Positions 1 to 64,000 of a DNA stretch of 64,000 nt are shown piece by piece. Source of the stretch: Mobula hypostoma (lineage: Eukaryota); NCBI RefSeq assembly GCF_963921235.1, contig NC_086107.1, positions 114,764,001 to 114,828,000 of the forward strand, read 5' to 3'. Within the stretch, counting starts at the first letter, position 1; each line of letters begins with the position of its first letter. The notes under the pieces were generated by a model. It saw nothing but the letters and a program-made list of their open reading frames with translations, was not told the DNA's origin and did not search any database. A program made the position numbers and the translations under genes.

Positions 1-351
1 AAAGTATAAAGTGTAAAGGAACACAACACAGCCCCTGCCACCTCTCTCACTGTGTTACTATGCGGTAGGAGACGAGGAACGAAGGATTAGTAAGGAAAAA
101 GGAGACTTACTATACCCAAACTTGATCGGCCAAATTCACTCCAAACACTGGCCCATTCACACAATGGCCACTCCACCTGCACTAGTGTTATTTTTATTCA
201 CGCTTTCCTATGAATCTGGCTGTGATTGGTCGCAGTCCAACTCTGAAAAACTGCTGCAAATGTTCTACCTTCTTAATCTTGAGTGCAAGCCTGATTGAAA
301 AGGTAGCCCACTCAATGATTGGTCACAGTCCGACTCCAACTGAACAGGAAA

Positions 352-790
352 AGTGCAGAGATTTACAAGGATGTTGCTGAGACTCGAGGCACTGATTTAT
401 GGAGAGAGGTTGGGCAGGTTGGGACTTTACTCCTTGGAGCATAGGAGACTGAGAGGTGACCTTACAGAGGTGTATAAAACCATGAGGGGCACAGACAGGG
501 TGTGTGCGTGAACCAGAGGGCACAGGCTTAAGGTGGGAGGGGAGAAATTTAATAGGGACCCAAGGCGTGACATTTTCACCCGGAGGGTGGTCCGTATATT
601 AAACAAGCAGCCAGAGGGAGGGGTTGAGAAAAGTATATTTACATATATAAGTCACTCAAATGGGTACACGGATAGGAAAGGGATGTGGGCTAAACATAGG
701 CAGATGGCTCCAGTTCATATCGGGATCTGGTAAAGCAGGGATGGGTTGGGCCAAATGGCATGTTTCCATGCTGAATGATTCTATAAGAGA
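352..790 (+). mobile_element. CR1 LINE 3' fragment
   Basis: Encodes LGLYSLEHRRLRGDLTEVYK, a CR1 ORF2 C-terminal motif. Decayed. Confidence 0.75.
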
Positions 791-814
791 TGTTCTGAGA
801 CAGGAATAAATGGG

Positions 815-910
815 CCAGTGGAATTAGTTTGGGGACTGACACGGGGCTGTGGAGAGAGAGCAGGGCAGTGGGATTAGTTTGGGGACTCACATGGGCCTGT
901 GGTAAAAGGC
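815..910. repeat. ~50-bp minisatellite type B (ggattagtttggggactgacacggggctgtgg...), 2 units
   Basis: Same unit as 8105-8880 and 11385-11530. Confidence 0.7.
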
Positions 911-988
911 CGGGCGATGATATGAGTCGAGCAGGTATAAAGGACTGGGTGTCTCTTTCTCTCTCCACTGGCCTTCTTCTCGTTCCAG

Positions 989-1137
989 TTTGCCATCGTA
1001 CAATACTCCGCGCTTGTCAGGACAGAACTGAGCTTTAAAACGTTCCAGGCCCAACGGAAGAATCTGCGTAATATCGTGAATAACATCCAGCTGATGGAGA
1101 GTGCAACCTATACCGCAACTGGGATCAATTTTACCAT
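989..1137 (+). CDS. VWA/integrin alpha I-domain gene, domain 1 exon B (FAIVQYS...TYTATGINFT)
   Basis: Acceptor ttccag, donor gtaact, 149 nt, phase 0-2. Translates FAIVQYSALVRTELSFKTFQAQRKNLRNIVNNIQLMESATYTATGINFT, matching the I-domain QYS and TxTATGI motifs. Confidence 0.92.
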
Positions 1138-1152
1138 GTAACTAAAACGTGT

Positions 1153-1645
1153 CCGGGAGTGTGTGATGGGACAGTGTGGAGGGAGAATCACCCTGTGTCT
1201 GACCCCGGGAGTGTGTGATGGGACGGTGTGGAGGGAGTTTCACTCTGTGTCTGACCCCGGGAGTGTGTGATGGGACGGTGTGGAGGGAGTTTCACTCTGT
1301 GTCTGACCCCGGGAGTGTGTGATGGGACGGTGTGGAGGGAGATTCACTCTGTGTCTGACCCCGGGAGTGTGTGATGGGACGGTGTGGAAGGAGCTTCACT
1401 CTGTGTCTGACTCAGGAGTGTGTGATGGGACGGTGTGGAGGGAGCTTCACTCTGTGTCTGACCCCGGGAGTGTGAGATGGGACGGTGTGGAGGGAGCTTC
1501 ACTTTGTGTCTGACCCCGGGAGTGTGTGCTGGGACGGTGTGGAGGGAAATTCACTCTGCGTCTGACCCCGGGAGTGTGTAATGGGACGGTGTGAAGGTTA
1601 TTTCACTCAGTCTGACTTCAGGAGTGTGTTACGGGACATTGTAGA
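1153..1645. repeat. 52-bp minisatellite type A (ccccgggagtgtgtgatgggacggtgtggagggagtttcactctgtgtctga), about 10 units
   Basis: Directly visible tandem units at 52-bp spacing in the B-C intron. Confidence 0.95.
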
Positions 1646-1909
1646 GGGATGTTTTCCAGTATTCTGGGAATAATTTAACACATTCCTGTCTTCTGACTGC
1701 GAATATTTGGATGGTGTGGTTACCATCGCACTGTGTGACGGCACTGGAAGTGACAGGTCACTGTTTGTTTACGGGTGAGTTTTCTGAGGTCTGTGTGATG
1801 GGGAAGGGGACAATTGTGTGGTGTGTGGTCCCTACCAGAGGGGATCAGGGGAGGAGGGAGCGTGATCTCCTATTCCTGATGTGACCTTCCTCCCTCTGGT
1901 GCTGTGCAG

Positions 1910-2063
1910 AAACAGAGTGTTCACTGAGGAGGCGGGGGCGAGAGAAGGTGCGAAGAAGGTCGTGATCGTGATCACGGATGGAGCGACCACACCAGGAGAT
2001 ATCAATGTGACCGAGGTCATCAGGAATGCTCAGGAGAAAGGGATCTTTCGCATTGCAATTGGG
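1910..2063 (+). CDS. I-domain 1 exon C (NRVFTEEAGAREG...ITDG...IAIG)
   Basis: Acceptor tgcag, donor gtatgt, 154 nt, phase 2-0. Contains GAR and VIVITDG (MIDAS Asp). In frame with exon 989-1137. Confidence 0.92.
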
Positions 2064-2847
2064 GTATGTACCCCTCGTTTGGGAGGGAGATCCGTGTGGG
2101 TCGGTGATGGACATCCACGTGGGAGGTGTGAGAATCACTGCCATAAATATACCCTTGGTCTCCACGGTCCTGTACAGCAACAAATCCCACCAATTCATCA
2201 CCGTCTGGCTGTAGCAGTTGCTCCGTGTCTGAGTTCTAAATAGTCGCCCCTACTTTCTGAGGTTGTTCCCAGGTCTGATTGCTTCCGAAGTGCAAGCAGT
2301 GTTATACTGCTGACCTTTTAACCCGTGTCGTAAATATCTCTTATACCGAATGTCAGTCTTCTGGAATATAGTTTATTATTTGTTAATTTATTTATGGTCA
2401 TATTACTTCGTGTGTTGTGTGTGCTGCGTTCTACTCCTTGGTCTGAAGGAAGGTTGTTTGATTTAGCACTACACATACATAAGGTTGAACGACAATAAAG
2501 TTGAACTTGAGATCCCAGACTCTCCCACTACTGGAAATACTCTCTCCATGTCAACTTTGTCCAGGCCATGGGAAGGTTGTGATGAGAGCCCGTCCCACTC
2601 TAGTTTCAATCTAGTCCCAAACTTGTGCCTCTGCCAACTTACCTGCTCCGCAGTGTCTCTTTTGCTGTTGGATGCTCCCGATAGAGTGATTTCTCCTGTC
2701 TTGTTTCTGACCCACACTGACTCGGTAGATGTTGCCACCATGACGTCCACCCTGTCTGCAGGGACAATATCTCTGATTAGCAATGCTCTGGCTCTCCCCT
2801 ATAAAACTGAGACTGTGAGCCGGTTTCCAATTCTACTATGTTCACAG

Positions 2848-2992
2848 GTTGGAGATAGTTTCGAGAAGGGCAGCAGGGGTCTGAGTGAGCTGACCACCAT
2901 CGCCTCATGCACCAGATGCCTGATCAAGATCAAGGATTATTCTCTACACTCTGTCCTCCAGGATGTCCAGTCCAAAATCGACACAATCGATG
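2848..2992 (+). CDS. I-domain 1 exon D (VGDSF...ELTTIASC...KIDTID)
   Basis: Acceptor ttcacag, donor gtgagg, 145 nt, phase 0-1. Resembles the last I-domain exon of beta2-integrin alpha chains (VGDAF...ELxTIAS...KIFAIEG). Confidence 0.9.
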
Positions 2993-4055
2993 GTGAGGGT
3001 GGCAACCTGGAGTGTGGGGCTTTGCACGGGACACGTCTCGCTCCCTCCATCTCCATCTCTCATGTTTGTTTGTCCTTCCTTCCAGTCCCCTCCATTACAC
3101 TCCAGTATTTCTGATCCTCACCCTCTATCTATCCCTCACTCACCTCCACCCTCCCTATCCCCTCCATCCCTTCAGCCACTCCACCTGTCCCCCTCTGCTC
3201 CTGTTCTCTCCATTCCTCCCTCCTATCCAATCCTCTTCCCTCCATCCTTGCTCTCCTCCATCTCTCTGTTCTTCTGTTCCCTACTCTCCATCCCCAAACC
3301 CAATTTACAACAGGAAGTAGGAAAGCCCGAGTCAAAAAGGGAATGTTATCATAGTCATGGGAGATTATAACATGCAAGTCAATTGGGAAAATCAGGTTGG
3401 TAACGGATCTCAAGACAGTGAGTTTGTTGAATGCAGAAGAGATGGCTTTTTAGAGCGGTTTGTCATTGAACCAGCTAGGGGATCAGATATACTGCACTGG
3501 GTGTTATGTAATGAACCAGAGGCAATTAGAAAGCTTAAGTGAACCAGTGATCATAATATGATTGTGTTCAACTTGAAATTTAATAGGAAGAAAGTCTGAT
3601 GTAGCAGTATTTCAGTGGAGTAAGGGAAATTACAGTGGTATGAGAGAGGAGTTAGCAAAAGTAAATTAGAAGGAGCTGCTGGCAGGGATGTTTCTGGGAA
3701 AAATGAGCAAAGTGCACGACATGTGTATTCCAAAAATGAAGAAATACTCAAATGATAAAATAGCACAACCGTGGCTGACAAGGGACGTCAAAGCAATTGT
3801 AAAAGCAAAAGGAAGGGCATACGACAAAGCAAAAATTAATTGGAAGATAGAGATTGGGAAGTTTTAAAAAAAACCTACAGAGAGCAACTAATAAATTATT
3901 GGCAGGAAAAAGATGAAATATGAAAACAAGCTGGCAAATAATATCAAAGTGGATGGTAAACACGAGGAATTCTGCAGATGCTGGAATTTCAAGCAACACA
4001 CATCAAAATTGCTGGTGAAAGCAGCAGACCAGGCAGCATCTCTAGGAAGAGGTAC

Positions 4056-4091
4056 AGTCGACGTTTCAGGCCGAGACCCTTCGTCAGGACT
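4056..4091 (-). ncRNA. Minimal type I hammerhead ribozyme (Penelope terminal repeat)
   Basis: Minus strand reads AGTC-CTGACGA-AGGGTCTCGGCCT-GAAAC-GTC-GACT: complete catalytic core, helix I AGTC/GACT, short helix II. Confidence 0.75.
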
Positions 4092-4881
4092 AACTGAAGG
4101 AAGAGTGAGTAAGAGATTTCAAAGATGGAGGGGGAGGGGGAGGGGGAGGGGGAGGGGGAGATCCAAATGATAGGAGAAGACAGGAGGGGGAGGGATGGAG
4201 CCAAGAGCTGGACAGGTGATTGGCAAAAGGGGATATGAGAGGATCATGGGACGGGAGGCCTAGGGAGAAAGAACGGGGGAGGGGGGAAACCCAGAGGATG
4301 GGCAAGGAGTATAGTGAGAGGGACAGAGGGTGAAAAAGGAGTGAGAGAAAATGGTCTCCTTCGCAGACCATTTTGCTGAACACCTACGCTCTGTCCGCCA
4401 GAGAGAGCAGGATCTCCCAGTGGCCACACATTTTAATTCCACATCCCATTCCCATTCTGATATGTCTATCCACGGCCTCCTCTACTGTAAAGATGAAGCC
4501 ACACTCAGGTTGGAGGAACAACACCTTATATTCTGTCTGGGTAGCCTCCAACCTGATGGCATGAACATTGACTTCTCAAACTTCCGTTAATGCCCCTCCT
4601 CCCCCTTGTACCCCATCCATTATATATATTCTTTTTCCCTCTCTCCTTTTTCTCCCTCTGTCCCTCTCACTATACCCCTTGCCCATCCTCTGGGCTTTTT
4701 CCCCCCTTCCCCCTTTTCCTTCTCCCTGGGCCTCCTGTCCCATGATCCTCTCATATCCCTTTTGCCAATCACCTGTCCAGCTCTTGGCTCCATCCCTCCC
4801 CCTCCTGTCTTCTCCTATCATTTCGGATCTCCCCCTCCCCCCGCCCCACTTTCAAATCTCTTACTAGCTCTTCTTTCAATT

Positions 4882-4917
4882 AGTCCTGACGAAGGGTCTT
4901 GGCCCGAAACGTCGACT
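4882..4917 (+). ncRNA. Minimal type I hammerhead ribozyme (Penelope terminal repeat)
   Basis: AGTC-CTGACGA-AGGGTCTTGGCCC-GAAAC-GTC-GACT. Predicted cleavage after C4913. Confidence 0.8.
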
Positions 4918-7065
4918 GTACCTCTTCCTCGAGATTCTGCCTGGCCTGCTGCGTTCACCAGCAACTTCAAAGTGGATAGTAACAGTTTTTTCAAGTTTGT
5001 TAAAAATGAAAGAAATATAAATGTGGTTATAAGACTGTCAGAAAATGAGGCAGGAGAAATAATAGCAGGGGACAAGGAGACGGCTGTGGAACTGAATGAG
5101 TATTTTGCAACAGTCTGCACTGTGAAAGACACCAACAGTATGCCTGATGTTGTAGTGAGTGAAGGAAGAGAAGTGGGTGCAGTTGCTGTTACAAGAGAGA
5201 AGGTGCTCAAAAAGCTGAAAGACCTAACAAGTCACTTGGACCAGAGGAACTGCACCCTAGGGTCATGAAAGAGGCAACATTAGAGATTGTGGTGGCAGTA
5301 GAAATGTTCTTTCAAAAATCATGGTGCCAGAGGACTGGAAAATTGCAAATGTCACTCCAGTCTTTAAAAAAGGAGGAAGGCAGCAGAAAGGAAATTATAG
5401 ACCAGTTAGCCTGACCTCAGTGGTTGCAAAAATGTTGGAGTCAATTGTTAAGGACGAGGTGATGGAGTACTTGGTGACACAGGACAAGGTAGGACAAAGT
5501 CAGTATCATGTCCTTCAGGGAAAATCCTGCCTGATGAACCTGTTGGAATTCTTTGAGGATATTACATGTAGGATAGATAAAGGGGATGCAGTGGATGTTG
5601 TATATTTGGACTTTCAGAAGGCCTTTAACAAGGTGCCACACATGGGGCTGCTTACCAAGTTAAGAGCCCACAGTATTATAGGAAAGTTACTAACATGGTT
5701 AGAGCATTGGCTGATTGGTAGGAGGCAGCCAGTGGGAATAAAAGGATCCTTTTCTGGTTGGCTGCCAGTGACTAGTGGTGTTCCATAGGGGTTGGTGTCT
5801 GGACCACTTCCTTTTAATGTTGTATATCAATGATGGAATTGATTACTTTGTTGCCAAATTTGCTGATGATTTGAAGATTGGTGGAGGGGCAGGTAGTGTT
5901 GAGGGAACAGGTAGGATGTAGAAGGATTTAGAAAGATTAGGAGAATGGGCAAGAAAGTGACAAATGAAATGCAATGTTTGGAAAATGCATGGTCAAGCAC
6001 TTTGGTAGTAGAAATAAATGTGCAGACTATTTTCTAAACAGGGAGAAAATCCAGGAATCTGAGATGCAGAGGGACTTGGGAGTCCTTGTCCAGAACACCC
6101 TCAAGGTTAACTTGCAGGTTGAGTTGGTGGTGAGGAAGGCAAATGCCATGTTAACGTTCATTTCAAGAGGTCTAGAATACAAGAGCAAGGATATTATGCT
6201 GAGGCTTTATAAGGCAGTGGTGAGGCCTCACCTTGAGTATTGGGAACAGCTTTGGGTCCCTCATCTTAGAAAAGATGTGCTGGCATTGGAGAGGGTCCAA
6301 AGATGATTTCAGGAATGAAAGGGTTATCATACGAGGGACGTTTGATGGCTCTGGGTCTGTTCTCTCTGGAATTCAGAAGGATGAGAGGGGACCTCATTGA
6401 AATCTTTTGAATATTGAAAGGCTTAGATAGAGTAGATGTGGAAAGGATGTTTCCCATGGTGGGAGAGTCTAGGACAAGAGGGCACAGCCTCTGGGTAGAG
6501 GGGCGCCCTTCCAAAACAGAGATGCAGAGAAATTTCTTTAGCCAGAGGATGGTGAATTTGTGGAATGTGTTGCCACATGCAGCTGTGGAGGCCAGGTGGT
6601 TGGGTGTATTTAAGGCAGAGATTGATAGGTTCTTGATTGGACATGGCATCAAAGGTTACGGGGAGCAGGCCAGGAACTGGGGTTGAGGAGGAGAAAAAAA
6701 AGGATCAGCCGTGATTGAATGGTGGAGCAGACTCAATGGGCCAGATGGCCTAATTCTGCTCCCATGCCTTATGGTCTTATAGTCTAACTCACTCCGTCCC
6801 ACTACCCTCCATCATTCTCCCCTCTGTTCCATCCCTTCCCCCTTCCCGTCACTTCCCCCCACACGTCAGGGACCTCTTCATCATCTTTCCATCAGTGTAA
6901 CACTCCCTCCTCATCACAACCTCCCTCAATGGGTTGCTCCCTCTTCACCGCCAGTCCCTCCTTCAGCGTGACCATTCCTCTTTGCTGCACCTCCATAGTC
7001 ATGATGCTCCCTCTTCGTCGTTGGCCCCCTCTCTCACCCTTTGCTGCTCTCCCTCTCTCTGCCAG

Positions 7066-7193
7066 AGTGTACCGCTGAGATGGTAGATGTGGTCTTCCTC
7101 TTCGATGGGTCCAACAGCTTCACCAAAAGAGACCTGGAGGCGAACAAAAAGTTCATGTTGAATATGATGCAGGCGTCAGGTGCCAACACGCAG
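7066..7193 (+). CDS. I-domain 2 exon A with MIDAS DxSxS ([18 protein letters not shown]...)
   Basis: Long polypyrimidine tract with gccag acceptor, donor gtcagt, 128 nt, phase 1-0. Contains [11 protein letters not shown]. Joins exon 2848-2992 in frame. Confidence 0.92.
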
Positions 7194-7294
7194 GTCAGTG
7201 ACGGACAGGGGTGTGGTCAGGGGTGGGAAGGAGCAAGGGGGGGGATTGGGTGTGAGAGGAGAGAGAGAGAGAGAGAGAGAGCAGAACAGTTAAA

Positions 7295-7790
7295 TAGAAT
7301 GGATAATGAAGATGCATATATCAGGATGCTCTTTATTGACTACAGCTCAGCATTCAATACCATCACCCCCTCAAAACTAATCAATAAGCTCCAAGACCTG
7401 GGCCTCAATACCTCCTTTTGCAATTGCATCCTCAATTTCCTCTGTTGCAGAGCCCAGTAGATCGGATTGGCATCATCTCCTCCACAGTCTCCATCAGCAC
7501 AGAAGCACCAGAAGCTGTGTGCTCAGCCCCTGCTCTACTCACGTTACCCCTATCACTGTGCGGCTAAGCACAGCTCCAACACCGTAGACAAGTTTGCTGA
7601 CGGCTCCGCTGTTGTAGGTGGGAGACTGGAAATCTGGTTGAATGGTGCTACAACACCAACCCCTCAGTCAGCGCCACCAAACTGAAAGAGCTGATCATTG
7701 GCTGCAGGTGCAGGAGACTGGAGGTCCACGGACCAGTCCTCATTTGGGGATCGGAGTTGGAGAAGGTCAGGGTCAGTTCCTTGGTGTTCT
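7295..7790 (+). mobile_element. Rex1/Babar-type LINE RT fragment
   Basis: [16 protein letters not shown] and KFAD motifs, frameshifted. Confidence 0.75.
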
Positions 7791-8104
7791 AATTCCAGAG
7801 GATTTTTAGGCCAAACAGCACCTTAATTTGGGTATATTTACATGACAGGTTGATAGGTTCTTGATTTGTCAGGGCATCAAATTCTGCAGGAAGACGAGAA
7901 GAGAATGTGGTTGAAACGGACAATGAACCAGCTGTGATGGAATGGCAGAGCATATTCAATGGGCTGAATGGCCTAATTCTGCTCCTATGTCTTATATGAT
8001 GGAATATTCTGTGCTTACTTTAGTAATAGATTAAGATTTGGCATTTTTACTTTAATTTTGAATAATGGAAACATGGTCACAACAATGTTGTCAATGTGGG
8101 CGAA

Positions 8105-8880
8105 GAGAGAGAGCAGGGGCTGTGGGATTAGTTTGGAGACTGACACAGGACTCTGGGGAGAGAGCGGGGCATTAGGGTTAGTTTGTGGTCTGACACAGGG
8201 CTGTGGGGAGAGGGTGGAGCAGTGGATGAGTTTGGGGACTAACACCGCGCTTTGGGCGAGTGCGGAGCAGTGTGATTAGTTTGGGGAGTGAGACTAGTCT
8301 GTGGGGAGAGTGCGGGCAGTAGTATTTATTTTGGGACTGACACAGTTCCGTGGGATTAATTTAGGACGGACACAGGGCTGTGAGGAGAGAACGTATCAGT
8401 GGGATTCGTCTGTGGATAAAGAACAGGTCGTGGGGCGGGGGGGGTGGGTCAGCTTGTGGACTGACGCTGTGCTGTGGGGAGAGAGCTGGGCACCAGTTTC
8501 GTTTCGGGATCGACACGGGGCTTCGGGAAGGGTACAGGACAGTGGAATTCATTCGGGGATTGCGACAGGGCTGTAGTGGGATTAATTAGGCGACTGACAG
8601 GGCTGTGGGGAGATAGTGGGGCGGTGGGTTTAGTTTGCGATTGATACAGGCCTCTGGGGAGTGAGTGGGGTAGTGGAATTACTTTTGGACTGACGCAGTG
8701 CTGGGGGGAGAGAGCGTGTCAGTGGGATTCTTTTGGTAACTGACACAGGTCTGTCCGAAGAGAGTGGGACAGTGGGATTAGTTTGGGGACTGACACAGGG
8801 CTCTGGGGAGATGTTGGGCAGTGGGATTTGTTCGGGGACTGACACGGGGCTGTGCGGAGAGAGTGGGGTATTCGGATTAG
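8105..8880. repeat. ~50-bp diverged minisatellite type B array
   Basis: Repeated ggattagtttggggactgacacagggctgtggggagagag units. Confidence 0.85.
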
Positions 8881-8944
8881 TCGAGCAGATGCACAGGATG
8901 GGATGGCACTCTCTTCACCAAAGCATTCATCTCTGTCTCAACAG

Positions 8945-9093
8945 TTTGCCATCGTACAATACTCCCTGTATTCCAGAACGGAGATGAACTTTACAACGTT
9001 CCGGACCCAACCAGGGAATCTGCGTGAGATCGTGAATAATTTCCAACTGATGGAGAGTTTGACATTTACCGCAACTGGGATTAATTTTACTAT
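8945..9093 (+). CDS. I-domain 2 exon B (FAIVQYS...TFTATGINFT)
   Basis: Acceptor caacag, donor gtaact, 149 nt. Paralogue of 989-1137, about 36/50 aa identical by manual alignment. Confidence 0.92.
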
Positions 9094-9109
9094 GTAACTA
9101 TTCTGTAAA

Positions 9110-9655
9110 CGGGAGTGTGCGATGGGGTGTGGAGGGAGCTTCACTCTGTGTCTGACCGCGGGAGTATGTGATGGGACGGTGTGGAGGGAGTTTCACTCTG
9201 TGTCTGACCCCGGGAGTGTGTGATGGGACGGTGTGGAGGGAGTTTCACTCTGTGTCTGACTCCGGGAGTGTGTGATGGGACGGTGTGGAGGGAGTTTCAC
9301 TCTGTGTCTGACTCCGGGAGTGTGTGATGGGACGGTGTGGAGGGAGTTTCACTCTGTGTCTGACCCCGGGAGTGTGTGATGGGACGGTGTGGAGGGAGCT
9401 TCACTCTGTGTCTGACCCCGGGACTGTGTGATGGGACGGTGTGGAGGAAGCTTCACTCTGTGTCTGACCCCGGGAGTGTGTGATGGGACGGTGTGGAGGG
9501 AGATTCACTCTGTGTCTGACCCCGGGAGTGTGTGATGGGACGGTGTGGAGGGAGATTCACTCTGTGTCTGACCCCGGCAGTGTGTGATAGGACGGTGTGG
9601 AGGGAGCTTCACTCTGTGCCTGACCCCGGGAGTGTGTGATGGGACGGTGTGGAGA
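9110..9655. repeat. 52-bp minisatellite type A, about 11 units
   Basis: Same unit as 1153-1645, in the equivalent intron of domain 2. Confidence 0.95.
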
Positions 9656-9693
9656 AAGGATCGCTCTGTGACTCTAACACTCCTTCTGCTCAG

Positions 9694-9847
9694 AGACAAT
9701 GTGTTCACGGAGGAAGCTGGGGCAAGGGAGGGAGTAGCAAGACTGCTGGTCCTAATCACGGACGGACAGCCCACACCAGGGGACATCGACCTCAACCAGG
9801 TTGTCGCCAGGGCTCAGGAAAAGCAGATTCTCCGCTTTGTCGTTCGG
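9694..9847 (+). CDS. I-domain 2 exon C (DNVFTEEAGAREG...LITDG...)
   Basis: Acceptor ctcag, donor gtaggt, 154 nt. Paralogue of 1910-2063. Confidence 0.9.
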
Positions 9848-9929
9848 GTAGGTTGATGGGATTTATCACAGTGTGACTGTATGGTTCCCACAGTGTGAGA
9901 GTGTGATACGTCTGTGAGAGAGACATCTT

Positions 9930-9930
9930 T

Positions 9931-9967
<37 letters not shown>

Positions 9968-10048
9968 TGAGAGAGAGACAGAGACAGAAAGAGAGGAAAA
10001 AAGAGATAGAGGGAGAGAGACCGAGAGACAGAGAGAGAAGGATATGTA

Positions 10049-10096
<48 letters not shown>

Positions 10097-10237
10097 TGTG
10101 AGTGTGTGTGTGAGTGTGAGTGTGTGAGTGTGTGTGAGTGTGTCTGTGTGAGTCTGTGAGTGTGTGTGTGTGAGTGTGAGTGTGTGTGTGAGTGTGTATG
10201 TGAGTGTGTGTGTGAGTGTGCGTGTGAGTGTGTGTGT

Positions 10238-10271
<34 letters not shown>

Positions 10272-11092
10272 GTGTGAGTGTGTGAGTGTGTGTGAGTGTG
10301 TGTGTGTGTGAGTGTGTGTGTGAGTGTGTGTGAGTGTGTGTGTGTGTGAGAGTGTGTGTGTGTGTGTGAGTGTGTGTGTGTGTGTGAGTGTGTGTGTGTG
10401 TGAGTGTGTGTCTGTCTGTGTCTGCGTGTGTGTCTGAGAGAGAAAGAGAGAGACAGAAAGAGAGGAAAAAAAGAGATAGAGTGATAGAGACCGAGAGACA
10501 GAGAGAAGGATATGTATGTGAGTGTGTGTGAGTGTGTGAGTGTGTGTGAGTGTGTGTGTGTGAGTGTGTGTGAGTGTGTGTGTGTGTGTGTGTGTGAGTG
10601 TGTGTGTGTGAGTGTGTGTGAGTATGTGTGTGTGTGTTGGAGTGAACATCTGTATTGTGAACGTGTGCGTATCTCCATGTGTGTGTGACAGAGAAAGAGA
10701 CAGAAAGAGAAAGAGAGAGAGAAAAAAGAGATAGAGGGAGAGAAACAGAGAAAGATGTGTGTGTGTGAGAGAGAGGGGGGAGAGGGGGAAGAGGGGGAGG
10801 GGGAAAGGGGGGAGAGGGAAGGGGAGAGTGGGGGAGGGGGAGGGGAGTGGAGGAGGAGAGGAGGGGAGGGGAGAGTGGGGAGGGGGAGGGGGAGAGGAGG
10901 GAAAGGGGAGGGGGAGGGGGAGGGGGAGGGGGAGAGGAGGGAAAGGGGAGGGGGAGGTGGAGAGGGGGAGAGTAGGGGGGAGAGGGGGAGGGGGAGGGGA
11001 GGGGGAGAGGGGGAGGGGGAGGGGGAGAGGGGGAGAGTAGGGGGAGGGGGAGGGGAGAGGGGAGGGGGTGAGAGGGGGGAGGGGGAGGGGGA
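9930..11092. repeat. (TG)n/(GA)n microsatellites followed by a G-rich polypurine tract
   Basis: Direct inspection. Polypurine tract at about 10770-11092. Confidence 0.95.
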
Positions 11093-11156
11093 GCTGTTCT
11101 GTTTGTGTGGACGTTACACAGACAGTTCTGAGGATTGTGAAGTGCCTCTTGTCCAG

Positions 11157-11304
11157 ATTGGATCCTCCATTGAGGCTGACGGTCGGGAGCGGCAGCAACT
11201 GCGGACAATCGCTTCCTGCCCCGACACCCTCGCCATCCTGCGCTGATACGACGACCTCCCGTCTGTTTTAGAGAAGCTGAAGGAAACCATTGGAAGCTTT
11301 CAGG
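11157..11304 (+). CDS. I-domain 2 exon D, with in-frame TGA at 11244-11246
   Basis: Acceptor gtccag, donor gtgaga, 148 nt. Translates IGSSIEADGRERQQLRTIASCPDTLAILR*YDDLPSVLEKLKETIGSFQ. Paralogue of 2848-2992. Confidence 0.85.
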
Positions 11305-11576
11305 GTGAGACTATCCCGCCGTCCCGCCGCCCCTCTAGCCCATACATTGACTTATCCTTCCCCTCGGTATCATTTCCTCTCGCAGTTTGAGATTAAGACG
11401 GGTTGTGGGGAGAGCGCGGGTCAGCAGGATTAGTTTGGGGACGGGGGGTGGGGTGGGGAGAGCGAGGCAATAGGATTGCTTTTGGATTGACATGGGGCTG
11501 TGGGGAGAGAGTGGGGTAGTCGGACTAGTTGGAGAGATGCACAGGACTGTCCCTTTTTCCTCTCTCTCATCTCCAG

Positions 11577-11623
11577 TTTGCGATTTTGGAAGGCGCCATA
11601 TTTGTCGGACCTTTCCAGACTGA
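11577..11623 (+). CDS. Probable terminal coding exon (VCDFGRRHICRTFPD*)
   Basis: Strong polypyrimidine tract with ctccag acceptor. Phase-1 reading gives 15 aa then TGA, with ATTAAA about 95 nt downstream. No transcript evidence. Confidence 0.5.
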
Positions 11624-11716
11624 GGAAGAGATTGCCGTGCACCGAGGCGGCATTCTGGCCGCGTGCAATTGGATACATTGTTTTGTTTTTCTTTGCCACA
11701 AGAGGTTTATTTGGTG

Positions 11717-11722
11717 ATTAAA
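11717..11722 (+). terminator. Candidate polyadenylation signal ATTAAA
   Basis: Common variant poly(A) hexamer downstream of the putative terminal exon stop. Confidence 0.4.
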
Positions 11723-11927
11723 ATGTCACGGCATTACAAAGCTACGGTATTCAATGTCTCTCTCGATTCGCAGACAACGGCGGTACTGGAGCTCCCAGAA
11801 ACCCACCCCATGGTCGCCGAGTGCGCCTTCTGCAGGGACGCGCACACAGTTAGGCACAGCACCGGACGCGACACGACTCCCGGAGAATGGTGGGCAGGGA
11901 GCCCGGGAGAATCCCCGACTTTCAACC

Positions 11928-12170
11928 CAATGTTCTCTCCAATTTGTCATCACCAGTGTGCGCAAAAATCTTGCGCTGTGCAATTTCCCCCCACCTTCCC
12001 CAGTTATCGCAAACTCCACGTTGTCCACACGGTCCGTATTACAAACCGGAAAAGGAAATCGTGAAATATACTTAACGTGCCAGCGAGACAGAGGGGAAAC
12101 AACCTTATGTGCGCAGTTTAAATTCCTTCATGCGCAAAAGGTGTGTACGCGCACATCTTAGAGAGAACAC
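11928..12170. mobile_element. Short TIR element (hAT-like MITE)
   Basis: Ends CAATGTTCTCTC... and ...GAGAGAACAC are inverted repeats. No coding capacity. Confidence 0.5.
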
Positions 12171-12339
12171 CACCCTCGGAGTCGCGAACATCTCGCTCCA
12201 GCAACTCCAGGAGCAGAGCTGGAATATGGAGTGAGTTTATCATTGTCACGCGTACCGAGACACACTGAGAAACCTCTCGTGCACGCTGTTCACTCACATC
12301 AGGTCACTAGACGGTGCGTTGAGGTAGAAGAAGGGTTGT

Positions 12340-12830
12340 CATGCTGAAGACGTACACGGTAATGCGGTGGTGGGGCCAAAGCTGGAGTGATGCGTGCGGT
12401 TCTCATCTCCTACCTACAGGAAAGATGGAGAGAGTCCAGATTAAATTTACAAGGAAGTTGCATGAGGAATTTACACGGGGGTCCCGAGTTACACGGAAAG
12501 GTTAGGACTCTCTTCCCTTGAGCGTCGGAGAATGAGAAGAATTCTTACAGAGGTGTGCAAAATGATGAGGTGTGTACTGCGGACAGGGTGAATGCAAGCA
12601 GGCTTTCCCCATGTAGATTGGGTGAGGGTAGAGCTAAACGGTCAGCGGTTAAGTGTGAAAGGCGAACCGGGTCAGGGGAACCCAAGGGCGGAACGAGTTT
12701 CATTGCAGCGCTCAGGAGAAGTCTGGATAGGTACACGGATGGGAGGGGCATGGATGGCTAGGGTCCAGGTGAGGGTCGATGGGACTCGGCAGAAGAACAG
12801 TTCAGCGGGGACTAGACGGGCCGAAGGGCC
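12340..12830 (+). mobile_element. Diverged CR1 3' fragment
   Basis: Residual LGL.SLERRRMR and 3' UTR-like sequence. Confidence 0.6.
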
Positions 12831-13759
12831 TCGAATAAAGTGTTACGGTTACAAAGAAAGTAAAATGTAGGCGGGCAATAAGAAGCAGCCACGTAGATTG
12901 TGAAGTTAAAATCCATATTCAGCAGCGGGGTAGAAGCTGCGCTTGAGCGGTCCGTCCGACTGGCGAGGGGAGAAGAGGGGCTATCCGGGATGGGTGCTCG
13001 CTGCTCTCCCGAGGTAGCGGGAAGTGCAGAGTTCCTGCAGGGAAGCTGGTTGCGCGATGTTCTGAGCTGCGTTCACAACTCTCTGCAGTTTAAGCTCAGG
13101 AGCAGAGCAAGTTGTCGCACGAAGCCGCGATCACCCGGGCAGTATGTGACATCGATCAAAACTGGTGAGGGGCGACAGAGCCGTGCCGAATTTCCCCAGC
13201 CTCTTGTGGAAGTAGAGGCGCCGCTGAGCTATCCCCGGCCCTGCCGTCCACGTCTTCGGACCGGGACAGATTACTGGTGAGGTCCGCACCCGGAAACTTG
13301 AAGCCCCCAACCTCCCGAGAGATCCCTGTACTTCCAACCACACCGACACCCGCCACCTTCTCTGCACGGGCTGAGCCAAGATCAGGAGCTCAGCAGGGCG
13401 GTGCAGCCAGACCCTGAGAGGCAGCCCCCGCCCCCGAGTCAGGGGCACCCACCTCGCACACTCCGTATGTACCCTGGGCGGGCAGGGTGCAGGGGAGCCG
13501 GTGAGCCGACTTGGGAAATCTCTTGCCCGTGACCGCCCTGTGCAACGCTCGCCACCCTTGGATCCCGGAAGCAAATGGGGTTGGGGGGGGGGGGAAGTCT
13601 CCCGCCGATAAGGATGTCCCTCATCTTCAGAACAGAACTACGGTGTGGGCGGACAGCTGACGGGAGTGAGGAAGTGAGCGGGAGGAACCCATACAAGCGC
13701 CCTCATGAAACTGGCGTCTCTGCAAGGCAGCGCACGCTGTACCACGGGGCAAAATCAAA

Positions 13760-14050
13760 CCAATTCAGGGTCCCGGCTGTTCAGAAAGGAAACTAAACCT
13801 ATCCAAGGCCCGTCTTGTTCAAAAGTAGAAAACAGATTAAATCAAGGTCCTTAGTTTTTAAAAGAGAAAACAAGCAAAAATAAGTTCCGGTTGTTGAAAA
13901 TGAGAAAAATAGCTCAAAGTCCCAATTGCTAAGAAAGTGGAAGTAACCCAAAGTTCTAGTTCTTAATAAACAAACCAATGCAAAGCTCGTAAATCTTTAA
14001 AAACAATATATAAACCAATTCAATGTCATAGTTGTTCAAGAACAGCGAAT
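13760..14050. repeat. Diverged ~35-40-bp AT-rich tandem repeat (aattcaaggtcctagttgttcaaaa...)
   Basis: Recurrent core with A-rich linkers. Resumes at 16060-16550. Confidence 0.7.
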
Positions 14051-14269
14051 CAACTTATAGATTTTTTTCGTAATTAAAACGGCAGAGGCGTTTTAAATTT
14101 AAGAGAAGCCGTAATGACTCATTTGTTGTCCTCGAAACGCAGAACATAAAACGTGGCAAAAATAAAATCGCTTAATTGCGTCACACGTCACACCAACCTC
14201 TTAAAGTGAACCCAACTCAATGTCGGTTGTTGTGAATTATGCATGTTTCTACAAACTAATTTAAGTTCA

Positions 14270-16050
14270 TAGAACTGTGCATCAGAGTGCGGCTTTATTT
14301 CTTTCATCCATGTACCTCCGTAAGATCCACCCCATAACTATCCCTAATACATCTGCCTCTACCATCACCCTGGCAGGGCGTTCCACACATCCACCACTCT
14401 CTCTGGAGAAAAGCTTACCTCTGACATCCTCGATATACTTCCGCCCATCACCTCAAAATTATGATCCTGGCCCTGGTAAATCACCTCTCATCCTACTTCA
14501 ATCCAAAGAAAGAAGCCCTAGCTTCCTCATACTCTCTCTTAAAGCTTCCAATTCCTTTCTATAATGAGGCGACTGGAACTCAACACAATACTCTTAAGTG
14601 TTGTCTAACCAGGGTTTTATAGAGCTGCAACATTACCTCGTGGCTCTTGAACTCAGTCCCCAGACGAACGCGCACCACAGAGTCACAGGATACTACAGAA
14701 CACAAACTGGCCCTTCAGCTCAGCTAGTCGTATTGATCTGTCTAGTCTCATCGGCCAGCACCCCGACCATAACCCGCCATACTCTACCCGTTCATTTACC
14801 TACCCAACTTTCCCTTAAGTGTTGAAATTCAACTCACATCCACTGGCAGCTCGTTTCACACTCTTCTTAACCGCTCTGTCTACATACACGGTAACTTTGG
14901 GAGATCTATGGCCCCAAGACCCCACTATTCCTCAACACTACCAAGAATCCTACCATTAAACCTGTACTCTGCCTTCAAATTCGACCTTCCAAACTGAATC
15001 ACTTCATACTTTCCGGTTTGAACTTCATCTGCCACTTGTCAGCCCAGCTCTGCATCCTGTCAATGTCCCGTTGTAACCTTCGACACTATCCACAACCCCA
15101 GCACCTTCGTGTCATCTGCAAACTTACTAATCCACCCTTCCACTTCCTCATCCAAGTCATTTATAAAAATCTCAAAAAGCAGGGATCTCAGAGCAGATCC
15201 CTGTGAAACAACAACGATCCGTGACCTCCAGGCAGAATATGCTCCACCTATAACCCGCTTTGCCTTCAATGGATAAGCCAATTCTAAATCCCTTCAACAG
15301 AGTTCGCTGGGTACCTTAGCAAACGCCTTATTAAATTTCATATACACCACATCCACTGCTCTACCTTGATCAGGGTCCTGTGTTACAACCTCAAAGGATT
15401 CAATAAGCCCTAGGAGCCATGATCTATCTCTCACAGAGCCACGTTAACTATCCCGAATCAGACTATGCCTCACCAAATGCCCATAAAACCTGCCTCTGAA
15501 AATTTTCTTCAATAATTTGCCCACCACTGAAGTTAGACTCACTGGTCTATAATTCCCAGGAATTATTCTGGGAATTACTACTCCAAGTAGGAAGGAGGAG
15601 TTAAGAGTACTACTGGGAGTAGGAAAGATAGTATTCCTATTCCTTTTCTTGAACAAAAGAATAGCCGTCTCTAATCATCTGGTACTACTCCTATGGTCAG
15701 TGAGGACGCCAAAGTTACTGCGATCTCTTCCCTCACTTCCCATATGAAGCTGCGGTATATCCCTTTTTTTTGGAAGATTTTCAAAATTTCCAGCACATCC
15801 TCTTTCTTAATGTCGACATGTTCCAGCACATCAGCCTGTTTCACGCTGCCCTCACGAATGTCGAGGTCCCTCTCAGTGGTGAAGCAAAGTAATCGTCCCT
15901 CCTCCAACTCCAGGCACGCGTTTCCTCTTCTATCCCTAATCGGTCCTACTCTCACTCTAGCCATTCTCCTGTCCTTCACAGTTTTTCTTAATTCTACTCG
16001 CAAAGGCCTTCACATGCCGCCTTCTGGCTCTCCTAAATCCATTCTTCTGC
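14270..16050 (-). mobile_element. Fragmented CR1 LINE(s)
   Basis: Minus-strand ORFs with KFADDTK and GNYRPVSLTSVVGK. Confidence 0.8.
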
Positions 16051-16549
16051 TCCTTCCCGGTTCCTAGTTGTTCAACGAATAAACGAATGCAAGGTCCTAA
16101 CTGTACAAATAAGAGAATAAAGCTCTAATTCAAGGTCCCAGGTTTTGTAAAACAGAAAATCCAAAAGGTGCAAATGGTTGAAATAGAGAAGGTTAACCAG
16201 TTCAAGGTCCTAGTTGTTCAAAGAGAAAAAAGCTGAAATTAATTCAAGACCCCAGTAGATGAAGAAGCGAAATTTCAGGTACTAGTTGTTTAAAAAGTGT
16301 AAAGAAATCAGTTCAAGCTCCCAAACAAGAGAGAGTATTCAGAGGCTGGAAATAAATCGAAGCAACACACACAAAATGCTGGAGGAACTCAGCAGGTCAG
16401 GCAGTATCTATGGAAAAAAGAGCAGTTGACGTTTCGGTCCGAGACCCTTTGGCAGGACCCTTCAAACTCCTGGTTGTTAAAAAAATGTAAAAGAATCCAA
16501 AAAGTCCTTGTTGTTTAAAAAGTGAAATGGAACAAATTCAAGGTCTAGT

Positions 16550-16950
16550 CATAGAAACACAGAAAAACTACAGCACAATACAGGCCCTTCGGCCCACAAT
16601 GCTGTGCTGAACATGTACTTACTTTAGGAATTACCTAGGGATACCCATAGCCCTCTGTTTTCCAGGTTCCATGTACCTATCCAGGAGTCTCTTAAAAGAC
16701 CCTAACGTATCCACCTCCACCACCGTCGCCGGCAGCCCATTCCACGCACTCACCACTCTCTGCGTAAAAAACTTAAGCCTGACATCTCCTCTGGACCTGC
16801 TTCCAAGCACCTTAAAACTGTGCCCTCTCGTGTTAGCCATTTCAGCCCAGGGAAAAAGCCACTGACTACCCACACGATCAATGCCTCATCATCTTATACA
16901 CCTCTATCAGGCCACCTCTCTTCCTCCGTCACTCCGAGAAGAAAAGGCCT
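16550..16950 (-). mobile_element. CR1 3' end
   Basis: TRGHSFKV...FFTQRVVSAWNGLP and a ttctatg tail. Confidence 0.85.
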
Positions 16951-17039
16951 TGACTCACTGGTCTATGATTCCCAGGAATTATTCTGGGAATTATTATTCT
17001 CAGTCGGAAGAAGGAGTTGGGAATACGACTTGGAGGAGG

Positions 17040-17335
17040 AAAGGGCGTATTCCTATTTGCCGACTGGTCTCCTTTTGCACCTCGCCCGCTCCAGTCGGTC
17101 AGCAAGGGACAGCACGACCTTGCTGTGGTGCTACCTATACCGTCCTCGTGTTAAACTTGCTTTGCATCCCGACAGTATGCGTGTCAGTGAACCCCGCTGA
17201 CCACAAAACTCAGAGGTAGGGTCCTCTGTCAGCCCCCATGTGTGCAACAATGATGGTGTAGCGAGAGTATCATACACGGGCCGCAGAAGGGAAGCGACGA
17301 GGAGGGGTTCCAACCTTCAAAGCTCAGTCCAAGTG
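17040..17335 (-). mobile_element. Hero-like (RLE-type) non-LTR retrotransposon fragment
   Basis: LLRPVYDTL...LHTWGL...CGQRGSL..ILSGC..SL..GRY, the zinc-knuckle region of Hero/R2-superfamily elements. Confidence 0.6.
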
Positions 17336-17791
17336 TGAGCAGGGCAATCCACATTTGTGGAGGACGATAAACATGCCTGAAGGCAATAAATCCGTGTGCC
17401 GGATTTAAACTGGTCTTCAGGACAATAAATGTGTGTCCCGCTAATTGGCAATCATGTTTTGGGCGCCAAAAATTGTCTATTTAAGGAGCATCTGAGTGGA
17501 CTGTTAGTGATCAACCGTAAGGCAAACCAGAGTGCAGGACGTGAAACAAATACAAGGCAATAAATCCGTGTGCAGGATAATTAACTGGCGTGCAGGACAT
17601 TGAACCAGTGAACAAGACAATAAACCAACAAGCAGGAGAGTAAAACTGTGTGCATGGCAATAATGTCTGTGTCCAGTACGCTACTTTTATGTGCAAAACA
17701 ATATTTCAACACACACGAACTGCCAGGGGAACGCTGCAGGTCAGGTAGCATCTATGCAAAGGAGTGAACAGTCGACATTTCGGGTAGAGGC

Positions 17792-17967
17792 TGTTACGAG
17801 ACGTACCCAACAGTTCCAGCCTTCAGGGTTGAGATGCTCTATCTCTCCGGAGTATGGATAGTTGGCGCAGCCCCCTTCAGGGCTCAGGGCCGTCCCGCTA
17901 ATTGGCAAGCATGTTTCAGGCGCCAAGACGGACTGTTTCACTAGCACCTGAACTCAATCAGTGCTCA
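17792..17967 (+). mobile_element. Partial copy of the Gypsy LTR, interrupted by the Nimb LINE
   Basis: Starts TGTTACGAGACG like the LTRs at 23192 and 27358. LTR sequence resumes at about 22417-22440. Confidence 0.75.
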
Positions 17968-20900
17968 TGGCTGGCTGGACGGCTGGACTGAGGCGCTGGG
18001 GTGTTGTGGGGGATATTCTGTGGGAATATTGACCGACGGCCTGTATAGGTCCGGAACGATATTCGTAGACGGTTGCTTGCAAACTCTGATAGGACAGCAG
18101 GGAGGGAGACTGATAGTCACAGCAAAAGCATGGAGTGTGAGTGGGGAGAGGTGGGGAGAGGGACTAAGAACAGGAAGGTGATGGGTCGGAAGAGAAAGAA
18201 AGGAGGTGGGTCTAGTGTAGGTGGATTGGAAAGTGAGGGAAGAGAAGTTGAGGAGAAGGGCCCGAGGGCAAAATTGCTAAATGTAGTGGTAAGATTTGAG
18301 GGGGAAGGGGAAGTAAAGAAAATCCATCCGCTTAAGCTGACAAAAATCATTAGAGGACAAGTAGGGGAAGTGAACCATGCGAGAACTTTAGGAGATGGAA
18401 ACCTGCTGATCGGATGTAAAACTGAAGAGCAGATGGAGAAGGCAATGAAGGTGACTAATGTTGGGAAAGTCAAAGTGTCCAGGGTTGTAAGAGTTGGAGC
18501 ACAAAGGGTCAATGGTTGCAAGGGGGTGATCTCCGGGGTTCCCCTCAGTGTTAATATGAAGGAGCTAGTGGAGAACTTGAGGGTGAGGAATGGTTCAGTG
18601 AAGTGTGTGAAAAGAATGACAAGGGGAGCAGAGAAAAGGGAGACTGAAACCGTTCTAGTAGAATTTGAGGATAAGGTGCCTCCAAAGGAGTTATATTTTG
18701 GATTTCTAAGATACAGTGTAAGAGAATATATACCAAAACCTATGAGGTGTTTCAATTGCCAGGAGTTTGGGCATGTGGCCAAAGTGTGCAAAGGAAAGAG
18801 AAGATGTGCAAGGTGTGGTGGGGAACATGAATACGGAAAATGTGGAGAGGGAGTGAGACCAAAGTGCTGTAACTGCGGCGGTAACCATAGTGTAGTGTAC
18901 TGGGGATGTGAAGTGTTGGAAAAAGAGGTGGAGGTGCAGCAGATAAGGGTGAAGGAAGAAGTCTCATATGCTGAGGCAGTCAAGTTGGCAGGACAGAAGA
19001 AAATGAATGAGGGAGGATGTAGCAAAGAGCAAGCGGCAGCTCAAGAAGGGCAAGATGAGAAGTATTTAGTGTGCCTAAATGATGGCAGTAGTACTAGAAT
19101 TGATGTTAATACAGGTAAAGAATCTGTGCTTGATCTTACATTCGTATCAAACTCTATTGCATCAGTGTATGATTGGTTAATGTACCAAGAAGGAACTGTA
19201 GGGAGTGATCATTACCCAATCTGGTGCAAGATAAATATTTCTGCCTCATTGGTCACAGAGAATACAGGTTGGAAATGGATCCTTGAGGAAGTCAATTGGG
19301 AGAAATTTCTGGAAAAAAAGTGATAGATATCTAAGTCAGGTCAGTAATGGAATGGACATAGAAACACTTGACAGCATATTAAAACAAGGTATAATATCAG
19401 CTGCATTAGAATCCATTCCTAAAAGTAACGGAAGAACAAAGAAGAGAGTGATACCATGGTGGGATGATAATTGTAAGGAAGCAGTGAGAAATAGAAACAA
19501 GGCATTTAAACTGGTTAAAAGAACTCATAACTTCCAACAAATGATTCAGTACAAACAAGCTCAGGCAGTAGTAAGGAGGACAATAAGACATGCTAAAAGA
19601 ACGCACTGGAGAAAGTATTGTGATTCAATCTGAAACACAACTCAAGTAGGAGAGGTGTGGGGAATGATAAAATGGGTGGGAGGGGACAGGAGAGAGTGGA
19701 GATACCCAGTTCTGGTTGATGCAAATGTGACTGCAGTAACAAATAAGGAAAAGGCAGAGTCGTTGGCAAACACTTTTGTTATGGTACATAGTTCCTATAA
19801 TTTGTCTGAGAAGGGAAGAAGAGGTAGAGAGAGAACAAAAGCTGAAAATATGGAGGCTTTATGTAGGAAAACTAACCTTGACTGTGTGCAAGATGTCCCT
19901 TTCAGCATGGGAGAATTAAGAAAGGCACTAGATAAAACAGAAAAGACTGCGCCAGGTAAAGATGAAATATGTTATAGTATGATAAAACACTAGAGTGAAG
20001 GGAGTCTGGAGAAACTACTGCTTCTGTATAACAAAGTCTGGGATGAAGGGAGAATACCAGGGAGCTGGAAAGAGGCAATAATTATTCCAATAAGGAAACC
20101 TGGAAAAGATGCCAGCAGACCGGGAAACTACAGGCCAGTTGCCTTGATGTCACATGTATGTAAACTTATGGAACGTATGATAAATGCGAGGTTAATGTAC
20201 TTCTTGGAAAGTAGAGGTATGGTGGCAATGTATCAAAGCGGGTTCAGGAAAGGAAGGAATACTGCGGATCCAGTGTTGTGTCTAGAGGATGAAATAAGAA
20301 AAGCTCAAATAAATAAAGACAGTGGTTGCAGGTTTTTTTGATGTTGAGAAAGCTCATGATATGTTATGGAAAGAGGGGCTCCTAATCAAGCTACATTTAA
20401 TGGGAATCGGGGGGGGGCGATGTTCAATTGGGTTAAGGACTTTTTGAACGGGAGAACTATTCAGGTGAAGATAGGATCAGAGCTATCAAGCCAGTATGTT
20501 GTAGAAAACGGGACGCCTCAGGGGAGTGTAGTGAGTCCAACTTTATTCTCCATTTTGATAAATGATATATTCGTAAATATTCCAACGGAAGTGGGGAGGT
20601 CATTGTTTGCAAATGACGGGGCTTTGTGGAAAAGAGGGAGAAATATTGAACATATAGTTACGAAAATGCAAGATGGAATTAATCAAGTTGAAGAGTGGGG
20701 GACAAAGTGGGGTGTTAAATTTTCAGTGTAGAAGACAAAAACCATGTTCTTTACAAGGGAAAAGTTCAGGGGAAAACGTTCAATTTGAATCTGTATGGAA
20801 GTAACCTGGAGAGAGTTGAAAGTTTTCGGTTTTTGGGAGTGCACTTTGATTTGAGATTAACATGGAGAGAACATGTTAGATATGTAGTTAGTAAATGTAA

Positions 20901-22415
20901 AAACGTGATAAATGTCATGAGGTGTCTTGCTGGATTGGAATGGGGCGCTGATTTTGCATCACTGAAGTATATTTATGTAGCATTAATAAGATCAAGATTA
21001 GACTATGGAAGTATTGGATACGGGTCAGCAGCAAAATCTGTGCTGGCAGAACTGGATATCGTGCAAGCTCGGGCTCTCAGGGTGTGCTTGGGAGCGGTTA
21101 GAACTTCCCCAGTGTGGGCACTCCAAGTTGAAGCAAATGAAATGCCATTGGGGCTGCGGCGTAAACAGCTGGAGGCCAATTACTGGATTAACTTTAGGGG
21201 GCATGGTGATAACCATCCTACAAAAAGGGTATTGCAGACATGCTGGGAGAAGGAGAAGATGCAGAAAGAAAGTTTTGGCTGGACAGGAGAGCAAACAGCA
21301 AAAGATATGGGTGTATACGATAAAGAGTTTTGTCCAAGTGTTGTGTGGTCTGTCAGACCTTTCTGGGTATTAGAAAATCCCTCTGTAGATTTGGAATTGC
21401 TTAAGATTAAACACAGTAATAAGACGGCCGATATACTCAGTGAATATCATCGTTATAGGGAATGTAAATATAAAGAAATACAGATTTTTACGGATGGATC
21501 AAAGGATCCAGAAACAGGTGCAAAACAGGGTCTGCAATTGTTGTACCAAGTTATCAAGTGGAAATTAGCAAGACAACAAATGTTTGCCATATTGTTAGCA
21601 CTAGAATGGAGTGAGCAGGTTGATTGAAATAATATTGTGATATGTAGCGATTCTGTATTGGCCCTTGCAAGCATTAAGGCGGGTACAGCTAGAGGTCAAC
21701 AGGATCTGCTTTATGAAATCCTGTTTGCAAATTCAAGACTGGCTAGACAAGGCAAAAATATCGCATTCATATGGGTTCCAGCACATGCGGGTATTATGGG
21801 AAATGAGACAGCAGAGAGGCTGGCAAAAGCAGCAGTCAAAAAAGGATCTATACAGGTCAATATTAAACTAACAAAATCAGAGGGGAAGAGCAGAGTGTGT
21901 AGAAGGATAAATCAGCAGTGGCAGCAGCATTGGGATAGAGCAATAAAAGGAAGACATTTACATTCAGTTCAGAACAGAGTAGATATGGGGAGAAGTAGGG
22001 GAGTAAAGCGGAAGGAGCAAGTGATTATAAGTAGACTGAGAATTGGGCACAGCAACCTTAATGATACTCTGGCCATCATAAATAAGCATCCAACAGGTTT
22101 TTGCGATCTATGTCAGGAGACTGAAACAGTAGAGCATATCCTTATTTCATGCCGGAAATTTGCACAGGAAAGGCAACAAATGTTACAACAATTACGCAAA
22201 ATAGGACTGGTAGAGAAGAGTGTTAAAGGTTTATTGGAATGTGGGGAGAGTGATCGGGGGAGGAAATGGTTGTTTAGTTTTTTTAAGGGCGACAGGACTG
22301 GACAGACGGCTTTAAAGTGAATGGGCAATGAGGGACAATAAACTGAAGATGGTAGTAATGCCACAGTGTGGATGCCAACTGCCGTAAAACTCAAGGAGGA
22401 AGAAGAAGAAGAAGA
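17968..22415 (+). mobile_element. I/Nimb-clade LINE with RNase H, internally deleted
   Basis: ORF1 with three Cys/His knuckles (e.g. CFNCQEFGHVAKVC). APE C-terminus (LNDG, GSDHYPI), RT (GTPQGSVVSP), RNase H (FTDGSK, CSDS, WVPAH..I.GNE), C-terminal CCHC, (GAA)n tail. TSD tcagtgctca/tcagcgctca. Confidence 0.9.
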
Positions 22416-22444
22416 TTCAGCGCTCAATCGTAAGACCAACCCGT

Positions 22445-22902
22445 GGGCACGACAACGCGAAGTTCGGCATGAGTCGCCAAATCCTCAAGACCTTCTACAG
22501 GGACAAGACTGAGAGCATCCCCACTGGCTGTAGCAGCGCCTGGTTCGGGGACTGCACCGACCTTGATCGCTGGGCACCGCAGAGAGTGGTAATGACAGCC
22601 CAGCGCAGCTGTGGCCGTGAACATGCCTCCGTTGAGGACATTTGTAGCAGCAGGTGCATAAAGGAGGCCTGGAAGGTCATCAGGGACACCAGTCACCCCA
22701 ACTATAAACTGTTTCAGCTGCTTCCGTCTGGCAAACGTTAGCGCAGCGTTAAAGCCAGGACCGACACGCTGCGGGACAGCTTCTTTCCTCAAGCTATTAG
22801 ACTTTCAAATTCACAGGTCTGTACATTGCGACGGAGTCATAACGCCAAGATTTTTACTCTCTCACATTGTGGGACGGATTAAATGAATTCAAATTCAATT
22901 CA
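22445..22902 (+). mobile_element. Rex1/Babar LINE 3' end
   Basis: LKTFYR...ESI.TGC..AW.G...LFQLLPSGKR and an aattc-repeat tail. Confidence 0.8.
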
Positions 22903-23191
22903 ACACTGTGCGCTGGACAATTAATCCATTTCGACACACAATACTAGAGGAAGGCTGCAGATCAGGTAGCATCTGTGGAAAGGAGTCGACATTTCGGGTA
23001 GAGACTGTTACCAGACGCACCCAACGGTGCCAACTTTCGGGTTGAGACGCTCCGGAGTATTCATACCTGGCTCGACCTCTTTAAGGATTCAGGGCCGTCC
23101 CGCTAATTGGCAATCATGTTTACTGGAGTAACTCTTCAGGTCCGGTAGCATCTATCAAAAAGAGTGGACAATGGATATTTTGGGTAGAGGC

Positions 23192-23500
23192 TGTTACGAG
23201 GCGCACCCAACCGCGCCAGCTATCGGGATTTGGACGCTCTCTCTCCGGAGATTTGCTAGCTGGTGCGGCTCCGTTAAGAGTTCAGAATCGTTCCACTTAT
23301 TGGCGGTCATGTTTTGGGCGCCAAGAGTTGACTATTTGAAGAGCACCTTGGGGGGGGGGGGTGCTCAGAGCTCATTAGTAAGCGCAACTGGAGATATCGT
23401 CCAGCTTTCTGTTTGTGATGAGTTCTTATTCCTTCTTTATACCGTGACTCGATCCTTGCCTTCAAATACTCCAGCATCCCTGTCAAGGTCACGCGTAACA
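23192..23500 (+). mobile_element. Gypsy 5' LTR (309 bp)
   Basis: TGTTACG...CGTAACA, perfect 7-bp inverted termini. Homologous to sequence starting at 27358. Confidence 0.85.
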
Positions 23501-26500
23501 GAGTGACTACAGTATCAGAGTTTTGTCCGATGCGGCCAACCGCAGCGAGGGGATTTCCGGACAAAGCCTGGAGATTCGCGATCTCCAAATTGTCGTTCAT
23601 CATCTTAATCCCGGAGACGGTGACCCGGGTTCTGTCGCCCAATGCTCGTCAGTGTTCGAACTCCAGTCGTCCCGGTTCCCTTCGGAGAGCAGAAAGGTGG
23701 CTTTCACTATCCCACGGATTCTGGTTTCATGCTAAAGGCGGAGAATACCTGGGCTAAGAACCGGAGGGAGGTGGAGGCTTTTCTGGACTTCTGGGCAGAG
23801 GGTAATTTTCTGGACTTAGGAATCGCCCGTCGGCTCGACATACTGCTGCGAGAGTTGAGCCCGCAACGCTCTTGGACGCCGCCCGCCAGGTTTCGAGCAG
23901 ATCCGGCAACAGACTAGTCTTGCAGATAAGGATAGAGGATCACGTGGAAGACATTAGTTTCTATATCATGACTCTCCACGCATATCCATGACCCTCGGAT
24001 ACCCTTGGCTGTCCCAGCATAACCCATCTGGGAGTGAGGAGGCAATGATTCCTTGGTCCAGTCATTATAAGAGGGTTTGTTTACAGCGTGGAGTTCCGAT
24101 CCCCAGACTCTCCGGAGACCAACGACCAACATGGCAGCGGTTGGTGAGGCGGAGGATCGAATGAAGCCGAGAGAGTACGAGGTAACCTCAGGCCTCCTGG
24201 AGACCTAATCCTGTCCTCAAGGACAGACAAGCCGGTCCCAACCAACGGGACTGTGCGTGTCCAGACCCTGTCTAGTCGGGGCCTCAGGGGAACTAGAGAG
24301 AAAATCTCTAGTTCGGGAGAAGACCAAAGAGGTGCCTGAGCAGTCCGGAACTCTCTCAGCTAAGCCCAAGGACTCCAGCCGCCAGGTTCTGAAGGAAGGA
24401 CAGACTCCTTTCCGCATACCTTTGAAATCTGTTCCCGGGGCCCAAGGACAGTTTGTAAAGCCTCGCTGCCGTCGCCTGAGGATACAGACGAGGATTTGGA
24501 CTCTGATTTGGCCACTGTTTCTAAGAATGAGTTTTGTGAACCTGGGCAGGGAACTTTAAGTCCGCCGAGTCACTCCTGCCACCTAAGAAGCCTCAGGAGG
24601 CGTCCTGGAAAGAAAGTCCGGAGGAGAACGCAACACTCAAACCGGTCGAAATCCCTTCCCTCTGCAAGGACTTAGAGCAGGTCTTCAGCGAGGGAAAGGC
24701 CTTGACTCATCCACCGCACCGACCGTGCCAATGTGCTATAGACCTGTTGCCCGGTACTTATCTTCCGCGGGTGTCTATTATACGCGCTCTCAGCCAAGAG
24801 AGAACCGCGATGTGTATATAAAGGAGGTTCTCGCCATGGGCTTCATTCGACCCTCTGCCTCAGGAGCCGGCGCAGGCTTCTTCGTACAAAAGAAAGACGG
24901 GAGCCTACGGACGTGTATTGGTTGTAAGGGGTTAAACCGCATAAGGGCCAATAATCCCCCTCCACTCATGTATACGGTATTCAAGATTCTCTAAGGGGCA
25001 AGAGTATTCATGAATCTAGACCTGCGGAGTGCGTACAATCTGGTCCGCATAAAGGAGAGAGGTTAGTGAAAAACCGCATTCAATACACCGTCGGGGCACC
25101 GAGTACCCGGTCTTGTGAACGCTCCAGTACTCTTGCCAGGCCTTTATAAGCGACGTGCTCCCGGTTACACTACATGAGTACGCCGTCGTTTACTTGGACG
25201 ACATCCTAATCTCTCGAAGTCCATGGAGGAACACATCCCTCACGCAGAAACATCTTGAAGCGGCTTCTAGACTATGGACTTTATGTCAAGCTGGAGAAGT
25301 CCGAATTTTACGCGACGACTATTTCCAATACTGTAGTCCAATGACATTCTCAAGATGGATTTTACCAAGAGCCAGGCAGTCGTAGCCTGGCCACAACCAT
25401 ACAGTGTCAAAGTCGTCCAAAAATTCCTGGGGTTTGCTGTTACCGGAAGTTAATCAGGAACCTCAGCTCAATGGCAGCTCCGCTGACGCCTCTAATTAAG
25501 ATATTGTCTGGACTACCGAAGCGGAGGCTGCTTTTGCCGAGCTCAAACAGCGGCTCACATCAGCTCCCGTCTTGGTTTCAGCCAACCCCGACCTTCCCTT
25601 CCCGTGGAGCTGGACGCCCTGGACATCGAAGTGGGTGCAGTGTTGTCTCAACGGTCACCTTCAGACAGAAAGATGCACTCGTGTACATTCTTCTCCAAGT
25701 GGCTATCCCCGGCAGAGGGGAACTATGACAGCGGGAATCGGGAGCTACTCGTGTTTAAGTTGGCTTTGGGTCACTAGCGTGAGGGAGCTGAGAACCCTTT
25801 AATCGTTTGGACTGACCGCAAAGACCTGGCTTGTATTCAAGAGGCCAAGGTGGTCCCTGTTCTTTATCCGCTTTAATTTCATCCTGATCTACCGACCAGG
25901 GTTAAAAAAAAAATAGAAACCACATCCTTTATCCCTTTAGTTTGACGAACCCGAACGAGAGGAGCAGCCTACCAACCACTTTGCCCCAGGCCGCGGTGGT
26001 GGCGCCAATTACTTGGAGTATCAACGCTCTTGTTCACATAGCCCAAGCGCAAGGGACGATCCCTAAGAACGGTCTTCCGGGTCGGCTGTTCATCTCGAGT
26101 TCCGTCCGGTCTCAGGTGCTCCGGTGGGATATTCATCGAGAATGGCCGCTCACCCGGAGATTGCCAGAACCCTCAAGAGAATCTGTTGGTGGCCCGGAAT
26201 GATGCAAGAGGTTCGGCAGTAGGTGCAGGCATGAGAGCTGTGCGCCCGGAACAACGAGCCCCGTACTCAACCCCAAGGACACCTCCACCCCTACCTGTTC
26301 TGGAAAGACCATGGGCACACATCTTCGTGGACTTTGTCACGGGTCTTCCGCCATCCAAGGGGAAAATAGTCATCATGATCATTGCCGATCTGTTTTCGAA
26401 GGCCGGCAAGTTCATTGCCTTGGATAAGCTCCCGTCCGTGGTGGAGACGGCCGAAATTGTCCCGGATCAAGCCTTCACGATCCACGGATGTCTGGTGAAT

Positions 26501-27481
26501 ATTGTCACGGATCGCAGTCTACAATTCGCACCACAATTCTGCGGGGGGGGGGGGGGGGTGCGTTAGGGCTTTCCTCTGGGTTTCACCCGCACTCCAACGT
26601 CCAGGCGGAGCGGCCTAACCAAGATTGGAATGAACCTCAGAGGCCTGCCGAGTGCTACGACCATTTGATGTGGACAGAAGTTGCCCACCAGACCTGACAG
26701 CGTTCGGTGCACGGGATGTCACCGTTTGAGTGCCAGTTTGGTTCTCCTCCGCCACTCTTCCCGGAATAGGAGACGGAGGTAGGGGTTCCTGCGGCCGAAG
26801 ATCTCGCCCAACGCTGCAAGCAGAAATGCATCAGGGCAAGAGGGATTTTTGCTGGCCTCTACCTGGAAGGCGAAAACCAAAGCTAACCGAAGGAGAAGAC
26901 AGGGACCCGCTTTGCAGCCAGGGCAACAGGTCTGGCTGTCCACTCAAGATTTGACTCTGCGGGTGGAGTCTAGAAAATTGGCATTCAAGTTCATTGGACC
27001 CTTCAAAGTCCAGATGAAGGTAAACCCGGTGACTTACACCTTGCAGCTCCCCTAGAACTTGAAGATCAATTCCACCTTCTGCATCTCTAAGTTAAAACCT
27101 GTCAGCACCAGCCCCTTAGCCCCACCGCCACGCAGGTTCATCGGTGGGGAACAGCTCTTATCGGTGAGAAGACTTTCGGACTTGCGGACTTTTCGGGGTG
27201 TTGGGCAATATCTCGTGGACTGGGAAGGATTCGGACCGGAGGAGTGGTGCTGGGTGCCTGAAAGAGACATCTCGGATCCGGTTCTCATCAACGGTTACCA
27301 TCATCGCCTCTCCGAGTAGCCAGGGTCGTCAGGAGTCGGCCGTAGGAGAGCGGGTCCTGTTACGAGACGCACCCAACCACGCCCGGTTTTGGGGTTTAGA
27401 CGCTTTAACTCTCCGGAGTATGGATATCTGGTGCGACCCCTTTTAAGGGTTCAGGACCGCTCACTAATTGGCAATCATGTT

Positions 27482-30118
27482 GATCAGAGATCGTTGTCAC
27501 GGCTGCAGAAAAAGTGGACGCCATGGAGGGATTGTCTACGGAGTCTCTGTGGGTGGAGGTTAGGAACAGGGAGGGGTCATTAACTTTACTGGGTGTTTTT
27601 TATAGGCCGCCCAATAGTAACAGGGATATCGAGGAGCAGATAGGGAAATAGATCCTGGAAAGGTGTAATAATAACAGAGTTGGCGTGATGGGAGATTTTA
27701 ATTTCCCAAATATCGATTGGCATCTCCCTAGAGCGAGGGGTTTAGATGGGGTGGAGTTTGTTAGGTGTGTTCAGGAAGGTTTCTTGACACAGTATGTAGA
27801 TAAGCCTACAAGAGGAGAGGCTGTACTTGATTTGGTATTGGGAAATTAACCTGGTCAGCTGTCAGATCTCTCAGTGGGAGAGCATTTTGGAGATAGTGAT
27901 CATAATCCTATCTCCTTTACAATAGCATTCGAGAGCGATAGGAACAGACAAGTTAGAAAAGCGTTTAATTGGAGTAAGGGGAATTATGAGGCTATCAGCC
28001 AGGAAATTGGAAGCCTAAATTGGAAACAGATGTTCTCAGGGAAAAGTACAGAAGAAATATGGCAAATGTTCAGAGGATATTCTGTGGCATTCTGCATAAG
28101 TACGTTCCAATGAGACAGGGAAGTTATGGTAGGGTACAGGAACCGTGGTGTATAAAGGCTGTAATAAATCTAGTCAAGAAGAAAAGAAAAGCTTACAAAA
28201 GGTTCAGAGAGCTAGGTAATGTTCGAGATCTAGAAGATTATAAGGCTAACAGGAAGGAGCTTAAGAAGGAAATTAGGAGAGCCAGAAGGGGCCATGAGAA
28301 GGCCTTGGTGGGCAGGGTTAAGGAAAACCACAAGGCATTCTACAAGTATGTGAAGAGCAAGAGGATAAGACGTGGAAAAATAGGACCTATCAAGTGTGAC
28401 AGTGGAAAAGTGTGTATGGAACTGGAAGAAATAGCAGAGGTACTTAATGAATACTTTACTTCAGTATTCACTATGGAAAAGGAACTTGGTGATTATAGTG
28501 ATGACTTGCAGCAGACTGAAAAGCTTGAGCATGTAGATATTAAGAAAGAGGATGTGCTGCAGCTTTTGGAAAGCATCAAGTTGGATAAGTCACCGGGACT
28601 GGAGGAGATGTACCCAGGCTACTGTGGGAGGCGAGGGAGGAGATTGGTGAGCCTCTAGCGATGATCTTTCTATCATCAGTGGGGACGGGAGAGGTTCCAG
28701 AGAATTGGAGGGTTGCGGATGTTGTTCCCTTATTCAAGAAAGGGGGTAGAGATAGCCCAGGAAATTATAGACCAGTGAGTCTTACCTCAGTGGTTGGTAA
28801 GTTGATGGAGAAGATTCTGAGAGGCAGGATTTATGAACATTTGGAGAGGTATAATATGATTAGGAATAGTCAGCATGGCTTTGTCAAGGGCAAGTCGTAC
28901 CTTACAAACCTGATCGAATTTTTTGAGGATGTGACTAAACACATTGATGAAGGAAGAGCAGTAGATGTAGCATATATGGATTTCAGCAAGGCTTATTGAG
29001 AAAATAAGGAGGCATGGGATTCAAGGAGACATTGCTTTGTGGATACAGAACTAGCTTGCCTACAGAAGGCAAAGAGTGGTTGTAGACAGGTCATATTCTG
29101 CATGGAGGTTGGTGACCAGTGGTGTGCTTCAAGGATCTGTTCTGGGACCCTTACTCTTTGTGATTTTTATAAATGACCTGGATGCGGAAGTGGAGGAATG
29201 GGTTAGTAAGTTTGCTGATAAAACAAAGGTTGGAAGTGTTGTGAATAGTGTGGAGGGCTGTCAGAGGTTACAGTGGGACATTGATAGGATGCAAAACTGG
29301 GCTGAGAAGTGCAGATGGAGTTCAACCCAGAGAAGTGTGAAGTGGTTCATTTTGGTAGGTCAAATATGATTGCAGAATATAGTATTAATGGTAAGACTCT
29401 TGGCAGTGTGGAGGATCAGAGGGATCTTGGGGTCCAAGTCCATAGGACACTCAAGGCAGCTGTGCATGTTGACTCTGTGGTTAAGAAGGCATACAGTGTA
29501 TCGGCCTTCATCAATCATGGAATTTAATTTAGGAGCCGAGAGGTAATTTTGCAGCTAAACAGAACCCTGGTCAGACCCCACTTGGAGTACTGTGCTCAGT
29601 TCTGGTCGCCTCACTACACAAAGGATGTGGAAGCCATAGAAAGGGTGCAGAGGAGATTTACAAGGATGTTGCCTGGATTGGGGAGCATGCCTTATGAGAA
29701 TACGTTGAGTGAACTCGGCCTTTTCTCTTTGGAGTGATGGAGGATGAGAGGTGACCTGATAGAGGTGTATAAGATGATGAGAGGCATTGATCGTGTGGAT
29801 AGTCAGAGGCTTTTTCCAGGGCTGAAATGGTTGCCACAAGAGGACACAGGTTTAAGGTGCTGGGGAGTAGGTACAGAGGAGATGTCAGGGGTAAGTTTTT
29901 TACTCAGAGAGTGGTGAGTGCGTGGAATGGGCTGCTGGCAACGGTGGTGGAGGCGAATACAATAGGGTCTTTTAAGAGACTTTTGGATAGGTACATGGAG
30001 CTTAGAAAAATAGAGGGCTATGGGTAAGCCTAGTAATTTCTAAGGTAGGGACGTATTCAGCACAACTCTGTGGGCTGAAGGACCTGTATTGTGCTGTAGG
30101 TTTTCTATGTTTCTATGT
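27482..30118 (+). mobile_element. 5'-truncated CR1 LINE inserted in the Gypsy 3' LTR
   Basis: APE (GDFNFP, GDSDHN) and RT motifs, with a (ttctatgt)n tail. Confidence 0.9.
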
Positions 30119-30189
30119 CTTTGGCGCCAATAATTGAGTATTTAAAGAGCACCTGAACTGAGCTTCAGTGCTCAATCATAAACCCAACA

Positions 30190-33100
30190 TGAAAATTAAT
30201 TGACAATGTTGAATAGTAAAGTTACTGAAAACCATAATCCAAAGCAAGATGAATAAAAATATAGCCTAAGACACAATTTTATACAAGACTTTAAAAAAAC
30301 ATTTTCTTACTAAGTGACATGATCAGGCTCAAATATAGGTCTAGCATGTGAAATCTGTGCTTGTTTTGCTGCAGAAGTACTTAATTCTGGGTCAAACTTG
30401 AGATAAGCTCACGCAGATTTCACCTTCAACTGAAATGCGATGATTTCTGTCCTCACGCTTGATGCTTGATAAACAAGAAAAAGCTTGCTCACACATGTAG
30501 GAAGTTGAAAACTGCAGCAAAATGTCCATCGTTTTCCTGTGAATGGCAGGATACTCTTCATTCATAGAAATCCAGAACTTGTCCAGGGGCAGGTCAGTAA
30601 ATCTCAGCTTGAGTGGATAGTTAGATTGCACAACCACAAATTTCCTCCTCTTCTTTCAAATTAAAGTTCTCTGACTGAGCCGAAGATTCAGAGAAAGGGT
30701 CCCTCACCCAGTCATACATTTGTGTTCAAAGGGAGGGAAATACTGTTCAATTTTGCTCTGCAGTTCTTCCAGGTGGTTTTCAATAAGACTCAAGACTTTC
30801 TGATATCCTGCCTCAGTCTCAAGCCCAAGCGGCAGTGGAAACATTTCAAGATTTTCTTTTGCAACATGATTTTTCCAAAATTAAATTTCCTTTTAAATCC
30901 AAGAATCTTGTCACTTGAAGTCAAAACATTTTCTCCAGTGCCTTAGAAGAGACTTGTTCAACTAGTTCATATGATGAAAAATGTCTGCTAAGTAGGCTCG
31001 TTTCTGCAGCCATTCTTAATTTTCAAAGCACTCAGCAAAATCTGGCCGACTATTTTCTTGAAAGTACTCCAGCAATTCACCTTTCAGCTCAAACACCCTG
31101 TTGAGAACTCTTCCTCTGCTAAGCTGCTGGATTTCTGTATGTAGCAGGAGACTGGTGTGCTCTTTGTCCAGGTTTTCACATAGTTTTTAAAACATTATCA
31201 AGTTAACTGGTTTTTATTTAATAAAAGTTAACCATTTTTTGTAGCGTCATCTAGGACTTTTTTCATTTCATCTCCATGAGTTTTTGATATCAGCACCTCT
31301 CTGTGAAGAAAGCAGTCTGTTGTGACAACATTAGGATTTTGTTTTAACAAGAGAAATGAAATCTCTCATGGGGCCAACCTTCAGTACAAATGGAACACAG
31401 TTCCTCCAAGACAGACCCTTTGTTTCCGGATATGAAGACAAACCATTAAATTTGCTTGTTGCAGGCAGCTCTTTGCAACAGAAAAAGTCTTCTTGAATTT
31501 CACCATCATTGACAAGTCTTACAAAGTTGGATCACTCGTCCGTGTAAAACTCAAGGGTAAGTAGCTTTCATTGTAAAGATTGACTTTTTTGTGTTTCTGT
31601 CGTTGCACTAGTGCAGTGAAATGACTCACATTAATTCTTCATTAAGCCCAAGAAATAGTGGATGCATTAGTGATAATTTTTCAAAACTCGTTAGATTCTG
31701 GACTAGTTCCTGAGGATTGGAGGGTGGCTAATGTAACTCCACTGTTTAAAAAAGGAGGGAGAGAGAAACCGGGGAATTATAGGCCGGTTAGCCTAACGTC
31801 GGTGGTGGGGAAACTGCTGGAGTCAGTTATCAAGGATGTGATAACAGCACATTTGGAAAGCGGTGAAATGATCAGACAAAGTCAGCATGGATTTGTGAAA
31901 GGAAAATCATGTCTGACGAATCTCATAGAATTTTTTGAGGATGTAACTAGTAGAGTGGATAGGGGAGAACCAGTGGATGTGGTATATTTGGATTTTCAAA
32001 AGGCTTTTGACAAGGTCCCACACAGGAGATTAGTGTGCAAACTTAAAGCACACGGTATTGGGGGTAAGGTATTGGTGTGGGTGGAGAATTGGTTAGCAGA
32101 CAGGAAGCAAAGAGTGGGAATAAACGGGACCTTTTCAGAATGGCAGGCGGTGACTAGTGGGGTACCGCAAGGCTCAGTGCTGGGATCCCAGTTGTTTACA
32201 ATATATATTAATGACTTGGATAAGGGAATTAAATGCAGCATCTCCAAGTTTGCGGATGACACGAAGCTGGGTGGCAGTGTTAGCTGTGAGGAGGATGCTA
32301 AGAGGATGCAGGGTGACTTGGATAGGTTGGGTGAGTGGGCAAATTCATGGCAGATGCAATTTAATGTGGATAAATGTGAAGTTATCCACTTTGGTGGCAA
32401 AAATAGGAAAACAGATTATTATCTGAATGGTGGCCGATTAGGAAAAGGGGAGGTGCAACGAGACCTGGGTGTCATTATACACCAGTCATTGAAAGTGGGC
32501 ATGCAGGTACAGCAGGCGGTGAAAAAGGCGAATGGTATGCTGGCATTTATAGCGAGAGGATTCGAGTACAGGAGCAGGGAGGTACTACTGCAGTTGTACA
32601 AGGCCTTGGTGAGACAACACCTGGAGTATTGTGTGCAGTGTTGGTCCCCTAATCTGAGGAAAGACATCCTTGCCATAGAGGGAGTACAAAGAAGGTTCAC
32701 CAGATTGATTCCTGGGATGGCAGGACTTTCATATGAAGAAAGACTGGATGAACTGGGCTTGTACTCGTTGGAATTTAAAAGATTGAGGGGGGATCTGATT
32801 GAAACGTATAAGATCCTAAAGGGATTGGACAGGCTAGATGCAGGAAGATTGTTCCCGATGTTGGGGAAGTCCAAAACGAGGGGCCACAGTTTGAGGATAG
32901 AGGGGAAGCCTTTTAGGACCGAGATTAGGAAAAACTTCTTCACACAGAGAGTGGTGAATCTGTGGAATTCTCTGCCACAGGAAACAGTTGAGGCCAGTTC
33001 ATTGGCTATATTTAAGAGGGAGTTAGATATGGCCCTTGTGGCTACGGGGGTCAGGGGGTATGGAGGGAAGGCTGGGGCGGGGTTCTGAGTTGGATGATCA

Positions 33101-33280
33101 GCCATGATCATAATAAATGGCAGTGCAGGCTCGAAGGGCCGAATGGCCTACTCCTGCACCTATTTTCTATGTTTCATCATTGACCTTATCAGAATTGGCC
33201 ATAGGCCTAGAATTTTCCTCAATTGCCTAATTGGACCATCCTTAGGATGAAAATTTCTCTCCAGTTTTGTACAACACTGA
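30190..33280 (-). mobile_element. Decayed hAT (Buster/Charlie-type) transposase remnant, interrupted by a CR1
   Basis: C-terminal dimerisation motif FWI...EYP...LLQFSTSYMCEQAFS (30392-30637). N-terminal ESYL..F-like motif near 31540-31570. Ends and TIRs not resolved. Confidence 0.7.
31645..33175 (+). mobile_element. Young 5'-truncated CR1 with uninterrupted 476-aa RT ORF
   Basis: ORF 31658-33088 has no stops and carries all CR1 RT motifs ([17 protein letters not shown]), plus a 3' UTR and ttctatg tail. Confidence 0.92.
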
Positions 33281-33689
33281 TAGAGTTTGTTCATTCCCAA
33301 ACGTCAGTCAGCGGCACATAGGGGGAAGCTGGGGGAGGTAATTCAGGAGGGAGAGGCTGACATCACAACCCAGTTGGGTAAGTTCATTCAATGCTTGAAA
33401 AATGCACTTCACTTGCCTCATCAGCCTACTGGCCTCCAACAAATGCGTGTACAGGTAATTGTCCTTTGTGTCGGACAATAACCCCGTGTGCAGTGTGATG
33501 AACCTCTGTGCAGGACAAGACAACAGTGCGCAGGACAATAATCCAATGTGTAGGAGAGTCACATGTATCAAACACCATGGTGCTCTCTGCAGTTACCTGA
33601 TGAGGTAACTGTAGCATTTGGCTAGGATCAGATATCATCAGGTGGTGCCCAGCCTTCATGGTGTTTTGACCCTTAACCGCTACATTTCT

Positions 33690-34375
33690 CTAGTTGACAG
33701 TTCAGCAGTGCCCATCTGCTCCTGACTTCCCACTCAATTCCTCTCGCCCGCTCCATATCCTGCAAGAGGCTCTTTCTGTTTCCTCCCCCATCCTGTGAGC
33801 TGCTTGGTTCTTGCTCTTTTCATCAAGGCCAGCACAAACAGCAACCTCCATGCCAACCTTGTTGGGAACCCGCAACAGCCAATTTCCACGGGGAATAGTC
33901 ACGTCTGCCATCCTGCGTCCCTGGACTAAGTACGGGTAGTTCAGAGTCATCCTCTTGTTGCGTTCTTGCATTGTGAGCCTCCTTGCATTCTTCCTCCCCT
34001 GGAACTATGACCTCTACCAGGATGATTTTCTTTTTTTCGTGGACCACATTACAATATCTGGTGGAAGTGTGGTTTGTGTCACCTCTGGGAATTGCAGCTT
34101 CCTCTCCACCCTCATCTCCCATGATTTGGCAGTTTGCAGCAGATTGGATTTAGGCCTTTTTGATATGACTGGCATGGTCCTCCCCTTGATGAAAATGACT
34201 GCCCTGTTTCCCTTTCTGCCAGCTGGCCTCTTTTTACACCTCTCCCACTCCAGTGTGTCAGCAAAGGACAACAGGACCTTGTGGTTTCGCCACTTATTCT
34301 GTCCTTGTGTTAAAGTTGTTTTGCATCCTGACAGTATGTGTGCCTGGTCAATGAACCTGAGTGCTGGTCAATGCA
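33690..34375 (-). mobile_element. Hero-like RLE endonuclease fragment
   Basis: TTLPPDIVMWS and IILVEVIVPGEE...EAH, a PD-(D/E)xK restriction-like endonuclease motif. Confidence 0.65.
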
Positions 34376-34539
34376 CTGGACTTTTACAAAACCTTCTTGT
34401 CAAAGATTCATTGCATATATGTGTGTGTGGGATGATAATTTCTTCATGGGACAATAGACATGAGTGGGACAACAAACTATGGTGTACGGCACTAAACCTA
34501 TGTGTAGGACCATGAAAGAAACTCCAATGTATATATTTA

Positions 34540-34990
34540 ATAAATTTTACAGATGTATGGTGAAGAGGATTCTGACTGGTTGTGTTGCTGCCTGGCAGGG
34601 ATACTTCAACGTACAGGATCATACACAGAGTCGACAGAGTCAGCTAGCTCCATCAGGGGCACAACCCTCCCCACCATCAAAGACATCTTCAAGAGGCAGT
34701 ACCTCAAGAAGGATCCTCACCATCTGCGACATGCGCTCTTCTCTACAATACCATCAGAAAGGAGGTACAGGAGCTTGAAGAAACACATGTGACTGTTTAG
34801 GGGCAGCTTCTTACTCTCCTCAATCCAATTTCTGAACAGTCCATGAACCCATGAACACTACCTTATTATTCCTCTTTTGCACAATCTTTTTATTGTAACC
34901 AACCCTGATATTTTTTTAATGTCTAGCACTGTACTGCTATTGCAAACCACAAATTTCATGAAGTCAGTGATAATAAACCAGATTCTGATA
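34540..34990 (+). mobile_element. Rex1/Babar 3' fragment
   Basis: FYRC....ILTGC..AW, HALFS.IPS.RRYRSLK and an aataaacc...gattctga tail. Confidence 0.75.
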
Positions 34991-34994
34991 GTGA

Positions 34995-37900
34995 AACTCA
35001 ACTGGATCCCCTGCAACTCCCCTACTGACACAACAAATGTTGCAATAGCTACAGCTGTATACACCATCCTTACACCTCTGGAGAAGAGGGATGTTTATGT
35101 GAGAATGCTGTTCTTGGACTACAGTTCAGCATTCAACACCATAATTCCCTCCAGGCTTGACAAGAAGCTCAGAGACCATATAAACCATATAACCATACAA
35201 CAATTACAGCACGGAAACAGGCCATCTCAGCCCTTCTAGTCTGTGCCGAACTCTTACTCTCACCTAGTCCCACCGACCTGCACTCAGCCCGCAACCCTCC
35301 ATTCCTTTCCTGTCCATATATCTATCCAATTTAACTTTAAATGACAACATCGAACCTGCCTCAACCACTTCTGCTGGAAGCTCGTTCCACACAGCTACCA
35401 CTCTCTGAGTAAAGAAGGTCCCCCTCATGTTACCCCTAAACTTTTGCCCTTTAACTCTCAACTCATGTCCTCTTGTTTGAATCTACCCCACTCTCAATGG
35501 AAAAAGCCTATCCATGTCAACTCTATCTATCCCCCTCATAATTTTAAATACCTCTATCAAGTCCCCCCTCAACCTTCTGCACTCCAAAGAATAAAGACCC
35601 AACTTGTTCAACCTTTCTCTGTAACTTAGGTGATAAAACCCAGGTAACATTCAAATAGATCTTCTCTGTACTCACTCTATTTTGTTGACATCTTTCCTAT
35701 AATTCAGTGACCAGAACTGTACACAATACTCCATATTTGGCCTTACCAATGCTTTGTACAATTTCAACATTACATCCCAACTCCTATACTCAATGCTCTG
35801 ATTTATAAAGGCCAGCATACCAAAAGCTTTCTTCACCACCCTATCCACATGAGATTCCACCTTCAGGGAACTATGCACCATTATTCCTAGATCCCTCTGT
35901 TCTACTGCATTCTTCAGTGCCCTACCATTTACCATGTATGTCCTATTTTGATTAGTCCCACCAAAATGTAGCACCTCGCATTTATCAGCATTAAACTCCA
36001 TCTGCCATCTTTCAGCTCACTCTTCTAACTGGCCTAAATCTCTCTACAAGCTTTGAAAACCTACTTCATTATTCACTACTCCACCTATCTTAGTATCATC
36101 TGCATACTTACTCATTCAATTTACCACCCCATCAACCAGATCATTAATGTATATGACAAACAACATTGGACCCAGCACAGATCCCTGAGGCACACCACTA
36201 GTCCCCGGCCTCCAATCTGACAAACAGTTATCCACCACTACTCTCTGGCATCTCCCATCCAGCCACTGCTGAATCCATTTTACTAGTTCAATATTAATAC
36301 CTAACAATTGAACCTTCCTAACTAACCTTCCGTGTGGAACCTTGTCAAAGGCCTTACTGAAGTCCATATAGACAACATCCACTGCTTTACCCTCGTCAAC
36401 TTTCCTAGTAACCTCTTCAAAAAGTTGATAAGATTTGTCAAACATGACCTTCCACGCACAAATCCATGTTGACTGTTCCTAATCAGGCCCTGTCTATCCA
36501 AATAATTATATGTACCATCTCTAAGAATACTTTCCATCAATTTACCCACCACTGACATCAAACTCACAGGCCGATGATTGCTAGGTTTACTCTTAGAACC
36601 CTTTTTAAACAATGGAACAACATGAGCAATATGCCAATCCTCCGGCACCATCCCCGTTTCTAATGACATTTGAAATATTTCTGTCAGAACCCCTGCTATT
36701 TCCACACTAACTTCCCTCAAGGTCCTAGGGAATATCCTGTCAGGACCCGTAGACTTATCCACTTTTATATTCCTTAAAAGCACCAGTACTTCCTCTTCTT
36801 TAGTCATCATAGTTTCCATAACTTCCCTACCTGTTTCCCTTATATTACACAATTCAATATCCTTCTTCTTAGTGAATACCGAAGAAAAGAAATTGTTCAG
36901 AATCTCCCCCATCTCTTTTGGCTCTACACATAGCTGTCCACTCTGATTCTTTAAGGGACCAATTTTATCCCTCACTATCATTTTGCTATTAATATAACCG
37001 TAGAAACCCTTGGGATTTATTTTCACCCTACTTGCCAAAGCAACCTCATATCTTCTTTTAGCTTTTCTAATTTCTTTCTTAAGATTCTTTTTACATTCTT
37101 TATATTCCTCGAGCACCTCATTTACTCCCTGCTGCCTATATTTATTGTAGTTATCTCTCTTTTTCCAAACCAAGTTTCCAATATCCCTTGAAAACTGTGG
37201 CTCTCTCAAACCTTTAACCTTTCCTTTCAATCTAACAGGAACATAAAGATTCTGTACCCTCAAAATTTCACCTTTAAATGACCTCCATTTCTCTATTACA
37301 TCCTTCCCATAAAACAAATTGTCCCAATCCACTCCTTCTAAATCCTTTCGCATCTCCTCAAAGTTAGCCTTTCTCCAATCAAAAATCTCAACCCTGGGTC
37401 CAGACCTACCTTTCTCCATAATTATATTGAAACTAATGGCATTGTGATCACTGGACCCGAAGTGCTCCCCAACACAAACCTCCGTCACCTGACCTATCTC
37501 ATTCCCTAAAAGGAGATCCAACACTGCCCCTTCTTAGTTGGTACCTCTATGTATTGCTGCAAAAAACAATCCTGCACACATTTTACAAACTCCAAACCAT
37601 CCAGCCCTTTTACAGTATGGGCTTCCCAGTCCATGTGTGGAAAATTAAAATCTCCCACAATCACAACCTTGTGCTTACTACAAATATCTGCTATCTACTT
37701 ACAATTTTGCTCCTCCAATTCTCTCTCCCCATTTAGTGGTCTATAATACACCCCAATAAGTGTAACTACACCTTTCCCATTCCTCAATTCCACCTAAATA
37801 GCCTCCCTAGATGAGCCCTCTAATCTATCCTGCCAGAGCACCGCTGTATATATTTTCTCTGACAAGCAATACAACACCTCCTCCTCTTGTCCCTCCGATT

Positions 37901-40275
37901 CTATCACACCTGAAGCAATTCAATCCAGGAATATTTAGTTGCCAATCACACCCCTCCTGTAACCATGTTTCACTAATAGCTACCACATCATACTTCCAGG
38001 TATCAATCCATGCTTTAAGCTCATCCACCTTTCTTATAACGCTCCTAGCATTAAAATAAATGCATTTAAGACATTTTTCACCTCTTACTCTCTGCTTATC
38101 ACTAACGGTGCAAACAACTTTACTGTTTTCTTTTTCTTCCTTCTCCCCTACATCTGTTCCTACACTCTGGTTCCCCTCCCCCTTTGTATCTAGTTTAAAT
38201 CCACTGGAGCCTCTCTAGCAAACCTAATTGCAAGAATATTTGTCCCCCTCCAGTTCAGATGTAAACCGTCCCGCTGGAACAGGTCCCACCTTCCCTGGAA
38301 AACTGCCCAATGATCTAAAAATCTGAAGCCCTCCCTCCAGCACCATGTCTTCAGCCACGTGTTGATCTGTGCTATCTTACTGTTTCCAAACCCACCTGCA
38401 CGTGGCACTGGTAGCAATCCTGAGATTGCTATCCTGGAGGTCCTGTCCTTTAACTTGGTGCCTAACTCCCAAAACTCACCTTTCAGGACCTCCTCACTCC
38501 TCCTACCCACGTCATTGGTCCCTACATGGACCATGATATCCGGCTGTTCACCCTCCCTCTTCAGAATACCTTGAACTCGATCTGATATCACAGACCTTGG
38601 CACCACGGAGGCAACAGACCATCCGGGATTCTCAATCTCTTCCACAGAACCTCTTATCTGTCCCCCTAACTATCGAATCCCCTATCACTACCGCTCTCCT
38701 CTTTTCCCTCCTTCCCTTCTGAGCTGAAGGTCCCATCTCAGTGCCAGAAACGTAACCACTGCAACTTGTCCCTGGTAGCTTGTCGCCATCAACAGTGTCC
38801 AAAACGATGTACTTACTATTGGTGGGAACGGCCACAGGGGTGCTCTGCTCATTCTGTCTATTCCCCTTCCCTCTCCTGACAGTCACCCAGCTACCTGTCT
38901 CCTGACTCTTAGGGGTGACTATCTCCCTGTAACTCCTGTTTATTTCTGCCTCTTCCTCACGAATGATCCTAAGTTCATCCAGCTCCAGCTCCAGTTCCCT
39001 AAATCGGTTTGTCAGGAGCTGCAGCTGGATGCACCTTTCACAGGTGTAGTCATCAGGGACGATTGTGCTCACCCTGACTTCCCACATACTGCAAACAGAG
39101 CTCTCAACTGTCCTAACTGCTCCCTCCATTACCTACTCTTAAGGTAATTAGATTTATTAAAGGAACTTACCTGGCCTTACCTCACTTGGAGTGAAGCTGG
39201 TCCTCAGCCTCTGCTCGCCGAGGCCTCTAGCGCCAAAGCCTTCCTACTCTGTCTCCCACTACTCCTCTGCCTTGTGTAGCTGGATCCTGGACTTGCTGGC
39301 AGGTGGTAAGAGTGGGCTCCCTCACCTCTGCCTCCCTACACAGGAGCCCCTCAGGTCTGTGTACTAAGCCCCCTCCTTTAATCTCTGTATACCCATGACT
39401 GTGTCACCACCCATAGCTCCAATCTGCTAATTAAATTTGCTGATGACACTACACTGATTGGCCTAATTTCAAATAATAATGAGGCAGCCTACAGAGAGGA
39501 AGTCATCACGCTGACACAGTGGTGTCAAGAAAACAACCTCTCCCTCAATGTCGCAAAAACAAAGGAGCTGGTTGTGGACTACAGAAGGAATGGAGACAGG
39601 CTAGCCCCTATTGACATCAATGGATCTGGGGTTGAGAGGATGAACGGCTTTAAGTTCCTCTGCATAAATATCACTGAGAATCTCACGTGGTCTGTACGTA
39701 CTGGCTGTGTGGTGTAAAAGGCACAACAGTGCCTCTTTCACCTCAGACAGTTGAAGAAGATTGGTATGGGCCCCGAAGTTCTAAGAACTTTCTATTGAGG
39801 CACAATCGAAAACATCCTGACTGGCTGTATCACTGCCTGGTACGGGAACTGTACTTCCCTCAAACACAGGACTCTGAAAAGAGTGGTGCAGACAGCCCAG
39901 TGTATCTGCAGATGTGAACTTCCACTACTCAGGACATTTACAAAGACAGGTGTGTAAAAAGGGCCTGAAGGATCACTGGGGACCCGAGTCACCTCAACCA
40001 CAAACTATTCCAGTTGCTACTATCTGGGAAATGGTACTGCAGCATAAAAGCCAGGACCAACAGGCCATCAAACTGCTTAATTCATGCTGACACTACTGAA
40101 TTTCTATGTTATATTGACTGTTCACATTTAACCACCCCGTTACTGCCCTGTTGTACATACTGCAGGTATTTATTATTAATTGCTACAAAATTGCACATTG
40201 CACATTTAGACAGAGACGTGACATAAATATTTTTACTATACAAAGGATGTCAGTAATAAAGTCAATTCAATTCAA
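34995..40275 (+). mobile_element. Rex1/Babar LINE split by a near-full-length CR1
   Basis: [15 protein letters not shown] at about 35100. Continues at about 39267 (CSWILD...KFADD) to an aattcaattcaa tail. Confidence 0.8.
35178..39266 (-). mobile_element. Near-full-length CR1 LINE with ORF1 (zinc finger/coiled coil plus SGNH esterase) and ORF2
   Basis: ORF1: C..C...YTCERC, VVIGDSIVRG, HVGTND, DGLHLN. ORF2: APE (ISETW, GSSDHN) and RT. A few frameshifts and stops. Confidence 0.92.
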
Positions 40276-40389
40276 CTTTTGACAAATCCCCTAGTTGGGG
40301 ATTCATTGTACAACCCTAAAACAAACCATTCCCTAAACAGTTGCATGTGTGTCTTCGAGCTTAGGACACTAAAGTTGTGAACAGACAAC

Positions 40390-40930
40390 TTTTTTAGGCC
40401 ACATCTGGAGTATTACATACAGTTCTGGTCGTCCCACTATATGAAGGATGTTGAGTCCTTGGAGAGGGTGTAGAAGAGGTTTACCAGGATGCTGTCTGGT
40501 TTAGATCGCATGTGCTATCACAAGAAGCTGGAAAATCTTAGATTGTTTTCTCCAGAGTGTTGGAGGCTGAAAGGAGATCTAACAGAGGTTTACATTATTA
40601 TGAGAGGCAGAGGTAGACAGGGAGCATCTGTTTCCCAGGGTAGAAATATCTAATATCAGAAGGCATTCGTTGAAGGTGAGAGGGGGTAGGTTCAAGGGAG
40701 ATGTGAGAGTCATGGAACGTGCTGCCTGGTATGGTGGTAGAGGGAAATACATTAGAGGTTTTTAAGGAACATTTGGATAGGCAGATGGATTTAAAGAAAA
40801 TGGTGGGATATAAATGTGCTGTAGGTAGGAGGGATTAGTGTTTGGGTGTTTTTGATTTGCTGTTTAGCTGGTGCAGCACAAAACTCTGGGCCAAATGGCC
40901 TGCTCCTGTGCTGTACTCTTCTACGTTCTA
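40390..40930 (+). mobile_element. CR1 3' fragment
   Basis: RPHLEY..QFWSPHY.KDV..LERV motif, decayed. Confidence 0.75.
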
Positions 40931-41089
40931 TAATAAATTGTTTTTTTTACAAATGCCTCTAGTCAAGGATTCATTGTACAGTGTACTTGTGCTTAGGACT
41001 GCAAACGAGCATAGGGCAATTAACTGGATGTTTGACAATTCCCTCTATTTAAGGAATCATTGTATGTACTCGGATATTGGACAATATTA

Positions 41090-41390
41090 TCATAGTCGCT
41101 TTACAGCGACAGTGATCACTAACCAGGGTTCAATTCCTGCTGTTGTTTGTAAGGAGTTTATATATTCTTGCCATGAATGTGTGGGTTTGCTCCGATTTCC
41201 TCATGTTCCAAAGAGTTGTACGGTTAGCTGTGGGCATGCTATGTTAGCACCGGAAGCACAGCAACAATTGTTGTATGTCCCCAGCACGTTGCGAAACAAA
41301 AAATGACGATGCAAACAACGGATTTTGCTTTACGTTTTGATGTAGGCATCAGAAACAAAGTTCATACCTAAATTCTGATGTCTAAATTGA
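41090..41390 (+). mobile_element. Diverged V-SINE-like element
   Basis: gggttcaattcc B-box followed by gtaaggagttt...gtgggttt...ttccaaaga, a V-domain-like sequence. Confidence 0.5.
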
Positions 41391-41572
41391 ATAACCTTCT
41401 ACTGATAAATAGTGGAGACCATTCTGAGTGGCACGGATCACAAGAGACTGCAAAGGGTTAGATACATCGTGGCACAACCCTGTCTACCATCAAGGTCATT
41501 TTCAAAAAGTATTGTCTCAGGGAGGTGCCATCTATCATTAAGGACCCTCACAATCTGGGACATTCCCTCTTC

Positions 41573-41975
41573 TCTTTTCTTTTTCAATCTTTTTATTAGT
41601 TTCATAATGATAAACATACCATAATATTGATACAAAGTTGTTGGGATTACATTGTTATGATTAACATAGTTAAATATAAACTCATTTAACACATGGGTAT
41701 TAACCCTCCCAATCACACAGGATGCAAATGTAATAAACAAAAAAAAAGAAAAAAAATCATGAAAAAGGAGAAAAAAATATACCCCAAAAGAAAAACCAAG
41801 TTAAACAGTGTTAATCAACTAAACTACGAGAAAGAAAAACAGACATGGGCTGTTATATAACGTCAAAGAAAAAGGAACCATTAGTGTCGTCGACTCTGCT
41901 CCTCTCAACATATATTAAAAAGGAATAGAATAAGTTTGGAAAGGTCAAATTACATCACATGAAAATGTTGAATAA
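41573..41975 (-). mobile_element. L1-like LINE 3' end with 13-bp TSD, inserted in a Rex1 fragment
   Basis: TSD acattccctcttc at 41560-41572 and 41976-41988. Minus strand has an ORF end (FIQHFHVM*), AATAAA and an A-rich tail. Confidence 0.7.
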
Positions 41976-42176
41976 ACATTCCCTCTTCCCATAACTATCA
42001 TCAGGGAGGAGACCCACACTCAGCAACTCAGGAACAGGTTCTTCCCTTCCGCCATCAGATTTCTGTATGGTCCATGAACCCATGGATACAATTCCATGTT
42101 TCTGCCTTTGCAACGTTTATTGTAACTTAAGAGTCATTTTAATGTCTTTACACAAAACAACAAATTTCACGATTTA

Positions 42177-42709
42177 TACTCAGTGGCCATTTTATTAGGT
42201 ACACCTGCTCGTTAATGCAAGTATCTAATCAGCTAATCATGTGGCAGCAACTCAATGTATAAAAGCATGCAGACATGGTCTAGAGGTTCAGTTGTTGTTC
42301 AGAGCAAACATCAGAATGAGTAGGTTCCGAGGAAATAAGATCTAAGTGACTTTGACCGTGGACTGATTATTGGTGTCAGAGGGGGTGGTTTGAGTATCTC
42401 AGAAACTGCTTATCTCCGTGGATTTTCACACACAACTGTCTCTAGAGTTTACAGAGAATGGTGTGAAAAACAACAAAAAAAAATCGGTGAGTGGCAGTTC
42501 TGAAGGACAAAAAATGCTTTAATGAGAGAGATCAGAGGAGAATGGCTAGACTGGTAGAAGCTGACAGGAAGGTGACAGTAACTCAAACAACCATACATTA
42601 CAATAGTGATGTGCAGAAGAGCATCTCTGAATGCACAACATGTCCAACCTTGAAGCAGATGGGCTAACGCAGCAGGAGACCACGAACCTAAGAAAGTGAC
42701 CACTGGGTG
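42177..42709 (+). mobile_element. Internally deleted Tc1 transposon
   Basis: TIRs (t)actcagtggccattttattagg / cctaagaaagtgaccactgggtg with TA flanks. DLSDFDRG.IIG N-terminal remnant. Confidence 0.8.
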
Positions 42710-42919
42710 TATGTCAGTCATAATAAACCTGATTCGGAAACTCAGCTTTTGACAAATCCCACTAGTCAAGGATTTCAGAATCAGAATCAGGTTTATTATC
42801 ACCGACATGTGATGTGAAATTTGTTAACTTAGCAGCAGCAGTTTAATGCAATATATAATCTAGCAGAGAGAGAAAAAAATGATAAAACATAATAAACAAA
42901 CAAGTAAATCAATTACATT

Positions 42920-43235
42920 CGAGGGGTGATTGATAAGTTTGTGGCCTAAGGTAGGTGGTGATGAGTTATTAACTTCAAACTTTCTGCATAATCACTCAAA
43001 GAGTTGACCTGCATGTGCACGTATCGAGAGCTGTATAACTCATCTCCTTCTACCTTAGGCCACAAACTTATCAATCACCCATCTGTGGACACTTTCTGGA
43101 AGTCCAAGATCCCTATGCTCCACGACTGCTGGACTAAGTGTGTAAATGTAGGAGGGGACTATGTTGAAAAGTAAATGTGCTAGATTTTCTAAAACTCCTT
43201 CTACCTTAGGCCATGAACATATCAATCACCCCTCA
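42920..43235. mobile_element. Mariner-like MITE with an extra internal TIR copy
   Basis: cgaggggtgattgataagtttgtggcctaaggtag is inverted at about 43050-43080 and about 43200-43235. Confidence 0.7.
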
Positions 43236-43330
43236 TATATTGAATATATTTTTAAAAAATGTGCAAAAACAGAAATACAGTACATTAAAAAAGTCAGGTA
43301 GTGTCCACTTTTTAAAAAAAAAGTGAGGTA

Positions 43331-44192
43331 GACACAGTGGTTGGCCTGATCAGAGGGGATGACGAGACAGCCTACAGGGACGAGGTCCAACACCTGGCCG
43401 CGTGGTGTGCTGACAACAACCTGGCCCTTAACACCCAGAAAACCAAGGAGATCATTGTGGATTTCAGGCGTGCCAGGAGCCACACTCACTGCCCCATCTA
43501 CATCAACGGAGCTGTAGCGGAGCGTGTATCAAACTTCAAATTCCTTGGTGCCCACATTTCCGAGGGTATCACCTGGTCCCTGAATTTCTCCATCCTGATC
43601 AAAAAGGCGCAACAGTGCCTTTATTTCCTGCGGAGTATCAAGAAAGCTCACCTCTGTCCCAGGATACTGATGGTCTTTTACCGCTGTACCATTTGCAGCA
43701 TGCTCACCAACTGCATCTCAGTGTGGTATGGCAATTGTCCCATATCGGACCGCAAAGCACTCCAGCGTGTGGTGAAAACTGCCCAGCAGATTATCGGCAC
43801 CCAATTGCCCACCATCGAGAACACCTACCATAAACGCTGCCTGGGCAGGGTGAAAAGCATTATCAAGGATGCATCTCACCCTAACCATGGACTTTTTACT
43901 CTCCTCCCATCCGGTAGGCGCTACAGGAGCCTCCGCTCCTGCACCAGCAGGCACAGGAAGAGCTTCTTCCGTGAAGCTGTGATGCTGCTGAACCTCACGT
44001 CACAGCGCTAAGCAGTATTGCACCCATATTGTACTGTCTCAGTACTTTTATATTTGTGTGCTGTAGCACTTTTTATTCGCAGTTATCTTGTATATAACAC
44101 TATTCTTTGCATTTCTGCTTAGATGCTAACTGCATTTCATTGGCTTTGTATCTGTATTCGGCACAACGACAATAAAGTTGAATCTAATCTAA
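43331..44192 (+). mobile_element. 5'-truncated Rex1/Babar LINE with open 224-aa ORF
   Basis: ORF 43337-44011 (LALNTQKTKEIIVDFR, LLPSGRRYRS) and an aataaagttgaatctaatct tail. Confidence 0.85.
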
Positions 44193-45539
44193 AAGCTTCA
44201 TTGTCTATTTAGGAATCTGATGGCGGAGGGGAAGAAGCTGTTCCTGAATCGCTGAGTGTGTGCCTCCATGCTTCTGTATCTCCTACCTGATGGTAACAAT
44301 GAGAAAAGTGCATGCCTTGGGTGCTGGAGGTCCTTAATAATAATGCCTTTCTGAGACACTGCCTCCTAAAGATGTCCTGGTTACTTTGTAGGGTAGTGCC
44401 CAAGATGGAGCTGACTAGATTTACAACCCTCTGCAGCTTCTTTCGGTCCTGTGCAGTAGCCCCTCCATACCAGATAGTGATGCAGCCTGTCAGAATGCTC
44501 TCTACGGTACAACTATAGAAGTTTTTGAGTGTATTTGTTGATATGCCAAATCTCATCAAACTCTTAATGAAGTCTTACCTTCTTTATGACTATGTCAACA
44601 TGTTGGGACAAGGTTAGATCCTCAGAGATCTTGACGCCCAGGAACTTGAACGCTCACTCTCTCCACTTCTGATCCCTCTATGAGGATTGGTATGTGTTTC
44701 TTTGTCTTACCTTTCCTGAAGTCCACAATCAGCTCTTTTGTCTTACTGACGTTGAGTGCCAGGTTGTTGCTGCGACACCACTCCACTAGTCAGCTTATCT
44801 CACTCCTGTACGCCCCCTCGTCACTACCTGAGATTCTACTAACAATGGTTGTATCATCAGCAAATTTATAGATGGTAATTGAGGTATGCCTAGCCACATA
44901 GTCATTTGTATATAGAGAGTAAAGCAGTGGGCCAAGCACGCACCCCTGAGGTGTGCCGGTGTTGATTGTCAGCGAGGAGGATATGTTATCACCAATCCGC
45001 ACAGACTGTGGTCTTCCAGTTCGGAAATTGAGGATCCCATTGCAGAGGGAGGTACAGAGGCCCAGGTTCTGTAACTTCTCAGTCAGGATTGTGGGAATGA
45101 TGGTATTAAATGCTGAGCTATAGTTAATGAACAGCATCCTGATGTAGGAGTTTGTGTTGTCCGGGTGGTCTAAAGCCATGTGGAGAGCCATTGAGGTTGC
45201 GTCTGCCATTGACCTACTGTGGCCATAGGCAAATTGCAATGGGACCTGGTCCTCGCTGAGGCAGAAGATCAGTCTAGTCATGACCAACCTCTCAAAGCAT
45301 TTCATCATTTGTTGATGTGAGTGCTACCGGGTGACAGTCATTAAGGCAGCCCATATTTACTTTTGAGTATGGCAAAAAACATGTGCACAGGAAAATATAC
45401 CGGATTCTTGACAAATTTCTCTAATCAAGAATCTATTTCCTATATTTATACACAGGAAAAAAATGGGACTTTTGACAGGTATGGGAAACTAAACGTACAT
45501 AGAATAAGACAGTCAAACAGTGGACTACATTTCCCTGCC

Positions 45540-46230
45540 TGTTTCTCCGGTCGGCCAGCTCTCGCGAAACTAAACGCGAACTAGCGGAGAGGGGTGGCGC
45601 GAGGAAGAAGAAGAGGGGCGTGGTCAGAGCCCAGAGCGAGGCCGCAGCAACGGGCCGGCTCCGCCATTTTGTGGCCGTTCCCCCCCCCCTTCCCTCAGCG
45701 AGCTTTCTGGGTGCCGCCACCTCTTTCCCTTCCCCCGGGCGGGGACAAAAAAGCAGCGCGGGGCGCGGCGGACACGGATTGAGGGCGATCGCGGGTGGAT
45801 GGTGCCGGCAGAGTGGTCATTTTTGTGAAAGAAGGGAAGCCAGACCCAGGTAGGCCGGGGACCCACCCCCCACCTCTTCCTCCTCCTTCGACCGGCGATC
45901 CCTCCTCCTCTGCGCCTGAGCCGGGGGGTGGAGGGTGCCGTATGGCGGCAGGGGAGGATCGGGGGGGACAGATGGGCAAGCGGGCGAGCGGCCGCACCTC
46001 AGGGGGACGGGGGATGGACGCCGATTGCGCCGCGCCGCCATCTTCTTTTCACCCCCTCCTCCCTACTTCCCCGGGGTCCGCTGACGTCATTATGCCCCCC
46101 CTCCTGCTCCCGGGCTCCTGCACGTGGTGCACTAGGGAGCTCTTTGCAGCATCTCCCCCCCTTTTTTTCCTATTGCCCCCTTTCATTTTCCGTCCATAAA
46201 ATGAGCTGCAAGGATCTACAGGGTGGGTGA
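45540..46230. promoter_or_regulatory. CpG-island promoter / first exon of an unidentified gene (probably + strand)
   Basis: High GC and CpG. TCTCGCGA (about 45560), GC boxes, YY1-type CGCCATTTT (45662) and CGCCATCTT (about 46036), CRE TGACGTCA (46083-46090). Candidate donors cag|gtaggc (45850) and gg|gtgggt (46223). Confidence 0.75.
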
Positions 46231-48619
46231 TACTGTGCACGTTGCTGTATTTTTATTGTTTGTGTGTAATTTGCATGGTGGTCTCTTGAAGGGCATACAG
46301 CCTCTTTTATTTCCTGTAAATATTGAGACCTGCAGCTCTTCATCTTTGTAGCAAGGACGCAAACCCCGGTGAAATTCATTCGGGTTTTAATATTTGCAAT
46401 GCAAAGAATTCAGTACGGAGGGGGAAGTTTAAACTTTTGTGCACGCACGATTAGTTCTTGCTGTAGCGCGGAAATGTGGGGTGTCCGTAAGGGTTTTTAA
46501 AGTCTTTGCAAAAGAATGTCTGTGTTGTGGGCCAGTTTTGTTTTGCAAAAGGTTACTCGCGCTTTGGGTGAGTTGCTTTTGCAAAGGAACGGTTCACGTT
46601 TTCGATGAGGTTTGAGTGTAAGGTCAAGTGTGGGCATGGACTTCTTGCTCTAAAACATCTTTTAGTATGCTTTAAGTACCAAGTTTAGTAATAAAAAGAA
46701 ACTTCAGCTACCTGCACGCATACACTCCGTAAAAATTTAAAAAAAGAACAGGCCCCAGGAATGGGATTTTCGTGCGTGTTTTTAGCTTGTGTGCACAATT
46801 AAGTTAAAGCGAAAGTCTCCAAATCTTCATAAAATCTAATTGGCGTGGATTTTATGGGTGCAACTTGCACCTGCACTGAGTAAATTATTTCGTTTATCTT
46901 GGTGAATTTAAAACAGCCCGTTTTTAAAACTTGACCCGCTGGTGGTTTGTTCGGTTTTTGAAGTGGCATCAGATTTTCCTTTAAAATTGGCGGTTTTATC
47001 TGTTTTTGCAACTAAAACGCCAGGGGCCTGTCCAATCCTGCGATTGTATCTTTTAGTTGCATTTTGAGTTGTTCAGTCCTTCAGCCTCTTTTGCATTGAA
47101 AAATTCCAATTGAACATTTTCAGGTTTTGCCCACGATGTCCAAATCGTGCAATTGCTGTGGTCCCCACAGCAACACTCGGGGTCCTTCGCCCTTTACCCC
47201 GGACAAAATTTGAAATGTGCATGTTTCGCTCCGGAATCTGAGTTTACTGTAGAATTTGCACCGTTTTGTTCAGCTGTTAAACATTCTGAATTCCCGATGT
47301 GCGCTTTTCCCCTGCATTGAAGGTTTCGGTTGTAAGGTTTAATTGTTTTGCATTGGGTAGCGTCTATTGGACCTGATATTTGCATTGGTGTGTTCCCATT
47401 TTTTTCAAATTTAAGCTTGGTTGATTCAGGTTTTCAATCTGCAGTCTTCTGACATACTACATTTTAACGTGTAATCTGCAGTGTGCAAGTTTAACTTAAA
47501 AACCCTACAATATTTTTGCATGGTAAACTTTTATGGGGGGAAAAAAAACGCAGCGTTTTTAACTGCGGCTGCTCCCGTGCAGTTAAAATCTGCAGTGCCG
47601 CAGTTCTGGTGGGTTTGAAAGCTTGAGGTCCTTAACTGTGTTTCAATTGCTACGTTTTGCAAATAGCGCTAATTTAAAATTCAAGCCTTATCGCCCTGTA
47701 ACTACTTAAGGCGGGGGGGGGGCGGTTTTCTCGGCGTTTAGTGCATTTGTTCGACGGATATCGCAGTTGCTAAATGTGTCCCCTCGATGGCTTTGGGATC
47801 CTGACCCCGGCAACCTTTTCGCAAGTTTCATAAGCCTCGATTGCTGGGTTCCACCTTCCTGGTCGAGGGGAATGAAACACGCCTTGGCAGGGTGGGGGAG
47901 GGGTGGTAATTAAAAATCATAATTTTGCAATAGTCGGGACATGCACTCGTAATATCTTTTACATATCACACCCAAACCCCAGCCTTTCGCGTTCTCCCTT
48001 GTCTTTCCCCTAGCTTTATAAATGGTTTGAATCTCAATCTTTAGGCTACCCCTCCCTCCCTCACTCCCTCCCTCCGTCTTTTTCTCTCACGCACACATAC
48101 GGTTTTCGGTCAAAGTTCCCATTTTTCGAAAAGAAGCTGTATAAATCCCTGCTGCTTTTTTGCTCCCTTCCTTCCTTCCTTCTGGCATCGACATCCCTTT
48201 TCCGGTTCTCCCAAGGACCACTGCCTCAGGAAGAGCCTGCCCGAATTGACTGCAGTGTTGTCGGCTGCTTGCCCTGGTCAGTTTTCAGAGCGGCCTGGTT
48301 CCTCCCACAGATCCATTCATTTCAGCGGAGGCTTTAGCATATTCCCTTTGGTTGGGGGGGGGGTGATGGTCCCTCCTACTCCAAGTGTTTCCTTTTGTTT
48401 AAATCCACCCCCCTCCCCCGACTGCCCTCTCTCCTAATCTCTGCCAGAGCGGAGGATTTAAATCTGCCTATGTTTCTTTCATGTAAGAAAGTGCCCTCCT
48501 TATCTGTGTGTTGAATCTTAAAACAGTCAACCTTCCTTGGTGTTAGTCATTTGACCTTTGGCACAATTTGGGCCTGGTTGCTGTCTGGAGCTACGGGAGA
48601 AAGGGAGAATGACCGCCTC

Positions 48620-50500
48620 TCTGATCATAACACACAGGAGCAGAATCGGTTTATACAGCACATCAAGTTTGTTCTGCCACTTCATGGCTGATCCTGGATC
48701 CCACTCAACCCCATACACCTGCCTCCTCGACCGATCAGGAAACTATACCCGGGGACTTAGTCTCCACCAGTCTATGGCAGAGTATTCCACAGATTCACTA
48801 CTCCAACAAAAAAATCCTCATCTCTGTTCTAAAAGTTTGCCCTTCAATTTTAAGGCTGTACCCTCTAGTTCTGGATACCCCCCACCATAGGAAACATCCT
48901 CTTCACATCCACCCTATCTAGTCCTTTCAACATTTGGTAGTTTTCAGTGAAATTCCCCACATTCTTCTAAATTCCAGCAAGTATGGGCCCAAGTTGCCAA
49001 ATGCTCTTTGTATGTTAATCACTTAATTCTTAGAATCATCTACGTAAACCTTCTCTGGACTCTCTCCAATGACAACACAACCTTTCTGTGATATGGGGCA
49101 CAAAACTATTGACAATATTTCAAGTATGGCCTGACCCAGTGTCTTAAAGCCTCAGCATTATCTCCTTGCTTTATATTTTATTCCCCTTGAAATAAATTTG
49201 CCTTTACTACAGACTAGTGTAGGCATGTGGCCAAGTGGTTAAGGCATTGGACTAGCTACCTGAAGGTCGTGAGTTCAAGCCCCAGCCGAGGGAATGTGTT
49301 GTGTCCTTGAGCAAGGCACTTAATCACCCAGTGCTCTGCGACGACACTGGTGCCAAGCTGTATGGGTCCTAATGCCCTTCCCTTGGACAACATTGGTGTC
49401 GTGGAGAGGGGAGACTCGCAGCATGGGCAACTGCTGGTCTTCCATACAACCTTGCCCAGGCCTGCGCCCTGGAGAGTGTAGACTTTCCAGACGCAGATCC
49501 ATGGTCTCGCAAGACTAACAGATGCCTTTACTTACCACAGACAACCTGTAAACTAATTTCCTTGGAGTCTTGCATGAGTCCCTCTCCACCTCTGATGTTT
49601 GAATCTTTTCTCCATTTAGATAATAGTCTGCACCATTGTTCCTTTTACCAAAATGCATTATCGCAACATTTCCCAACATTGTATTCCATCTGCCACTTTC
49701 TTGCCCATTCTTCCAACTTGTCCTGCTGCAATCGCATTGCTTCCTCAGCACCTACCTACCTCTCCACCTATCTTCGTGTCAGCCATCAACTTCACCACAA
49801 AGCCATCATCCATTATCCAAATCATTGACAATCAATGTAAAAAGTGGTGGTCCCATTACTGACTCCTGAGGAACAATGCTGGTCACTGGCAGCCAACCAG
49901 AAAAGGGGTCTTTTATTCCCACTTGCTGCCTCCTGCCTATCTGCTATTCCTCCATCCATGCCAATAACATCTTTCCTGTAACACCATAGGATTTTATCTT
50001 GTTAAGCAGCCTCACGTGGCACCTTATCAAATGCCTTCTGAAAATCCAAGCAAATGACATCCACTGCCTATCCTTTGTGGATCCTGCTTGATACTTCCTC
50101 GAAGGACACTAGCAGATTTGTCAGGCAAGATTTCCCTTTGCAGAAACCATACTGACTTTGGCATATTTTAACATTAGTTTCCAGGTATCCCAAAATAGAC
50201 TCCCAACACTTTCCCAACCACGGAGGTTAGGCCAACTAGCCTATAATGTCCTTTCTTTTGCTTTCTTCCCTTCTTAAAGAGTGGAGTGACATTTGCAATC
50301 TTCCAGTCCTCTGGGACCATGCCAGAATCAAGTGATTCTTGAAAGATCAGGACCAATGCATCCAATCTTCAGCAACCTGTCTCAGGACTCTGGGATGTAG
50401 TCCATCTGGTCCAGGTGACTTACCACCTTTAAGATCTTTGAGTTTGCCTAGCACTTTTTCTTTTGTAATAGCAATGGCACTCACTTCCCCCTGATATTTA
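48620..50500 (-). mobile_element. Decayed CR1 LINE with an internal SINE insertion
   Basis: PEDWKIANVTPLFKKG and MHFGKRN motifs on the minus strand. Confidence 0.85.
49215..49531 (+). mobile_element. tRNA-derived SINE
   Basis: A box TGGCCAAGTGG, B box GAGTTCAAGCC, CORE-like gtgtccttgagcaaggcacttaa. Flanking ttac(t/c)acagac duplication at 49204-49214 and 49532-49542. Confidence 0.8.
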
Positions 50501-51059
50501 CGGACTCTTCCCCCCCCCCCAAGGGTAGGGATGAGGTTTATCATGATTGACATGCAGAATGTCACTGTGTCAGCAGTCCTGCACAAAACAAATGGTTACG
50601 AATGACAATGAGAAGATGGAGCAATAGTGAAATAGTGTTCATGGACTGTTCGGGAATGTGATGGCAAAAGGAGGCTGTCCTCAAATGGTCCTCAGGTTCA
50701 GGTCCTCGGGCTCCTTTACCTCTTCCCTGATGGTAGCAACGAGTAGTGGGCATGTCTCAGATGGTGAGGGTCCTTAATGAAGCATGCCACCTTGACCATG
50801 TTCTTGGTGGTGGATTGTCCAAAACAACTGGTTTAAGCTGACAGGTTTCATGGGGGGCCCGTGGGGCAAGTTTTTTTCCAACCAAGAAGGTGTATGGATA
50901 TGGAAGGAACTGCCAGTGGATGTACAGATGTGAGCACAATTATGTTGTTTAAATCACACTTCGGCATGTTTGAGGGGTATCTGGGTCAAATGCAGGCAAA
51001 GGAGCTTATAATGGCCAGCCCAAAGGAACTGCTTACGCTCTGAAAGATGCTGGCTACTC

Positions 51060-52350
51060 ATAGAGCACTGAAGTACGAAAATAGGCCCTTTCACCCATAC
51101 TGACTGTACTGGCCTCGTTTTCTGCCTAGTGCCATCTATCTGCTCCTAGACTATATCCCTGCATACCTCCCCCATTGATCTGCCTGTCTAAACTTCCCTT
51201 AAATGTCACATTTGAACCCACATCTACCACTTTTGTTTCACACTCTGAGTGAAGGCGTTTCCCTGTTAGACTCCCCTTAAATATTTCACCTTTCACTCTA
51301 AACCTGTGACTTCTAGTTCTTGCCCACCTGAAGGGCGATCTCCTGTTAGCATTCACCCCATACATAACCCTCATGATTGTTTATACCTCTGTAAGATCTC
51401 TCCACATTCTCCTGTGCTCCAGGATGTAGGAGCAGAATTAGGCCAGTCAGCCCATTGAGTGTTCAGCCATTTAATCATGGCTGATTTATTTCCCCCCTCA
51501 AACCCATTCTTCTGCCGCCTTTTGACGCCCTTACTAATCATGTACTTATCAACCTCCGCTTTAAATATACCTAATGAGATTAGCTCTGTCAATTCCCTGA
51601 CCTGTTCATCCTTTTCTGTAACTCAGGTGCTGAAGTCTTGGCAACAGACATGTCAGTTTTCTCTGCACTCTTTCAAGCTTATTGAAAGTCCCTTCTGTTT
51701 ACACAAGTTTGAACATCGAATTTTATGCTAACGGATAACTTGCTCCCTTTGTGTTCCTTTCCCCACACCCTGCCAATCCACTCAGCCTCTCCTTCTTTTG
51801 TTCATCTTTTCTATCAATTCAGACCATAAGAAATTAGCAGAAGTAGGAAATTAGGCCCATGTGGCTGATTTAATTTCCTTCTCAACTCCATTCTCCTGCC
51901 TTTGACACCTTTATTAATAAAAAACCTATTAACCTGCCCTCTAAATATGCCCGATGACCGCCTCTACTACTGTGCAAATGAATTCCAAAGATTAAGAAAT
52001 TCCTCCTCATCTAATGAGATCCTTCTATGCTGAGGCTTTGCATTCTGGTCCTGGACCCTCCCTGTATTATTGAAAGCATCCTCTTCACATCCACTTTATC
52101 TCGACCTTTCAATATTCGATGGGTTGCAATGAGAGCCTTCCTTCCACCCCCATTCTATTAGACTCCAATGAGCCTAAAGCTGTCAAAATATTCCTCATAT
52201 GTTAATCCTTCATTTCCTGAGATCATTCTTGTAAATCTTCTCTGACTCTCCAATACCAGAACATCCTTTCTTAGATAAGGAGCCCAGAATTGCTCACGAC
52301 ACTCCGAATGTGGTGACTAAAACCTTATAAAGCCTCAACATTACATCCTT
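51060..52350 (-). mobile_element. Cluster of CR1 3' fragments
   Basis: Minus-strand CR1 C-terminal and 3' UTR motifs. Confidence 0.65.
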
Positions 52351-53580
52351 GCTTATATTTCAAGTTGCTTGGCTCTGATCATTTTATTTTCACTATGGAT
52401 GTCCAGTTCCCATACACCTCCATTCTCCACCGGGAAGGATTCAGAGTTCTTTTTATTTCTGGACTCCAGATGCAACCAGTTCTCGTCCACCACCACTGTC
52501 TTCTGTCTAGTGGAACCTGACCTCTTAATAATTTCTCCTCCAGCTCCTACCACTTCCTTCAAACAAAAGGTGTAGCCATGGGCACTCGTATGGGTCTCAT
52601 CTATGCCTGCCTGTTTGTCGGCTAAATGAAACAATCTATGTCCAAGCCTAAACTGGCATCAATCCCCAACTTGTCCTAAGTTACATCGATGACTGCATTT
52701 GTACTGATTCCTGCACCCACGTGGAGCTTGTCGACTTCATCAACTTTGCCTCTGACTTCTACCCTGCCCTTAAATTTACCTGGTCCATTTCCGACACCTC
52801 CCTTCCCTTTCTCCATCTCTGGAGACAGCTTGTCTACTGATGTCTGATATAAACCCACTGACTCTCACAGCTACCTCGACTACTTCCCACCCTGTTACCT
52901 GTGAAAATGCCAGCGCTATTCTCAATTCCTTCTACATAGAACAGTACAGCACAGTACAGGCCCTTCGGCCCACAATTTTGTGCTGACCCTTAAACCCTGC
53001 CTCCTTAACCCCCCCCACCTTAAATTCCTCCATATACCTGTCTACTTCTCTGCCACATCTGTTCTGAGGATGAGGCTTTTCATTCTAGAATGAAGGAGAT
53101 GTCTTGCTTCAAAGAAAGGGGCTCCCCTTCCTCCACCATCAATGATGCCCTTAACTGCATCTCTTCTGTTTTGCGCATGTCTGCTCTCACCCCATCCTTC
53201 CGCCGCCCCACCAGGTGTAGGGTTCCTCTTGCCCTCACCTACCACCCCACTGACCTCCGCGTCCAGCATATAATTCTTCATAATATCTGCCTTCTCCAGC
53301 GGGATCCCACCACCAAGCACATCTTTCTCTCCCTCCCCCCCCCCCAACTTTCTGCTTTCCACAGGGATCGCTCCCTACATGGCTCTTGACTCCCTTGTCC
53401 ATTAGTCCCTCCCCACTGCCTACTGATCTCCCTCCTGGCACTTATCCTTGCAAGTTGAATAAGTGCTACACCTGCCCCTACACCTCCTACATCACTACCA
53501 TTCAGGTCCCCAGACAGTCCTTCCAGGTGAGGTGACACTTCACTTGAGAGTCTGTAGGGGTCATCTTTTGCACTCGGTAG
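52350..53580 (+). mobile_element. Penelope-like element RT/GIY-YIG fragment
   Basis: HFLQTKGVAMGTRMG..YACLFVG, YIDDCI and CYTCPY. Small CR1 tail inserted at about 52936-53045. Confidence 0.8.
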
Positions 53581-54104
53581 ACTTGTAAACAGTGGCTTGT
53601 AGAAGGGGAATTGTGATACCAGATGTTCTTGCTGGCGAGTCTGCTGAATTGGACCCAGCAGGTTGTTCAGATGGTTGCTTGGGCCGCACTTGGAATATTG
53701 GGTGTAGCTCTGGCCACTAAAAGGAAGGATGTTATTGAGCTGGAGAGAGTACAGCAAGGATTCTGGAGGGCTCGAATCACGATGGGACCTTGAACAAGAA
53801 TGGACTTTTTTGGTTGGAGCAAATCATAATTTTGCAGCGGTGTATAACAGAGCAGTACAGTACGGGCCCTTCAGTGTAACCCCTCCTACATAGCCCATAA
53901 CCCTTCGTTTTTCTCACATCCTTGTGCCTGTTTAAAAATCTTATTAATCCCTCTGATCTATCAGCCTCTAATACTACACTGGACAAAAATACCACTCTTT
54001 GAAAAACAGAAAAAAATACCATTGACATCTCCTAAACTTAGCTCAGGGTGCCCTTTGGTATTAGCCATTGCAATACTGCATATAAGGCATGGGATGTCCA
54101 TGCT

Positions 54105-55240
54105 GTCAGAATCAGGTTTATTATCACTGGCATATATCATGAAATTTGTTAACTTAGCAGCAGCAGTTCAATGCAATACATAATATAGAAGAAGAAAAAG
54201 AATAAAAATAATAATTAAGAAGTAAACCAGTTACAGTATACATATATGGAATAGATTAAAATCATGCAAAAGCAGAAATAATACATATTTAAAAAGTGAG
54301 GTAGTGTTCACAGGATCAATGTCCATTTAGGGATTGGATGGCAGAGGGGAAGAAGCTGTTCTTGAATCGCTGAGTGTGTGTCTTCAGTCTTCTGTACCTC
54401 CTACCTGATGGTAACAGTGAGAAAAGGGCATGCCCTGGGTGCTGGAGATCTTTAATAATGCACCCTGCCTTTCTGAGATACCGCTCCGTGAAGATGTTCT
54501 GGGTACTTTGTAGGCTAGTATCCAAGATGGAGCCGACTAAATTTACGACCCTGTGCAGCTTCTTTCAGTGTGCAGTAGCCACCCACCCCCCCATACCAGA
54601 CAGTGATGCAGCCTGTCAGAATGTTGTCCTCGGTACATCTATAGACGTTTTTGAGTGTTTTTGTTGACGTACCAAATCTCTTCAAACTCCTAATGAAGTA
54701 TAGTCGCTGTCTTGCCTTCTTTATAACCTCATCGATAGGTTGGAACCAGGTTAGATCCTCAGAGATCTTGACACCCAGGAACTTGAAACTGCTCACTCTC
54801 TCCACTTCTGATCCCTCTATGAGGATGGGTATGTGTTCCTCCCTCTTACCCTTCCTGAAGTCCACAATCAGCTCTTTCGACTTTCTGACGTTGAGTGCAG
54901 GGTTGTTTCTGTGACACCACACCACTAGTTGGCATATCTCACTCCTCTACGCCCTCTCGTCACTATCTGAGATTCTACCAACAATGGTTGTATCATCAGC
55001 AAATGTATAGATGGTATTTGAGCTATGCTTAGCCACACAGTCATGGGTATAGAGAGAATAGAGCAGTGGGCTAAGCACACACCTCTGAGGCGCACCAGTG
55101 TTGATTGTCAGCAGGGAGAAGATATTATCACCAATCCACACAGATTGTGGTCTTCCGGCTATGAACTCGAGGATCCAATTGCAGAGGGAGGTACAGAGGC
55201 TCAGGTTCTGTAACTTCTCAATCAGGACTGTGGGAATGAT
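54105..55240 (-). mobile_element. Rex1/Babar LINE (same family as 42775-45355)
   Basis: FADD, KELIVDFRK and LLPSGRRYR motifs, with the same 3' tail. Confidence 0.85.
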
Positions 55241-56054
55241 CTATGCCTATTTTCATCTTAATTAGCTTTACTAAGGAGCCTGGTCATTGTCCATTGCTCC
55301 CAGGAAAAAAGCCCTACCTTTCCGCATAAGACGTATTCTCTAATTCAGGAAGCATCCCATTAAATCTTTCAGGGACCAGTTCTCCTTGAGAACAATTCCT
55401 TGTGCTCTCCTGGCCAACCCTTTCCAGCCCTGCCTCTTCATTCTGTACCCCCCCCCCCCCCAAATCATTCCACAGATCTGTTGCACAGTGCTGGAGTTTC
55501 AGACTTTATTCCTCTCCGCACCTGAGTCTTTGGAAAGCAGTTCCTCCATTTCAAAAATCTGGTCTTTCAAATCTTAGTTTAACCCCTTTGTCCCTCCCCA
55601 TGTCTGGGTCACCCTTCCTCTCATATATCCTTGTGTAACCCCCCCTGGAAACTGCACCTCTTCCTGTTTCTGTGGCCCTCTACCAGTCTCTGTAGCCACC
55701 CCCCCCCCCATGTTGCTGTTTGTGACAATGTAAGATCGATGTAAATCGAAGACTGTGCCCTGGGGAGCCAGTGGCTCTGTTGCCACAGTTAATTGCTGGA
55801 GTCGATAGGAGCTGAGGAGAGAGCCAGCAAAGTATGAGATTTGTTGACTTGAAATTCCTTGTAACGTGGGACCCCTTGTCAAATCCACGGTGACTCTTCC
55901 ATCTCCCACTGTGGTGTGGGGGGGGGTACAAGTCCTGACTGCCCACTGCCCTGTTGAAGGTGGGGAGTTGTTGAAGATGTACTGTTCTGCTAGTAAAGTA
56001 GAACTTAGAACAGTACAGCACGGTACAGAGTCCTTCGGTCCACAATGTTAAACC

Positions 56055-58810
56055 ATAAGATATAGGAGCAGAAGTAGGCTTTTCGGCCCTTCGAGTCTTC
56101 TCTGCCATTCAATCATGGGCTGATCCAATTCTTCTAGTCATCTCCACTCCCCTGCTTTCACCCCATACCCTTTGATGCCCTGGCTAATCAAGAACCTATT
56201 TATCTCTGCCTTAAATACACCCAATGACTTGGCCTCCACAGCTGCCTGTGGCAACAAATTCCACAGATCTCAGTTCTAAAAGGACGTCCTTCAATTCTGA
56301 AGTCATACCCTCTTGTCCTAGAATCCTGTACCATAGGAAATAACTTTGCCATATCTAATCTGCTTATGCCTTTTAACATTTGGAATGTTTCTTTGAGGTC
56401 CCCCCTCATTCTCCTGACCTCCAGGGAATATAGCCCAGGAGTTGCCAGATGTTCCTTATAAGGTAACCCTTTCATTCCTGGAATCTTCTCTGAACCCCCT
56501 CCAATGTCAGTACATCCTTTCTAAAATAAGGAGCCCAAAACTGCACACAATACTCCCAAGTGTGGTCTCATGGGTGCCTTAAAGAGCCTCAACATCGCAT
56601 CCCTGCTCTTATATTCTGTACCTCTAGAAATGAATGTCAACATTGCATTCACCTTCTTCATAACCATCTCAACCTGGAGGTTAACCTTTAGGGTATCTTG
56701 CACAAGGACTCCCAAGTCCCTTTGCATCTCTGCATTTTGAATTCTCTCCCCATCTAAATAATAGCCTGCCTGTTTATTTCTTCCACTAAAGTGCATGACC
56801 GGACACTTTCCAACATTGTATTTCACTTGCCACTTCTTTGCCCACTCCCCTAAACTATCTACGTCTCTCTGCAGGCTCTCTGTTTCCTCAACACTACCCA
56901 CTCCTCCACCTATCTTTCTATCATAGGCAAATTTAGCCACAAATCCATTAATACCGTAGTCCAAATTATCAACATACATCGTAAAAAGCAGCGGTCCCAA
57001 CACTGACCCCTGTGGAACTCCACTGGTAACCAGCAGCCGGCCAGAATAGGATCCCTTTATTCCCACTCTCTGTTTTCTGCTGACCAGCCAATGCTCCACC
57101 TACGCTAATAACTTCCCTGTAGTTCCATGGGCTCTTTTCTTGCTAAGCAGCCTCATGTGCAGCATCTTGTCAAAGGTCTTCTGAAAATCCAAGTTACACC
57201 AGGTCTACTGCATCTCCTTTGTCTACCCTGCTTGTAATTTCCTCAAAAGAATTGCAGTATGTTTGTCAGGCAGGATTTTCCTTTCATGAAACTAGGCTGG
57301 CTTTGCCTATCTTGTCATGTACTTCCAGGTACTCTGTAATCTCATCCCTAACAGTCGATTCCAGCAACTTCTCAACCATTGATGTCAGGCTAACAGGTCT
57401 ATAGTTTCCTTTCTGCTGCCTCCCACCCTTCTTAAATAGCGGAGTAACATTTGCAATTTTCCAGTCATTCGGTACAATGCCAGAATATATCGATTCTTGA
57501 AAGATCATCATTAATGCCTCCGCAATCTCCCCAGCTACTCCGTTCAGATCCCGAGGGTGCATTCCATCAGGTACAGGAGATTTATCCGCCCTCAGACCAT
57601 TAAGCTTCTTTAGCACCTTCTCAGTCATAATTTTCACTGCACAAACTTCACTTCCCTGACACTCTGAATGTCCAGTATACTGCAGATGTCTTCCACTGTA
57701 AAGACTGATGTAAAATACGCATTCATTTCCTCTGCTATCTCTGCATCTCTCATTGTGATATCTCCAGCGACATTTTGTATTGGTCCTATATCTACTCCTG
57801 ACTCTCTTTTACCCTTTATATACTTAAAAAAAGCTTTTACTGCCTTCTTTGATATTAGTGGCCCGCTTCCTTTCATAATTCATCTTTTCCTTCTGAATGA
57901 CTTTCTTAGTTCCTTCTGCAACTTTTTAAAGGCTCCCCAATTCTCTATCTTCCCACTAGGTCTAGTTTCCTTGTATGCCCTCTCTTTTGCTTTTACTTTA
58001 ACTCTGACTTCACTTGTCAGCCACGGTGGTGTCCTTCTTCCCTTTGAAAATTTCTTCATATTTGGAATATATCTGTCTTGCACTTCCCTCATTTTTTTGC
58101 AGAAACTCCAGCCATTGCTGCTCTGCTGTCCTTCCTGCTAGTGTCCCTTTCCAGTCAACTTCGGCCATTTCCCTTCTCATGCCATCGTAATTTCCTTTAT
58201 TCCACTGAAATATTGACACATTGGATTTTATTTTTTCCCTCTCAAATTTCAATGTGAACTTGATGATGTTGTGATCACTGTTCCCTAAGTCTTCATTAAC
58301 CTTAAGCTCTCTTATCACCTCCGGAACATAACATTACACAACACCCAATCCAGCACAGCTGGACCCCTAGTGGGCTCAACAAGCTGTTCTAAAAAGCCAT
58401 CCCTTAGACATTCTACAAATGATCTCTCTTGAGGTCCGGTACTGACCTGGTTTTCCCAGTCCACTTTCGTGTTAAAATCCCCAACAATTATTGTGACACG
58501 CCTTTTCTCTCTCCTGCTGTAATTTGTAATCCACATCCCGGCTGCTGCTTGGAGGCCTGTATACAACTGCCATTAGGGTCCTTTTACCCTTGTCATTTTT
58601 TAACTCAACCCATAGAGACTCTACACCTTCCAATCCTATGTCGTCTCTTTCCAATGATTTAATATTATTTCTTATACACAGAGCCACACCACCCCCTCTG
58701 CCTACTAACCTATCTTTCCGAAACACCGCATATCCGTGGATGTTGAGCTCCCAATGGCAGCCATCCTTTGGCCAAGTTTCAGAGATGGCCACAACATCAT
58801 ACTTGTAGCT
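56055..58810 (-). mobile_element. CR1 ORF2, near complete, decayed
   Basis: APE (ISETW..., VVYRPP, GDFN, SDHN) and RT motifs. Confidence 0.9.
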
Positions 58811-59856
58811 GACTTTCAAGATCGTGTTTCCCTTCCATGCAGCTCTTCATTTTTCTTTCATCTATGTTCCTATCTCTGAGTCTGTAAATATATCAGCCTT
58901 TGTAGAGTTTGGCAGTGTGGTCCATCCACTTAACACTCTGTTTAAAAAAGAAATCAACCCCTGACATGCCAAGTTATACTTCCCTCTAATCACCTTTATA
59001 GAAAAAGGGCCTCTTATCAGCTTGTACACCTGTTAAAGTTACCTCTTTTCCTCCATTGCTCCAAAGAGAAAAGCCCTAGCTCATCCAACCTTCCTTAATC
59101 AGATATGTTCTCTAATCCAGGCAGCATCCTGGTAAGTGTCCTCTACCTCTTTAAGGCTCCCAAACCCTAGAATGAGGTGACCACAACTGAACACAATTTT
59201 CTGAAGTGCGGTCTCATCAAGAGTTCATGGAGCTGCAACATTACCTTGCGACTCTTGAACTCAGTCCCTCAACTGATGAAGGCCAACACACCATACGCCT
59301 TCTTAACCATCCTATCAAATTGGCTGGATCTGTGGACGTGGACCCCAAGATCTTCCTGTTTCTCACTGCTAAGATTCCTGTATTAACGTATACTGTGCCT
59401 TTGTTTGACCTTCCAAAGTGAATCACTTCTCACTTTTCCTGATTGAACTCTTATCTGCAACTTCTCAGCCCAGTTCTGCATCTTACGATGTCCTGTTGTA
59501 ACCTTCTACAACCTTCTACACTATCCACAACACCTTCAAGCTTTGTGTCATCTGCAAACTTACTAAACCCACCATGCACTTTCTCATCCAATTCATTTAT
59601 AGAAATCACAAAGAGCAGCGGTCTCAAAACAGATCCGTGTGGAACACCAATGGTCACTGAACATGGAACTCCTGCCCAGTGTTGTGCTGAATTTAGAAAT
59701 CAAATGCCCAGCTGAACTTTGTCTACACAATATCCACATCCTTTGATTTTCTGCACATTCATGTGCCTATGCAAGAGCCTCTTGAATTCCTTAGTTATAC
59801 TTGTTTTCACCACCACCTCTGGCAGTGCATTCCAGGCTCCCGCTGCCCTGTGTATG

Positions 59857-60561
59857 TGTACCCCCCCCCCCCCCGGCCAACCTCAGGGTCGCTCGGCTCG
59901 CTGTCGTCTAGGGAAACGGCCCTCTGCCCCGCCAAACTGGGTAATTAGTTTGTGTGGATGCTGTGTGATGTACTCCACCCCGCCCAAATAACAGACAATA
60001 CACCAGATACGATTAAATGATTTACAGTTTATAGATATTACTGGAACTATATAATTAATAGAGAATAAAATATAAAAGGAAAATAAAAGGCGCCACATTA
60101 ACAAAGTTCATTCTCTTCGTGCACAAACAGTTGGAGCTCGGGACCCTTCTATTTCACCCTGCGACCCCTTGGACCACCTCAACCGACCACCTGGGACCAA
60201 CAACGGTGGTCGACTAGACGCTCCACACGAGTCCGTCTCTGTCTCTGTCTCCTCTCCTCGCTGAATGCCCTGCTCGGGGTCCGACCCCGTTAGCGGACAT
60301 CACAACACCTGGTCCATCCTCTGTCTCTCCCGCCTTCTGCCTCAAAACCCCACGCATACAGTATCTCCAAACACACCAAAAACGTATCAACTATCCCAAT
60401 TGGTTCGTAACATATTCTTATCGCACTCCTAATCCAAAACAAGCTGCTAGCGCAAAACCTTTCTCAGCGTTTAACATAAAGAAGCATTCCCAAGTATAAC
60501 ATAACAAAGAAGCCATTTTAATTAGCCTACGTGGTAACATAAGAGACGAAACCCCCTTACA
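59857..60561 (-). mobile_element. Probable solo LTR (705 bp)
   Basis: TGTA...TACA termini. Interrupts a CR1 3' fragment. Flanks tatg/tata. Confidence 0.6.
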
Positions 60562-61022
60562 TATATAAAAAAAACAACTTGCCCTGCATATTTACTTTGA
60601 ACTTATAAACCTCTATCTGGTCTCCCCTCCACCTCTGTTGCTCCGGAGAACACAGCCCAAGTTTGTCTGACTTCTTACAGCTCGTGCCCTCTAATCGAGC
60701 AGCATCCTGGTGAACCTCCTCTTCACCCTCTCCAAAGCCCCCCACACCTTTTCTCTAACAGACCTCCAGAACTGCACAGAATACTCCAGATGTGACCTCA
60801 TTAACATTTCATAAAGCTGCAAAACGATCTCCTTACTCTTGAACTCAGTTTTGCAACTGATAAATACAACAGATTATGCTTTATTAATTTCTTTTGCTTT
60901 CTTTAGCACCCTATCCACCGGGGATGGGGTGGTGTCTATTGCTGTACCTACTGAACCTGTCCTAAAGAGGTGGTCAGCGTAACCACTGCCTGCTGGCGCA
61001 GTGGGTAAAGCCAGAAACCTAT

Positions 61023-61126
61023 ATTCAAGCAACACACATCAAAGTTGCTGGTGAACGCAGCAGGCCAGGCAGCATCTCTAGGAAGAGGTACAGTCGACGT
61101 TTTGGGCCGAGACCCTTCGTTAGGAC
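61023..61126 (-). mobile_element. Penelope 3' tail with mutated hammerhead core
   Basis: Same sequence as about 3977-4090. Core reads CTAACGA...CAAAAC. Confidence 0.75.
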
Positions 61127-61659
61127 GGAAACCTGTAATCAATCCCTACCTCCAGTTTTGTCTTGAGGAATCTGCGCCCTCTCCCTTTGAACGGGTGGGT
61201 TTCTTCCTCCTCATTCCCGTCTCAGTGAAAGATGGGTTAATCAGTCACTGTAACTTGCCCCCACCTTGTGTGTGGCTGTGGGGTTGAACTGAGGGTAGAG
61301 GGTAAGTTGATGGGTATACAGGTTTGAGGTAAATGTGTGGTCAGTACTGACTCAATGGGCCAAAGGGTCAGTTTCTGTATTGTTCCTTTCTAACTGAGCA
61401 CGTAACCCAGGTGTGCAAGGTAGGGAGGGAGGAGGGAGTAGGCTCTTCACTGCTGCTACCTTGTCCACCCTTCCTGTACTGCCCGGTTTATTATTGCCAT
61501 GTGTACTGAGCAACAGTGTAAAGCTCTTGTTTCGTTTGTGTGCCAGCCAGACAGATAATTTCAAAACACTAGTACATTCAGGCTATACAAAGGGAAAGGC
61601 AAAAACAAAATGCAGAATGAAGTATCAGAGGGGAAGGGCAGTGTAGGCAGACACTGGGC

Positions 61660-62245
61660 CATAACAAGGTTGACCACCCATTGAGTTCACTTCCCAATTC
61701 CACAATGGCATTGCTGTCCATGGCCACCTTTATTGCCTTGGTGAAGCCACTCACAAGCTGGAGGAGCAACACCTTGTATTCTCTCTGAATAGTTTCCAAT
61801 ATAAACATCGATTTCTCTTTACTGCTGTTAACTTATTCTCTCTGGTTTTTACCACTGTCACCTTTCATATTTCTCCACCATTCTAGTGGCCCTCTCGTCC
61901 CTCTCTTCCCCTCCTTCCTGCCTATCATCTTCCTCTGGTTCCCACCTTCCCTTCCCACTGTCCTCTCCTGTCATTCCTTCTTTGAGCCATTACCTCTTCC
62001 ACATCATATCCCAGCTTCTCATATTTTACCCCCTCTTCCCCCCTCACCTAGTCTCATCTATCACTTGCCATGTGGTACTCCCCCTACCTTCTTATTCTGG
62101 CTTCTGCTCCTTCCTTTCCAGTCCTGGTGAAGGATTTCAGCTTGAAAAATAGTCTTGTTTATTTCCCCTCCATGCCCGCTCTGCTGAGTTCCTTCTTTGT
62201 CTTATGTGTGTGGCTCGGGATTTCTAGCATCTGCAGAATCTCTGG
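61660..62245 (+). mobile_element. Old Penelope 3' end
   Basis: LEEQHL motif, pyrimidine-rich UTR and degenerate cctggtgaagg...tgaaa core. Confidence 0.6.
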
Positions 62246-63109
62246 GGTGATGCTTCAGGTTCTTATATCCTTGGTCAGAGCTCGGCTGGAGGTTGATGCA
62301 GTTCTGGATGTTGCTCTACAGGAAGGGTATGATGGCCTTGGAGAGGGAGGATGAACCAAAATCATAAACTGGTAGAGCACAGAAATGGGCCTTTCTGCCT
62401 TCTGTTTTTACTTATCATGATGCCAAATACCATTTCTTATTGATGCACCATAGAATCATGGAAACTAGTGTCCTCTCCATCCACTGTCTACACTTCCTGC
62501 TGACTCAGTAGGCAGCCGGCATAATCAAAGACCCAGACATTCTCTCTTCACCCCTCTCCCATCAGGCAGAAGATACAAACGCCTGAAAGCGTGCGTCTGT
62601 CCCACTGATATCAAAGGTCTGGAACAGACACTCAGTACGATGAGATGGAGGTTTGATTTCTCAGATGACCTCATTATGATCTTGTTGTTTATTGTTTACA
62701 CTCTCTGTAGCTATTACACTTTGTTCTGCATTCTTCGGTTCTACCTTAATACACCAATGAATTGATTTCCTTGACAGAATGCATGACAAACTTTTGACTG
62801 TACCTTGGTACAGCTGAAGATAATAAACCAATCTTACATCTTTCCATTCTCTGTTTGGTTATTTGCATATTTAATTGACTATTGTATCTGCTTCCCATTA
62901 TAGTCTGTTCCAGACACCAACCACAGGCCCCTCTCTCATTCTAAACCTCTGCCCTCTAGTATTTCATATTTTCACCCTGAAGAAACAGGCTGTAATTATC
63001 TGACTCATCTATATATAAGTTTCTGTCAGGCCTCCTCAGAGCGATTGGGGGGGTGGGGGAGAGGGAAGTACATAGGAAGGGAGGGTGAAATGATCATGTG
63101 GAGAGAGGA

Positions 63110-63190
63110 GGGAGGGAGGCACATGCGCAGAGGAAGGACGCCACGTGCAGCGGGGTGGGGGGGAGAAGAGGCATGCGCAGACAGGTACAT
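63110..63190. promoter_or_regulatory. Small motif cluster: two NRF1-type CATGCGCA sites flanking a CACGTG E-box
   Basis: CATGCGCA 63122-63129, CACGTG 63142-63147, GCATGCGCA 63171-63179, followed by ag|gtacat. Confidence 0.4.
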
Positions 63191-64000
63191 TGTCGATGGT
63201 TTGGGTAGCGCCCAGCTCTGGCACTGTCCACTGCTCCATGCTGCCAACTGTGTAAAACTGAGGAAACAGGCTGAAAAGCCAAATGTTAATGCACTGGTTC
63301 AGCAAACGATCAGGAGGGCAAAAGAGAGAATGATTTAGTCTTCCTTTAATTTTGTTTACAATAGTTTTAATTTATTTCCTGAATCCTGAAAGCCTGATGG
63401 ATTTTTTTTTTGATTTGCAATTGTAAGATATGGTGGACGATTTTGGATTCCTTAGGTGAGAAGAGGTGAAGGATGTTTACAAGGTTATTTTTTTAATGGA
63501 GTGGTGAGTGCTTGGACTCTGTTGCCAAAGGGGGTGATGGAAGCAGATACAATAGAGATGTTTATGATAGAAGGGCCTGTTCTGGTATGGGGTTTACATT
63601 GCCACACGTACGGATATACAGTTCATGCAGATCAGATCATTGCGCATTGCATTGAGGTAGAATAGGGTAAAATAGTAGCAGAGCGCAGAGAAAGTACAGT
63701 GCAGTTAAACAAAAGGGTCCAGGATCCTAACTGATGGAGGTCAAGTGATAGGTTAAGGGTACATCTTATCGTACTCTGCAACAGTGAGGTGGATGCTGTC
63801 CGTGAGTCTGGTTGTATGAGTTTTCCAGAATGCAATACTGTGGATGCAGCCTACCCAGATTTCTGGATTTGGAATTGGTTTATTATTGTCCGTGAACCGA
63901 GATACAGTGCAAAACTTGTCTTGCATACTGTTCGTACAGATCAATTCATTGCACAGTGCATGGTAAAAATTCAAAGTAAATTTATTATCAAAGACATATG

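Follow-up and report, generated by a model that had tools for sequence, protein, structure and literature searches.

Why the genome of the ray Mobula hypostoma carries a run of integrin-type I-domain exons without an integrin body is the question raised by this locus. A sequence-only reading of the window, that is, the whole stretch of 64,000 nucleotides analyzed here, had proposed that two I-domains are encoded in series and have been released from the receptor. Our analysis favors, with a probability of roughly 0.6, a real, transcribed ray gene in which a CD11-type I-domain cassette was copied out and tandemly duplicated, without receptor body, and whose product would act as a soluble binder.

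The seven exons in the window, all on the forward strand, are real, and the gene is transcribed. I-domain 1 is represented by exon B (989..1137; FAIVQYS... to the MIDAS Thr loop, phase 0 to 2), exon C (1910..2063; ITDG with the MIDAS Asp, phase 2 to 0), and exon D (2848..2992; VGDSF... through strand F and helix 7, phase 1 at its end), while I-domain 2 is encoded by exon A (7066..7193; running to DxSxS, phase 1 to 0), exon B (8945..9093, translated in frame), exon C (9694..9847; ITDG), and exon D, whose homologous frame occupies 11157..11304. An AG acceptor and a GT donor are present at 7/7 exons, and the phases (0-2, 2-0, 0-1, 1-0, 0-2, 2-0, and 0-1) fit when checked by hand, so that the earlier claim of canonical, phase-compatible splicing stands; it is borne out by eight RefSeq gene models matching the exons (seven isoforms in M. 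hypostoma and one model in Mobula birostris) as well as by spliced RNA contigs. The M. hypostoma RefSeq proteins are 100% identical to the window in exons 2, 3, 4, and 6 (exon 2 to P0006 and P0055, exons 3 and 4 to P0055), and exon 5 gives 88 to 91% over HSPs that extend past the exon borders. Two introns contain repeats: a 52-bp minisatellite detected by self-BLAST occupies 1153..1597 in the B-C intron of unit 1 (the array recurs in unit 2 at 9110-9654), and the remains of a LINE-type retroelement (3300..6780), recognized by an RVT_1 match and by matches to other copies in the window, make up most of the 4-kb intron between the two domains.

Two spliced contigs of run X9 (organism A) match the window with 0 mismatches, namely, 986-1137|1910-2062|2847-2991 (record 23) and 8942-9093|9694-9846|11156-11303|11576-11741 (record 25), and a contig of run X17 (organism B) covers 9626-9846|11156-11305|11578-11704; the word depth of these contigs is about 150 in X9 and 73 to 680 in X17. 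Contigs of organism B enter intron 5 from both sides and hence do not show the exon 5-6 joint in that organism, and no spliced contig was among the matches listed for run X16, guessed to be RNA of organism A. The junction 2992->7066, which links the two domains through a linker of about six residues, is present in 8/8 gene models and is implied, rather than printed, in the read tables. A 43-nt run in exon A of domain 2 (7075-7117) is identical to exon A of a neighboring integrin, and since the X9 contigs end at the points at which this shared run would interrupt a k=31 assembly, the first contig is implied to continue from exon 3 into 7066-7105.

At the 3' end, both X9 and X17 use the acceptor of the homologous frame of exon 7 (joint 9846/7->11156/7), through which the M. 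birostris protein P0007 reads, and then splice (joint 11304/5->11577/8) into a last exon at 11577..11741. The short stop-containing exon followed by ATTAAA that had been predicted is thus present, with ATTAAA at 11717-11722, where the gene ends; the X9 RNA contig stops at 11741, about 20 nt farther on, which is weak evidence for a transcript end. The RefSeq M. hypostoma models instead have an alternative last coding stretch on the same strand (11122..11272), in which acceptors at 11122 or 11143 place exon 7 out of frame up to a TAG at 11270-11272. The tails of proteins P0054 and P0051 map to 11113-11268, and the variant was found in none of the RNA contigs listed.

The window begins inside the gene, so the claim that I-domain 1 lies in it holds for three of the four exons (B to D), the first being located upstream. 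This exon A and two leader exons, 1.7 to 10 kb upstream of the window, are the only upstream exons found, and the gene starts about 10 kb upstream with a signal-peptide-like exon. The leader start, MFPPPSLILFCASAAFSTSG.., is encoded by two exons found nowhere else in the genome. The upstream search for a signal peptide proposed with the sequence-only reading thus yields one RefSeq isoform, X4 (P0055), with such a start: X4, like the Hemitrygon models, carries MF..LILFC.S.AFS.SG, leader-like by eye. The full leader is found in only 1/7 M. hypostoma models (X4), and its second exon is skipped in 3/7 of them and in the M. birostris model.

The earlier description of a second complete I-domain is correct for its exons and MIDAS motifs but fails in M. 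hypostoma, where translation reveals an in-frame TGA in exon 7 (11244..11246, forward strand) that the X9 RNA contig reproduces with 0 mismatches. At this position, immediately following strand F (375-378 in the AlphaFold model), M. birostris has Arg379, so that helix 7 (381-399) of domain 2 is left untranslated in M. hypostoma. A CpG mutation from CGA to TGA is its probable origin, the former codon being deduced from the Arg in P0007. A 1-nt indel at 11618 shifts the frame of the last exon from one Mobula species to the other: in M. hypostoma this exon is 3' UTR, and in M. birostris, where both domains are intact, it encodes a disordered tail (residues 400-450 of P0007, with a predicted pLDDT below 50). 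Farther afield, the tails of the Hemitrygon akajei models correspond, in our reading, to the -1 frame of I-domain exon D or run into an intron, so this red stingray relative also appears to be frameshifted, and an extra Cys-rich exon of Hemitrygon is frameshifted and skipped in Mobula. Given the nonsense codon and the frameshifted last exon, the copy in M. hypostoma would be either a truncated allele or a gene in the first phase of being lost.

These lesions bear on the alternative that survives best, although we regard it as rather unlikely: the locus would be a transcribed relic, a partial duplicate of an integrin gene whose protein function was never gained or is now lost and which is decaying separately in different rays, its RNA being noise or at most regulatory. 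Several observations are in keeping with it: (i) the nonsense codon and frameshifted last exon of M. hypostoma, the frameshift-like tail in Hemitrygon, and a degenerate skipped exon upstream; (ii) the many 5' variants, most of which have no intact leader; (iii) differences between the Mobula species that are mostly amino-acid changing and at least as dense in exons as in introns (in exon 1, 12 differences in 149 nt versus about 3 to 4% in the flanks); (iv) pairwise dN/dS values of 0.44 to 0.51 at dS 0.41 to 0.81, which are below 1, in line with some constraint, but only moderately so and high for a constrained domain; and (v) the lack of such a Hypanus sabinus protein among the matches, though the integrin of that species was matched. 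On the other hand, over dS 0.4 to 0.8 neither domain has lost its open frame, its splice sites, or any MIDAS residue, and a MAFFT alignment of three domain sequences shows at most one codon indel (190 of about 190 to 191 codons compared). Indels and substitutions accumulate in neutral decay at a ratio of about 1:10 to 1:20; on this general figure, neutral decay over such a distance should have produced several indels. The lesions, moreover, are 3'-terminal and differ between lineages, and they consequently look recent; M. birostris retains both domains intact, and the word depth of the RNA contigs is also at odds with a relic. As for the rate of divergence, amino-acid identity between the two Mobula species is 93% in domain 1 and 96% in domain 2, and the I-domain of the parent integrin, at 93%, diverges equally fast, so that this rate cannot separate a functional gene from a relic.

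A second alternative, which we consider very improbable, takes the gene for an ordinary tandem-VWA matrix protein of the collagen VI or matrilin (cartilage matrix protein) kind, as the RefSeq names of the models (collagen VI-like or integrin alpha-D-like) partly suggest. When whole proteins are scored, the PDB search and the representative search do place multi-VWA proteins, collagen VI alpha-3 among them, at the top, but these scores are sums over many domains at 25 to 30% identity. Domain by domain, the integrin alpha-M I-domain gives the best sequence match in the PDB (92 bits, compared with 84 bits for the highest-scoring two-domain segment of collagen VI alpha-3), and identity is 59 to 71% to the parent I-domain and 59 to 78% to stingray and devil-ray integrins. 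Both domains contain the motifs DGSNS, TATG, and ITDG, in translations as well as protein models; the five MIDAS residues (DxSxS, Thr, and Asp, as in an alpha-I domain of VWA fold) are conserved in domains 1 and 2 of each Mobula species as well as in the stingray copy, and alignment A1 shows no variation at T96, T98, or D129. The AlphaFold model consists of two confident VWA folds (mean pLDDT, 83.6), which Foldseek superimposes on the alpha-M and alpha-X I-domains with TM scores of 0.91 to 0.94 and an rmsd of 1.3 to 1.5 A.

Phylogeny, gene layout, and neighborhood point the same way. In trees that had mollusc VWA domains as outgroups and contained no bona fide collagen VI or matrilin domain of a vertebrate, both domains fall inside integrins, in a chondrichthyan CD11-type clade (96/97 in one tree, SH-aLRT 99 in the second), and within it a 10-row clade unites them with stingray and devil-ray integrins (SH-aLRT 92). 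They adjoin there the integrin gene of P0204, which lies about 270 kb away (C45:115.044-115.064 Mb) in a three-integrin cluster. Each domain is split into four exons, with junctions after ..GMQ, ..T(I), and ..IG at the same residues as in P0204 (L020/L021); this comparison was made with the paralogous integrin of the same genome. The requisites of a matrix protein are missing: Pfam finds no collagen family (Gly-X-Y triple helix) and neither EGF nor coiled-coil families. Collagen VI and matrilin A-domains thus have the VWA fold and the tandem arrangement in common with the ray gene but a lower per-domain similarity. Per-domain matches, tree, exon layout, and neighborhood contradict the matrix-family identity; they support the view that the domains are, as judged from sequence, integrin alpha-I domains and not collagen VI or matrilin A-domains, and the RefSeq names are misnomers.

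Nothing of the receptor itself accompanies them. The protein comprises 400 to 470 residues across models, with two VWA domains only, and ends after domain 2, so that the seven-bladed FG-GAP beta-propeller, the thigh/calf legs, the membrane span, and GFFKR of an integrin alpha subunit are all missing. Pfam assigned P0006, P0007, and P0008 to VWA-type families only, without FG-GAP or Integrin_A_Ig, whereas the control P0204 gave FG-GAP and Ig-like leg domains. Searches of the window by tblastn with integrins P0058, P0012, P0029, P0028, and P0034 returned I-domain exons and transposon pieces but no FG-GAP, leg, or membrane exon, in agreement with the earlier statement on the remaining 52 kb, which consists mostly of transposon remains; of the 20 largest or nearby window open reading frames scanned, 7 matched transposon families (RVT_1, Exo_endo_phos_2, or RNase_H), 1 matched ALKBH8_N, and 12 had no match. 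That the cassette was duplicated and freed from the receptor is thus upheld by the trees, the exon layout shared with P0204, and the VWA-only Pfam result, and none of the outcomes named beforehand as contrary (splicing into propeller or membrane exons, grouping with a tandem-VWA family, or separate genes) was seen. That the exons form part of some larger gene, namely, an integrin with I-domains in tandem and its body outside the window, or owe their doubling to assembly is scarcely credible: the window does begin inside the gene, models with an integrin body and several I-domains exist (Scleropages P0089, with three VWA domains, FG-GAP, and an Ig-like domain), and Pristiophorus P0009 repeats exons C-D, but the upstream exons end with the leader, the nearest integrin exons are on the other strand, about 197 kb downstream, the RNA ends after ATTAAA (for what contig ends are worth), and assembly artefact is excluded by units that differ by 20 to 54% in exon sequence and by the same structure in the independent assembly of another species.

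Among known systems, the I-domains of CD11b/alpha-M, CD11c/alpha-X, and CD11d/alpha-D (ray paralogue P0204, "integrin alpha-M-like") have fold, MIDAS, four-exon layout, and chromosomal neighborhood in common with the ray gene, which differs from them in its two copies in series, its own leader exons, and the lack of propeller insertion, legs, membrane span, and GFFKR. It differs also after helix 7, where, as passages of PMC12422189 describe, an I/LEGT motif acts as an internal ligand whose Glu binds the beta-subunit MIDAS: domain 1 ends IDEC (the last letters of exon 2848-2992 being ...ID, where the parent P0204 has the ...IE of IEGT), and domain 2 ends FQG. The same passages hold collagen VI-type domains to be ancestors of the I-domain.

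The best whole-model Foldseek match (E 3.6e-29) is proximal thread matrix protein 1 (PTMP1) of the mussel byssus (PDB 4cn8, 4cn9, and 4cnb), the only solved protein among the top matches built of just two tandem VWA domains. PTMP1 is a secreted two-A-domain binder, as the ray protein may be, and binds collagen. It belongs to a mollusc lineage, is not integrin derived, and is only 20% identical, with an rmsd of 11.6 A that reflects a different arrangement of the two domains. Closer in kind are small teleost proteins from Alosa (P0139), Hemibagrus (P0175), Hoplias (P0171), Sardina (P0199 and P0176), Labeo (P0107), Clarias (P0092), and Fundulus (P0011), auto-named "matrilin-1-like," "cartilage matrix protein-like," or "collagen alpha-6(VI)-like," which contain at least two VWA domains and almost nothing else (P0199 adds fn2), as judged by Pfam for five of the eight (P0011, P0139, P0175, P0171, and P0199) and by BLAST domain spans and names for P0176, P0107, and P0092. 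P0139 and P0171 have leader-like starts. The best solved relatives of these proteins are the I-domains of integrin alpha-E (178 bits) or alpha-M (153 bits), and the tree places them among I-domains of teleost integrins, indicating separate origins from teleost alpha-E, alpha-L, or alpha-X-like integrins and not from the ray integrin. They are gene models only, P0011 being a fragment of near-identical repeats, and no description of them was found in the literature searched. As far as our searches show, the ray gene itself appears to be confined to stingrays and devil rays; the lineage-specific distribution first proposed is retained, but the gene is less singular than was thought, since RefSeq already contained models of it and teleosts have comparable small proteins of tandem I-like domains.

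To conclude, on the reading that we prefer, an I-domain cassette was released from its receptor: the four I-domain exons of the neighboring CD11-type (alpha-M/X/D-like) integrin alpha gene were copied out, joined to new 5' exons providing a signal-peptide-like start, and duplicated in tandem. The predicted product of about 400 to 450 residues consists of leader, I-domain 1, the short link, and I-domain 2 and is devoid of propeller, legs, membrane span, and cytoplasmic part, and both domains lack the I/LEGT glutamate that couples an I-domain to the beta subunit. If secreted, such a protein could be soluble, could bind through two Mg2+-dependent sites the types of ligand recognized by the parent leukocyte integrin, and may serve as a decoy or bridging factor outside beta-subunit control. 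With its second copy cut by a stop codon, the gene may be starting to decay in this genome.

Seven forward-strand exons in the window, which is C45:114764001-114828000 (+) of a 3.48-Gb genome, encode the final three quarters of one VWA/I-domain and an entire second one: exons B (989-1137), C (1910-2063) and D (2848-2992) of domain 1, followed by exons A (7066-7193), B (8945-9093), C (9694-9847) and D (11157-11304; exon 7) of domain 2. All seven have a GT donor and an AG acceptor preceded by a pyrimidine tract; re-reading and translating the sequence bore out the canonical splice sites placed here by the sequence-only reading, and the exon phases that it had proposed fit on a hand check. Both translated domains hold DGSNS, the TATG threonine loop and ITDG. 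Their sequence is identical to that of RefSeq proteins from Mobula hypostoma (lesser devil ray), and a tblastn comparison of these proteins with the window matched exactly the seven. The gene is already in RefSeq under misleading automatic names; 'collagen alpha-3(VI)-like' and 'cartilage matrix protein-like' are among the names that mislead for genes of this sort. The exons of the tandem I-domain arrangement therefore stand as first described, whereas the description of domain 2 as a second complete I-domain does not hold in this genome, where translation of exon 7 meets an in-frame TGA at 11244-11246.

The earlier claim that the rest of the window holds no integrin body was upheld by three agreeing searches. 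Tblastn with five integrins detected no integrin parts in the window beyond the I-domain exons, matching only transposon pieces; among the 20 window ORFs scanned, 7 were reverse transcriptase/endonuclease/RNase H, 1 was ALKBH8_N and 12 had no match; and Pfam assigned VWA-type families, and no others, to the tandem-gene proteins, while recovering FG-GAP and three Ig-like leg families in the neighbouring M. hypostoma integrin P0204, used as a control. On the defining tests of each class, the gene came out as neither an integrin alpha chain nor collagen VI nor matrilin, and its domains as CD11-type I-domains in all respects except the internal-ligand motif.

The derivation of the I-domain cassette from a CD11-type integrin, also proposed earlier, is now backed jointly by trees, per-domain PDB matches and exon breaks. 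The best solved relative of each domain is the integrin alpha-M I-domain (92 bits), followed by alpha-X, alpha-E and alpha-L; collagen VI alpha-3 outscores alpha-M only when summed over many domains. Foldseek aligned alpha-M and alpha-X I-domains with TM 0.91-0.94 and rmsd 1.3-1.5 A; it gave a single two-domain match, PTMP1 of mussels, which shares 20% identity and superposes with an rmsd of 11.6 A. A protein library search brought up 'integrin alpha-X-like' of M. birostris, 1182 aa long and with an I-domain at 71% identity to domain 1. The orthologue of this protein in M. hypostoma is P0204, named 'integrin alpha-M-like', to which the tandem I-domains are most closely related and whose own I-domain is broken into exons at the same residues. 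P0204 is the middle gene (115.044-115.064 Mb, minus strand) of a cluster of three CD11-type integrin genes located by tblastn in 180 kb around the genome matches, the others lying at 114.973-114.979 Mb (minus strand) and 115.136-115.149 Mb (plus strand); the cluster (G000:C45:114972900-115149200; loci L012, L019-L021, L025 and L026) lies 197-373 kb downstream of the tandem gene on the same contig. The chondrichthyan CD11-type clade takes in the two domains as well as the red stingray copy, with support of 96/97 in the first tree, a careful run, and SH-aLRT 99 in the second, a quick run with mollusc outgroups that was rebuilt without Xtex_ITGAL, Lmic_ITGAD_d1, Fhet_COL6A6_d1 and Fhet_COL6A6_d3. 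A 10-row clade (SH-aLRT 92) unites the tandem domains with stingray and devil-ray integrins and leaves sharks and the electric ray Narcine outside. The rooting of the first tree was discarded as invalid, its Fundulus 'collagen VI' and Alosa 'matrilin' outgroups having proved to be integrin-type domains.

The order in which domain 1, domain 2 and the integrin of stingrays and devil rays branch received supports of 63-81 in the first tree and was not settled by the second. The stem of domain 2 is long on the trees (0.41-0.57), and pairwise dS is 0.41 between domain 1 and the integrin, 0.72 between domain 2 and the integrin, and 0.81 between the two domains. Exon A of domain 2 has a dS of 0.19 to the integrin, against 0.47-1.7 for the other domain 2 exons, and contains a run of 43 nt (7075-7117) identical to the integrin exon A (L021) about 270 kb away; together these hint at a gene-conversion tract.

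The intron similarity of 84.5% between the two units is no sign of a young duplication: the similarity is that of shared satellites, and the unique intron sequence cannot be aligned. A 52-bp minisatellite occurs at matching positions of the B-C intron in unit 1 and unit 2 (1153-1597 and 9110-9654; 8.6 and 10.5 copies, 93-95% matches), and its word depth of tens of thousands in reads marks it as a high-copy genome family. Each exon B, and the last exon too, is preceded by a 49-bp satellite (..GGGGACTGACACAGGGCTGTGGGGAGAGAG..; 811-940, 8107-8881 and 11400-11530). The intron before exon 7 (9900-11100) contains 1.2 kb of (TG)n/(TGTGAG)n and then (GGGGGA)n, while the inter-domain intron is filled at 3300-6780 by retroelement remains (RVT_1) with relatives at 31.7-33.0 kb, 49-50 kb and 56-58 kb of the window, and includes an inverted pair of about 340 nt (4006-4351 and 4633-4967; 87% identical).

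Upstream of the window, a genome search with isoform X4 of M. hypostoma (P0055) mapped the first exon of domain 1 (exon A) to C45:114762217-114762345 and leader sequence to C45:114754067-114754636. Leader exon 1 (ATG..TCCG, followed by a gt donor) and leader exon 2 are both present in the upstream DNA, and exon A can be entered at two acceptors separated by 5 nt, so arranged that the frame from the MFPPP start is kept only by (i) exon 1, exon 2 and the upstream acceptor, as in X4, or (ii) exon 1 and the downstream acceptor, as in the M. birostris model. Three other M. hypostoma models start at an upstream ATG in a different frame of the same leader exon. The X4 start, in which a hydrophobic core (LILFCASAAF) is followed by STSG and then Q, looks like a signal peptide. 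A genome search with the leader-exon DNA returned no paralogues, matches elsewhere being confined to the satellite in the intron of these exons. Between the leader and exon A lies a degenerate exon (L010:6780-6874; C45:114760780-114760874) that matches a Cys-rich linker exon of Hemitrygon akajei (red stingray) models (..CGVNGTTCQQ..); in Mobula it carries a frameshift, has lost one cysteine, is skipped and is present in no model.

Transcription was assessed by comparing four read runs with window positions 900-11800, using contigs that give neither expression levels nor true ends. Run X9 (organism A, presumably RNA) yielded a 621-nt contig joining 986-1137, 1910-2062 and 2847-2991, and a 722-nt contig joining 8942-9093, 9694-9846, 11156-11303 and 11576-11741 and stopping about 20 nt past the ATTAAA at 11717-11722; both are free of mismatches, and the TGA is therefore present in RNA. 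Among the matches listed, 40 letters beyond exon 3 in the 621-nt contig and 103 ahead of exon 5 in the 722-nt contig are unplaced. Owing to the 43-nt run shared with the integrin, a 31-mer assembly is expected to stop at 7105 and to restart at about 7087, in agreement with unplaced stretches of 40 and 103(+3) letters. This is indirect evidence for the junction from 2992 to 7066, which is also present in all eight gene models. In run X17 (organism B), 9626-9846, 11156-11305 and 11578-11704 are joined; contigs of organism B enter intron 5 from either side, and so do not bear out the joint of exons 5 and 6 in that organism. Run X16 (presumably RNA of organism A) has no spliced contig among the matches listed, and the skipped repeats at 10000-11091 have no contig in the read tables; neither point weighs for or against.

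At the site of the TGA, P0007, the orthologue in the manta ray (M. birostris), carries an arginine, and a CGA-to-TGA change at a CpG is probably behind the stop codon. The AlphaFold model of P0007 (mean pLDDT 83.6) comprises two confident VWA folds and a disordered tail (residues 400-450); the stop-equivalent residue, 379, lies between strand F (375-378) and helix 7 (381-399), and the last helix of domain 2 is therefore lost in this genome. None of the seven RefSeq models of M. hypostoma reads the TGA: each takes an acceptor at 11122 or 11143, which is 35 or 14 nt further upstream and puts exon 7 out of frame until a TAG at 11270-11272; the RNA contigs, unlike these models, use the homologous acceptor at 11157. 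In the last exon, organism B (X17) shows a 1-nt deletion at 11618, which is the frameshift implied by the P0007 protein. This exon resembles exon B only in its acceptor and about 8 nt; at a score of 24, where shuffled sequence averages 16 and reaches maxima of 23-28, the likeness is too slight for a third unit to be called, and on such marginal evidence the exon may be the stump of one.

The observations divide between a working gene and a decaying by-product. In favor of function, (i) dN/dS stands at 0.44-0.51 overall, and the pairwise alignments hold one codon indel at most (190 of about 190-191 codons compared); (ii) MIDAS residues and splice sites are all retained in both domains of both Mobula species; (iii) the M. 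birostris reading frame is intact; and (iv) spliced RNA occurs in two organisms. Against it, (i) M. hypostoma carries the TGA and a 3' frameshift; (ii) Hemitrygon models end in ..ELTPSPHAPGA, the -1 frame of exon D (..TIASCTRC..), or enter an intron; (iii) a degenerate exon lies upstream, and the 5' ends of the models are untidy; and (iv) differences between the Mobula species are at least as dense in exons as in introns and for the most part alter amino acids. Exon B of domain 1 (989-1137), which encodes the MIDAS threonine loop, differs from organism B at 12 of 149 nt, changing 7 residues, and its flanks differ at about 3-4%, roughly half that density. Set against the stingray copy and the integrin, the changes in this exon are spread over both lineages. 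Identity between M. hypostoma and M. birostris is 93% for domain 1 and 96% for domain 2, compared with 93% for the parent integrin I-domain and 95.2% for the whole integrin; since the parent I-domain diverges alike, the between-species comparison cannot separate relaxed from adaptive change. If the gene is merely a decaying by-product, it offers a clean case of gene birth and early death beside the parent.

Judging from gene models, the tandem gene is not unique in kind. Small proteins with at least two I-like domains are modeled in Alosa (P0139), Hemibagrus (P0175), Hoplias (P0171), Sardina (P0199 and P0176), Labeo (P0107), Clarias (P0092) and Fundulus (P0011); they are automatically named matrilin-, cartilage-matrix- or collagen-VI-like, and some have leader-like starts. 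Among solved structures they match integrin alpha-E or alpha-M I-domains best, and in the second tree they fall inside teleost integrin clades. They may represent recurrent I-domain release, suggesting a recurring route. Extra I-domain material also appears in gene models with an integrin body, namely, P0089 (Scleropages; three VWA domains, FG-GAP and an Ig-like leg), P0009 (Pristiophorus; exons C-D repeated ahead of propeller sequence) and P0172 (Larus; two VWA domains), and could reflect real internal duplications or model or assembly errors. The Narcine integrin alpha-D-like model P0058 is chimeric, its residues ~775-969 being transposon-derived; this tail matches at least 47 places across the Mobula genome (47 scored of 154,909 candidates), several of them in the window. 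Searches of an open-access library, PMC4237329 and PMC12422189 included, turned up no account of a free or tandem I-domain protein, which is weak evidence of absence.

In an isolated I-domain, Mg2+ at the MIDAS binds an acidic residue of the ligand, and engineered truncations offer an analogy for a locked-open domain. In integrins, according to PMC12422189, helix 7, by sliding downward, and the I/LEGT glutamate link ligand binding to the beta subunit. Where the parent has IEGT, the internal-ligand glutamate is replaced by Asp in domain 1 (..IDEC) and by Gln in domain 2 (..FQG.), and the MIDAS is retained; we therefore infer that the coupling function was dropped and the binding site kept. A secreted two-site protein could compete with the parent integrin for ligands, or bridge ligands; the M. 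hypostoma form lacking helix 7 might be unstable or, by analogy with the truncations, might instead be locked open. We put at roughly one in four the probability that rays (CD11-type) and several teleost lineages (alpha-E, alpha-L and alpha-X-like) independently made secreted proteins consisting only of tandem I-domains, an unrecognised class of soluble, metal-dependent binders. Such binders would act against leukocyte integrins as competitors, or alongside them, in complement, adhesion or pathogen recognition, and the devil-ray allele lacking helix 7 could be a naturally 'open', high-affinity form.

The alpha-I domain is regarded as existing only within the alpha chains of integrins, in which it is under the control of the beta subunit via helix 7. 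A natural gene that has the binding site and is free of both the receptor and the coupling motif would be a ready-made soluble ligand-binding head of a leukocyte integrin. If it works, the gene could reveal what I-domains bind in cartilaginous fishes, how receptors give rise to decoys or opsonins, and how phase 1-1 exon cassettes get reused.
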